In this document: piece by piece, positions 1 to 64,000 of the stretch
How the letters are laid out: each line of letters starts with the position of its first letter
Numbering within the stretch: position 1 is the stretch's first letter
Virus record (IMG/VR): IMGVR_UViG_2974563859_000001
Length of the DNA stretch: 64,000 bases
Origin: a virus
Taxonomy: Duplodnaviria; Heunggongvirae; Uroviricota; Caudoviricetes
Reading direction: 5' to 3' (one strand)
Program-made: the position numbers and the translations under genes
The notes under the pieces: model-generated
What the model was told of the DNA's origin: nothing
Database searches by the model: none
What the model saw: only the letters and a program-made list of their open reading frames with translations

Positions 1-9637: not shown

Positions 9638-10828
9638 TTATTTCTTTTTAAAGTATAATTTAGCCTGTAAGTCTGAATATCCATTACTTCCTACATTAAA
9701 TATAGAACTAGATTTTAGAATATGATATTCCCCACTATAGTTACTGTAGTTATTAGCGGCAAAATTAAAATAAAATTGGTTATTACATGATATAGCATCT
9801 ATATCAATAGCGTCTAAAGTGCATGTCAAAAAAATTCCTTTTTTAGAATTTGTTACAATTTCCTTTTCTTTATGCTTATTATTATACCTATTATAATAAA
9901 CTCTTGTTTTAATTTCATTAGTACCATAATCATTTCTCACAATATCGCTGTTACTTTGAGAAATAATAATATTATGAGTACCAAGGAATTCTTTTCTAGA
10001 ATCAGAATAGTTTATAAATTTTATATTAGAGATATGAACTTTAGCTGAGTAGAAATCTCCAGATTCTGTTACTGTATCATTATAGAATAATGAATCTCCT
10101 TCAGCAGTATCACTAACAACCTTTATATGAGTATTTTTATATTTACCTTCTAATACAGGTAAATTAGAATTATCATGTTTATTAATAATATAATATGCAT
10201 TAAAATCTAGGAATATTCTTAGTCCATAATTATATATTCCATAAACAGTATCAAGATATTTCATTGATCTAATAATATTATTAGGAGGTAGTATAATTTG
10301 ATCATATATAATTTGATTATCTGGTTTTTCAAATATAATTGGTTTTGATGGAAATTTTTGTGCAAGATATAAAATTGTACTCTCAATATCAGAGTCTTTT
10401 AAAACTGTGTTAACTAGTCTTTTATTATTCGATAAATCTTCTTCACTCATTAATAAAAAAGTAGTTCTTAAACTAGGAATCTGATCAGTAACACTATTTA
10501 AACCTTCAGGCATATTAATTGGAGAAATATCCTTATCAACTGGTATAAAAATTTTATTTTTCATATAATACGTAAAGATAGTTGTATCATTACTCTCCAA
10601 ATTTTCATGTTTGTATTTTTTAATAGTTATTGAGAATTTACATGAATCATTTTTCTGAATTAGATAATAACTTTCAAAATCTAATTCTACATTTAATCTT
10701 AAAATAGGAAATACATTATTATCATAATCATTAATTATTTCTATGCTCCTAAACATACTGTCTAATACTATTGGATTATCAATTCCGTCAATGGCAACAA
10801 ATCCTTCTATTAAATAAGAAGCATCCAT
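9638..10828 (-). CDS. Virion structural protein, possibly baseplate hub, 396 aa (start corrected from 10882)
   Basis: AAGGAGGT RBS before ATG at 10828; residues 1-18 of the track ORF lie in a terminator. Confidence 0.45.
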   Translation of the reverse strand: MDASYLIEGFVAIDGIDNPIVLDSMFRSIEIINDYDNNVFPILRLNVELDFESYYLIQKNDSCKFSITIKKYKHENLESNDTTIFTYYMKNKIFIPVDKDISPINMPEGLNSVTDQIPSLRTTFLLMSEEDLSNNKRLVNTVLKDSDIESTILYLAQKFPSKPIIFEKPDNQIIYDQIILPPNNIIRSMKYLDTVYGIYNYGLRIFLDFNAYYIINKHDNSNLPVLEGKYKNTHIKVVSDTAEGDSLFYNDTVTESGDFYSAKVHISNIKFINYSDSRKEFLGTHNIIISQSNSDIVRNDYGTNEIKTRVYYNRYNNKHKEKEIVTNSKKGIFLTCTLDAIDIDAISCNNQFYFNFAANNYSNYSGEYHILKSSSIFNVGSNGYSDLQAKLYFKKK

Positions 10829-10845
10829 TATAATTACCTCCTTAT

Positions 10846-10876
10846 AAAAAAAAAAGATAGCAAACGCTATCTTTTT
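10846..10876 (-). terminator. Terminator hairpin
   Basis: aaaaagatagc-aaac-gctatcttttt with an A10 run. Confidence 0.65.
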
Positions 10877-11049
10877 AAACATTTACAATCTTTATCACAT
10901 AGTGAATGTAAACTATGATTTTCTTCTCTTAATTTATCTCTCTCTTTTTTAATATTAGAAAAATGAAATAAATGAAGAAATATTAACATTAAAATCAGAA
11001 TTGTAATAAAACGAATTACAATATATTTCATAATACTATTATTATTCAT
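10867..11049 (-). CDS. Small membrane protein, 60 aa (start corrected to 11049)
   Basis: AAGGGG RBS; TM helix IVIRFITILILMLIFLHLF followed by a coiled tail. Confidence 0.55.
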   Translation of the reverse strand: MNNNSIMKYIVIRFITILILMLIFLHLFHFSNIKKERDKLREENHSLHSLCDKDCKCLKR

Positions 11050-12175
11050 ACTTTTCCCCTTCAAAAACATACTCCAATAAGATTGGATATCTGTCAAAAT
11101 ATTTACTATTTACAAATTTAACTGATTCTGCATCAATACGATCGAATAATTGTGATTCAATATTGATTATATCTTTGTTACTAAAATTATAAAGATTGTT
11201 ATTTAATAGTTGCATATTCTTATATAACTCTTTTAAATTTTCCTCACCTAATTCATCTCTTAAACCATTCAATAGATCTGTATTATTATATTCAATATTC
11301 TTTAATATATTATTATCAATACATTTTTGAATAAAATTAAGAGCCTTAATATTCCCCATTTTCTTAATACTACTGATATCATAGTCTTTATATCCTGTAA
11401 GAGAAACCAATAATGAATACATATCTGGGAGAATAGAGAAATAATAATCCTTTTTACTTTTTTCTAGGAGGATATCAATAATATCTTCTGATGCCACAAA
11501 TCTTGATTTTTCTTTTCCTCTAAGTTCTAATTGAAGAATTCTGTCTTGTAAGTTTAAATCTTGATAATGAATTTTTTCATTTGAAATAATTATATTCATA
11601 TCATTCTTATTAATAATATTTTGTTTAAGTCTTGAGTTTTCAGATAAGAATAAATGCGGTACTAATCTTGGATCCATTTCATCTGTTTTGATAAAGTAGG
11701 CATGTGGTACATATTCACAAAATAATTTAATAATATGAACATTTTTCTTAACCATATTATTAAATAAACCAAAAGTCTGATTTTTATCATCTAATCTTTT
11801 TTCATAAAAAGAACTTCTATAGTTTTTATCAATATTAGTTAATCTTGTATCCCTCTTATCAGAATAATAGAAGACAAAGTTAGTATACATTTTTAATCTG
11901 GAATAAAAGAAATGTCTATAATGTCCAATAATATTAATAACTTCTGAAGCAATCATAAATCTTTCTCTCTGTTTTAATGAATTCATTGTTTCTAGAGTTT
12001 GTGGATTGTATAATGACTTAACTATATCCCAAAAATCAATAAAAATATTAACAGTATTATATTCTCTATCAGTACCAGTTATAATTGTTTTATTATTAAT
12101 ATATGGTTTGACTAAAGGCATTAAAGTGTCATAGCTTAATTTCTTGGAATGAAGAATTTTTTCTAATAATAACAT
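11042..12175 (-). CDS. Divergent 5'-3' exonuclease / flap endonuclease (T4 RNase H-like PIN fold), 377 aa
   Basis: NIFIDFWD N-terminal strand, EMD, IISNEK, H3TH-like LTGYKDYDISSIKKMGNIKAL. Confidence 0.55.
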   Translation of the reverse strand: MLLLEKILHSKKLSYDTLMPLVKPYINNKTIITGTDREYNTVNIFIDFWDIVKSLYNPQTLETMNSLKQRERFMIASEVINIIGHYRHFFYSRLKMYTNFVFYYSDKRDTRLTNIDKNYRSSFYEKRLDDKNQTFGLFNNMVKKNVHIIKLFCEYVPHAYFIKTDEMDPRLVPHLFLSENSRLKQNIINKNDMNIIISNEKIHYQDLNLQDRILQLELRGKEKSRFVASEDIIDILLEKSKKDYYFSILPDMYSLLVSLTGYKDYDISSIKKMGNIKALNFIQKCIDNNILKNIEYNNTDLLNGLRDELGEENLKELYKNMQLLNNNLYNFSNKDIINIESQLFDRIDAESVKFVNSKYFDRYPILLEYVFEGEKYE

Positions 12176-12177
12176 TT

Positions 12178-12708
12178 TTATTCTCCTTTATTATTGATGT
12201 TAATTACTTCTACATCATGATTCTTCAATAGTTTCAGTGTTTCATTAAAGCCATCATATTCTTTATCAAATACAATATGTTTAATTCCATGTGTTATTAA
12301 TTGTTTAGCACAATTAAAACAAGGTGAATATGTAATATAAGCTGTTGCTCCTTCAATTGAAACACCATTCTTATGCGCTTTTGCAATGGCATTCATCTCA
12401 GCATGAATTTCATGAATCAAAGACCACTTATGATGTTCTTCTTGATCTTCACATAATTCCCATCCCCAAGGATCAAATATATTTTTCATCCCTTTACCTA
12501 AAGTGGAATGTTTTTTATACCATTTTCCATCTCTTTTCATAAATTTATCACAACAATTTTCTTTTCCAGAAGCAGTTCCATTTATACCTACTGCTAGAAT
12601 ATTAGTATCTTTTTCAATAATACAGCCAACCTGTTTAGCAGCACATTTAGATTCAATTGCAACTCTTTTTGCTATGTCCATATACATTAAATCCCATTTG
12701 TTTGTCAT
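12178..12708 (-). CDS. dCMP (possibly dCTP) deaminase, 176 aa
   Basis: HAEMNAI and SPCFNC Zn-deaminase motifs; KQVGCII; GINGT. Confidence 0.9.
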   Translation of the reverse strand: MTNKWDLMYMDIAKRVAIESKCAAKQVGCIIEKDTNILAVGINGTASGKENCCDKFMKRDGKWYKKHSTLGKGMKNIFDPWGWELCEDQEEHHKWSLIHEIHAEMNAIAKAHKNGVSIEGATAYITYSPCFNCAKQLITHGIKHIVFDKEYDGFNETLKLLKNHDVEVININNKGE

Positions 12709-12731
12709 TTTATTTCCTCCATAATAAAATA

Positions 12732-12743
12732 TACTTGTTTGTT
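12732..12743 (-). promoter_or_regulatory. Late promoter AACA-AACAAG-TA
   Basis: Consensus match upstream of the deaminase. Confidence 0.65.
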
Positions 12744-12763
12744 CTTAATTCTTTAAAATACAT

Positions 12764-12798
12764 AAGGAAAACCAGATATTATTCTGGTTTTCCTTTTT
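12764..12798 (-). terminator. Terminator after nrdF
   Basis: aaggaaaaccaga/tctggttttcctt stem. Confidence 0.7.
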
Positions 12799-12800
12799 AA

Positions 12801-13850
12801 TTAACTTTCAGAGAGTTCATTAAGTTCAGACATTAAGTCTACATCTAAGCGATCAATTTTAAATGTTTCTTTTGTAATAGGAGTTACATTTAGTGCTTTA
12901 GTATAACCATTTCCTTTTACTGAGAAGAAATCATGGTTTTTAGTAGTTGTATTAAGTCCATTTTCTACAACTGGATTAATATCTTCATCATCAAATAAAT
13001 GATTAAAACCCAAGTTATCAAAAGCATTATTAGCATTATAGCGTAAGAATGCATTTACTTCATCGACTAATCCTATTTTAGAATAGATCTCTTCAGTATA
13101 TTCTAATTCATTTTCATAAAGATCCATTAATAGTTCATTTGCCCATTGAACTAATTCTTGCTGTTTATTAATATCAAATTTTTCAAATAACTCTTGAGCT
13201 AATAATCCCATATATTGACCATGAACTGACTCATCACGGATAATTAAGTTAATAATTTCACCACTGGCTACCATTTTGCCTTGTCCAGCTAGGTATAAAG
13301 GATAGAAGAATCCAGAATAGAATAAGAATGATTCTAACATTACACTGGCTACCATTGCTTTGTATAACATCTCATCAGTAATATCCTTAGTAAAGATAGC
13401 GTCATAATATTTAACAATTTTTTCGGCTTTATACTGAAGGTTCTTTTGTTCTTCTCCCCATTTAAAAATCTCATCAATTAGACTCATAGAACAAAGTGTT
13501 GAGAAAATAGCTGAATACGACTTAGCATGTACATGTTCCATTGCACCACTAAAAGCAATAACGGCACTCTTTTGTTCATCTTTAATATGAAGAGAAATTA
13601 ATGGCATTCCTGCATTTCCTTGTTCAGTATCCAATTTTGTTAAACCAACAAGTACTTTGTAGTATGCTTCTTGTTCATCCTTACTAAGTACTTTATTCCA
13701 AGTAACAATATCTCCAGTTAAATCAATCTCTTTTTCTAACCAAAATTGGGAAGTATTAATATCCCAGAAATCAATAGTATATTCATCAGTAAGGCGGTTC
13801 CAGTTAACCGCCTTATGAACGATGGGTACAATTTTACTCTCTGTTGTCAT
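12801..13850 (-). CDS. nrdF: Class Ib ribonucleotide reductase beta subunit, 349 aa
   Basis: VNWN, FW, LDTEQ, MEHVHAKSYS, ESFLFYSGF, RDESVHG, HDFFSVKGNGY. Confidence 0.95.
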   Translation of the reverse strand: MTTESKIVPIVHKAVNWNRLTDEYTIDFWDINTSQFWLEKEIDLTGDIVTWNKVLSKDEQEAYYKVLVGLTKLDTEQGNAGMPLISLHIKDEQKSAVIAFSGAMEHVHAKSYSAIFSTLCSMSLIDEIFKWGEEQKNLQYKAEKIVKYYDAIFTKDITDEMLYKAMVASVMLESFLFYSGFFYPLYLAGQGKMVASGEIINLIIRDESVHGQYMGLLAQELFEKFDINKQQELVQWANELLMDLYENELEYTEEIYSKIGLVDEVNAFLRYNANNAFDNLGFNHLFDDEDINPVVENGLNTTTKNHDFFSVKGNGYTKALNVTPITKETFKIDRLDVDLMSELNELSES

Positions 13851-13876
13851 TTTATCTAGTCCTCTCCTCTTTTAAA

Positions 13877-15973
13877 TCAAACTGCACAAGATTCGCAGAT
13901 GTCATCTCCTGATTTACTTCTATTACGTACATAGTAAAGACTCTTTAAACCACGTTTATTGGCATAATACATATGACCAACTAATTGGTCTGTAGGGATA
14001 TCGCTATTAACAAATAAAGTAGTGGAAATACCCTGATCAATATGTTGTTGGATTACTGCAACCATGTCAATAATTTTATTTTGATCCATATCATATGCTG
14101 ATTTGTAAGACCATTGAGTTCTACCATCTAAATATGGCATTGGATAGTATGTTGTAGAATCATGGTAAGTTCTATTTTCAATTCGACTCACAACAGGCAT
14201 AATGGATTGAGTTGAGTTCTGTACATAGCTAATTGATTGTGTAGGTGCAATAGCAAGTCTATAAGCATGGTATAAACCATTTTCTTTTACTTGTTCTGCT
14301 AATTCAGCCCAATCTTCTTTTGTTGGAACAAAGATTCCCTCAAATAATTCTTTTACTTTTTGACTTCTAGGTGTATAATCATTTTCAATATAACGCTTGA
14401 AATAATTACCATTAGCATATTCAGAATCTTCAAAACGATGGAATTTCTTGTTTTTCTCAATAGCAGTTTCCATACTACGTCTAATACTATGGAAATTCAT
14501 AATTGCAAAGAATACATTAGCAAAGTCTCTTGCTACAGCACTTTCATATGAAATACTATTTTTAGCAAGGAAGCCATGTAAGTTCATTGCACCTAAACCA
14601 ACTGAATGGAATAGTGCATTTGCTTTTCTTATAGATGGTGCGTTTTTGATATCACTCTTATCTGTTACAGATGTTAAAATATCCATTGCAATATCAACAG
14701 AATCTTTAAATTTTTTAGTCTCCATTACATTAACGATATTTAATGATGCAAGGTTACAACTGATTCCCAATCCTAATTCATCTTCTTCTCCATAATCATT
14801 AATTACTGATACTGAACTTAACTGCATAATTTCAGTGCAAAGGTTAGAGAATTTAATTTCACCAATTGCTTTTAAAGCATGTTCTTTATTAGCATTTGTT
14901 TTGAAGAACAGATAAGGGTATCCTGATTCTAATTGAGTCATTGCAATTTGATTCATTAGTTTCATTGGTGATAATTCACATACAAATTTTTTGATATTTG
15001 GATTATTAACTAATTCATCATACATTACATCTAGATCCATCTCATCTAAAGGAATTCCATATTCTTTTTCGACACTATAAGGAGAGAATGTATAGAACTC
15101 TTCTTCTCCTGATTCTAGCAATTGAATAAATTTATCAGGAACAATAATTCCAGTTGAAAGTGTTTTCATACGAATGCTATCGTCAGCATTGATTTTTTTA
15201 GTATTTAGGAAATGAATAATATCTCCATGAAAAATATTAAGATAAACGGCTCCTGAACCTTTGCGCTGACCCATCTGATCAGCATAAGAGAAACTTTGTT
15301 CCAATAACTTCATTACAGGAATAACACCTTTAGCGGCATTTTCTTCACCGTTTACTGGATCTCCAAGCATTCTTAATTTAGAAACATTTGTTGAAACCCC
15401 TCCACCAATTTTAGAGAGATATTTTGATTGTCCTTCAATATGACTAATTGAGTTTAGAGTATCATCAACTTCATCTAAGAAACAAGATACAAGTTCTCCT
15501 CTTCTTGCTTTACCAGCATTAAGGAAAGTAGGAGTAGCAGGTTGAACTCTTTGTTCTATCATTGCAACAGCGGCTTGAATTGCTTTTTCTAGATCCCCAT
15601 CAAATAGATATAGAGCAACAATAGCAATCCTATCTTGGTAAGTTTCTAAGTAATGTTTTTTATCTGTAGTTTTCAAGGCATAAGTACTATAAAATTTGGA
15701 GATAGCCATAAATGATTGGAAACTGAATGGTACTTTATTGATCGCTTTATAAACTTCTTCAATTTGTGATAAACTATAATCTTGAAATACATTATAGTAA
15801 TAGTTATTTCCAATTAACCAATTAAGACGTTCAAGTAAATTTGGAAACTTAATAGAATATTCATCAATTTCTTCTGCAAAAGAAGAAATAGCTAATTTGT
15901 CATTTTCTAACTGCCAAAAACCATTGTCACCTTTTTTAGTGATACTGTTGTTGTATTTGAGATAATCCTTCAT
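13877..15973 (-). CDS. nrdE: Class Ib ribonucleotide reductase alpha subunit, 698 aa, uninterrupted
   Basis: QPATPTFLNAG, SCF, GQRKGSG, SNLCTEI, APTQSISY, KSLYY, C-terminal CESC. Confidence 0.95.
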   Translation of the reverse strand: MKDYLKYNNSITKKGDNGFWQLENDKLAISSFAEEIDEYSIKFPNLLERLNWLIGNNYYYNVFQDYSLSQIEEVYKAINKVPFSFQSFMAISKFYSTYALKTTDKKHYLETYQDRIAIVALYLFDGDLEKAIQAAVAMIEQRVQPATPTFLNAGKARRGELVSCFLDEVDDTLNSISHIEGQSKYLSKIGGGVSTNVSKLRMLGDPVNGEENAAKGVIPVMKLLEQSFSYADQMGQRKGSGAVYLNIFHGDIIHFLNTKKINADDSIRMKTLSTGIIVPDKFIQLLESGEEEFYTFSPYSVEKEYGIPLDEMDLDVMYDELVNNPNIKKFVCELSPMKLMNQIAMTQLESGYPYLFFKTNANKEHALKAIGEIKFSNLCTEIMQLSSVSVINDYGEEDELGLGISCNLASLNIVNVMETKKFKDSVDIAMDILTSVTDKSDIKNAPSIRKANALFHSVGLGAMNLHGFLAKNSISYESAVARDFANVFFAIMNFHSIRRSMETAIEKNKKFHRFEDSEYANGNYFKRYIENDYTPRSQKVKELFEGIFVPTKEDWAELAEQVKENGLYHAYRLAIAPTQSISYVQNSTQSIMPVVSRIENRTYHDSTTYYPMPYLDGRTQWSYKSAYDMDQNKIIDMVAVIQQHIDQGISTTLFVNSDIPTDQLVGHMYYANKRGLKSLYYVRNRSKSGDDICESCAV

Positions 15974-16355
15974 CTAATAATTCCACTCCTTTTATAAATA
16001 CACTTCTATCTCTCTCTGTTCCTCGTTTTTGGAATTTACATATAAGCTTTGCGTTATTATACCTTTCACATATATAATCAGCGCTTTTAGCAAAATTTTC
16101 TTTTCCCCAGTTTCTATCACCACTTGCGGCAACTCCTACAAGGTATTCACCATTATGCTTTAGAAATTCCATAGTTGAGGTTGGAGGTAATCCGTTTTGT
16201 TTTACTCCATCAATCCTTAAGGTAGTTGTATAAGTTACTAATACAAATGGCTCTTCTACAATTAGATCCTTACTTATACGTTTAGCGTTAGTAAAACCAC
16301 AATCCTTTACAAAAGATCTGGTACTACCAGTTCTGGTATCATATATGATTAACAT
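15936..16355 (-). CDS. nrdI: NrdI flavodoxin, 139 aa
   Basis: YDTRTGSTRSF, LVTYTT, GVAASGDRNWG; directly upstream of nrdE. Confidence 0.9.
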   Translation of the reverse strand: MLIIYDTRTGSTRSFVKDCGFTNAKRISKDLIVEEPFVLVTYTTTLRIDGVKQNGLPPTSTMEFLKHNGEYLVGVAASGDRNWGKENFAKSADYICERYNNAKLICKFQKRGTERDRSVFIKGVELLDEGLSQIQQQYH

Positions 16356-16368
16356 ATAATTCCTCCTA

Positions 16369-17409
16369 TTAAGGAAGTGTTATTCCTTTTGTTAATTCAA
16401 TTTTAGATTTTTCTACCCCATAATCTTTTACTATCTTATTGTAAAAGATATTAAGACCATTAAATCTTGCAAGCCTATTATTCTTAATAATATACTTATA
16501 AAAATCTAAGGTAACATCTTTATCTGAATATATTTCAATATCCACATTCAAGAGTGATAATGATGCTAGGTGATCTAAAACAAGTAAAAAGGATGTTCCA
16601 TTACCAGATACGTATAAAGGTTTGTCGTCTTTGTTATAGATATGATTGTTTACCCCAATCAAATCTATGATTCCCTCAGTCATGATAATTTTATGTTCTG
16701 ATTCAGACAAGTCTAATTTTTTCTTTAAAGCATATAGCTTTTTTGATTCTACCATATCAGGAAACAACGAAAAATTATGATAACGAAATCCAGTAATTTT
16801 TGGATCAAGACTTCTACAGATGATAGTATTCTTATCTGCCGTTAGAAAACCTATAGAATGTTCTTGTACCTTTTTAAATAAATTCTTTTGTTTATCATTT
16901 TTAATTCTCTTTGTAATATCGATATTATTATTCTTGAAGAAATCAATTGGATTTAAGACAATTTTATACTTCTCTAGATCACTCTCAACAAAATCAATTT
17001 TTAATCTATCGGATAGGTATCTTATTTTCTTATTCTCCAATTCTGTATACTGATTAGGATAGAAATTTATTATCTTATCATTATTAAAATAATTAATTTC
17101 ACTACCATATTTATATGATAATTTCTTTTTATAAGATATATTAGCCTCATTAATGTGGCTTATTAAATTATAATCAGCAATTTTAAGTCTGCTTAGGAAA
17201 TTTGATGTTATAATTCCACTAGAATGACACTTCTGACAGTAATATTTATATGGCGCTCTATTCATTATGTAAAAGTGAGCACTATTTGGATCTTTAGTAC
17301 TGTCTCCACAGAAAATACACCTAATAAAAATCTCATCTTTTTTTCCTGATAAGCCACAAACACGTAGTTTAGATTTTAGATGTGAATACAAGAGGTTATT
17401 GTTCATCAA
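16369..17409 (-). CDS. DNA primase (Zn finger + TOPRIM, T4 gp61-like), 346 aa
   Basis: RCIFCGDS...HFYI...YCQKCH; TEGIID; YSDKD. Confidence 0.85.
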   Translation of the reverse strand: MMNNNLLYSHLKSKLRVCGLSGKKDEIFIRCIFCGDSTKDPNSAHFYIMNRAPYKYYCQKCHSSGIITSNFLSRLKIADYNLISHINEANISYKKKLSYKYGSEINYFNNDKIINFYPNQYTELENKKIRYLSDRLKIDFVESDLEKYKIVLNPIDFFKNNNIDITKRIKNDKQKNLFKKVQEHSIGFLTADKNTIICRSLDPKITGFRYHNFSLFPDMVESKKLYALKKKLDLSESEHKIIMTEGIIDLIGVNNHIYNKDDKPLYVSGNGTSFLLVLDHLASLSLLNVDIEIYSDKDVTLDFYKYIIKNNRLARFNGLNIFYNKIVKDYGVEKSKIELTKGITLP

Positions 17410-17432
17410 ATCCTTCTCCCATAGTTTAGTAC

Positions 17433-17444
17433 TAAAAAACTGTT
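17433..17444 (-). promoter_or_regulatory. Late promoter AACA-GTTTTT-TA
   Basis: Consensus match upstream of the primase-nrdIEF operon. Confidence 0.6.
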
Positions 17445-17482
17445 AAATTATCTCTTTAAAAGATCTTCAAAATAAAAAATTT

Positions 17483-17517
17483 AAAAGGACAATACCTTTA
17501 GTTGGTATTGTCCTTTT
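17483..17517 (-). terminator. Terminator after the gp226-like gene
   Basis: aaaaggacaatacc/ggtattgtcctttt. Confidence 0.7.
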
Positions 17518-17519
17518 TA

Positions 17520-18914
17520 TTAGATACACAATAACATATCAAGAACTTCTTCTGCTAAATGATCCGTAGAGAAATCTACTTCTTTATTTTCTTTATTCAT
17601 AAACTTAGCATTTTTAATTGTCATTAACTGAAGGATAACATTATTTTTGTCCAAGATATTTTTAATAGGAAGATAACTCTTAAGAAGATAAGAATATTTA
17701 TCAGAATGAATAATTTTATCAACAAGCTTTTTACGATTATTCATTTTTCTAACATTTGGTGCAATAGCACAACTTAAAATCTCTGGAATAATACTAAAAT
17801 TCATTTCCCCAAGTTCTCTCGTCATTCCATATAATAAATAAAAGATATCATTTTTATTAGAATTTACTTTAAACTTATTAGAATAATAAATCTTAACTAA
17901 ATAAATCTGAATGGAGTTTAATTCTCTTCCATTAATAAATTCTTTCATTACTTCATCAGTTACATTATATTTCTTTTTAATTTTTGCAATTTCCTGTTTA
18001 ATACTACATTCGTTAATTATGGAATTACCTTGGTCATTTCTAAGCAAGTTAATTTCCATACGTTCTTGTTCTGATAGCTCCTCATCATCAGTTGTTTCTG
18101 CTTTAAGAGGTTTATAACTAATTGGATATTTAAATGTAAATAAGTATTTTAGTTTTTGTTTAATAACTACATCAAGATATGATATAACAGAACTATTATG
18201 TTTTAATTTAGGGAAGATTTTCTTAATAATTACTTTAAAATAATCTTTTACAATGATCATTAAGTCAGTAGACATATTCTTTAAGTAAGTCCAAATAACT
18301 ACATCTGAATATTTAGTTTCAAATACTCGACTGTAGATAATCTTATATAATTTATTGAGTGCATTCTTTTTACCATCATCAAAACTTTTAATGACTTCTT
18401 TAAAAATATCATAAACCAAAACTTCGTTAATATCATCATCACAATTAAAGTCACAGAGTATTGGTATTAAAATTCTCATCAATACTGAACTCTTAAGATA
18501 AATCTTATTAAGGTTATCTGTTACCTGAAGTTCAATATTAATTTTCTTTCCTTTACTTGCTTGGTTGAGATCAAGATCATATTCTTCTTCTACAATATCT
18601 GAGATGACATTTAATAATTTCTCATTCTTAATAAATAATCTTTCAATGTCACTATAAAATTCCATATGAGTATAATTTTCTTTTGTAGCCATATTATACC
18701 GAATTTCTAATAATGAATATGCTAAGTCATTATATTTATTAAGTACTAAATTTAGATCATCACTAATCTGGTCTAAACAGTTATAGTATGATCTCTTATT
18801 AATTGAGAAATTATTCATGTGAGAGATGTCATCCCTCCCAAATAATTTATCAAACGCAATATTAATGTCTCTTGCTTGTTCATCAAAGCTTACATAATTC
18901 TCCAAAATGTCCAT
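17520..18914 (-). CDS. Promoter-specificity (sigma-like) subunit of the non-virion RNA polymerase, AR9 gp226-like, 464 aa
   Basis: Sequence and length match my recollection of AR9 gp226; early promoter upstream; two genes from the chaperonin. Confidence 0.85.
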   Translation of the reverse strand: MDILENYVSFDEQARDINIAFDKLFGRDDISHMNNFSINKRSYYNCLDQISDDLNLVLNKYNDLAYSLLEIRYNMATKENYTHMEFYSDIERLFIKNEKLLNVISDIVEEEYDLDLNQASKGKKINIELQVTDNLNKIYLKSSVLMRILIPILCDFNCDDDINEVLVYDIFKEVIKSFDDGKKNALNKLYKIIYSRVFETKYSDVVIWTYLKNMSTDLMIIVKDYFKVIIKKIFPKLKHNSSVISYLDVVIKQKLKYLFTFKYPISYKPLKAETTDDEELSEQERMEINLLRNDQGNSIINECSIKQEIAKIKKKYNVTDEVMKEFINGRELNSIQIYLVKIYYSNKFKVNSNKNDIFYLLYGMTRELGEMNFSIIPEILSCAIAPNVRKMNNRKKLVDKIIHSDKYSYLLKSYLPIKNILDKNNVILQLMTIKNAKFMNKENKEVDFSTDHLAEEVLDMLLCI

Positions 18915-18951
18915 ACCTCCTATATTATTTCATGATGTGAGAATCTTTTTT

Positions 18952-18964
18952 ATAATATATATTT
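18952..18964 (-). promoter_or_regulatory. Early promoter box AAATATATATTAT
   Basis: Exact motif upstream of the gp226-like gene. Confidence 0.75.
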
Positions 18965-18975
18965 AAAGTGTTATA

Positions 18976-19800
18976 TTACTTTTTCTTCTTTCTAACACTC
19001 ATATTTTTCTTCATGTCTCTTTTCATGTTAGGACGTTTGTTTCTTTCTTGAGGATTTTTCTTAAGAGACTTTCTAGTTGTAGGACGACTATTAGATTTCT
19101 GAGAGTCTTCCTTCAAAGTTTTTCTCACTTCTCCATTATAACTATTTTTCTCTTTCTTTGCAACTCTTTTTTGAGATTTCTTCTTAGTCATCTCATTGTT
19201 CTTAACCCTATTATATTGCTTTAATTTTTCGTCAGTTGAATCAACTGCCTTTAATAAAAGAGTCTTAGAGAATTTTTTAATACTAGTAGTACTAATAACA
19301 GATTTAACATTAAATCTTCTGTGTTTAATATATAGTAGTGCAAAGTAAACACTTTTTTCAAATCCATAAGATTGAATGGGATTTCGTGTATTAGGAGGTT
19401 CATTTAAAGCTTTATTAGATATTTTTTTCTTAAGGAAATCAATCAGAATTCCATCTTGATTATATACATAGGCATACGTAAATAAAAAATTAGGTGCATT
19501 GCTAAATAATCTTACACTATAGTTATTGAATGTAAAATCTGAGTTAGCTTGATCGTTTATTGGAGAAAATTGTAATACAACATCATAAAATAATTTTTCA
19601 TATGTTTCTGATGGTATTTTAAAATAAAAATAATAAATATCTTTATCTTTCATTATTTCTAATTTAAAATCTTTATGTTGCTTCATCATTTCATAAAATC
19701 TATCTTTTAGGTTTTGAATAGTAATATCCCTTCTTGCAAAGTAAGCTGAATATTTACCAGAAGGATTTTGTAATAATTGATTCATCGTTACAATCGCCAC
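18976..19800 (-). CDS. Hypothetical protein with a basic C-terminal tail, 274 aa
   Basis: AAGGAGG RBS, GTG start; K/R-rich last ~80 aa suggests nucleic-acid binding. Confidence 0.6.
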   Translation of the reverse strand: MAIVTMNQLLQNPSGKYSAYFARRDITIQNLKDRFYEMMKQHKDFKLEIMKDKDIYYFYFKIPSETYEKLFYDVVLQFSPINDQANSDFTFNNYSVRLFSNAPNFLFTYAYVYNQDGILIDFLKKKISNKALNEPPNTRNPIQSYGFEKSVYFALLYIKHRRFNVKSVISTTSIKKFSKTLLLKAVDSTDEKLKQYNRVKNNEMTKKKSQKRVAKKEKNSYNGEVRKTLKEDSQKSNSRPTTRKSLKKNPQERNKRPNMKRDMKKNMSVRKKKK

Positions 19801-19871
19801 TATATTTCCTCCTTTAGAAAATATATTGATTAGACATTATAAATGTTTTATAATGTCTAATCAATTTAAGA

Positions 19872-21560
19872 TTATTGCTGATACTGAACAGAAACGAATT
19901 GATTACTAGTAACTAAAAGTCCAATGATACTAAAAGTAGCTTTCATTATTTCAATATCAGTTTGTGTTGAGTTAATAATTTTAGTATTACTAATATCTTC
20001 AAATTCATCAGTCTTGAGATTGTAAATTTTATCATTAACAATACACTCTGAAATAATATCATCAATTAGATTTTCATTATCTTCAAACTTATTCATTAAA
20101 ACAGTCTCAAAAGAATTTCTGAATGCTTGTTTGATCTTAATGCTAAATTCTTTGATAAAATTATATTTCTCATCATCATTAAAATATCTAAATAGGGATT
20201 TATCAGAAATAATTTTTTCAATAATAACATCTAAATTCTTATCAATAATTCTAGGAATAATTAAATTTCCACCAGAGATATAACCATTACGTAAAGCCGA
20301 ACGACATGCAAAAACTGCATCTTCCATGAGAAATTTACGAGTTTCTTTTTCTAACTCTGTACTTCCTCCAATAAAAAGATTAGCAATAGAACAATTTAAA
20401 TCTGCAATTCTCTTTTTAATTCTATATTCATCTTCTGTAGTGTCGATATATTTTTCACGTTTATTAATTTCTTCTAATCTTGTATTTAGATATTCAATTC
20501 TTTCTTTGATGGCTTCAGGATCCCCTTGACCTTCAATAAGCTTTGATGTATTTTCATTGACTGTTACTTTATTACATTTTCCTAGTTTATCAATATCAAA
20601 TGCATCTAATTGTCCCATCTCAAATTTATCATAAATAGTAGCACCTAAATATATAGCAAGATCTTCAAATGATTCACGATGGTGATCAGTAGCAAGTGCA
20701 TAATCAATTGCCACTAAATCTTTTAATTCATCTCTTCGGTGATTAATTCTTAACATGTTGACTATTTCTGAAGAATAACCTTTAGAAATGATAACTAATG
20801 GTTTTTTTCTCCCAAGCATGACATCACCCATTAAGCTACCAATTAAATCTGAGTCACTCTCATCTAATGTTTGATTAGACATAAATACTAAAGCATCTTT
20901 AAGTTCAGTAGTTACTTTATCCACTTGATTGGCAAAATCATTGGTAATGTAGCCTCTATTTAATTCAATTCCTTTAGTTACAGTATAACTATCTACTATA
21001 TCATCAGATAATTCTAAATTAATAAATCCATTAGCACCAATCTCTTTATAAATATCATAAATAATTTGACCTGCTTTTTCATCATTATTATTAGATACTG
21101 TAGCAATCTCTTTAATAATATTAAAATTTTCTTCTGTAATTTCTGTTGCTTCATTTTTAATAAATTCTACTAATACTTCTTCGAATTTAGCCAGTGTATC
21201 AATAATATCTTTACGAGGTACTTTAAATTCAGTGATCAATGAGTCTAACTCTTTAAAGAGAGAATTTGATACTACAATAGCAGAAGTTGAACCATCACCA
21301 ACTTCACGTACTAAGCTTCTACTAATTTTCTTTACAATATCTAAAATTGTTGAAGCAATTTCATTATCAAACTTAATTTTATTTAAAATACTATAACCAT
21401 CTTTTGTAATAGCATGATTTACAGTTAATTTATCTTGTATAATAGAAGTTGAACCATATGGTCCAAGACTATTAGAAAGAATAGTTGTGAGCGTATTTAA
21501 GGTTTCTGTTATTACTTCTTTTGTCTTACTTTGATCTGCTACATTTGATTTAACTGACAT
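19872..21560 (-). CDS. groEL: GroEL-like phage chaperonin, AR9 gp228-like, 562 aa
   Basis: SLGPYG, ITKDG, VGDGSTS, GIELNRGY, IGGSTELE, ISGG. Confidence 0.9.
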   Translation of the reverse strand: MSVKSNVADQSKTKEVITETLNTLTTILSNSLGPYGSTSIIQDKLTVNHAITKDGYSILNKIKFDNEIASTILDIVKKISRSLVREVGDGSTSAIVVSNSLFKELDSLITEFKVPRKDIIDTLAKFEEVLVEFIKNEATEITEENFNIIKEIATVSNNNDEKAGQIIYDIYKEIGANGFINLELSDDIVDSYTVTKGIELNRGYITNDFANQVDKVTTELKDALVFMSNQTLDESDSDLIGSLMGDVMLGRKKPLVIISKGYSSEIVNMLRINHRRDELKDLVAIDYALATDHHRESFEDLAIYLGATIYDKFEMGQLDAFDIDKLGKCNKVTVNENTSKLIEGQGDPEAIKERIEYLNTRLEEINKREKYIDTTEDEYRIKKRIADLNCSIANLFIGGSTELEKETRKFLMEDAVFACRSALRNGYISGGNLIIPRIIDKNLDVIIEKIISDKSLFRYFNDDEKYNFIKEFSIKIKQAFRNSFETVLMNKFEDNENLIDDIISECIVNDKIYNLKTDEFEDISNTKIINSTQTDIEIMKATFSIIGLLVTSNQFVSVQYQQ

Positions 21561-21601
21561 ATTAATTTCCTCCTGATTTCTCTCTTTTGGAACATAGAAA
21601 A

Positions 21602-21934
21602 CTATTTTATTAAAAATACAATTTCATTTTCTGATAGTACTTTTACTTCATCTACATATTTATGATTATTAATAACTTCTATGGCTTTTTCTTTATTTTT
21701 ATCTGACAATAGTTTAATGTGACAATTTTTAAAGGTATTAATTGAATTATCATCAGAGAGGTTCTCACATAGAAAACCTCTTACAATTTTATAATACTCT
21801 ATACTTTCTAGTATTTCAATAATCTTTAGAGCATTCTTTCTATATTCTAAACCTTTAAAAAAATTCTCTGATTTATATTTTTCATTATCTGTTTTAGTTA
21901 ATTCACCATAGATGATATAATTTTCATTGTTCAT
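21602..21934 (-). CDS. Hypothetical protein, 110 aa
   Basis: ORF with AGAGGG RBS. Confidence 0.55.
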   Translation of the reverse strand: MNNENYIIYGELTKTDNEKYKSENFFKGLEYRKNALKIIEILESIEYYKIVRGFLCENLSDDNSINTFKNCHIKLLSDKNKEKAIEVINNHKYVDEVKVLSENEIVFLIK

Positions 21935-21986
21935 CTTTCCCTCTACCTTTCTTTCCCCTCATGAGAGTAAAAGAAGAACATATATA

Positions 21987-22289
21987 CTATTTTTTGTTAG
22001 TAATAGTTTTAGGTTTTTCTTTTGAATCTTGTTGAGCCTTCATTATTTTTTTAGCTTCTTTTTCAACTTGTTTTGCTTTTTCCTTCTCCAGACTGATTAG
22101 CATTGATAGATCCATATTGATCATTTCGCTGATACTTATTTTACCATCAAATAAGTCCAAAAGGTATAACTGGTATTTAGCATCCAGTTCAGTCTTTCGT
22201 TTAAGACCACCTTTTAATCCTCCTGAAGAAGACGATGAAAAAGCATTTCTTCCATATCGATCTCGATATCTCCTAACTGTTCTCCGCAA
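21987..22289 (-). CDS. T4 gp51-like / GT-type hub assembly chaperone segment, probably a -1 frameshift extension of the upstream gene
   Basis: YLLDLFDGKISISEMINMDLSML motif; overlaps the upstream gene by 76 nt in the -1 frame; no RBS at TTG 22289. Confidence 0.55.
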   Translation of the reverse strand: MRRTVRRYRDRYGRNAFSSSSSGGLKGGLKRKTELDAKYQLYLLDLFDGKISISEMINMDLSMLISLEKEKAKQVEKEAKKIMKAQQDSKEKPKTITNKK

Positions 22290-23410
22290 TTACTACATTT
22301 ATGAGTTTTAATTTTATAATCAATAGCATATTTTTCTGAACGATCAGAAATTGCTTGCGCTAATGCTTTAACATCTTCCACTTCAAGATTCTTAATGATT
22401 TGGAAGATTGACTCTTTATCATCAATTTTTACATATTTTACTTTATTATTAGCTTTAAGTTGTTGAATGTCAATTACATAAAGGTTTTTAATAAACATCA
22501 TTGTTGTTAAGATTTGCTCATTTTCTTGTAGCATCTCTGGATTTACTGAGCCGATCAATTCTAAATGATCATACAATGAAGGTGTTTGAATATCTAATAA
22601 AATCTTATCATGCGGTAATACAATACGGTTAAATTTATTAACAAGTGATTTTTCTAGCAACTCATCTACATTACTAACATTCCCAATAATCTCATGTAAC
22701 TTAGCAAAAGTTTCTTCATCTTTTACGTCCACTAATGTTTCATTATTAACGATAACAGTATTAGTTCCTTGGCAATGACCGCAACTAATTTCAAATGTAC
22801 TATCAGTTGGGTAAGTTTGACAATAGATGCCATAAAGTAAAGTATTAAAATCATAGAATGAAGTAATTCTTAACCAATCTTTATAACTAATTTTTCCTAG
22901 AGATGTTGCATTAATTTTACTATATACAATCTTATAAAGCTTTTGTCTAGAAGCAGATGGAGACATAGTAGAATTTACAATAGAATTAATATCAGCCATT
23001 CTAATTGATTCCATATGTGCGATATATGCCGATTGATTGGCAACAACTTGGAAAGTAGGTTTTCCATTTAGAATAAAATCAATATCAGATGTACTTTCTA
23101 ATGGACTCTTTTCAGAAAATTCAATATTTGATACATCAATAGTAATACCACTAAGGATATCTCTTATATCCGAATTATCTGATGTTTTCTTTTTATTACT
23201 TTTCTTTTTGGTTTGTGTTGATGTTTTCTTTTTTGAAACAGCTTTCTTTTTAGGTTTTTCTTCTACAATTTCTTCTTCAATATTTTCTTCCTCATCTTCG
23301 ACAATACCTAGTTCTTCATGTAGATCTTCAATTTCCTCTTCACTTTTTAAACCAAAATCTTTAATCTCTTTTTCAGAAAGTTTTTTCATAACTTCTTGTC
23401 TTTTACTCAT
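22214..23410 (-). CDS. T4 gp26-like baseplate hub assembly protein, 398 aa
   Basis: DFNTLLYGIYCQTY, SCGHC and KCSNC Zn pairs; next to the gp25-like gene. Confidence 0.65.
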   Translation of the reverse strand: MSKRQEVMKKLSEKEIKDFGLKSEEEIEDLHEELGIVEDEEENIEEEIVEEKPKKKAVSKKKTSTQTKKKSNKKKTSDNSDIRDILSGITIDVSNIEFSEKSPLESTSDIDFILNGKPTFQVVANQSAYIAHMESIRMADINSIVNSTMSPSASRQKLYKIVYSKINATSLGKISYKDWLRITSFYDFNTLLYGIYCQTYPTDSTFEISCGHCQGTNTVIVNNETLVDVKDEETFAKLHEIIGNVSNVDELLEKSLVNKFNRIVLPHDKILLDIQTPSLYDHLELIGSVNPEMLQENEQILTTMMFIKNLYVIDIQQLKANNKVKYVKIDDKESIFQIIKNLEVEDVKALAQAISDRSEKYAIDYKIKTHKCSNCGEQLGDIEIDMEEMLFHRLLQED

Positions 23411-23424
23411 TATTTTGTCCTCCG

Positions 23425-23850
23425 TTATAAAATAATTTTAGATATAACTTTTTTATTACTTTGCCTACCAAATATAATAGTAATTTGATCAGGATCATTA
23501 GTAGTCTGAATATCTCTTGAAACAATAAAGGTAAAAACAAGTATTTTAGATCCTCTATCATTATCTACTGTATCCAAATCAAATTGTATTCCTATATTGG
23601 TTGGTATAAATTTACTTATTTGATTATCAACTTTCTCTTTTAATTCTTGTTTTAATTGATCATCAATAAATTCAAATTGATAATTTTCGATACCTACGCC
23701 TAATTCTGGTTGATTAGGATATGTACCTTGTTCAATTATCATTAAATTTTGAATAGTCTGTGCTAATGCTTCTAAATCTTTCCTCTCAGCATTAGTGTTA
23801 TATATACTCTTTTCCAAAAGGAGTTCACTCTTAAATATATCATCAGCCAC
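23425..23850 (-). CDS. gp25/GPW-like baseplate wedge (sheath initiator), 141 aa
   Basis: IQNLMIIEQGTYPNQPELGVGIENYQFE motif. Confidence 0.8.
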   Translation of the reverse strand: MADDIFKSELLLEKSIYNTNAERKDLEALAQTIQNLMIIEQGTYPNQPELGVGIENYQFEFIDDQLKQELKEKVDNQISKFIPTNIGIQFDLDTVDNDRGSKILVFTFIVSRDIQTTNDPDQITIIFGRQSNKKVISKIIL

Positions 23851-23885
23851 TATAGTTCTAAGACCTCCTCCATTATTTCAGGTAA

Positions 23886-23897
23886 TATTGAAATGTT
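23886..23897 (-). promoter_or_regulatory. Late promoter AACA-TTTCAA-TA
   Basis: Consensus match upstream of the gp25-like operon. Confidence 0.7.
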
Positions 23898-23926
23898 AAC
23901 AATTCTCCAAATTATAAAAAATAATA

Positions 23927-23938
23927 AACAATATTTTA
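23927..23938 (+). promoter_or_regulatory. Late promoter AACA-ATATTT-TA
   Basis: Consensus match upstream of 23973. Confidence 0.6.
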
Positions 23939-23972
23939 TAAGACATAATAATGGAAAAGACGGTGAAAAATA

Positions 23973-24689
23973 ATGAAAATAGAAAAATGTCCATTTTGTT
24001 CTAATAAGTATAAAGACAAATCTTTTCTTTGTAATCATTTAGAAAATAAACATAAAGAACAGTTAAATGGTCTTTCTCCAGCACAGGTATATTTTAATTT
24101 TAAATATAATAAAACTGGTGGAAAATGTATTATATGTAGAAAGTCTACTAAATGGAATGAAAGTACCAATAGATATGAGAGAATTTGTGATCGTAAAGAG
24201 ACTAATTGTAGAGAGAAATATAGAGAAATGTTTAAAAAACGTATGATGGGTAAGTATGGTAAGACTACTTTACTTGATGAACCAGAAATGCAAAAGAAGA
24301 TGCTTGATTCTAGAAAGATATCTGGTGAATATACTTGGACAAATAAAAAAGGTAAGACTAAATATACTGGTACTTATGAAAAAGATTTTTTAGAATTTTT
24401 AGATGTATTTTTACATTTTGAACCAAGTGATGTTATTAGTCCTGCCCCACAAGTTTTTTACTATGAATTTAATGGTAAAAAACACTTTTATATGCCAGAT
24501 TTTTATATTACATCAATTAATACCATCATAGAGATAAAAGCTTTTGATAATAAACATTATAGAGCTAGAGATATAGAACAAGAAAAAGCAAAGGATAAAG
24601 CAGTATTAAAAAGTAATTTTAATTATATTAAAATTCATGATAAAGAATATGATGAATTTTTTGATTATCTTTTAAAATTTAAAGAATAA
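23973..24689 (+). CDS. Zn-finger + PD-(D/E)xK (TnsA-like) endonuclease, probable free-standing homing endonuclease, 238 aa
   Basis: C2H2 CPFC..HLENKH, CIIC, YMPDFY..IIEIK. Confidence 0.7.
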   Translation: MKIEKCPFCSNKYKDKSFLCNHLENKHKEQLNGLSPAQVYFNFKYNKTGGKCIICRKSTKWNESTNRYERICDRKETNCREKYREMFKKRMMGKYGKTTLLDEPEMQKKMLDSRKISGEYTWTNKKGKTKYTGTYEKDFLEFLDVFLHFEPSDVISPAPQVFYYEFNGKKHFYMPDFYITSINTIIEIKAFDNKHYRARDIEQEKAKDKAVLKSNFNYIKIHDKEYDEFFDYLLKFKE

Positions 24690-24802
24690 AGAAATAATAA
24701 ATTAATAGGGTAAGTTAAAAAATAAAGATAACTTTTTCTTAATAGAATTAGTTATCTTTATTAAATTTATTATTTTTAATAACCGTATTAAAATATTAAA
24801 AG

Positions 24803-24815
24803 AAATATATATTAT
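24803..24815 (+). promoter_or_regulatory. Early promoter box
   Basis: Exact AAATATATATTAT. Confidence 0.75.
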
Positions 24816-24854
24816 ATAATTGAATAAATAGGAGAACTAGGAGGTTCAATTATT

Positions 24855-25637
24855 ATGAGAATTATACTGGGGAATTATAACAAAGATAGGGGTACTACTA
24901 TTTCATCTACTGAAGGAAAGTATTTCTATCAAGATGTATCAAATGATCAACAAGTATTTGAGGTTTATAAGAAATTTATAGATGTAGCTGAAATTGTTGG
25001 ATTTGATGTATTACAGGCACATACACATTTTAAAGATACTAGTGATATTTGGGAAATTATACAGATTGAATTAATTAGAGATGGTATTATTGAGGAATTT
25101 AATTATGATGAAGAGAATTATTGTACTTTTCCTGAGATACGAGACATTATTGATGTATCAAAAATGCTTATTATGGATAAGCTAGTAAAATTACCTATGT
25201 ATCATTATTGGGAAGGACAAGTACATATTGGGAAAACCATAGAAGAAGATCCAAGTAGACTTAAATTAGCTATTAATGAAATTCTTATTAAACCAAAAAC
25301 AAGAATACTTGAGATGAGTGTATATATTTACATTTATATTGATGGACAAAGGAAAATTATCGACCTCCTAGAAGATTTTACATTAGATTTTAATTATATT
25401 AGAGATAAAAATAGAAAATTATTTAATTATATTAATAGAGTTATTGATTATGCAAGAAATAATGTTGATTTCCCAGTGAACTTTGTGAGATTTCAAATTT
25501 CTAATGATAACATTATACGCAATATGAAAATTAGTGATCGAAATGCTGAAATGCTTGAATGTCTTTATATGAAAGTGCAAAATGATAAATATGAAAATAA
25601 ATATATACTACCTCTGTATAATATAAAAGGAGAATAA
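24855..25637 (+). CDS. Early hypothetical protein, 260 aa, paralog of 25643..26368
   Basis: AGGAGG RBS; shared KKFID and NRxLFNxIxR motifs. Confidence 0.6.
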   Translation: MRIILGNYNKDRGTTISSTEGKYFYQDVSNDQQVFEVYKKFIDVAEIVGFDVLQAHTHFKDTSDIWEIIQIELIRDGIIEEFNYDEENYCTFPEIRDIIDVSKMLIMDKLVKLPMYHYWEGQVHIGKTIEEDPSRLKLAINEILIKPKTRILEMSVYIYIYIDGQRKIIDLLEDFTLDFNYIRDKNRKLFNYINRVIDYARNNVDFPVNFVRFQISNDNIIRNMKISDRNAEMLECLYMKVQNDKYENKYILPLYNIKGE

Positions 25638-25642
25638 TAACA

Positions 25643-26368
25643 ATGCATCATTCTTTATTCCAAATAAAATCTAAAGAAAATAATAAGATTTATAATGTAC
25701 TAAAGATCATCAAGAATCAATACATAGTTATGGAAGTTAGCTTATCAAATATTAATGATATAAGTATGAATTATTTTAAAAAATTTATTGATTTAATAGA
25801 TTATTTAGGTATTGAAAATATATCTAAATTAGATAACGATAATGGATTAGTGTTTATTCAAGAGATAATCAATAATAACTATTTTAAAGTCATTAATAAA
25901 GGAGACTATTCTTATATTACTTTGCCTTTTATTAATGAATTGGAAGTTGTAATGTATAAGCTGTTATCTACAAATAAGAATATAAAAGATCCAAGTAGTT
26001 ATACTATAAATAGATTTCAAGTTAATAAAAATCCTAAACAAACAGCAATTCAAGGAGTATTATCATGTGAATTATATTCTTTTAATGAGAAAGTAAGTGA
26101 GATAGTCGTTCATATTGAAATGAGAGATCTAAGAAAAGAAAATAGGGAGTTATTTAATGATATTAAACGGTTAATTTTATTTACAGAAAGAAAATTGAAT
26201 TATAGATTAACAGAAATGAGCCTAGAAATTATGCTAGGTTCATTTCTAACTACCATTTCTAAAAATAATAATCGTCTTGAGTTTAGGGATATTATTGATA
26301 CTATATTTCTTGAAGTAAAAGGTGCTACTTCTACACAGTTTAATAGTATATTGCCTATTTCAAAATAA
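25643..26368 (+). CDS. Early hypothetical protein, 241 aa
   Basis: AAAGGAG RBS; paralog of the upstream gene. Confidence 0.6.
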   Translation: MHHSLFQIKSKENNKIYNVLKIIKNQYIVMEVSLSNINDISMNYFKKFIDLIDYLGIENISKLDNDNGLVFIQEIINNNYFKVINKGDYSYITLPFINELEVVMYKLLSTNKNIKDPSSYTINRFQVNKNPKQTAIQGVLSCELYSFNEKVSEIVVHIEMRDLRKENRELFNDIKRLILFTERKLNYRLTEMSLEIMLGSFLTTISKNNNRLEFRDIIDTIFLEVKGATSTQFNSILPISK

Positions 26369-26384
26369 TATTGGAGGAATAAAA

Positions 26385-27107
26385 ATGTTTAGAGGAAATG
26401 TATTTTTAACTGATATTTTACATGTAAAACATACAGGTTATGAAGAAAAAATTGAATATCATTTCAAAGAAAATGAGTCAATTTTTGATTTTGCTCGTAT
26501 ACTACCTATGACTGTAATTGTTGAAAGAGCTACTAATGTTTTAATTCGTCATGAAGTAAAAGATGGTTTTATTTATATTCCATCAGTTATAAAAGAACAG
26601 AATAATATATTTGATCTATCTAAATATGAGCTATTTAATATTCCATTGAATGACAAAAAATTAGATATAGAAATACCTAGCTATACAATGATCGACAGTT
26701 CAAGGGTTAAAAAGAATGGAATAAAACTCATTGAAAAAGTCACTAAACAGATTTTTTCTAATAGAAATAATTATATAAGTAATGAAGAGTTAAAAGTCAT
26801 CTTAGACGGAATTAAACAGGAAGAATTTAATCGTATATGCAATTTCTCTAATGAAGAGAGTCGTTATGAATTAATATTTGGTAGCTTAAAGTCTACGACT
26901 GGAAAAGATGAATATATTAACATGAAAAGTAGTTTTGGAAACTTTATTTTCCCATCTATCGATAAAGAAACTATTAATATTATTAAAAAAGAATTTTCTA
27001 ATAAAATTTTAATAATAGATAGCGAAAGAATTAATAAAGTAATCAATAATATAATAGACTTTAAACTACTTATCAATTTAAAAAAACAAATAAATAGCTC
27101 CCTTTAG
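26385..27107 (+). CDS. Early hypothetical protein, 240 aa (start corrected from 26322)
   Basis: GGAGG RBS before ATG at 26385. Confidence 0.6.
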   Translation: MFRGNVFLTDILHVKHTGYEEKIEYHFKENESIFDFARILPMTVIVERATNVLIRHEVKDGFIYIPSVIKEQNNIFDLSKYELFNIPLNDKKLDIEIPSYTMIDSSRVKKNGIKLIEKVTKQIFSNRNNYISNEELKVILDGIKQEEFNRICNFSNEESRYELIFGSLKSTTGKDEYINMKSSFGNFIFPSIDKETINIIKKEFSNKILIIDSERINKVINNIIDFKLLINLKKQINSSL

Positions 27108-27124
27108 GGAGTTATTTTTTTTTT
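27092..27124 (+). terminator. Rho-independent terminator
   Basis: aaatagctccc-ttta-gggagttattt plus a long T-tract. Confidence 0.75.
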
Positions 27125-27153
27125 ATATTTTTTAAGTAAAATTAAAATATTAT

Positions 27154-27169
27154 AACAAATATATATTAT
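27154..27169 (+). promoter_or_regulatory. Composite late+early promoter AACAAATATATATTAT
   Basis: AACA-N6-TA (27154-65) overlaps the early box (27157-69). Confidence 0.7.
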
Positions 27170-27192
27170 ATAATTGATGGAGGTTTAAGAAA

Positions 27193-27576
27193 ATGAGTGA
27201 AGAAAAAGTTTTAGAAAATCAAGAAGAAGAAGTAGTAGAAAAAGAGGAAGTTGGAGAAAGTGAACAACCTCAATTAGAAGGTGATATTGTACAATTTACA
27301 GTTGGAATTAATTCTAATCAAACGTATAATGTTAGATCAACAGTTGAAACTGGATTAGACCTAAGAGAATATATGCAAGCTATCGCAACTATTAAACTTA
27401 ATACAATTATTAGCATCTTAAGTGGAAATGAAAAGAAATATGATAATTTGAAAATTTTTAAAGAATTTGAGAAAGAAACTTTATCAATGGCTATTGATAA
27501 AATCTTGGAAGGTTTCTCTGAAAAAGAAATTCCTGATATTGAGAAAAAACAAATTAAAAAATTATTTGCTGAATAA
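27193..27576 (+). CDS. Acidic hypothetical protein, 127 aa
   Basis: GGAGG RBS; monocistronic; followed by a hairpin. Confidence 0.65.
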   Translation: MSEEKVLENQEEEVVEKEEVGESEQPQLEGDIVQFTVGINSNQTYNVRSTVETGLDLREYMQAIATIKLNTIISILSGNEKKYDNLKIFKEFEKETLSMAIDKILEGFSEKEIPDIEKKQIKKLFAE

Positions 27577-27720
27577 CATAAAATATCAAGTATGGACAAC
27601 AGTTCATACTTGATATTACTTAAACCTCCATTAAAATAAGTATAGCGGATATACTTATTTTATCTTTGTTAATTTCCAATACATCTGTCACTAATTATCT
27701 AAAATTTTTAGTAAATTAGT

Positions 27721-27732
27721 AACAAAAGATTG
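27721..27732 (+). promoter_or_regulatory. Late promoter AACA-AAAGAT-TG
   Basis: Consensus match; its +1 lies inside the track TTG, which supports the later ATG start. Confidence 0.55.
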
Positions 27733-27756
27733 ACTTATACTCAGGAGGTTAACATA

Positions 27757-28278
27757 ATGAAAAAGAGATTATTAGTTATTGCTGGACCATCAGGCTGTGG
27801 AAAGAATTATATCACTGATTTATTAATTGGTACTTATCCAGAATTATTTCAACAGCTTCCACAATATACTACTAGGGAGAAGAGAACACCAGATGAGAAT
27901 ACTTATCACTTTATTAGTAAGTCTCATTATGATGTAATTGAACATGCATTAATTGCTAAAACTGAAATTAATGGATACCATTACGGGACAGTTCCAAGCT
28001 TTGAAGAAAATAAAATCGGTATTATTATTGCTAATAAAAAAGGAATTGAGAGTTTGAGAGAATACCTTTCTAATAACACTGATAATGTAGAGGTATTTTA
28101 TTTGGGAATTGATTCGGAGCAACCAAAAGAGAGAGATGAAAGAACTAAAGAATATGTCGCAAATGAAAGAAAAGAATTAAAACCAATTATTAATGATTGG
28201 TTAGTCAATATTCCACCCTATAATTATATTACTGCGGAAGATGTTTATCAATACTTAGAGAATAAAAAGTTTATTTAA
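27757..28278 (+). CDS. Guanylate-kinase-like dNMP kinase, 173 aa (start corrected from 27730)
   Basis: P-loop GPSGCGKN, YTTREKR, YHFIS, YGT; AGGAGGT RBS. Confidence 0.85.
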   Translation: MKKRLLVIAGPSGCGKNYITDLLIGTYPELFQQLPQYTTREKRTPDENTYHFISKSHYDVIEHALIAKTEINGYHYGTVPSFEENKIGIIIANKKGIESLREYLSNNTDNVEVFYLGIDSEQPKERDERTKEYVANERKELKPIINDWLVNIPPYNYITAEDVYQYLENKKFI

Positions 28279-28283
28279 ACATA

Positions 28284-28318
28284 AACAATCGATTATAGGT
28301 TTATTCCTATAATCGATT
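28284..28318 (+). promoter_or_regulatory. Late promoter AACA-ATCGAT-TA overlapping a 13-bp hairpin
   Basis: Promoter 28284-95; aatcgattatagg/cctataatcgatt. Confidence 0.5.
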
Positions 28319-28344
28319 TAGTTTGTCATAGGGGGGGTTGAATT

Positions 28345-29112
28345 ATGACAAACAATTTATACCAAAAACATAATTATCTAAATAAAAGAATTAGTTATCT
28401 CAAGAATAATATTATAAGAGAATATGATATGACCAATGCTGGCGTCAATATTCTACGGAAAAATAATGTTATTACGGAAGAAGAATATCGACATTTAAAT
28501 TCAATGGAAAAATTAAAAAAGAATAAAACAGTTGGCTTGTTCTTAAAAAAGAATCCTGATATTAGTGAAGCATTGATCAATGAGTTTGTTTTAATTAGGA
28601 AAGAGTTATTTGAGAAGAATAATATTGATGATGATGATATCTTATCAATTAAAAAAGATGCAGTTTTTATCATTAATAAAAAGTTAACCAATTTAGAATT
28701 AAACGAATATTATAAATTCCAAGAAAAGAATAGGTATATTAGTTATATTAATATTGATAATAAAGAGTTTTATTATAAATCAGATAGAACTCTAGATATT
28801 AAGGGTTATAGTAAGGAAATAAAGGAATTCCATAAGGATTACTTATTTAAAGATTTAGAAGAACTTCTTTTCCTAGATACACATAATGAAGAAAATGCAC
28901 TATTTGAGAAATTAATACAACTTAAATATAATTTCGTAACCAGAGAATTACCTTATCAGTACTATCTAGATTTAATTTATGGTAAATATTTATATGGTAT
29001 TTTAAATCATATGTATTACTTGGACGAAATAACAGAAGATTTAAAAAAATATGTTCTAATCAATAACAACCTTAATTTCTTACTTAGAGTGATAAATATT
29101 CTATTAAAATGA
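28345..29112 (+). CDS. Small family-B-like DNA polymerase palm domain protein, 255 aa
   Basis: REYDMTNAG (motif A-like), K..NKTVG (motif B-like), SIKKDAVF (motif C-like); no exonuclease domain. Confidence 0.5.
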   Translation: MTNNLYQKHNYLNKRISYLKNNIIREYDMTNAGVNILRKNNVITEEEYRHLNSMEKLKKNKTVGLFLKKNPDISEALINEFVLIRKELFEKNNIDDDDILSIKKDAVFIINKKLTNLELNEYYKFQEKNRYISYINIDNKEFYYKSDRTLDIKGYSKEIKEFHKDYLFKDLEELLFLDTHNEENALFEKLIQLKYNFVTRELPYQYYLDLIYGKYLYGILNHMYYLDEITEDLKKYVLINNNLNFLLRVINILLK

Positions 29113-29153
29113 TTAAAACAGTAGACTGGGACTCTACTGTTTTAATCGTTATA

Positions 29154-29609
29154 TTATTTTACTTTTTTTATAGTTGTTCTATTAAGTTCCACTGTAATCT
29201 CAGCAATTCGATTATATACCAAAACAGTAACAAAATCAGTTAAATCCCGAATATAGACACTTAAACTTTCTTTATAAGGTTCTGATAGTTGTTGCATTAC
29301 ACTATGAGTAGTCTCAGCAGTTATTTTTATAAGAATATCATCATTTAATAAAGATAGACTAGTAGATCTTCTTTGATATGGGATTAATTTCAAATCTCTA
29401 GATTTGTTACAAAAATAATCTACTAAAAACATTAGATATTTAGTATCTGACTCAAAATCTTTATTAGCTAATTTTTTTTCTATGTTCCCATTAATAGAAT
29501 TTAATCCCTTACTTTTATCTAAAGTACCTACAATCTTAATCATAAACTTAGCGAAAAAAAGAATAACAAAAAGGTTTAACAGTACAATTAAAGCAATTAA
29601 TAGTTCCAT
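29154..29609 (-). CDS. Membrane-anchored hypothetical protein, 151 aa (start corrected from 29642)
   Basis: AGGAGG RBS; N-terminal TM helix. Confidence 0.55.
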   Translation of the reverse strand: MELLIALIVLLNLFVILFFAKFMIKIVGTLDKSKGLNSINGNIEKKLANKDFESDTKYLMFLVDYFCNKSRDLKLIPYQRRSTSLSLLNDDILIKITAETTHSVMQQLSEPYKESLSVYIRDLTDFVTVLVYNRIAEITVELNRTTIKKVK

Positions 29610-29650
29610 TGATATTCCTCCTATAAAAAAAGAAGGACTCAATGTCCTTC

Positions 29651-30184
29651 TTATTCTCCATTTCTTATTTTTAAAGCACGTTCTTTATATTCAACGGCAA
29701 GACTATCTGCCATTTCTTGGTAGTAAGTATATGGATCATCTTTTAATGTAATGTTCTTTCCTTTGTGACCTCTTAACCAATTAAACTGTAATATGATACG
29801 TTTCCTAGCAAAATAAATTTTATATTCATTTAATAATTTCCATAAATCTAGATTTTTTATTTCCCCAGAAGAATTTCTCCATCCATTTTTAATCCATTTA
29901 TTTAATCTATCTCTTGCCCCTAGTATAGTATATTCTGAATCTGATATAATTTCAATGACTCCTATTTCATTAGGATTCTTTTCAACAAAATCTTTCATTT
30001 CTTTTAACCCTAAAATTACACCCATTAATTCATTATAATTATTTGTTGATTTATCAAAAGCTTTTAATCGTTTACCTATTAATTGAAATTCTTCATTTAC
30101 AAATAATGTTGCACATGTACCAAGAGCATCTGGTTTACCATTATGAAATGAAGCGGCATCTGAGAAAATATAAATCTTTTTCAT
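29651..30184 (-). CDS. rnhA: Ribonuclease HI, 177 aa
   Basis: FSDAA, TNNYNEL, SDSEY, WxKNGW, NLDLW, WLRGH, EMADSLA. Confidence 0.9.
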   Translation of the reverse strand: MKKIYIFSDAASFHNGKPDALGTCATLFVNEEFQLIGKRLKAFDKSTNNYNELMGVILGLKEMKDFVEKNPNEIGVIEIISDSEYTILGARDRLNKWIKNGWRNSSGEIKNLDLWKLLNEYKIYFARKRIILQFNWLRGHKGKNITLKDDPYTYYQEMADSLAVEYKERALKIRNGE

Positions 30185-30219
30185 ATGAATTTCCTCCTAA
30201 AAAATATGTATTCATTATA

Positions 30220-30232
30220 ATAATATATATTT
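30220..30232 (-). promoter_or_regulatory. Early promoter box
   Basis: Exact motif upstream of RNase H. Confidence 0.75.
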
Positions 30233-30267
30233 GAAACATGTATATGTTATTAATAATAATTAAAATA

Positions 30268-30279
30268 AACAATATAATA
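30268..30279 (+). promoter_or_regulatory. Late promoter AACA-ATATAA-TA
   Basis: Consensus match upstream of 30311. Confidence 0.7.
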
Positions 30280-30310
30280 TTTCATAATACTATAAGGATG
30301 GTGAGAAAAA

Positions 30311-31015
30311 ATGTTAGTACCAAAGATGAATAATCCAAGTCTTATAAATGAAGATGAGTCTTATGAAGTTGTAATTGATTCTATTGATGATCGTGCAGAC
30401 TTTTTTAATTTTGAAATTACTTCTAATGAGAAGGAAAGACTAAAATTTATCAAACGAATTGAAAAGATAATTAGACGTTCATTTGAATATAAAACTTATA
30501 TTGGCTTTTTAAAAAATGAACTAGATTTGACAAAATGTACTTTCCTTCCAATGGTAGATACAAAGGAAATTAAAAAAGTTGGTTTAGAATTCCATCACTA
30601 CCCTTTTACTCTTTTTGATATTGTAAGCATAGTACTAGATGAACATATTCTTGTTAATGGAGAAAAAAGAATTAATCCATTTGATATTGCTGAAGAAGTC
30701 ATGGAATTACATTATCAGAATTATATAGGGTTAGTTCCACTTACAAAAACTGTCCATGAGCTAGTACACTCTGGAAAGATTTTTGTAAACCTTAACTATG
30801 TATTTGGTAACTATACTAAGTTTATTAATAAGTATGAGTCAGCCAATACTGAAAATTTCCAAGTATTATTAGGTAATTTAGAACAACTTAGTCAGAAAGA
30901 AGATAGAGAAGGAAGTATTAATGGTGATATCCTAGACAAGAGTCTATTAAAACTTAATATTAAAGATATTGAAAATCCTAATAAGATTGAAGTAGAAGAT
31001 GAACTTCTTGCATAA
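30311..31015 (+). CDS. HNH-like (His-Me finger) protein, 234 aa, paralog of 42300..42965
   Basis: LEFHHYPFTL, GLVPLTKTVHELVH. Confidence 0.55.
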   Translation: MLVPKMNNPSLINEDESYEVVIDSIDDRADFFNFEITSNEKERLKFIKRIEKIIRRSFEYKTYIGFLKNELDLTKCTFLPMVDTKEIKKVGLEFHHYPFTLFDIVSIVLDEHILVNGEKRINPFDIAEEVMELHYQNYIGLVPLTKTVHELVHSGKIFVNLNYVFGNYTKFINKYESANTENFQVLLGNLEQLSQKEDREGSINGDILDKSLLKLNIKDIENPNKIEVEDELLA

Positions 31016-31074
31016 ATATTAAGTTTTAAAAAATTTATTTCTCTTTTTTATTTTAAAAATTACCCTGCATTTCA

Positions 31075-31086
31075 AACAATTTAATA
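31075..31086 (+). promoter_or_regulatory. Late promoter AACA-ATTTAA-TA, predicted TSS 31086
   Basis: Consensus match directly before a GC-enriched non-coding block. Confidence 0.7.
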
Positions 31087-31346
31087 CGTGTGAGAGTAGC
31101 ATCCTTTCACGATGTTCACACGGAAGGAGATAGTGAGAGGTCTCCTTCTTACTCAACTGTTCGCAATGTGATTTCTCCATTTAGTACTCTGTGCATACCT
31201 CTATAGGTAAACTCTTTATGGGATGATCTTTGTCATTGGTTTTTGTTTCACCTCCGCATTAGTCACTGAGAGGTTTACCGATCCTCTTGGTGACAATGTG
31301 ACTGTTCTAGTTGTTAATGTTGGTGCAATTCCAACAGCAGTCACCA
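31086..31346 (+). ncRNA. Structured ncRNA ending in a tRNA-like minihelix with CCA
   Basis: Several helices; acceptor GACTGTT/AGCAGTC, T-arm GTTGG-TGCAATT-CCAAC, ACCA at 31343-46. Confidence 0.7.
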
Positions 31347-31575
31347 AATCTAAAATATAAAATTAGCTTTTCATTGGCGGAAAACACTTTTTTATATTTA
31401 AGAAAATATAACCATCAAACGTTTCTATTCCCTATTAATAGTTAGATGATAACGATCTTTCTATTACATCCAATCCGATACTCCTTCTAATTTTTATTGG
31501 TCTAATCAATTCTGTTCGCCATTGATTTAACTAATAAGATTTAGAAGGGGTAAATTATTGAAAGGAATGATTTAA

Positions 31576-31935
31576 GTGAATATAGTACTTGAAGCTTTGC
31601 TTCTAAAAAAGTTTGAAAAAGAAATTGATGCATTACATACACATTTAAAAGCTGAAATAGAAAGAGCTATTAATATTTATAAAAATTTAGCTATTGAAGA
31701 ACTCTTAGATTATAATAAAAATTATGAACTACAAGAAGAATTCTCTTCTCCGTTTAAAAGCAAGTGGATTAAGAATATTGAATATCTTACACATTTAAAA
31801 AGATCTATGAATCTTGGTCAATTTAATATTCTTAAAGCAGATATAGAAGAGTTAGATAAACATCTTTCTCATCCAAAATTAAATAGAGACAAGACTATTA
31901 TTCGTTCTTTAATTGATGAAATATTAAAATTTTAA
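31576..31935 (+). CDS. Hypothetical protein, 119 aa
   Basis: GTG start with AAAGGAA RBS. Confidence 0.5.
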   Translation: MNIVLEALLLKKFEKEIDALHTHLKAEIERAINIYKNLAIEELLDYNKNYELQEEFSSPFKSKWIKNIEYLTHLKRSMNLGQFNILKADIEELDKHLSHPKLNRDKTIIRSLIDEILKF

Positions 31936-31969
31936 TTTCATTAATTTTTATAAAAATAATCCTACACTT

Positions 31970-31981
31970 AACATATAAATA
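31970..31981 (+). promoter_or_regulatory. Late promoter AACA-TATAAA-TA for the tRNA transcript
   Basis: Consensus match ~90 nt before the tRNA. Confidence 0.65.
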
Positions 31982-32071
31982 TAAGGACGACATATTTTAA
32001 AATTTGTCTATGAACTTGTTAAGTATGGCAGTATTTAATAAGTTTAAAAATTTTACTCTTCTAGATTTTAT

Positions 32072-32145
32072 TGGGATATAGCCAAGTGGTAAGGCAACAT
32101 GCTGTTAACATGTCTATTTCGTAGGTTCGAATCCTACTATCCCAG
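32072..32145 (+). tRNA. trnN: tRNA-Asn (GTT), CCA not encoded
   Basis: Acceptor TGGGATA/TATCCCA, D-loop AGTGGTA, ACATG-CTGTTAA-CATGT, GTAGG-TTCGAAT-CCTAC, discriminator G. Confidence 0.95.
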
Positions 32146-32188
32146 TAAAGTCTAGAAGGGTTTTTACTGCCTATTTAGGAGGTCTATA

Positions 32189-32326
32189 ATGTTTAACTTC
32201 TTAATAATCTTATTTGATATATTTATAATATTATGTATGTTACCGTTTCTATTTATATTTAATTCAATGGGAAAAATGATCCTGCTAAAAAATAGGGAGA
32301 AAAATATAGATGTTAAAAAAGATTAG
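32189..32326 (+). CDS. Small membrane protein, 45 aa (MFNFLIILFDIF...)
   Basis: AGGAGGT RBS; hydrophobic N-terminal half; not in ORF track. Confidence 0.6.
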   Translation: MFNFLIILFDIFIILCMLPFLFIFNSMGKMILLKNREKNIDVKKD

Positions 32327-32645
32327 ATATTTTATTAAATCAGATGTAGAGTTACATTGTCGTAATATTTGGGAAGATGGAGTTAAAAGGATTGATGGTT
32401 TTAATTTTATAAGTAAGAAACCATTTTCTAATAGTTATCAGTATCATGCACCTCTAACTCTTGAATGTACTTATAGAATGTTAAAACTGATTCAAAGATC
32501 TATAAAAGAAAATAAGAGATCATTAACTTTTAAAATTAATCATGGTATGTCATGTAGTGAATCTATTACTATATGGAAAGGTAGTTTTAAAAAAGCTGAA
32601 AAATTAATGTTTGATTTAATAGAAAATATTCAAAAACAATATTAA
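32310..32645 (+). CDS. Hypothetical protein, 111 aa
   Basis: AGGGAG RBS. Confidence 0.55.
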   Translation: MLKKIRYFIKSDVELHCRNIWEDGVKRIDGFNFISKKPFSNSYQYHAPLTLECTYRMLKLIQRSIKENKRSLTFKINHGMSCSESITIWKGSFKKAEKLMFDLIENIQKQY

Positions 32646-32727
32646 TTTTCAAATTAAAAACTAAAATAAGTAAACTAGATATTAGATAATCTAGTTTACT
32701 TATTAAATTATGGAGTGAGGAGTATAA

Positions 32728-33498
32728 ATGACAATGTTAACGGTTAAACAGAGAATCGGAAATCTACATGATAATATCAATAATGCAAGAAGTAATATAG
32801 TAAGTCTCTCAGACAATATTAATGAAATTAAAGAAATCTACAAGGAAATAAATTCTTCTAAATCATTTTTACAAGATGTTGAACAATTATTGGCTACAAA
32901 GTATAATAATGAGATTAAGAAGATTTTAGAAAGTATTTTTGATAATAAAACTTTAACAGGTTTCCATGAAAATACTGAAACTAATGTAGTTAATGCAAGT
33001 CTGAATTTATTTGATAAAATAACAAAAGATGTTGATGAAGAATTTTTTGATATTAATATATTGGAAATTTTATCTTCACAGAGAATTGAGATTGATTTTG
33101 ATTCTAGAATTATTGAGAATGTTTCAATGAAATCAACTTTGGAATTCATATCTAGTATTATTAGACAGAAGATAGAATCAAAAGAAGTATTAAATATTAG
33201 ACTAAATCATAATTTAAAACGTCTGGATAAGAGTATTAAGATCACAAAAAAATCAAGAGAAATCAATCAAGAATCTAAGAATAAGATAAATGAGCAAATT
33301 ATTGCCAATGAAATTTATATCACAAAGGCGAATAACTTTATTAAAGAGCCACAGTTAAATATTTATATCCAAAAACTAGAGAAAGAGATAGAATCTAGTA
33401 TGGAAAAAATGAAGAACTACTTAGATAGTTATTTTGGAATTGAATTTTTTATTCAAAGTAAAAATAATAGATTAAGTGAGTCATTATCCTCTAATTAG
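32728..33498 (+). CDS. Coiled-coil hypothetical protein, 256 aa
   Basis: GAGGAG RBS; heptad-rich N- and C-termini. Confidence 0.55.
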   Translation: MTMLTVKQRIGNLHDNINNARSNIVSLSDNINEIKEIYKEINSSKSFLQDVEQLLATKYNNEIKKILESIFDNKTLTGFHENTETNVVNASLNLFDKITKDVDEEFFDINILEILSSQRIEIDFDSRIIENVSMKSTLEFISSIIRQKIESKEVLNIRLNHNLKRLDKSIKITKKSREINQESKNKINEQIIANEIYITKANNFIKEPQLNIYIQKLEKEIESSMEKMKNYLDSYFGIEFFIQSKNNRLSESLSSN

Positions 33499-33503
33499 TT
33501 TAT

Positions 33504-33515
33504 AACAATAAATTA
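33504..33515 (+). promoter_or_regulatory. Late promoter AACA-ATAAAT-TA
   Basis: Consensus match upstream of the holin-like gene. Confidence 0.7.
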
Positions 33516-33537
33516 AATAAATAAAGGAGGGTTATTA

Positions 33538-33957
33538 ATGACACCTGAACTTATGAATTTAATTTATTGTGTTATTCTAGCAGTAGTTGTATTAGCTGGA
33601 GGTTTTGGAGTTAGTGTCTTCCTAAAAAGACATAAAGAACTAGCTCCAGTCCTTCAAGAAGTAACTAATGCTCTCCCAACTGTATTAGGAGTACTAAAGG
33701 CTATTGTGACTAAGGGTGTTTCACAACATCCTGCGGCTCATGCTTTTGATGTTTTACAAAAAGTGGCTGAAGTTGCCGCTAAAGGTGTAGAGCAAGTGAG
33801 TCAAGGTACAGAGTTGCAATCTGAAGAAAAATTAAAGTTGGCTAAAGAAAACTTCCATGCTATTGCTGAAGGTGTTGGTCTTAAGCCATCTGAACTTGAT
33901 GAGAAGGCTGTTGAAACTCTCATTGAGAATGTAGTATTTCATTTCAACAAAAAATAA
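33538..33957 (+). CDS. Holin, LL-H-like family, 139 aa
   Basis: One N-terminal TM; AAKGVEQ...EEKLKLA...IENVV motif; late promoter. Confidence 0.6.
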   Translation: MTPELMNLIYCVILAVVVLAGGFGVSVFLKRHKELAPVLQEVTNALPTVLGVLKAIVTKGVSQHPAAHAFDVLQKVAEVAAKGVEQVSQGTELQSEEKLKLAKENFHAIAEGVGLKPSELDEKAVETLIENVVFHFNKK

Positions 33958-33964
33958 TAAATTG

Positions 33965-33997
33965 CTCCTATAATCCTAAAAGATTATAGGAGTTTTT
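33965..33997 (+). terminator. Terminator after the holin
   Basis: ctcctataatc/gattataggag plus T5. Confidence 0.75.
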
Positions 33998-34010
33998 AAA
34001 TATATATTAT
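33998..34010 (+). promoter_or_regulatory. Early promoter box
   Basis: Exact motif. Confidence 0.75.
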
Positions 34011-34049
34011 TTCTTTGTAATTAGATAATAAAAATTAAGGGGGAATAAT

Positions 34050-34196
34050 ATGAATTATTCAGTACATATTGCGTATAAAGATTATGGAACATTCTACACT
34101 CAAATACCTGCAAAAGATTATAATGATGCTATTTCAAAAATGATCAATAATGCAGTTATGGAAGGAAAGCAAATACTATCTATCAAAGTTTATTAA
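34050..34196 (+). CDS. Small early protein, 48 aa (MNYSVHIAYKDYG...)
   Basis: AAGGGGG RBS; not in ORF track. Confidence 0.65.
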   Translation: MNYSVHIAYKDYGTFYTQIPAKDYNDAISKMINNAVMEGKQILSIKVY

Positions 34197-34208
34197 GGAG
34201 TAAAGTTA

Positions 34209-34388
34209 ATGGCTGTTAATGATACTTTAGGAATGATTATGGGTGTATTATTCATATTCATATTTACTTATGGACTAGTTACTGTTAAAACTAAATTAGA
34301 GAAAGCTATATTCTCAATATTTGCATTGTTATTTATTGGATTCTTTATTTTTAATATTACTATGTTAGTATTGGAAACAACAAGATAA
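34209..34388 (+). CDS. Small two-TM membrane protein, 59 aa
   Basis: AAGGAG RBS; two hydrophobic helices; not in ORF track. Confidence 0.65.
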   Translation: MAVNDTLGMIMGVLFIFIFTYGLVTVKTKLEKAIFSIFALLFIGFFIFNITMLVLETTR

Positions 34389-34407
34389 AATAAAGGAGTG
34401 ATTAATA

Positions 34408-34776
34408 ATGGAACATTCATTTTGTCCAGAGTGTTATGAGATGAGAGATTTTAATGAAGTTTTTAAAAGTGATACATTTAATTTCTATGGACAAGAAATT
34501 GAAATTACTAGTCGTTTTCTAGAATGTACAATATGTGGGGAAGAGATTACTGATCCAAAGAGAATTGATGAAAATTTTATTAAAGCTTATACTAAGTATA
34601 GGAATGAAAATAACCTTCTTCATTCAGAAGAGATAAAAAATATTAGAGAAAAGAAAAACTTATCTCAAGAAGAATTTGCAGAAATACTTGGTTGCTCTAA
34701 AAGAACTATTCAAAGAATTGAAACAGGAGCTTTACAAACTAAAGAACAAGATAAAAAAATAAGAGAATTAGTTTAA
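34408..34776 (+). CDS. MqsA-like Zn-ribbon + XRE-HTH protein, 122 aa, no adjacent toxin recognised
   Basis: CPEC...CTICGE; IKNIREKKNLSQEEFAEILGCSKRTIQRIETG. Confidence 0.8.
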   Translation: MEHSFCPECYEMRDFNEVFKSDTFNFYGQEIEITSRFLECTICGEEITDPKRIDENFIKAYTKYRNENNLLHSEEIKNIREKKNLSQEEFAEILGCSKRTIQRIETGALQTKEQDKKIRELV

Positions 34777-34804
34777 ATAACTAATTAATTGGGAGAGAAA
34801 ACAA

Positions 34805-35293
34805 ATGGCAATGACAGCGCAAACAGAGGAATTAATGAAAATGAGAAATTTACGTTCTAGAGACATTCAAGGTAGAAAGGCAATCCTAACTGAAGATGTT
34901 GCATTCTTTACTTCTGTTTCTAGAAATGATAATAGTCTTGTTGTATTTGAAAAAGGAACAGAGGTTACTGGTGTTTATAGAATGACCAATACTGATTTAT
35001 ATATCTTTAGATTCAATGGTTTATATAATTTTCCTATTAGATCATATAAATTTGAATGGAAAGACGAAAGAGAAGATGATAATTTATATAATGGGGGAAA
35101 AGACTTTACCTACTGTACTGAATGTAATGAAGTTCTTAATAGCGAAGATGACTTATACCCAGATATGTGTAATGAATGTGGTACAGAAAAAACATATAAT
35201 TTTAGAAAACCAATGAAATTTAGTAATGATAATGATGAATTTCACGAAATTACCAATTATGAACCAGTAGGATATTCAACTGATAATGACTAA
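34805..35293 (+). CDS. Hypothetical protein with a C-terminal Zn ribbon, 162 aa
   Basis: CTEC...CNEC. Confidence 0.55.
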   Translation: MAMTAQTEELMKMRNLRSRDIQGRKAILTEDVAFFTSVSRNDNSLVVFEKGTEVTGVYRMTNTDLYIFRFNGLYNFPIRSYKFEWKDEREDDNLYNGGKDFTYCTECNEVLNSEDDLYPDMCNECGTEKTYNFRKPMKFSNDNDEFHEITNYEPVGYSTDND

Positions 35294-35317
35294 GTAGATA
35301 ATTCATGGGGAATTTAA

Positions 35318-35358
35318 AATAAGAACAATCTTATATAGAGGTTGTTCTTATTTTTTTT
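35318..35358 (+). terminator. Terminator hairpin containing a late promoter (35324-35335)
   Basis: aataagaacaa/ttgttcttatt plus T-tract; AACA-ATCTTA-TA in the 5' arm. Confidence 0.6.
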
Positions 35359-35399
35359 TATTATATGTTTAAAAATTATTTAAATGGGGAGAATTATAA

Positions 35400-36650
35400 A
35401 TGAGAGAATCTAGAATAGTGGCGTGTAAAATATCAACATCTATTTCTTCTTTAATTGGAAATATTACTGGTTATGCTAGATATTTTTTATCTACAAAGTT
35501 TCCTCCTGATTTTTTTAAAGATACTCATATTAGTGGTGCTTTAAATGAAATAAGAATGGAAAATGTAGATATTACAAAATTAAGAAAACCTACTCTAATT
35601 ATGACACCTGAATATAACGGTGAAACCGGATTTATGGAATTGTTACCAAATTGGCACACAACACAATATTTTACCTTTAAGAATCCAAGGAAGAAATATA
35701 ATGGTGTACTATACGATAATAAAAATGATATTTATATATACTCAATACCTGATAGAATTAAGGTAAACTTCAATATTAAAATAAAGTTACCATCTGAATT
35801 GTATGCTTATGATGTACTACATTATGTAAAACAAACATTTGAAACTGGTGGATATTTCTATTTAAATGATGTAAGTTTACAGACAGAATTACCAAAGATG
35901 TATACTAAAATTATAGAGAAAAAATTAAATCTAGATCCAACTAAACCAGATGATAGGGAGAAGTTAGAGGAATACTACTTGGCTAATTCCTATAATGCGA
36001 TCACAGAAAAAATCAATCAATCTTCAGGTAATAGCCAGTATGCATATACTTATAAAACTAATATTCTTGTAAATATTCCTGATTTACCTACTTATGAAAA
36101 AAATGAAAATGGTTTAATTACTGATAGTACAACAGTAAACTTTCCTTTTTCCTTTGAACTATGGTCTCATTCAAATTATATAATGGAAACTAAAGACGAT
36201 CCAATAATAGACACAATTAGTAATGAGCCAAGTATTGAAGGAAGAACTATGAAATATGACTTTTTTCTTCCTACCCATTTTATAAAAGAACAATATGATA
36301 GTATGCATCTAATTGTGCATAAACAATTCCTTCCAGATATTAATACAGAAGTTGACATACTAGATTTTAGTCCACTCATTAACTCCGAGTTAAGAGGAGT
36401 TATAGAGGAAGCACTAAAGCAAAAATTAGATATGTCAAAACTCTTGAAAGCCAGAGTATTAGTAGATAACAAAGAGATATATGAGGAACTCTTTAATGTG
36501 GATTGGAAGACTCTCAACTTAATAACGAAAGAACCTATGTATAACATGACTTATACGCTAATGATTTATGGTGATTTAAAAATTTTAAACCTCATAAGTA
36601 AGTATATTGCGGAGGGCACAAAGGAGAAGATATCTGAAATAGAACTATAA
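35400..36650 (+). CDS. Probable virion structural protein (neck/tail-completion-like), 416 aa
   Basis: Long ORF behind a late promoter; KPTLIMTP and IPDRIKVNFNIKI beta-rich pattern. Confidence 0.45.
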   Translation: MRESRIVACKISTSISSLIGNITGYARYFLSTKFPPDFFKDTHISGALNEIRMENVDITKLRKPTLIMTPEYNGETGFMELLPNWHTTQYFTFKNPRKKYNGVLYDNKNDIYIYSIPDRIKVNFNIKIKLPSELYAYDVLHYVKQTFETGGYFYLNDVSLQTELPKMYTKIIEKKLNLDPTKPDDREKLEEYYLANSYNAITEKINQSSGNSQYAYTYKTNILVNIPDLPTYEKNENGLITDSTTVNFPFSFELWSHSNYIMETKDDPIIDTISNEPSIEGRTMKYDFFLPTHFIKEQYDSMHLIVHKQFLPDINTEVDILDFSPLINSELRGVIEEALKQKLDMSKLLKARVLVDNKEIYEELFNVDWKTLNLITKEPMYNMTYTLMIYGDLKILNLISKYIAEGTKEKISEIEL

Positions 36651-36672
36651 AAATTAGAAAGATGGGATTCAC

Positions 36673-36957
36673 ATGAAATTAGAAGAGCTTTATCAGACAC
36701 TTAAAAATGAGTATCTTTCAGGTAAATTTTATATTGAAGATAATAAAATTAATTGGATTTACAGTACTGAAGGTGTAAAAAGTGCTGAAGAAGCTGAAGA
36801 CAGATGGCTTTCCTTTCTAGGTGCAAAAATTACCGCCGAGAATATCATTGAGGGAACAAACTTTGAAATTATTCAAAAGTTTGAAAGTAACAATAAGATT
36901 GGTTTTTCAATTAGAGAAAAACTAGTCAAAAAGAAACAAGAATGTTTCTATTATTAA
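36673..36957 (+). CDS. Hypothetical protein, 94 aa
   Basis: ORF; followed by a hairpin at 36959-36995. Confidence 0.5.
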   Translation: MKLEELYQTLKNEYLSGKFYIEDNKINWIYSTEGVKSAEEAEDRWLSFLGAKITAENIIEGTNFEIIQKFESNNKIGFSIREKLVKKKQECFYY

Positions 36958-37019
36958 AAAGATAAAATATCTCCTATCTGGAGATATTTTATCTTCATAC
37001 CGTATTATAGTAATATTTC

Positions 37020-37032
37020 AAATATATATTAT
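37020..37032 (+). promoter_or_regulatory. Early promoter box
   Basis: Exact motif. Confidence 0.75.
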
Positions 37033-37081
37033 ATTAATGTTAATAATAGGGATTAGATAAGAGAAAGGAGAAACAGTATTA

Positions 37082-37123
37082 ATGAATAAATTATATTTAA
37101 AATTACATAATATTAAAACATAA
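37082..37123 (+). CDS. Micro-ORF MNKLYLKLHNIKT (13 aa)
   Basis: AAAGGAG RBS; first cistron after an early promoter. Confidence 0.45.
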   Translation: MNKLYLKLHNIKT

Positions 37124-37157
37124 AATATGGAAAAGAAGTGCATAAGGAGAGAATAAA

Positions 37158-37394
37158 ATGAGATCACAACTATTTAAAGATTTATTAAAAAAGTATAAAG
37201 AAGATAATGAGAATTTTAAATTAAGTGTTTGTGGTAGAGAGTATAGAATAACAGATGTTGTTAATGCTATTGAGATTTTTAGAGATGTTATTTTGGGAAC
37301 TAAGTTTGATTGTAATTTTAGTGTATCACAAGATGGAAGTATAATTATTGCTGAAATTTCTATATTTAAGAATGAAGACAAGGAAGTAATCTAA
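37158..37394 (+). CDS. Early hypothetical protein, 78 aa
   Basis: AAGGAG RBS. Confidence 0.6.
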   Translation: MRSQLFKDLLKKYKEDNENFKLSVCGREYRITDVVNAIEIFRDVILGTKFDCNFSVSQDGSIIIAEISIFKNEDKEVI

Positions 37395-37420
37395 AGAGAT
37401 AATATTGGGGGAATATAATA

Positions 37421-37876
37421 ATGTACAGATCAGATAAAGAATTCTATTCAAAGAAAATCGATAAAATGATATCTAATGTAATTGATGATTATACTGATGA
37501 GCCGTATTATGAATTCTTTGATAAAGGAATTAGTATTGAAAGTCTAATAAGAGAAGAGAATAGAAATAATCCTGTTGAAAAATCATTTTTAGAAGCATTA
37601 AAAGAGTTCAATATTAAATTAGATGTTCCAATGTTTGCTCATCTAAAAGATAGAAATGATCCTTTTGATTTACTTAATGTATTTCTATTAAAAGAATATG
37701 TAGTGATATTGAGTTATTATTCAATTGGAAGTGTAGTTGATACAGCATCAATTTATAAACTAAATGATCCTAAAGGTTATTTTAAAGAAGAACCCTTGGA
37801 TGTTGAGCCTGAATCAATTGATATTCTATTTGAAAGAAAAAGAAATGAAGAATCAAAATTAATTAGTGTGAAATAA
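37421..37876 (+). CDS. Early hypothetical protein, 151 aa
   Basis: GGGGGA RBS. Confidence 0.6.
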   Translation: MYRSDKEFYSKKIDKMISNVIDDYTDEPYYEFFDKGISIESLIREENRNNPVEKSFLEALKEFNIKLDVPMFAHLKDRNDPFDLLNVFLLKEYVVILSYYSIGSVVDTASIYKLNDPKGYFKEEPLDVEPESIDILFERKRNEESKLISVK

Positions 37877-37880
37877 TAAT

Positions 37881-37910
37881 GGATAAGTAAGGAATATTCC
37901 TTACTTATCC
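37881..37910. repeat. Perfect 30-bp palindrome, possible terminator or processing hairpin
   Basis: ggataagtaaggaat|attccttacttatcc. Confidence 0.7.
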
Positions 37911-37936
37911 ATCCTATTCTATTTGGAGGTATAGTA

Positions 37937-38263
37937 ATGATAAAAATAGAAACAAAAAATGATACTGCAATGATTAAAGATGAGTCTCTTAGGAAATCGA
38001 CTGAAGAAGTATTAAATTATTATTTAAGTGCGCTAGGAGTAGAAGATCTAAAGAATAATGAAACAGTTACTATCTATGCTATTAGAGAATCGGGTAAACT
38101 AGAAGATCATGTTGTTGCAATGGAAATTGAATATATTGAGAGACAAATTGGGAATGTTGTTTCAATAAATGTTATAGACCATGATAAAGATCATAATATC
38201 ATCTATATAATCGATTATAACAATATTGTAGATCCAGAAATTAAATCAATAAGAATAGAATAG
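37937..38263 (+). CDS. Hypothetical protein, 108 aa
   Basis: GGAGGT RBS. Confidence 0.6.
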   Translation: MIKIETKNDTAMIKDESLRKSTEEVLNYYLSALGVEDLKNNETVTIYAIRESGKLEDHVVAMEIEYIERQIGNVVSINVIDHDKDHNIIYIIDYNNIVDPEIKSIRIE

Positions 38264-38275
38264 GAGTTACTATAA

Positions 38276-38776
38276 ATGGTACAAATCCTTAATTTAAGTG
38301 AAGGATCAGCAAATGATAAAATAAAAGCAGTTGAAAGATTAAGAGATGAATTTGATAATAATAGTTTTACTTTATATACTATGGAAACTAAGATAATGGG
38401 AGTTGAAGATAGAATAACAAGAATCTATCTAGGTGACTTATTATTAATGCATGCATCTAATCACCTTATTGTACCTGATAAAATGGGAAATCCTATGCAA
38501 TCCAGCAATGGTGTAACAGTATTTAATGGATCTAGAGATCATCAGAGAATGTTAGAAGTTGGTATTGGTGGATGGGATGCATTTAAATTCTGGATTTCCA
38601 ATACTACCTTCCTATATGCATTTAGATGTAAAAATTTTAGAGATTTATTAAATGGTTCAAAGCAAATTGATCCAATGATTAATAGTATCTTTTATAAATT
38701 TTTTAAAAATCCAGATGTTAGAGAACAATTTACTCGTGTTTTAAATGAAGCTCGAATTAATATTAAGGAGAATTAA
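38276..38776 (+). CDS. Hypothetical protein, 166 aa
   Basis: AGGAG RBS. Confidence 0.6.
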   Translation: MVQILNLSEGSANDKIKAVERLRDEFDNNSFTLYTMETKIMGVEDRITRIYLGDLLLMHASNHLIVPDKMGNPMQSSNGVTVFNGSRDHQRMLEVGIGGWDAFKFWISNTTFLYAFRCKNFRDLLNGSKQIDPMINSIFYKFFKNPDVREQFTRVLNEARINIKEN

Positions 38777-38779
38777 TAG

Positions 38780-39022
38780 ATGCTAGATAATAGTATAGAT
38801 GAGCGTATGATGACGGCTAAACTAAATATCTCTTTTAAAATAAAAAAAGAGTTACAAAAAAGAAAAATATCTATACGTCAGTTAGAAGAAAATATAGGAT
38901 TAAAACATCCTCAAATAGTAAGAATAACTAATGCTGATAATAATTATAATATCAATACATTATTGAAAATTTTAGATGGTCTAGATTTAGAAGTTACGAT
39001 TCAAAATAAAAATAAGCAGTAA
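38780..39022 (+). CDS. XRE-family HTH protein, 80 aa
   Basis: KKELQKRKISIRQLEENIGLKHPQIVRI...NYNINTLLKILDGLD. Confidence 0.8.
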   Translation: MLDNSIDERMMTAKLNISFKIKKELQKRKISIRQLEENIGLKHPQIVRITNADNNYNINTLLKILDGLDLEVTIQNKNKQ

Positions 39023-39038
39023 ATAAGAGGTAAAATAG

Positions 39039-39200
39039 ATGATCAAAGATTTAAAAACTATTGCTCTATGTTTAGTTGGGTTTATTATTATATTCTTCAT
39101 AATTAAAAAATTTATGTATTCTAATGAGGAAGAAGAATGTCTAAAAAGAGATCATTATGTAGATGATTTTAAATGGGAAGAATATTGTAAAAATAAATAG
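39039..39200 (+). CDS. Small membrane-anchored protein, 53 aa
   Basis: AGAGGT RBS; N-terminal TM; not in ORF track. Confidence 0.6.
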   Translation: MIKDLKTIALCLVGFIIIFFIIKKFMYSNEEEECLKRDHYVDDFKWEEYCKNK

Positions 39201-39204
39201 AAAG

Positions 39205-39243
39205 AATAATCCTATATCACATGATATAGGATTATTTTTTTTT
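39205..39243. terminator. Bidirectional terminator
   Basis: aataatcctatatca/tgatataggattatt plus T-tract. Confidence 0.75.
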
Positions 39244-39976
39244 ATGCATAAATAAGATATTCAATTAATACTGTTTTAGTAAGAGATGTGAGTGACTCTG
39301 AATCAAAAGTTACTCTTGAAAATAGCTCAGTATCTTTATAGGTATTATTAGCTTCATCATACTCAGCAAATACTAAGCCTAGTTCATTAATGAGATATCC
39401 TCTAGTTTCATCTGCATTAATTTTAAGCATAATCTTTTGATAAACTTCATTATTTTCTTTACTGAATACCCATTGAGGTTCTACTTCAAAAACTTTACCA
39501 TAATATTCAGTAGTTCCATCAGATCTTACTTCAGGTAGATAATAACGTTTTCTTTGTTCTTCTGAAAGTTCCTCAATAATAGAAGGATTATTTTCTTTTT
39601 CAGGAGTTTCATGCTTTGCTGGATCCTGAACAACAAATGGAACTGGCTTTGCTAGATCTTCGTCACTATACAATGGTGCAAAAGGTTGGAAAGGTGCAGA
39701 TTCAATATCAGCGCCACCTGAACCTACTTTAAATAAGCAAATACTTCTATTTAAGTTAACTTTATAACCTGAAGCTTCTGCATCAATCGGTTTACCAAAT
39801 AAACGCTCCAAAGCATATGTTCTTCCACGTAGTACAATTAGATTATCTTTTTCTAAAATTGTATTTCCAAATTCATCCATTACTTTTACTTTACCTTTTA
39901 ATCCCATGCCAGAACTTGGCTGAGAAGTTTTATCTCCAATATTAATCCCATCATTGAATTTCAATTTTTCAGTCAT
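39242..39976 (-). CDS. Baseplate/tail-fibre attachment protein, 244 aa (ATG 39976; track start 39991)
   Basis: NLIVLRGR...KVGSGG...INELGL...LFSRVTF tail-fibre N-terminal-like fold; late promoter. Confidence 0.6.
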   Translation of the reverse strand: MTEKLKFNDGINIGDKTSQPSSGMGLKGKVKVMDEFGNTILEKDNLIVLRGRTYALERLFGKPIDAEASGYKVNLNRSICLFKVGSGGADIESAPFQPFAPLYSDEDLAKPVPFVVQDPAKHETPEKENNPSIIEELSEEQRKRYYLPEVRSDGTTEYYGKVFEVEPQWVFSKENNEVYQKIMLKINADETRGYLINELGLVFAEYDEANNTYKDTELFSRVTFDSESLTSLTKTVLIEYLIYA

Positions 39977-40004
39977 TATTGAAACCTCCAATTTATTATA
40001 TTTA

Positions 40005-40016
40005 CAAATAAATGTT
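40005..40016 (-). promoter_or_regulatory. Late promoter AACA-TTTATT-TG
   Basis: Consensus match. Confidence 0.6.
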
Positions 40017-40025
40017 TACTATTCT

Positions 40026-42242
40026 TTAAACTTCCTCATAAATAACCTTATCTTCTTGATTCTCTTCAGATACAGTTATTTTTACTGATTCTTTCAATAA
40101 CATAGTATCATTATTGTTTAAACTAGACTCATAATTAAAGCGATCAGATAATTTATAGATATCATGTTGATTTATTTGAATATCTGAAATTTTATATTGA
40201 TCATGATAACCTATACCTTCTATTGGTGAGTGAATTGTATGAACTATTCGATCATCATTGAGAACCATATTAGAATCATCTTTATACAATTGAGATTGCC
40301 ACCACATTACATCTCTTATATTTAATGGTACTTTGATATTAAGATTAGTATCTAAGATATTAGAAATATCTAATAGATCGATAGTGCTTGCAAAACTATG
40401 ATCTGTTGTTGCACTAAAATCATCAAATAATTTAAGAGTATTAAATGTTTTATCATCAAATGAAAATACAATATTAGCTGATAAAAGATCAATAGTGTAT
40501 GATTTAAAAATACTAATAATTGTATAAAGATATTTTTCTATATATGAACTTAGTCCAATAAAATTATTATTTGTAAAATATCTTCTTACTTTCGGATCAC
40601 TAATATAGTTTCCAATTGATTCAGTTAATTCAAATACTCTATCTTTATAAAAATTAGCTAATAATTTCTCACTATCTTTAATAGTATCTGGTACTTGAAT
40701 ATATTTATATAGATCATAATTTCTTGTTTTAATGTAATCACTAAATGTTTCACTATCACCATAAATAGAATTGCTGATTTTAGTCCTCATTTCAATATCC
40801 CATATCTCTTGAAGTTTTCTATAGATATGATAGTTATCAGTTTCTATAATCATATCTTCTAGATATTTTCGCATTTTCTCATTTGTATTAAAAACCTCTA
40901 AGAAATCTTCGATAGAATATTTTTCTTTCTCAAAACCTGTCATTTTAAAATTCTCAGTAAATTCAATAATTTCTTTATAATTATTGATTCTAGAAGCATT
41001 TTTAATAGCTATCTCTTTAATTTCACTCATTATACTACTAATATCTATACTATTTTCTATGTCCCGATAGCCATAGATATAATTAATAACATCTGGATTC
41101 TTACTTATAGTATCCCTATAACCATGACTTCTAATAACTAAAGATTGCAGAGCTACTATAGCATCATATATCTTGACTATATTTTCAGAAATACTTCCGT
41201 TAATAAATCCAAAGTCAATGCCTTCTTTTTGACTATAATCTAATTGAAACTTATTTAATATTGACATGAAATAAGCTAACCCAATTGTTTCATTCATAGC
41301 ATCTATTGTAGTATCAACACTCATATATTTTGAATTAATAAAATTAAAAGGAATGCTCTTTACTTCATCTTCTGATGCTTGCCAATAAGGATCATTTGAA
41401 ACAATTGAATTATAATCTAGAATAATATCTTTTTTAAAATCAACTTCTTTATCAGCAGGTGTTTTAAAAAACATTAGATAAGGATCATTATAGTTTAATT
41501 TCCCAGTTTTTGGATCTGTACTATAACCCTTTGCCAATACATATCTATATATCTCTATATTATCAAAACCAAATAAATTGATAATTTCAAGAATAGCCTG
41601 ATTAGTTCCTTTATGAGATAATAATGTATTAATCATTTTTAATAATCTTCTTTGATAGTTAATTGGCATATCCTCAAAATAATCAAGACCAACTGAAATA
41701 AATGCATTTTTAAGAGTCCTCATATCATAAACATCTATATTAAAGAAATTTTCCATCTTTCTAGTTAGATATCTCTGGACGGTAGAGAATATTAAGAACA
41801 ATTTAATAAATCCTCTATACATATCTTGGTTTTTAAATGCCTTAGTAGAGGTAACTTTATTATGATAATTTAGTACTTCATAGTAGCACTCATAAAATAG
41901 ATTCATTTCTTCTCTTGATAAAGTAGGTCTTGTGGCTAATAAAATATGAAGATCTTTGGCAGTTCTAGAAGTTAAATAGTCTATACCCCAGTTATCATAC
42001 AATTCTTTATAGTAACTATTTAACTCAGTATAACCATCAATTATTTTTTTCTTAGTTTCTTCATCTACATCATATAAACCTAAACGTATATTTATGAATT
42101 CATTAGACAAACGATAAGAATTTGTAGTTTCCAAGGAATCAGCTAATTCAGTATCTTTTAGAATGAGACCATTGGCGAACTCAAGGACGCTTTCAATCTC
42201 ATTTATATCCCCTTGTGAGAGGACACTATAATTGCTTCCCAA
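40026..42242 (-). CDS. Baseplate wedge protein (gp7 / P2 gpI-like), 738 aa
   Basis: LLSHKGTNQAILEIINLFG motif; late promoter 42266-77. Confidence 0.6.
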   Translation of the reverse strand: MGSNYSVLSQGDINEIESVLEFANGLILKDTELADSLETTNSYRLSNEFINIRLGLYDVDEETKKKIIDGYTELNSYYKELYDNWGIDYLTSRTAKDLHILLATRPTLSREEMNLFYECYYEVLNYHNKVTSTKAFKNQDMYRGFIKLFLIFSTVQRYLTRKMENFFNIDVYDMRTLKNAFISVGLDYFEDMPINYQRRLLKMINTLLSHKGTNQAILEIINLFGFDNIEIYRYVLAKGYSTDPKTGKLNYNDPYLMFFKTPADKEVDFKKDIILDYNSIVSNDPYWQASEDEVKSIPFNFINSKYMSVDTTIDAMNETIGLAYFMSILNKFQLDYSQKEGIDFGFINGSISENIVKIYDAIVALQSLVIRSHGYRDTISKNPDVINYIYGYRDIENSIDISSIMSEIKEIAIKNASRINNYKEIIEFTENFKMTGFEKEKYSIEDFLEVFNTNEKMRKYLEDMIIETDNYHIYRKLQEIWDIEMRTKISNSIYGDSETFSDYIKTRNYDLYKYIQVPDTIKDSEKLLANFYKDRVFELTESIGNYISDPKVRRYFTNNNFIGLSSYIEKYLYTIISIFKSYTIDLLSANIVFSFDDKTFNTLKLFDDFSATTDHSFASTIDLLDISNILDTNLNIKVPLNIRDVMWWQSQLYKDDSNMVLNDDRIVHTIHSPIEGIGYHDQYKISDIQINQHDIYKLSDRFNYESSLNNNDTMLLKESVKITVSEENQEDKVIYEEV

Positions 42243-42265
42243 TCGTGTTCACCTCGCTTATTATT

Positions 42266-42277
42266 TATCTTTATGTT
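42266..42277 (-). promoter_or_regulatory. Late promoter AACA-TAAAGA-TA
   Basis: Consensus match. Confidence 0.65.
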
Positions 42278-42299
42278 CAGAAATGGAGGAAATGTGAAA

Positions 42300-42965
42300 A
42301 TGATAAAAAAAATTAATAGTCCTGCTAAAGTCAATAATATTGTAAATATTCAGAGTGTACAGAATAATGATAATATTTTATTAAAAAATATGGATGGTTA
42401 CTTCCAAGAAAAATTTTATTTTACTGATATCTATGATGATACTAAAATGAAAAAATTAGTTGGATCTATTAAAAGTCAAATTAGATCAAGTGATGAGTAT
42501 TCCCATTATATTGGTTTCCTCAAGAATGAATTAGGTTTATCTCATTGTGCTGTTTTAGGAAATGTATCAGCAGAAGATGCGTCATTAGAATTTCACCATT
42601 ATCCTTTTACTATACATGACATAATTAATCTTTCAATTAGTAGAAATATCCTTTTAGGAAAAAAATTTAATTCTTTTACTATTATAAAGGAAGTATTAGA
42701 TGATCATTATAATAATATAATAGGTCTAGTACCATTATCATTAACAGTTCATGAACTGGTTCATGCTGGTGAAATATTTGTTAATTTAAATCAAGTTTAT
42801 GGTGATATAAATGAATTTAATAAAAAATATTCATTTGCTATGACTGATGATATGATTGAAAAATTTAATAAATTAATAGAACTAAGTGAGAGTAATGCGC
42901 CATATAGTGAAACTAATATTCTCAAAAAAATATATGATAAAATTGAAGATAACGATAGAACTTAA
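42300..42965 (+). CDS. HNH-like protein, 221 aa (start corrected from 42273), paralog of 30311..31015
   Basis: GGAGG RBS; LEFHHYPFTI, GLVPLSLTVHELVH. Confidence 0.55.
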   Translation: MIKKINSPAKVNNIVNIQSVQNNDNILLKNMDGYFQEKFYFTDIYDDTKMKKLVGSIKSQIRSSDEYSHYIGFLKNELGLSHCAVLGNVSAEDASLEFHHYPFTIHDIINLSISRNILLGKKFNSFTIIKEVLDDHYNNIIGLVPLSLTVHELVHAGEIFVNLNQVYGDINEFNKKYSFAMTDDMIEKFNKLIELSESNAPYSETNILKKIYDKIEDNDRT

Positions 42966-42980
42966 TCTATCGTTATCTTC
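42945..42980. terminator. Bidirectional terminator
   Basis: gaagataacgatag/ctatcgttatcttc 14-bp stem. Confidence 0.7.
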
Positions 42981-42981
42981 A

Positions 42982-43023
42982 CTATTTATTAACTAATGCT
43001 TCTAATGTAATATCTTTTCCCAA
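42982..43023 (-). CDS. Micro-ORF MGKDITLEALVNK (13 aa)
   Basis: Early box 43063-75, GGAGGT plus 7-nt spacer, TTG start, TAG, then terminator. Confidence 0.55.
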   Translation of the reverse strand: MGKDITLEALVNK

Positions 43024-43062
43024 GTGAAAAACCTCCATATTAATAAAACTTTTATCATTAAT

Positions 43063-43075
43063 ATAATATATATTT
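43063..43075 (-). promoter_or_regulatory. Early promoter box
   Basis: Exact motif. Confidence 0.75.
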
Positions 43076-43094
43076 AAAATTTACATTTACTATG

Positions 43095-43106
43095 AACAAT
43101 AGAATA
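43095..43106 (+). promoter_or_regulatory. Late promoter AACA-ATAGAA-TA
   Basis: Consensus match upstream of the vRNAP subunit. Confidence 0.7.
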
Positions 43107-43137
43107 GAGACATATAGAGATATGGAGGTTGAAATAA

Positions 43138-44343
43138 TTGGAAAAAGTACAAAAACCAATATCTATTTCGGAAAAGGATAAAGACTTTTTATTTTCTCTT
43201 TCTGAGGAAGATATTACATTAGAAATGCTAGAAAAACTTTTCGCTAATAAAAAGAATACAAAAGCTATGTTCAAGCCAAATGATATATTTGTATTACCAA
43301 AGGGTAGATTATATAATGATAAAAGTATGACAACAACTGTTGGAAGATATATTTTTAATTTATTTATGTTATCCCCTAAGATTATTCAATTAGTAGGATA
43401 CCAAAATATTTCATTTGATGATGGTAATATTGGTGGATTGGAAAATACTCTCTCTGAATATTTGATTGAAGATAAAATTACAGTGCAAGAATTTGCAGAT
43501 TATATTGACAAATTACAATGGCTTGGATTTATTACTGCAAAATTCTTAAATGCATCACTAACTTATGATCTACTAGAGATTCCTAAAGAAACAGATGCTC
43601 TTAAAAAGAAATTAATTCAAGAGCATAAAAAAGCATTGGAATCTGGCGATTTAATTGCTATTAATAAAATTGAAAAACAGTTAGTAGCTGATGCAAAAGG
43701 AAGAGTATCTGATATTCCTGACTATCAAATTTATGCTAGTGGTGCTCGTGGAAGTTTTGGTAACAACTATAAGAATACCACTCTTTTAAGGGGCGCAATT
43801 AAAAACTTGGCAAATCCAGATCAGGTTCATATCTCAGACGCTTCTTTAATGGAAGGAATACCTCCTGAAGAGATTCAATATTATTCTGATATTATTACTC
43901 AAGCATCATACAGTCGTGCTGTTGGTACTAGAGAAGGTGGTTATGAATCTAAGAAACTTAGTGCTGCCTTCCAAAATATCGTTTTGGATGATGAAGGATC
44001 TGATTGTCATACGAAAAAGACGATAACCATTGAACTTAATAAAGGTAATGCAAACATGTTCATGTATAGGTATATTGTAGAAAATAATAAACTAGTATTA
44101 TTGACTTCTGATAATATTAACAACTATATTGGTAAGATAATCAAGATTAGAAGTCCTTTATATTGTTTAAATAAACAATATTGTAGTAAATGTGCGGGAG
44201 AACTCTACTATCGTTTAGGTATTAGGAATGTTGGAATAATTTCCAACCGTATTGGGACTTCTTTGCTCAACGCATCTTTAAAAGCATTTCACGATATGAC
44301 ACTAAAAGTTGTAAATCTTGATATAGATAAATATATTGAGTAA
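43138..44343 (+). CDS. rpoC: RNA polymerase beta-prime C-terminal subunit, virion RNAP (AR9 gp264-like), 401 aa
   Basis: SGARG, bridge-helix-like SYSRAVGTREGGYESKKL, DC..RSPLYC...CSKCAG Zn site, terminal LKAFH; late promoter fits a packaged enzyme. Confidence 0.85.
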   Translation: MEKVQKPISISEKDKDFLFSLSEEDITLEMLEKLFANKKNTKAMFKPNDIFVLPKGRLYNDKSMTTTVGRYIFNLFMLSPKIIQLVGYQNISFDDGNIGGLENTLSEYLIEDKITVQEFADYIDKLQWLGFITAKFLNASLTYDLLEIPKETDALKKKLIQEHKKALESGDLIAINKIEKQLVADAKGRVSDIPDYQIYASGARGSFGNNYKNTTLLRGAIKNLANPDQVHISDASLMEGIPPEEIQYYSDIITQASYSRAVGTREGGYESKKLSAAFQNIVLDDEGSDCHTKKTITIELNKGNANMFMYRYIVENNKLVLLTSDNINNYIGKIIKIRSPLYCLNKQYCSKCAGELYYRLGIRNVGIISNRIGTSLLNASLKAFHDMTLKVVNLDIDKYIE

Positions 44344-44393
44344 AATTTAGATAATTTTATTTTAGTTTTCCATTTAATAATTAAGTACCATTA

Positions 44394-44409
44394 AACAAAT
44401 ATATATTAT
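44394..44409 (+). promoter_or_regulatory. Composite late+early promoter AACAAATATATATTAT
   Basis: Identical to 27154-69. Confidence 0.7.
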
Positions 44410-44443
44410 AATTGTATAATATAAAATGGGGGAATATTATTAA

Positions 44444-46141
44444 ATGGAAAACTTTTATTCTAAAAAAGAATTAGCAGAATTAACAGGAAAGGCAATTAAA
44501 ACACTAGAAAGATTTATGACAAAAAATAATATAGAGTCATCATTTTCTAAGGGTGTTAAAAAGTATTATAATGAAGAAGTAAAAAATTTTTTAATTAATA
44601 ATTTTAAAAAGAAATCATTTGAAGAAACTGTAAAAGAAATAAATGATCAATTATTTAAAATATGTGGTTACTATCCTTACATAATTAATTCTTTTAAGGA
44701 TGGTAAATACAATGTTACCTGTAATTTTTGTAAAGATACCTTTGATATTAAACGTTCAAATATGAAAAACGGCGCTATAAAAGAAGATGGACTCAGATAT
44801 CATATGTGTAGAACATGTGGTCAAAAGAGATCAAATATAGCTAACACTAAAGATATTGAACACTTTGAAGAAAAAATAAAAGAAAAATATGGTTTCTTAC
44901 CATATGAAATTTTAGAATTTACTAAATTATCTGGTAAATGTAAATTAAAATGTAAAAAATGCAATTATATTTTTACTGCAATTGCAGGTAATATATTAGT
45001 AACTAAGAATAAGGTATATTGTCCTTCCTGTAATAATAAGAAAAGAAGTAATAAAAATTATCAAGAAAGATTAAATGAAATATTTAACGGAAATCTTATA
45101 GCATTAGAAGAATATAAAGGTAGACGTGTTCCAATTATGCATAAATGTTTAATTTGTAATAATAAATGGAAGGCAGATCCTAACAATAGACTTAACGGTG
45201 AAGGATGTCCAAAATGCTCTAATATATTCACACAATCCAAAGGAGAAAAAGAAATTATAGATTTTATTTCAGAAAATTATAAAGGTGAAATAATTCTTAG
45301 AAATAGAACAATATTAAATGGTAAAGAGTTAGATATTTATTTACCAGAATTGAAAATAGCCATTGAATATGACGGTTTATATTGGCACAATGAAAAACAT
45401 AAAGGAAAGAATTATCATATCGATAAGACTAGAAAATGCAAGGAACATGGAGTAAGACTTATTCATGTATTTGAAGATGAATGGGTTAACAAAAATGAGT
45501 TAGTTAAATTCAAACTTCTTCATATTCTTGGAATAAATAATCAAGAAAAAATATATGCAAGAAAATGTTATATTGAGGAAATTGATAGTTCTCTTAAAAA
45601 TGAATTCTTAGAACGGAATCATATCCAAGGAAAAGATAATGCTAGTATTAAATTAGGATTATGGCTTCCAAAAGAAGATGGTGATGAATTAATTGCTATT
45701 ATGACATTTGTTAAAAGAAGATTAGCACTAGGTTCAAAACATAAAGGAGAATTTGATTATGAACTTAGTAGATTTGCAACTGATAGGGACTATCGTGCTA
45801 TAGGTGCATTTGGAAAGTTATTTAAATATTTTATTAAGAATTATGAATATGATAGCATTATAACATATGCTGATATTAGATGGTCTGAAGGAAATGTATA
45901 TATTAAGAATGATTTTGAATATACTCATAATAGCCGACCAAATTACTGGTATGTGGATAGAAATGATGGTACTAAACGAATTCATAGATTTAATTTTAGA
46001 AAACAGGAACTCAAAAATAAATTTCCTGAGCTATATGATAATGGTTTAACAGAGTTTGAAATAATGGATAACACAAATTTCTATAGAATATGGGATTGTG
46101 GTAATATGGTATTTAAGTATGAAAAAAAAAATAAAGGTTGA
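44444..46141 (+). mobile_element. Free-standing Hef-like homing endonuclease, 565 aa
   Basis: N-terminal HTH, multiple CxxC ribbons, ELDIYLPELKIAIEYDGLYWH (Vsr/DUF559-like), C-terminal ELSRFA...TYADIRWS...IWDCG. Confidence 0.75.
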
Positions 46142-46167
46142 TTAATTTCAACCTTTATTTTTTTTTT
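46122..46167. terminator. Bidirectional terminator
   Basis: A-tract ataaaggttga/tcaacctttat T-tract. Confidence 0.75.
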
Positions 46168-46420
46168 AGTCATACATTCCCTCATTAACAATCTCTAACA
46201 TTTCATATTTTGTAAGTGGTCTTCCTAACCCATTAATATTAGGTATTTTGTAATTCTTTTCCCAACCCTTAAATCTCGCTCTTATTCTAGCAATGAATTG
46301 TATTTTCTTTTTAGTCTTTTCTGAATTATCCTTAATCAACAATTCAGCAATCATGAAATCCATATCAATAATAGACTTTGAACGCAACAATTTTAATATG
46401 TCTAATGTCTTAGTTGTCAT
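46166..46420 (-). CDS. Hypothetical protein, 84 aa
   Basis: AGGAG RBS. Confidence 0.55.
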   Translation of the reverse strand: MTTKTLDILKLLRSKSIIDMDFMIAELLIKDNSEKTKKKIQFIARIRARFKGWEKNYKIPNINGLGRPLTKYEMLEIVNEGMYD

Positions 46421-46432
46421 AATTTCTCCTAA

Positions 46433-46768
46433 TTAATTTAAGAATTTTATTTCTCTAATATAATCTTCCTCATCATAAGATACATTAATTTTGTCGCCCT
46501 TCTTGAGTGATTTAAAAACCTCTTCACTTCCTGCATATAATTCTCTATTATCTCCTGAATCAGATAAAATAATCTTAAATGTATCTCTTGAATTTTTTCC
46601 TTTTCTTTCTATTTTTACCTTATCAATTATTGTTGAATTATCTATAGTTGAATATTCTTTATATGTGTTAGTTGATGGTTTTTTATTATCTATCGTAGTA
46701 TTGGTGTTTACTTGATTGCATCCTACTAATAAGGCTGATAATAATCCCACAATAACTAATTTTTTCAA
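46433..46768 (-). CDS. Lipoprotein, 111 aa
   Basis: TTG start; MKK, hydrophobic core, LLVGC lipobox; OB-like C-terminal domain. Confidence 0.7.
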   Translation of the reverse strand: MKKLVIVGLLSALLVGCNQVNTNTTIDNKKPSTNTYKEYSTIDNSTIIDKVKIERKGKNSRDTFKIILSDSGDNRELYAGSEEVFKSLKKGDKINVSYDEEDYIREIKFLN

Positions 46769-46798
46769 AAGAATTACCTCACAATCATCAAGTATCTC

Positions 46799-46981
46799 TT
46801 ATTTATTTTCTGACTTACTTAATTCATACATCTCATCAAGTAAGTTCATAGAATAATCAAACATTTCACTATATATACTATAGCTTATTTCCCCTGTTGA
46901 GTTTAAACCATTTAGAAAATCAGCCATTTCAGCTTTTAGTTTTTCTTTTTTTGTTGCATTAGGTGATATCCCCCACGCCAT
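46799..46981 (-). CDS. Hypothetical protein, 60 aa
   Basis: AGAGGTG RBS. Confidence 0.6.
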   Translation of the reverse strand: MAWGISPNATKKEKLKAEMADFLNGLNSTGEISYSIYSEMFDYSMNLLDEMYELSKSENK

Positions 46982-46993
46982 TTATTTCACCTC

Positions 46994-47317
46994 TTAAATT
47001 TTATTTGGATTCCAATTCAAATAATTATCCTCTATAATTTCAACTTTATTTCTCTCGTAACTACGTATTAATTCTATTACTTTATGAATTAAATAATTAT
47101 CATCTTTTAAATAATAGTCATTTGTGTTATAGTACCAAATGGTTTCTGTACTTGTTAATGCTTTATATTTTCTAAATATTTTACCTTTTACTTTTTCGTA
47201 TATAGTGATTTTCCATTTAAATTGTTCTCCTGATATCTTCCTAATTACATTAGCATAATAAGTACCTTTATCTGTTTTAATTTCCTTTAAATCCTTTTTA
47301 TTAATCAATTTTACCAT
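46994..47317 (-). CDS. Hypothetical protein, 107 aa, paralog of 47301..47642
   Basis: KWxI/VxxY...DNxL...NYxxW pattern. Confidence 0.55.
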   Translation of the reverse strand: MVKLINKKDLKEIKTDKGTYYANVIRKISGEQFKWKITIYEKVKGKIFRKYKALTSTETIWYYNTNDYYLKDDNYLIHKVIELIRSYERNKVEIIEDNYLNWNPNKI

Positions 47318-47642
47318 CCCACTTATTGTAATTTTCTTTTATTCTATTAATCTTAGCTTTACTTTTATCTTCTTTCAATATTGTTGATTCAATATATTCA
47401 ATTTCATCCTTTATAAATCTAACAAGCATATTATCTGATTCTAAACTTGGTGAGAACCAGTCTGTTTTAACTTCTTTAATATGCCTGAGAGTGTATCCAA
47501 ACCACCATCTTCTTTTATTTGCAGTATATAAATTGACTAACCATTTATGCTGAAGTTCATTAAATGGAGGAGAATATCTTGATGTTTTTGTTACTATAAC
47601 ACCATATTTTCTTAGTCTTGATTCAACTATTTTAATATCCAT
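47301..47642 (-). CDS. Hypothetical protein, 113 aa
   Basis: AAAGGGG RBS. Confidence 0.6.
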   Translation of the reverse strand: MDIKIVESRLRKYGVIVTKTSRYSPPFNELQHKWLVNLYTANKRRWWFGYTLRHIKEVKTDWFSPSLESDNMLVRFIKDEIEYIESTILKEDKSKAKINRIKENYNKWDGKID

Positions 47643-47656
47643 TTTTAATCCCCTTT

Positions 47657-47700
47657 AATAAATATAAAGGATAATAATATTATCCTTTATATTTATTTTT
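47657..47700 (-). terminator. Hairpin after RNAP exon 2
   Basis: aataaatataaaggataat / attatcctttatatttatt. Confidence 0.6.
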
Positions 47701-47707
47701 CTTCTAT

Positions 47708-47869
47708 TTAATTATTTAGAATAAAGATTCCCAAAATTTGATCTTTCTGTAGATCAAAATCTCCATTAAACCGCCCGTTATTTCTGTCTACTAAGAAATT
47801 CTGTGGTGATAATAATGAGAAATGTTCTTTCATCTTATTATCAAATACTGGAATGATATTCAATACGTC
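47708..47869 (-). CDS. rpoC: nvRNAP beta-prime N subunit, exon 2 (53 aa, DVLNIIPVFD...IFILNN)
   Basis: Follows the intron-terminal G at 47870; completes DYDG|D; missing from ORF track. Confidence 0.9.
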   Translation of the reverse strand, partial: DVLNIIPVFDNKMKEHFSLLSPQNFLVDRNNGRFNGDFDLQKDQILGIFILNN

Positions 47870-48766
47870 CATTTAGTTTATATAAGAGCGCAACCTCTCA
47901 TACCATTGGGCTAACATTTCTGTTAGAATCAGACTATATCTTAACTATTAATTCTATTACCAAATTAATAGTTCCTCCCTTTTCCATTTAAAGCTTTCGC
48001 TACCTCATTAGCTTAGGCTGTACTCTACTCACTTCCAGATACCGTATTTCTCGAATATCCGTGTTTTCGATAGTCGTTGAACCTTACTATACATTGCTCC
48101 ACTTAAATGTATTTAAAACCATAGCCTTTATAGGAATTTCTTTGACCTCTAGCTACTCTTGCTATTGCATCTATTTTACAGTCAAATTCTTTAGCAACCT
48201 CTTTTACACTTTTATAGGTACTAATTATTTCCCCTGTAGTTAGATCTAACTTAGCTATAGGTTTATATTTTGCTTTAGTAGCATTATTGATATTTCCTAA
48301 ACCAGTTTTTTGTCTGTGATTACAGTTTTCTTTTGTAGTAGACCATTCTAGATTAGATACACAATTATTAGTTTTTATACCATCTTTATGATTTACTTCT
48401 GGTTTATTTTCTGAATTCTCAATAAATGCTTCTGCTACTAATCTGTGTATTTTTTTGTAATAACGTTTTTTATCCCTATATAATGTGACTACAAGATAAC
48501 CTTTTCCATTATTTGTGGAGGAAAGAATTTTTTCGTCTATTATTCGAATACTGTTTAGTTTTCCACTAACTTCTCGTTTAAGTGATTTCACTAAACCTGT
48601 ATTACTTATTTCATATAGACCTTCAAATCCTATTATTTCTTTCCATATTAGTTCCATTCTAATTAGCTTCTTTCAGAGCAATGTATAGTCTTGGCTGCTG
48701 GTTGGCATATCTTAAATGACTTAGCTTCCCAGACAATTAAAGAGGTTTAAAGACGGCAATCGCCTT
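47870..48766 (-). mobile_element. Group I self-splicing intron, 897 nt
   Basis: P1 GACGGU/GCCGUC with U-G at the 5' splice site; Q-like CCAGCAGCC; R UCAACGACUA; S AAGAUAUAGUC; omega G. Confidence 0.9.
48103..48657 (-). CDS. Intron-encoded HNH homing endonuclease (NUMOD4-HNH-NUMOD1), 184 aa
   Basis: WKEIIGFEGLYEISNTG, IHRLVAEAF, VNHKDGIKTNN..NLEW..EN. Confidence 0.9.
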   Translation of the reverse strand: MELIWKEIIGFEGLYEISNTGLVKSLKREVSGKLNSIRIIDEKILSSTNNGKGYLVVTLYRDKKRYYKKIHRLVAEAFIENSENKPEVNHKDGIKTNNCVSNLEWSTTKENCNHRQKTGLGNINNATKAKYKPIAKLDLTTGEIISTYKSVKEVAKEFDCKIDAIARVARGQRNSYKGYGFKYI

Positions 48767-49885
48767 ACCGTCATAGTCGCCTGATAATGCAGACAATAAG
48801 TTATTACTAATTCCCAGTGTTAAGTCTTTATAATCTTTTTTAATAAGACCAATCTTTAGGTATAAAATACTACCAATACTAATAGTAGGGTTACGGTTAA
48901 GTAAAAATGTACAACCACCTTTAGTTTTTGTAATTAGTTCTTCCATATAGTTATATAACTCTTGATTAAATCCTAGTATGCCTTTTTCCCAAAATTTTAG
49001 TGCTTCATTATAATTTATACCTTTTACTTTACTGATAAGATTGATAAGCTGAAACTTATAAAGTTCTGCGAACGTTTTATAAGGCATAGCAACTTCATCA
49101 ATAGGATGACCAATTAATGGTGTAATAACATTTCTGGCACTAAAATTGATTCTAGAACCCATAATATTCTTTCTTAGAAATCCTTTTTTACCTCGAAGGT
49201 ATTCACTAATAATTCTTGTTAGGATATTATTGGCATAGAATTGCATATTATAAAGTAATGGTAATAATAGTAAATCAATGCTGTCATCAGATACTACACC
49301 CTCATTAATCTGGTTTATGTACTCAATAACAAAGTTGTAGTAATTATTAATCTCATCAAATGCCAATACTTTTCCTTTACTCCCAGTTAATAATGTAGCT
49401 GGTCTAAGCTTGTGTGAAAATACTGGTAGTTTATTAATAAAAATCTTATCATGATTTTCAATTAAGAAATCATATTCTTTTTGATATTTCTTTTTATCAG
49501 TGTATTTTTCAAGGAGATCATCAAAATTATCCTTAAACTTTACTAACCCGATATAATCATCTTCCCCAATTTCTTCTGTTAGATCAATATTCTCACCGTT
49601 TTGATCAATAGACTGTTGGTAGTTAATAATTTTATTAATACTTGGAATACATTTTTTGATGATAGTAAATAAGATTGGGTTGATAATATAATAAGGTTCA
49701 ATATTAATCCATCCAATAGTATCTATATCCTTATCATCATCGTCTTCATTATAACTACCAAATATCCTTTCTGAGTAAATACCATCATCAGAGAATTCAT
49801 GATTTTCAATTGGATTAGCTCTTGTAATTAAATTCTCCTCATTGTAAATCTCATTAAAATCGATTAAGGATAGTTTCTTCCCCAT
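48767..49885 (-). CDS. rpoC: nvRNAP beta-prime N subunit (AR9 gp270-like), exon 1 (373 aa); spliced product 426 aa
   Basis: GIYSERIFG, GKKGFLRKNIMGSRINFSARNVI, NRNPTI, SGDYDG; the track tail KAIAVFKPL is intron read-in. Confidence 0.9.
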
Positions 49886-49978
49886 ATTCTGTTTTCCCCC
49901 TATTTTATCTTTCTAATACACTTGAAAATTTTCTTTTTTTTTAAATCTAAAATACACTATCTCTATTATAACTGTTTT

Positions 49979-50017
49979 CTATTCTCTGCGCAAGTAAAAT
50001 TTTTTAAATTTTGCCAA
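49979..50017 (-). CDS. Micro-ORF MAKFKKFYLRRE (12 aa)
   Basis: GGGGAG plus 7-nt spacer, TTG; first cistron after early box 50054-66. Confidence 0.4.
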   Translation of the reverse strand: MAKFKKFYLRRE

Positions 50018-50053
50018 CAATCTTCTCCCCTTTCTAAAACTATAATCATAAAA

Positions 50054-50066
50054 ATAATATATATTT
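50054..50066 (-). promoter_or_regulatory. Early promoter box
   Basis: Exact motif upstream of the nvRNAP subunit. Confidence 0.75.
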
Positions 50067-50080
50067 AATTTTTATAATAG

Positions 50081-50115
50081 AATAAGCAAAGACTTTCTTA
50101 TAGTCTTTGCTTATT
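50081..50115 (-). terminator. Terminator of the tail operon
   Basis: aataagcaaagact/agtctttgcttatt. Confidence 0.7.
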
Positions 50116-51325
50116 TAAATAATTGCTTCGCTGTAGAATCATTTATAATCCCATCAGCTTTCATTCCCTTAGATGATTGAAATTTAATAACTGCTTGCAT
50201 AGTAGTCTCATCAAACCATCCGGTAGGTTCTAATATATAGCCTAAGTCATTTAAACGTTGCTGTACTAAACGAACATCATCACCAAATAACATAGGAGTA
50301 GTATACATAAGTGTCCTTTTTATAAAAGTAAAACTTGTGTCAGTAATTTGACTCCATGTAATTGGTCCAACTTTTCCATCTACAGTTAATGAATGTGATT
50401 CCTGAAAATTTTTAACCGCAGATTCAGTACTACTATCATAAAAACCATTAGAGTTACATTCATAACCTAAAAGCTGTAATCTATTCTGTAATCGCTTAAT
50501 ATCATTTCCATATAACTGATTATTGTTATCAAAGTATAATATTCTAGAAAAGGTCATTCTATTTTCAAAAAATTTTAATGATAATTTCTTTATAAGACTA
50601 AAAGTCTCGTCATTAACTATTCCATCTGGAATTAAGTTATAGCTTTTTTGGAAATTAAGTACTGCTAACATGGTAGTATTGTCAAAATATCCATTAGTAT
50701 CACAGTTGAATCCAAATAGATTTAACATTGTTTGTAATTCTGTTACATCATTACCAGTGACAGGTTTTTTTGAATCAAAGTATAGTGTTCTGTTACCAAA
50801 TGCATATCTCAATAACCCATTAGGTGCTTTTCTTACAGGCTCAATTGACACATTAAGTACATTGGCTATAATCTCATTCAATGGAAAGAATATTCCTGGA
50901 TTGCTTTTATCAGTAAGAATCTCATCTAAAGCGTATATAGTTTTTAGAGTAGAATTATTATTTCTTAAGTATTGTATGAGTAAAACAATTGAATTCTTTT
51001 GTATAGTTGGCATTAATTCGGATGTATAATCACCTTCTACGCAAATTCCAATACTATTTCTATTGAAGTCCATTCCTGTTTGATCATCATGAGCAAATTC
51101 GCCAATTGTATCTAAAGATCTTCCTCTAAAAATAACACCTTCTTTTGAGATAAAAAAATGACCTCTAAACATAGTCTTTCCATTCTCATATTTATCTTCT
51201 CTATCTAAATCATAAATGGAACAACCCGATCTTTCAGAACTAAAAAGAATGAGGAACAGTGGTCTGTTCCCCTTTCTTGGCTCTCCATTAGGAGTTAGAT
51301 ATGTCTCTATGATATTTAATGACAT
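50111..51325 (-). CDS. Amidase_2/PGRP-fold protein with ~3-4 PG-binding domains, probably catalytically inactive, 404 aa
   Basis: GHFFISKEG.IFRGR, NSIGICVEGDY; GxDVxxLQxxL...DG.V repeats; Zn ligands replaced. Confidence 0.75.
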   Translation of the reverse strand: MSLNIIETYLTPNGEPRKGNRPLFLILFSSERSGCSIYDLDREDKYENGKTMFRGHFFISKEGVIFRGRSLDTIGEFAHDDQTGMDFNRNSIGICVEGDYTSELMPTIQKNSIVLLIQYLRNNNSTLKTIYALDEILTDKSNPGIFFPLNEIIANVLNVSIEPVRKAPNGLLRYAFGNRTLYFDSKKPVTGNDVTELQTMLNLFGFNCDTNGYFDNTTMLAVLNFQKSYNLIPDGIVNDETFSLIKKLSLKFFENRMTFSRILYFDNNNQLYGNDIKRLQNRLQLLGYECNSNGFYDSSTESAVKNFQESHSLTVDGKVGPITWSQITDTSFTFIKRTLMYTTPMLFGDDVRLVQQRLNDLGYILEPTGWFDETTMQAVIKFQSSKGMKADGIINDSTAKQLFK

Positions 51326-51331
51326 ATTATC

Positions 51332-51874
51332 CTAACCTTCCTTTTTGTAGGTATTATAAAGAGATGTTATAATATTAAATTCATTATCAACATAAGCTAA
51401 ATCACCTATATCATCTATTGCTTTTTTAGCATCAACTTCATAATCATCCATCCAACCAACTTGAAGGTCATTGGCTTTTTCTAAATTAAGAATTATTTTC
51501 TTAATTCTTTCAATTTTCTTTGCAGTACCTTTATCTAGTTGGTCAAGATATTTTATTTTTAAAAGTATCTTTTTACCAAACTCATAGGTTTTATTTTGAG
51601 CCTCAACTGCATCCTCAAAATCCCCTTTTAAGAATGTTTCAATATCTTCTAATAAGTTAAGAATAACATCTGTTTGTTCATCAACGTCATGTTTTAATTC
51701 ATTAATATCTTCAAGTTTGTCTTCTATTTCTTTAGTTTTACTAACAATTATACCATTCTTATTGGCAGATATATGACCATCAAATCGATTCATTATCAAC
51801 TGTCCGGGCTGAGAGTCTTTTGCAAATTCTTCAGAAAGAGGTTGATATGCGAATCTTCCATTATAAGCCATCAA
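51332..51874 (-). CDS. Tail-fibre-associated coiled-coil protein, 180 aa
   Basis: GHIS...SKTKEIE domain plus heptads. Confidence 0.55.
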   Translation of the reverse strand: MMAYNGRFAYQPLSEEFAKDSQPGQLIMNRFDGHISANKNGIIVSKTKEIEDKLEDINELKHDVDEQTDVILNLLEDIETFLKGDFEDAVEAQNKTYEFGKKILLKIKYLDQLDKGTAKKIERIKKIILNLEKANDLQVGWMDDYEVDAKKAIDDIGDLAYVDNEFNIITSLYNTYKKEG

Positions 51875-52407
51875 TATCCACCTCCAATTTGATCTAAACC
51901 AGATTTGTTACTTATTTTTTGATTAGTTATATCATTAGCCAAGAATTTCATTTCATCTATAGTTGCTTTTAGTTTAAGAATATCTTTCAGATTATCAACT
52001 ATAGGATCAAGAAAAGGACGAATTTCTTTATATTGAAAATCCTTCAATTCTTTACAAAAATTATCTATTAGTGTCATTAAACTCTCAACATCTGCATCTA
52101 ATTCTGTTAAACTGACATATAATTCTTCTGCCCTATCTCTAACCTTTTTAGTATCATCTTTTAATACATCTATAGAGTTTAGTAATCTTTCAATTTCTTC
52201 AGCTAATTCAATAAACTTTTTAACAAGCTTATTTTTATAACTGAGGAGGGCATTTGCCCTAGCCTCAAGTTCTTTTGTTTTACTTTTATACTTACCATTA
52301 TGCTTAATTGTTACATGCCCAGTCTTCTTATCAAGAATGATTTCTCCTTCTTTAGCATTAAACATATTTTTCTCAAGCAATGGTCTTATTACAATTCTCC
52401 AATCCAT
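51871..52407 (-). CDS. Tail-fibre-associated coiled-coil protein, 178 aa
   Basis: TGHVT...SKTKELE domain plus heptads. Confidence 0.55.
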   Translation of the reverse strand: MDWRIVIRPLLEKNMFNAKEGEIILDKKTGHVTIKHNGKYKSKTKELEARANALLSYKNKLVKKFIELAEEIERLLNSIDVLKDDTKKVRDRAEELYVSLTELDADVESLMTLIDNFCKELKDFQYKEIRPFLDPIVDNLKDILKLKATIDEMKFLANDITNQKISNKSGLDQIGGGY

Positions 52408-52421
52408 TGATTATCACCCAA

Positions 52422-55400
52422 TCAAGTGTTATTTTTATACCAAATTGTCTCACCAATAAGGCTTGAGTTGTTCTGAAGACCATCCATTATTTGAAGAGCT
52501 AATTCTGTCTTTCCAGTGGTAGTATTTCTAAGTTCTTCAATTCTAACTCGTATACCACTAGTAACAGTACCGATTTCTTCTAATGAATTTTTAAATTGAT
52601 CGATAACGCTTAAATCAGTAAAGTCTAAATAAGATAAGATGGATTTAATTGTATTTACATCATTTTCAATTTCATAATTTCTTTTTTGTAGATCAGTTAC
52701 TTTTTCCCTTAATACATCTTTCATAATTTTAAGGTCATTGATTCTCTGTTCATTATTTTGCAGAGAGATATCAATTGCAACTGCTCTTTTTTCTGACAAT
52801 GCTAGTAATTCCTCTAATTCCTTAGTTTTACTAATTAGATATCCATCATCATAAATTGAAATATGTCCTGTATCACGATCAACTACCATCTCACCATCAA
52901 TTGCCTTTACTTTGTTTTGTTCAGTTAATGGTTCTAAGCTGATTCTTAGCGGTCCAATTGGTTCTGGTATCTTATCAATAATTGTAAATACTACATATGA
53001 AGTGGCTCTTAGACCATTAATCTTCTTAATTGCTGTTACTGATAATTGATAACTATTAGGATCATTTAACAGAGTACCTAATTTAAATGATCTACCGTTA
53101 AGTTTAGCTTCAAATTCATTATCTTCTTTATAAGATGGATTATCCTCATAAGAATCAATATCTGGTCTTGCTGATTCTTGAATAACTTCAGGTAATACAC
53201 CGACAATTTTTGGAGGTTCAGGAGGAACTGAATCTAATGTAAATTTAACTATAGTTGTAGCAGTTAAACCATTAAGACGTTTTTTAGCAGTAACAACTAA
53301 AGTATAATCTCTTATCTCAGCTACTTCATTATATATTGGGCTCCCAATTTCATATGGTTCTCCATTTAAGGTTGCAGTAAAATCGACACCATAAACATAC
53401 TGGACAGTTGGTGAAACTGTTAAATATGTTGATACACCTTCTTTAAAGCCCATAACAACAGGTGGTTCTGGTGGTAATTTATCAATATTTGTTATTGCTT
53501 TAGTGTCTTCAACAAAATAACCATTAGGATCTTTGTATCTAGCATGAATAATACAGTTATCAGTTACATCAAACGGCTCACTATATGATTGCCATTCTTC
53601 AGCACTATCAATTTTATATTCAAATTCTGAGCCATAATTTGGATACCTAATTGTAATAGTATCCTTAATACTCGGTATATACTCTGGGTCTGCTAATATT
53701 AATGGTTTTTGTTCTTCATCAGGATTAAATACGATAAAATTAACATCAGACATTGAAACCATAAAATTAGATTTCTTTCTCCGAACAACAAGTAAATTAT
53801 AATCTCCTGAATCTATAATAGGTGTTCCCATAACATATGGAAGACCATTTAAATATGCATCCTCATTTTCATTACCATCAACATCGAGATCATTTGTTAA
53901 CGAAAATGTAAGAGATATTTCAATTTTATTTTCAGGATAGTTTGGATCGGTAGCTGTTACAACTAATCTATATGCGCCCTTGTCTCTAATTGTATCTTCA
54001 CGTTTAAAAGAACTTAGAAGGGTTCCATTTAAATATAATTTATGCTCATACTTTAACCCTGCAAAAATATCCCAAGTAGGTTGAACTGCCACATCTTTTC
54101 CTCTAAAGACTTGTCCTTCTTCAATAATAGAGCCTGTTAATTTATTCTTGATAATAAGCTCTTTTCCAGTTATATCAATAGATCCCGGCATTAACTTAAA
54201 GTTTCTAACTACCATTTTATAATTTGTCGGAAAGTTATGATCTGAAATTTTAACTTCTACTACATAATCTCCGTATTCAGTTAGAATATCTTCATCATCT
54301 GTTGGATCATATGACCGTCTAGTACCATTATAAGTAATCCATGACTCATAATCTAGATTAGATGGAAGCTGTCCTGTATACCAAAATGGTTTAACTTGAA
54401 TCCCTTTATAGACATCGTTATTTTGAATAGGTATATCTGTAATAGCGTTAACAATTACAAGAGCAATTTCATTCATATCAACTTTTTTATCAACAATTGA
54501 GAAGTGTCTCACTACAGTTGTAGTGTTGGTAGGATTATCTATCTCTGTGATAATCAATTCTAACTCATAGTCACCCTTATTTGATAACACTGTGAGATCT
54601 TTCATAAAATCAAAATCTTCTCCATCATATCGCAATGTATAATCTACATCACAATCTTCTGGCTCATCCCAAGTTGGTAATACTAATTCATCTTCGAAGA
54701 TTCGTCCTTCATTGATTTCAGTCTCATCAAAATCATTATAAATTTCAATATCAAGATTAGTGTTAATTGGAGCTATAATAAAATTACGAATAAAAGTCTT
54801 ATTCTCTCCAGCACCATTTTCTAAGACAACAGTAATAGAATAATTACCATAATCTGTATAAACATCATTATTTGGTGTAAAAGGAACTGTAGATTCATCT
54901 CGCTCTAATGTATAACTTATTATAGTACAATCCGCTGGAATTGGTTGCCAATATGGTTTAACTTCTTGATCTTTAAATATTTTTCCTTCAGAAATGATAG
55001 TGTTTGGTGCTTGAGGAAGATTTACATCAATAAATTCCATTTCATAAGTATCAAGATCAGTTATCTTTTCTATAATCTCGAAATTTACACTAATTTCCTT
55101 TTTATTATCTGGGTAATTCTTATCAGTCAGATTAAATTTAATTGTATATTGACCGATATTAGTTAATGTATCACCCTTTTTATATGAAATTAAACTATTA
55201 TTATACGTAACAGTTATTCCATATGTTATATTAGAATCTTCTTTCCAAGTTGGTTGAACTTTAGCCTCAAATTGAGATCCTTCACTAATAGGTTTAGTAG
55301 TAATTGCATCTCTGAGATCTAAGACAAGATCATTCCAATCTTCAGGAGCGGCAATAACTTCAAAGTTTATAATACCTGTAGCTTGGTTGTCTGGATAATT

Positions 55401-56738
55401 CTTATCAGTAATAAGATAGCTAACTTGATAAAGACCGGCTTGACTATAGGTATTAGATTTAACTAAAGATCCCTTGGGAGTACTATTAACATTGTAGTTA
55501 ACAGTAATATTTGTACCATCTATTTCTTCCCAATAAGGTTGAAATTTACCAACAAATTTAGAGCCTTCAACTATTTGAGAGGATGTTAATAAATCCTTCA
55601 GAGTAAAGCTAATATTATCTAAATCTTTTTTAGGAGGAAGTACATAGAATGTAAATTCATTCGAATCTCTAGTATTAGTCGGATAAGCTTTATCTTTTGC
55701 TGTAATAATAGCTGAATATTTACCATTTTCAGATAAAGATTGAAGCCTACTGTAAGGTATTTCAATTCCATCTTTTTTTAATTTAATAGTATAAGCAATA
55801 GAACTATCATCTGCATTCCAATCTAACTTAACTGAATTTGAAAATCTATTTTCAGTTGTAATATTAATATTAGTATTTTTATCAATAAGTGTAAATTTTA
55901 TACCACTTAAATCTTTAGGAGATGAACCTTCAAAAGCAAGAACATAAACTCCATCTGTATCTTGGTGGGAGATAGTAGAGTTGGAGTCCAAGTTAAGTGC
56001 TGGTGCAACACCAATTGTATCGTTATCCGCAACAGACTGAGCAAATGCGCCATTTATGTTAATACGATACACAATATGACCAAAATCAGGATAAGCAGAA
56101 CGTAACCAGTAATAATAGTTTGAACTAGAATTTAATGATGAATGCTGATATTTACTTTGTGTAACGGCTTCATCAGTTGGTTTAAGAATACGATTAGATG
56201 AAGAATTTAAATATGGAATTGTTGTTCCTTCTTTTCCACTTGAGCCTGCTAATCCCATTTCTGTCATACTAAATAGGAATACATTATCTTGAACAGTCTC
56301 TACTCCACCACCGTCAACTGATGGAACAATTGTTTTCAAATCAGTCTTTAAAATTCTATTTGCAAAATCACTACTAAAATTAGTTAAGAATCCATCTTCT
56401 GTATCATAGCTATTTCCATTAGAACCAGAAGAAGGAGGTGTATCAGAAGAATTAGTTGCTGTGAACCAAGGTGATGGTTTTGTTGAATTCAACCATTGAC
56501 GCATATTGGAATAAAGCCATCTGTTGTTTCCTGATGTTTGCCTATTTGTATTACTATTACTAGGTTCCTTAGCATCAAATGTCTTAATAGAGATGATATT
56601 ATTAGTCATCAAAGTAGCACTATTTGCTGGATAACCTGCTAAATCTTTACCAACCAATTTCCAAACAATTGGTTTTCCATTATATTTAGTATTAGGATCC
56701 TTTACTAAGGATCCTAACGGTAAGTCTTTAATTATCAT
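52422..56738 (-). CDS. Receptor-binding fibre: DUF6273-like N-domain, about ten Ig-like modules, SKTKELE domain and coiled coil, 1438 aa
   Basis: VWKLVG, SNMRQWLN, VFLFS, WLRS...GVAPAL; ~88-aa P.W...Y...G.Y.+.+ repeats. Confidence 0.7.
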   Translation of the reverse strand: MIIKDLPLGSLVKDPNTKYNGKPIVWKLVGKDLAGYPANSATLMTNNIISIKTFDAKEPSNSNTNRQTSGNNRWLYSNMRQWLNSTKPSPWFTATNSSDTPPSSGSNGNSYDTEDGFLTNFSSDFANRILKTDLKTIVPSVDGGGVETVQDNVFLFSMTEMGLAGSSGKEGTTIPYLNSSSNRILKPTDEAVTQSKYQHSSLNSSSNYYYWLRSAYPDFGHIVYRININGAFAQSVADNDTIGVAPALNLDSNSTISHQDTDGVYVLAFEGSSPKDLSGIKFTLIDKNTNINITTENRFSNSVKLDWNADDSSIAYTIKLKKDGIEIPYSRLQSLSENGKYSAIITAKDKAYPTNTRDSNEFTFYVLPPKKDLDNISFTLKDLLTSSQIVEGSKFVGKFQPYWEEIDGTNITVNYNVNSTPKGSLVKSNTYSQAGLYQVSYLITDKNYPDNQATGIINFEVIAAPEDWNDLVLDLRDAITTKPISEGSQFEAKVQPTWKEDSNITYGITVTYNNSLISYKKGDTLTNIGQYTIKFNLTDKNYPDNKKEISVNFEIIEKITDLDTYEMEFIDVNLPQAPNTIISEGKIFKDQEVKPYWQPIPADCTIISYTLERDESTVPFTPNNDVYTDYGNYSITVVLENGAGENKTFIRNFIIAPINTNLDIEIYNDFDETEINEGRIFEDELVLPTWDEPEDCDVDYTLRYDGEDFDFMKDLTVLSNKGDYELELIITEIDNPTNTTTVVRHFSIVDKKVDMNEIALVIVNAITDIPIQNNDVYKGIQVKPFWYTGQLPSNLDYESWITYNGTRRSYDPTDDEDILTEYGDYVVEVKISDHNFPTNYKMVVRNFKLMPGSIDITGKELIIKNKLTGSIIEEGQVFRGKDVAVQPTWDIFAGLKYEHKLYLNGTLLSSFKREDTIRDKGAYRLVVTATDPNYPENKIEISLTFSLTNDLDVDGNENEDAYLNGLPYVMGTPIIDSGDYNLLVVRRKKSNFMVSMSDVNFIVFNPDEEQKPLILADPEYIPSIKDTITIRYPNYGSEFEYKIDSAEEWQSYSEPFDVTDNCIIHARYKDPNGYFVEDTKAITNIDKLPPEPPVVMGFKEGVSTYLTVSPTVQYVYGVDFTATLNGEPYEIGSPIYNEVAEIRDYTLVVTAKKRLNGLTATTIVKFTLDSVPPEPPKIVGVLPEVIQESARPDIDSYEDNPSYKEDNEFEAKLNGRSFKLGTLLNDPNSYQLSVTAIKKINGLRATSYVVFTIIDKIPEPIGPLRISLEPLTEQNKVKAIDGEMVVDRDTGHISIYDDGYLISKTKELEELLALSEKRAVAIDISLQNNEQRINDLKIMKDVLREKVTDLQKRNYEIENDVNTIKSILSYLDFTDLSVIDQFKNSLEEIGTVTSGIRVRIEELRNTTTGKTELALQIMDGLQNNSSLIGETIWYKNNT

Positions 56739-56756
56739 AATTTCACTCCCTTATTA

Positions 56757-64000: not shown

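What the first reader, a model, noticed from the sequence alone, without database searches (positions are those of the whole stretch)
31075..31346. Late ncRNA capped by an anticodon-less tRNA-like minihelix with encoded CCA
Seen: a late promoter puts +1 at 31086, followed by ~260 nt that are visibly more GC-rich than the flanks and have no credible sense ORF. Helices: cgtgtg/cacacg plus agcatc/gatgtt; gaaggaga/tctccttc; and a 12-bp stem 31262-73/31283-94 whose loop tttacc can pair with ggtaaa (31206-11) as a pseudoknot or kissing loop. The RNA ends in a 7-bp acceptor stem (GACTGTT 31300-06 / AGCAGTC 31336-42), a 12-nt linker, a 5-bp T-arm with loop TGCAATT, discriminator A and CCA. There is no anticodon arm and no G3-U70, so it is neither a tRNA nor tmRNA. 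Known: tRNA-like domains direct RNase P/Z processing (MALAT1-mascRNA) and occur in tmRNA and Y RNAs. Inference: either a processing tag that releases a 214-nt functional RNA plus a 47-nt mini-tRNA, or an aminoacylatable decoy. Possible roles are a decoy for tRNA-targeting defences or a virion-assembly RNA, where loop-loop pairing could multimerise it as in phi29 pRNA. I know of no described family.
Basis: partly seen in the sequence, partly recalled or inferred. Interest (0 to 1): 0.88.

Follow-up and report, generated by a model that had tools for sequence, protein, structure and literature searches.

The report
Phage late RNA ending at mini-tRNA
A giant Bacillus phage makes an abundant non-coding RNA late in infection, and public RNA data place one of its ends exactly in front of a shrunken tRNA look-alike, so the host's tRNA-trimming enzyme probably cuts it there; this can be tested in a laboratory phage.

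Summary
The window is a PBS1/AR9-type jumbo phage. The predicted late start at 31086 is a published AR9 transcription start: its upstream 50 nt are identical to the window, but the table labels it "tRNA". The 31086-31346 stretch has 40% GC against about 25% in the flanks. It has no credible ORF and matches no Rfam family, tRNA or tmRNA.

The 47-nt acceptor/T-arm minihelix with ACCA (31300-31346) is the only one in the window and in a whole sister genome. With its tRNA-type T-loop it appeared in none of 2500 shuffles.

Contigs of poly(A)-tailed RNA libraries carry non-templated A-runs after 31299 in two libraries. An independent metatranscriptome falls about 80-fold there. No end was listed at the CCA (31346); RNA reads through to a second end at 31557.

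Best reading (about 0.5): RNase P cuts a late transcript 5' of the mini-tRNA and releases a stable 214-nt RNA. Main rival (about 0.3): both ends lie 5 nt after strong hairpins and are set by the hairpins.

Only near-identical relatives exist, so covariation cannot be tested. This scan has noted similar "mini-tRNA" elements in other phages; this one adds transcript-end evidence. The decoy, aminoacylation and pRNA-like roles remain untested.

The parts
31075..31086 (+). Late (nvRNAP) promoter AACA-N6-TA; +1 = A31086
   Evidence: AR9 Table S3 lists TSS 207979 (+), Primary, step height 73, TEX enrichment 2.02. Its upstream 50 nt are identical to window 31036-31086. Consensus taken from PMC5312081.
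31086..31299 (+). 214-nt GC-rich structured non-coding RNA (5' product)
   Evidence: Contig 31091-31299 ends in a non-templated A24; contig 31227-31299 has the highest depth in the 2.5 kb laid. Fold z = -2.7. No Rfam, Pfam or PHROG match and no homologue for its small ORFs.
31087..31122 (+). Helix 1: 7-bp outer stem plus 5-bp inner stem
   Evidence: Present in the MFE and centroid of every fold.
31123..31148 (+). Helix 2: GAAGGAGAU/GUCUCCUUC, an SD-like arm paired with an anti-SD-like arm
   Evidence: An alternative register appears.
31249..31255 (+). CACCUCC, an anti-Shine-Dalgarno-like motif just 5' of the terminal hairpin
   Evidence: Five occurrences in the window against 1.2 expected. ACCUCC also occurs in the positionally equivalent late RNAs of BpSp and metagenome locus L017. 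Weak, post-hoc evidence.
31256..31299 (+). Terminal hairpin: 12-bp core 31262-73/31283-94 and a weak 5-bp extension that ends flush at U31299
   Evidence: z = -4.2 together with the minihelix. No U-tract follows and the terminator scan reports none in 30200-32400 (this hairpin's 9-nt loop is outside that scan's 3-8 nt limit).
31299..31300 (+). Observed RNA 3' end at U31299 / predicted RNase P cleavage site (U-1 | G+1)
   Evidence: Non-templated A21 and A24 follow 31299 in runs X2 and X4; a minor A24 follows 31303 in X2; in X3, depth falls from 651 to about 6-8 across this point.
31300..31346 (+). Anticodon-less mini-tRNA: 7-bp acceptor stem, 12-nt linker, 5-bp T-stem, loop UGCAAUU, discriminator A, CCA
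   Evidence: The only variable site, G31337A, keeps the pair (U.G to U-A).
31347..31478 (+). AU-rich trailer, transcribed by read-through
   Evidence: Contigs 31270-31557 in X1 and X4.
31479..31557 (+). Long stalk hairpin (31479-31552) and second RNA 3' end at 31557
   Evidence: Fold z = -6.1. A21-22 follow 31557 in X1, X2 and X4. The stalk arms resemble those that bracket tRNA-Asn.

Best explanation
The phage's non-virion RNA polymerase starts late in infection at A31086 and transcribes a non-coding unit that runs to about 31557. The 47-nt element at 31300-31346 imitates the acceptor/T-arm half of a tRNA. Host RNase P recognises its 12-bp coaxial helix, T-loop and ACCA and cuts between U31299 and G31300. 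The cut releases a 214-nt structured RNA whose 3' end is closed by a long hairpin, so it is stable and accumulates. The mini-tRNA stays at the 5' end of the downstream fragment (31300-31557). The arrangement resembles MALAT1-mascRNA or a plant-mitochondrial t-element.

Shown: the start site, the 3' ends at 31299 and 31557, read-through across the CCA, and that the tRNA mimic is not a chance pattern.

Inferred: that RNase P is the enzyme; that the 214-nt RNA is the functional product, possibly a riboregulator using its exposed CACCUCC anti-Shine-Dalgarno-like motif; and that the mini-tRNA is mainly a processing signal.
For: 1. +1 at 31086 is a mapped AR9 late TSS.
2. Poly(A)-tailed libraries show non-templated A-runs after 31299 in two runs, and a 209-nt contig spans 31091-31299.
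3. An independent 2024 metatranscriptome drops from depth 651 to about 6-8 across this point.
4. The mimic has every determinant of a bacterial RNase P substrate that can be read from sequence: a 7+5 bp stack, a 7-nt T-loop with U54, C56, A57 and A58, G53:C61, U-1, G1:C72, A73 and CCA. A review states that the D-loop is dispensable but a T-loop is needed, and that the 3' end pairs with L15 (PMC4919913).
5. The pattern is unique in the window and in a sister genome, and was absent from 2500 shuffles.
6. The terminal hairpin lacks a U-tract. The positionally equivalent late RNAs of BpSp and L017 end in canonical hairpin-plus-U terminators and have no mini-tRNA.
7. The encoded CCA is an anti-determinant for RNase Z. 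That fits cutting on the 5' side only and the observed read-through.
Against: - No 5' end at 31300 could be examined, because contigs hide 5' ends.
- A second A-run follows 31303 in one library.
- 31299 lies 5 nt after the 12-bp core stem and 31557 lies 5 nt after the stalk hairpin. One hairpin-based rule could therefore explain both ends.
- The leader AAUGU can pair into the hairpin extension, which could hinder RNase P.
- Contig depths are poor measures of abundance.
- The RNA data come from AR9-type phage, not the window's strain. Within 31086-31346 the calls show only one difference, G31337A.
- There is no covariation, because all homologues are at least 99% identical.
Confidence: 0.5

Rival explanations
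1. The ends are set by hairpins. The late transcript stops, or is trimmed back by 3' exonucleases, a few bases after the strong hairpins at 31262-31294 and 31479-31552. The mini-tRNA is then a decaying tRNA relic, or has another role, and does not make the 31299 end.
For: Both mapped ends lie exactly 5 nt after the last pair of a stable stem: 31294 to 31299 and 31552 to 31557. An extra end at 31303 suggests ragged trimming. A stalk like the one around tRNA-Asn at 31479-31552, and a UGUUAA string in the linker that matches the Asn anticodon loop, hint at a degraded duplicate of the tRNA module.
Against: Neither hairpin is followed by a U-tract. The hypothesis does not explain why a mimic absent from 2500 shuffles, with U-1, G1:C72 and ACCA, begins at the very next base. 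With its weak extension the hairpin ends flush at 31299, whereas exonucleases usually stall a few bases downstream of a stem (general knowledge).
Confidence: 0.3
2. The region is a long structured 5' leader of the g243 mRNA (ORF 31576-31935) that controls the gene's expression or stability. After processing, the mini-tRNA acts as a 5' stabiliser of the downstream message.
For: Table S3 lists no separate TSS for g243, and g243 is expressed late. Contigs connect 31270-31557 and 31528-31941.
Against: A clear 3' end at 31557, 19 nt before the g243 start, appears in three libraries. The 5' part has far higher contig depth than g243 in X2. BpSp and L017 have late RNAs at this position with their own terminators, and BpSp has no g243 homologue.
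Confidence: 0.1
3. The CCA-ended mini-tRNA is itself the main product. It would be an aminoacylatable or enzyme-binding decoy, for example against tRNA-targeting defences, and the upstream RNA would be only its precursor.
For: The acceptor/T-arm mimic has an encoded CCA. Its linker contains UGUUAA, identical to U33-A38 of the phage tRNA-Asn. That tRNA is very highly expressed.
Against: No 3' end was listed at or near 31346; contigs run through it. The upstream 214-nt part is the abundant species in X2 and X4. CCA blocks RNase Z, and the 211-nt trailer ends in a strong hairpin that would block exonucleases. There is no G3:U70 or other strong minihelix identity element.
Confidence: 0.07
4. The region encodes a small protein: the 45-aa hydrophobic ORF 31223-31360 (a possible type I toxin) or the 38-aa ORF 31090-31206.
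For: Both ORFs are open. The 45-aa product is hydrophobic. A T-run before 31274 in one contig could mark an antisense RNA.
Against: Neither start has a Shine-Dalgarno sequence. There is no Pfam or PHROG hit and no homologue of the 45-aa ORF among 5.8 billion protein clusters. The major 3' end at 31299 truncates the 45-aa ORF. The only substitution, G31337A, changes Ala to Thr in that frame but keeps the RNA pair.
Confidence: 0.03

Closest known systems
MALAT1-mascRNA and NEAT1(MEN beta)-menRNA tRNA-like 3' modules (Rfam RF01684)
   Same: A tRNA-like fold lies directly 3' of a stable non-coding RNA, and RNase P cutting at its 5' side would create the upstream RNA's mature 3' end.
   Different: Those are vertebrate nuclear RNAs. 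mascRNA is a full cloverleaf without encoded CCA and is released by RNase Z; the upstream end is protected by a triple helix. Here the element has no D or anticodon arm, CCA is encoded, the upstream end is protected by a hairpin, and release of the small RNA is not seen. No Rfam match.
Plant-mitochondrial t-elements (Forner et al. 2007, PMC1920247)
   Same: Non-decoding tRNA-like structures that coincide with transcript 5' or 3' ends and are proposed cis-signals for RNase P and/or RNase Z.
   Different: They are organellar and flank mRNAs. This element lies in a phage late non-coding unit in a bacterium with RNA-based RNase P.
Acceptor/T-arm minihelix model substrates of RNase P, and the tRNA-like domain of tmRNA
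   Same: A 12-bp acceptor plus T stack, a T-loop and 3' NCCA suffice for RNase P recognition (and general knowledge).
   Different: Model substrates are laboratory constructs. In tmRNA the domain is formed by the 5' and 3' ends of one RNA with G3:U70. Here there is no G3:U70 and ARAGORN finds no tmRNA.
Phage stable RNAs matured by RNase P: the C4 antisense RNA precursor of P1/P7 and T4 species 1/2 RNAs (recalled from memory, not checked here)
   Same: Phage-encoded non-coding RNAs with tRNA-like ends that depend on host tRNA-processing enzymes.
   Different: In those cases RNase P makes the 5' end of the functional RNA. Here it would make the 3' end of the upstream RNA. There is no sequence relationship.
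'Mini-tRNA punctuation' elements noted earlier by this scan in many other phages (AI notes, unchecked)
   Same: About 40-47 nt acceptor plus T-arm mimics without an anticodon, proposed as cut sites for host tRNA-processing enzymes.
   Different: Those lie mostly between protein genes. Membership was not tested with a model. This case follows a non-coding RNA, has a 12-nt linker and encoded CCA, and comes with transcript-end data.

Membership tests
tRNA (Rfam RF00005) | Cloverleaf with D arm and an anticodon arm carrying an anticodon | tested here: not met
   ARAGORN finds only tRNA-Asn at 32071-32146. There is no RF00005 hit in 31070-31570 even at E<=10. Only 12 nt lie between the acceptor strand and the T-stem.
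tRNA (Rfam RF00005) | 7-bp acceptor stem, 5-bp T-stem with G53:C61, T-loop U54..C56 R57 A58, discriminator plus CCA | tested here: met
   Only position 55 deviates (G instead of U). The combination gave 0 hits in 2500 shuffles.
tmRNA | tRNA-like domain formed by the 5' and 3' ends, G3:U70, and a tag reading frame | tested here: not met
   ARAGORN finds no tmRNA. Position 3:70 is C:G. The acceptor 5' strand is local, not at the RNA's 5' end.
tRNA-like 3'-processing module (mascRNA / t-element type) | A tRNA-like fold abuts the mature end of a longer transcript | tested here: met
   The RNA 3' end at 31299 is the base before G1 of the mimic.
tRNA-like 3'-processing module (mascRNA / t-element type) | The end is produced by RNase P, giving a matching 5'-monophosphate end at +1 and depending on RNase P | not testable with these tools
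   Only contigs could be laid, so 5' ends are not visible. Raw reads or an RNase P depletion experiment are needed.
tRNA-like 3'-processing module (mascRNA / t-element type) | Release of the small tRNA-like RNA with a defined 3' end | tested here: inconclusive
   No loose end was listed at 31346-31349 and contigs read through to 31557. However, five loose ends were not displayed.
Any Rfam 15 family | Covariance-model match at or near the gathering score | tested here: not met
   The best hits are chance miRNA-hairpin matches to the 31479-31552 stalk, far below their thresholds.
Intrinsic (rho-independent) terminator at 31262-31299 | GC-rich hairpin followed directly by a U-tract | tested here: not met
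   The tail is AAUGUGAC and the scan finds no terminator in 30200-32400. The scan's loop limit of 8 nt would exclude this hairpin's 9-nt loop in any case; the missing U-tract is read directly from the sequence.
Small protein / type I toxin gene | ORF with a ribosome-binding site and conserved protein homologues | tested here: not met
   No Shine-Dalgarno sequence, no Pfam or PHROG hit and no homologue of the 45-aa ORF.
Structured RNA under selection (any) | Compensatory base changes in homologues | tested here: inconclusive
   Only near-identical homologues exist. The single substitution, G31337A, keeps its pair (U.G to U-A).

The most novel reading that the evidence does not exclude
PBS1/AR9 phages use a bacterial counterpart of the MALAT1-mascRNA system. 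A mini-tRNA recruits host RNase P to mature a late riboregulator whose exposed CACCUCC imitates the 16S rRNA anti-Shine-Dalgarno sequence and titrates or blocks ribosome-binding sites. The mini-tRNA itself persists as a CCA-bearing ligand for tRNA-binding enzymes or tRNA-directed defences.
Probability: 0.15. Interest if true: 0.85.

Novelty: new variant of a known kind. Interest (0 to 1): 0.68.

Why it matters
tRNA-like processing signals are established in vertebrate nuclei and plant mitochondria. My paper searches found no description of one that matures a phage or bacterial non-coding RNA. The AR9 transcriptome paper lists this start site only under the label "tRNA".

Here the element sits in a culturable phage of Bacillus subtilis, a laboratory host in which RNase P depletion should be feasible (not checked here). 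Public RNA data already place a 3' end at the predicted phosphodiester bond. That makes the cut-site idea directly testable. It also points to an abundant late RNA of unknown function in a model jumbo phage.

Tried and rejected
- Homologue searches for covariation. blastn against 50,697 phage records found only Internexus and Goe21, both at least 99% identical. An exact-pattern scan of IMG/VR gave 0 hits. blastn and nhmmer over 54 fetched loci, including 38 metagenome loci that encode the upstream gene's relatives, found nothing. Whole-genome searches of BpSp, LPJP1, MarsHill and phiR1-37 found nothing. Pattern scans found no similar minihelix beside g242 homologues or anywhere in BpSp. I therefore built no covariance model.
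- The promoter motif AACA-N6-TW is not enriched on its own. Only the published TSS counts.
- Local divergence among the three genomes is about 1% everywhere, so it does not show constraint.
- The 4-nt deletion in Goe21 (31213-31216) falls between the two small ORFs, so it says nothing about coding.
- Parts of the laid stretch without contig cover (for example X1 upstream of 31270), the contig start at 31270, and the T-run before 31274 in X2 could be de Bruijn-graph effects. I do not use them as evidence.
- The AR9 record KU878088 is not in the annotated collection, so I could not check why Table S3 labels the TSS "tRNA". By Table S4 the gene order is g242, g243, tRNA-Asn, g244, so the label looks like a mis-assignment.
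- A 6S-like or pRNA-like fold was considered. No Rfam match and no end-to-end hairpin support it.
- The colinear shared blocks TAGTGAGA, CACCTCC and CGCATTA between the PBS1 and BpSp RNAs are suggestive, but sharing a few 7-mers is expected by chance for these lengths.

Full report
**What the window is.** The region is 99.6% and 99.1% identical to Bacillus phages vB_BspM_Internexus and vB_BsuM-Goe21 (genus Takahashivirus, PBS1/AR9 group). In both records the 560 bp between a 234-aa gene (30311-31015, AR9 g242) and a 119-aa gene (31576-31935, g243) are unannotated.

**The observation.**
- GC content is 0.40 across 31100-31324, against 0.21-0.30 on either side.
- The sense strand folds better than shuffles (z = -2.5) and better than the antisense strand (z = -1.2). 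The terminal hairpin plus minihelix gives z = -4.2.
- ARAGORN finds only tRNA-Asn at 32071-32146.
- Rfam finds nothing at gathering scores. It also finds nothing at E<=10 on 4 kb or on the 501-nt stretch alone.

**Is the minihelix more than chance?** I scanned for a 7-bp stem, a 0-30 nt linker, a 5-bp stem with a 7-nt loop abutting the 3' acceptor strand, then N-CCA.
- The window has one hit on both strands. Dinucleotide shuffles give 0.06-0.09 per window.
- Adding the tRNA T-arm signature that this element carries (G53:C61, U54, C56, R57, A58) left no hit in 2500 shuffles.
- It is the only such element in the whole 252-kb Internexus genome. The more distant relative BpSp has neither a minihelix nor any tRNA.
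- The element is therefore a tRNA-derived or tRNA-mimicking top half, not a chance hairpin. Only position 55 (G instead of U) departs from a canonical T-loop.

**Transcription start.** The motif AACA-N6-TW is as common as chance (191 found, 183 expected), so it proves nothing alone. Table S3 of the AR9 transcriptome paper (Lavysh et al. 2017, PMC5312081) lists a late primary TSS at AR9 207979 (+). Its step height is 73 and its TEX enrichment 2.02. Its 50 upstream bases are identical to window 31036-31085, which puts +1 at 31086. The table labels this TSS "tRNA". However, tRNA-Asn lies about 985 nt downstream, behind g243, and has another TSS just upstream of it. The paper does not discuss a non-coding RNA here.

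**Transcript ends.** Four single-end RNA runs of a 2017 study hold this stretch. That matches the four AR9 libraries, which vertis made by the Sharma protocol. I laid three of them, plus a 2024 food-fermentation metatranscriptome. Only contigs are available, but they keep the non-templated poly(A) added to RNA 3' ends.
- A-runs follow 31299 in two libraries. One 209-nt contig spans 31091-31299.
- A contig covering 31227-31299 has the highest depth of the 2.5 kb laid.
- One library also shows an A-run after 31303.
- A-runs follow 31557 in three libraries. Contigs 31270-31557 show read-through across the minihelix and its CCA.
- No end at 31346-31349 was listed; five loose ends were not displayed.
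- In the metatranscriptome, contig depth falls from 651 (30521-31252) to about 6-8 (31315-31479).
- The RNA carries A at 31337, as Internexus and Goe21 do.

The end at the CCA is not.

**Coding potential.** The two small sense ORFs are 38 aa (31090-31206) and 45 aa (31223-31360).
- Neither has a Shine-Dalgarno sequence.
- Neither matches Pfam or PHROGs.
- The 45-aa product has no homologue among 5.8 billion protein clusters.
- The 31299 end cuts the 45-aa ORF short.

**How the 31299 end is made.** Two readings fit the data.

*(a) RNase P.* The mimic offers the 12-bp acceptor plus T stack, a T-loop, U at -1, G1:C72, A73 and CCA, and the measured end is the -1 base. A review confirms three points (PMC4919913): the T-loop rather than the D-loop is needed; the 3' end pairs with L15; and CCA is an anti-determinant for RNase Z. 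The last point would explain cutting on the 5' side only, together with read-through on the 3' side. The hairpin before the site has no U-tract.

In two relatives the same position, just after the g242 homologue, carries late-promoter RNAs that end in canonical hairpin-plus-U terminators and lack a mini-tRNA. These are BpSp (L003 3753-3900, z = -10) and metagenome contig L017 (4754-4935 and 4970-5075). PBS1-type phages thus appear to use a different way of forming this end.

*(b) Hairpins.* 31299 lies 5 nt after the 12-bp core stem (31262-31294). 31557 lies 5 nt after a very stable stalk (31479-31552, z = -6.1). One rule, either termination by the phage polymerase or exonuclease stalling, could give both ends. 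The extra end at 31303 fits ragged trimming.

*Weighing the two.* A mimic absent from 2500 shuffles starts at the next base after the mapped end, and the site was predicted before any data were seen. I put RNase P at about 0.5 and hairpin-only at about 0.3. Contigs cannot show the matching 5'-monophosphate end at 31300, which is the decisive observation.

**What the RNA does.** This is inference only. The abundant part is the 5' product, especially its last 73 nt: a single-stranded stretch containing UUUCACCUCCGC, followed by the terminal hairpin. CACCUCC is the core of the 16S rRNA anti-Shine-Dalgarno sequence. It occurs 5 times in the window against 1.2 expected. ACCUCC also occurs in the equivalent late RNAs of BpSp, where it sits in the single-stranded linker before the terminator, and of L017. 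A late riboregulator that pairs with ribosome-binding sites is therefore my leading guess. The motif was noticed after the fact, and sharing a few 7-mers is expected by chance, so I give it low weight. Nothing tested here bears on decoy, aminoacylation or assembly roles.

**Origin.**
- The stalk at 31479-31552 has arms similar to those that bracket tRNA-Asn (ACUCCUUCUAAUUUUUAUUGG against ACUCUUCUAGAUUUUAUUGG).
- The minihelix linker contains UGUUAA, identical to positions 33-38 of the Asn anticodon loop.
- The unit may descend from a duplicated tRNA module. That is compatible with either reading of the 31299 end.

**Conservation.** All homologues are at least 99% identical and background divergence is about 1% everywhere, so covariation cannot be tested. 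The one substitution in the minihelix, G31337A, changes U.G to U-A and keeps the pair.

**Comparison and novelty.** The arrangement works like MALAT1-mascRNA and like plant-mitochondrial t-elements (PMC1920247). It is a member of neither, and of no Rfam family. Earlier notes of this scan describe many anticodon-less mini-tRNAs in other phages and propose that they are cut sites. Those are unchecked AI notes, and I did not test membership. My paper searches found no description of a tRNA-like processing module in phages or of this RNA. I class the finding as a new variant of a known kind. Its particular value is that transcript-end evidence already exists in a tractable laboratory system.

Noticed in passing
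window 32055-32173: tRNA-Asn (32071-32146, no encoded CCA) lies inside a long helix formed by its flanks (ACUCUUCUAGAUUUUAU ... UAAAGUCUAGAAGGGU; z = -6.2). This looks like a processing stalk. A U-run follows it and an RNA 3' end lies at 32173.
   Followed up: partly
window 31479-31552: A stalk hairpin whose two arms resemble the arms around tRNA-Asn, but which encloses only about 36 nt instead of a tRNA. It may be a remnant of a duplicated tRNA module. An RNA 3' end lies 5 nt after it, at 31557.
   Followed up: partly
L003 3741-3900 (BpSp) and L017 4743-5075 (metagenome contig Ga0172378_10003703): Directly after the g242 homologue, both relatives have late-promoter motifs followed by short ORF-free RNAs. 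Each has a 5' hairpin, a single-stranded segment with ACCUCC, and a canonical terminator. BpSp has one such RNA and L017 has two. They appear to be unannotated small RNAs.
   Followed up: partly
AR9 Table S3 (PMC5312081), TSS 207979 = window 31086: The published TSS is labelled 'tRNA', although g243 and about 985 nt separate it from tRNA-Asn, which has another TSS (window 31981) just upstream. The label is probably a mis-assignment and hid this non-coding unit.
   Followed up: partly
window 30311-31015: The upstream gene (AR9 g242, phrog_12252, function unknown) is conserved in AR9-like jumbo phages of Bacillus, Listeria, Staphylococcus and Yersinia and in many metagenome contigs. Invariant residues include HHYP and H..HEL.H motifs, which could be metal-binding.
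   Followed up: no
window 31274-31453: One RNA contig (X2) carries a T20 run before 31274. This could mark the 3' end of an antisense RNA in the hairpin loop, or it could be an assembly artefact.
   Followed up: no
window 31982-32048: RNA contigs of the 2017 study include a form that skips 65 nt (31982-32048) and has GGAAT in their place, alongside a form without the skip. This may be a strain difference upstream of tRNA-Asn or a paralogous locus. The same stretch is the most variable among the three genomes.
   Followed up: no
window 33538-33957: A second GC-rich island (0.37-0.42), but this one is a 139-aa Ala/Val-rich ORF with a hydrophobic N-terminus. High GC in this genome therefore does not always mean RNA.
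   Followed up: no
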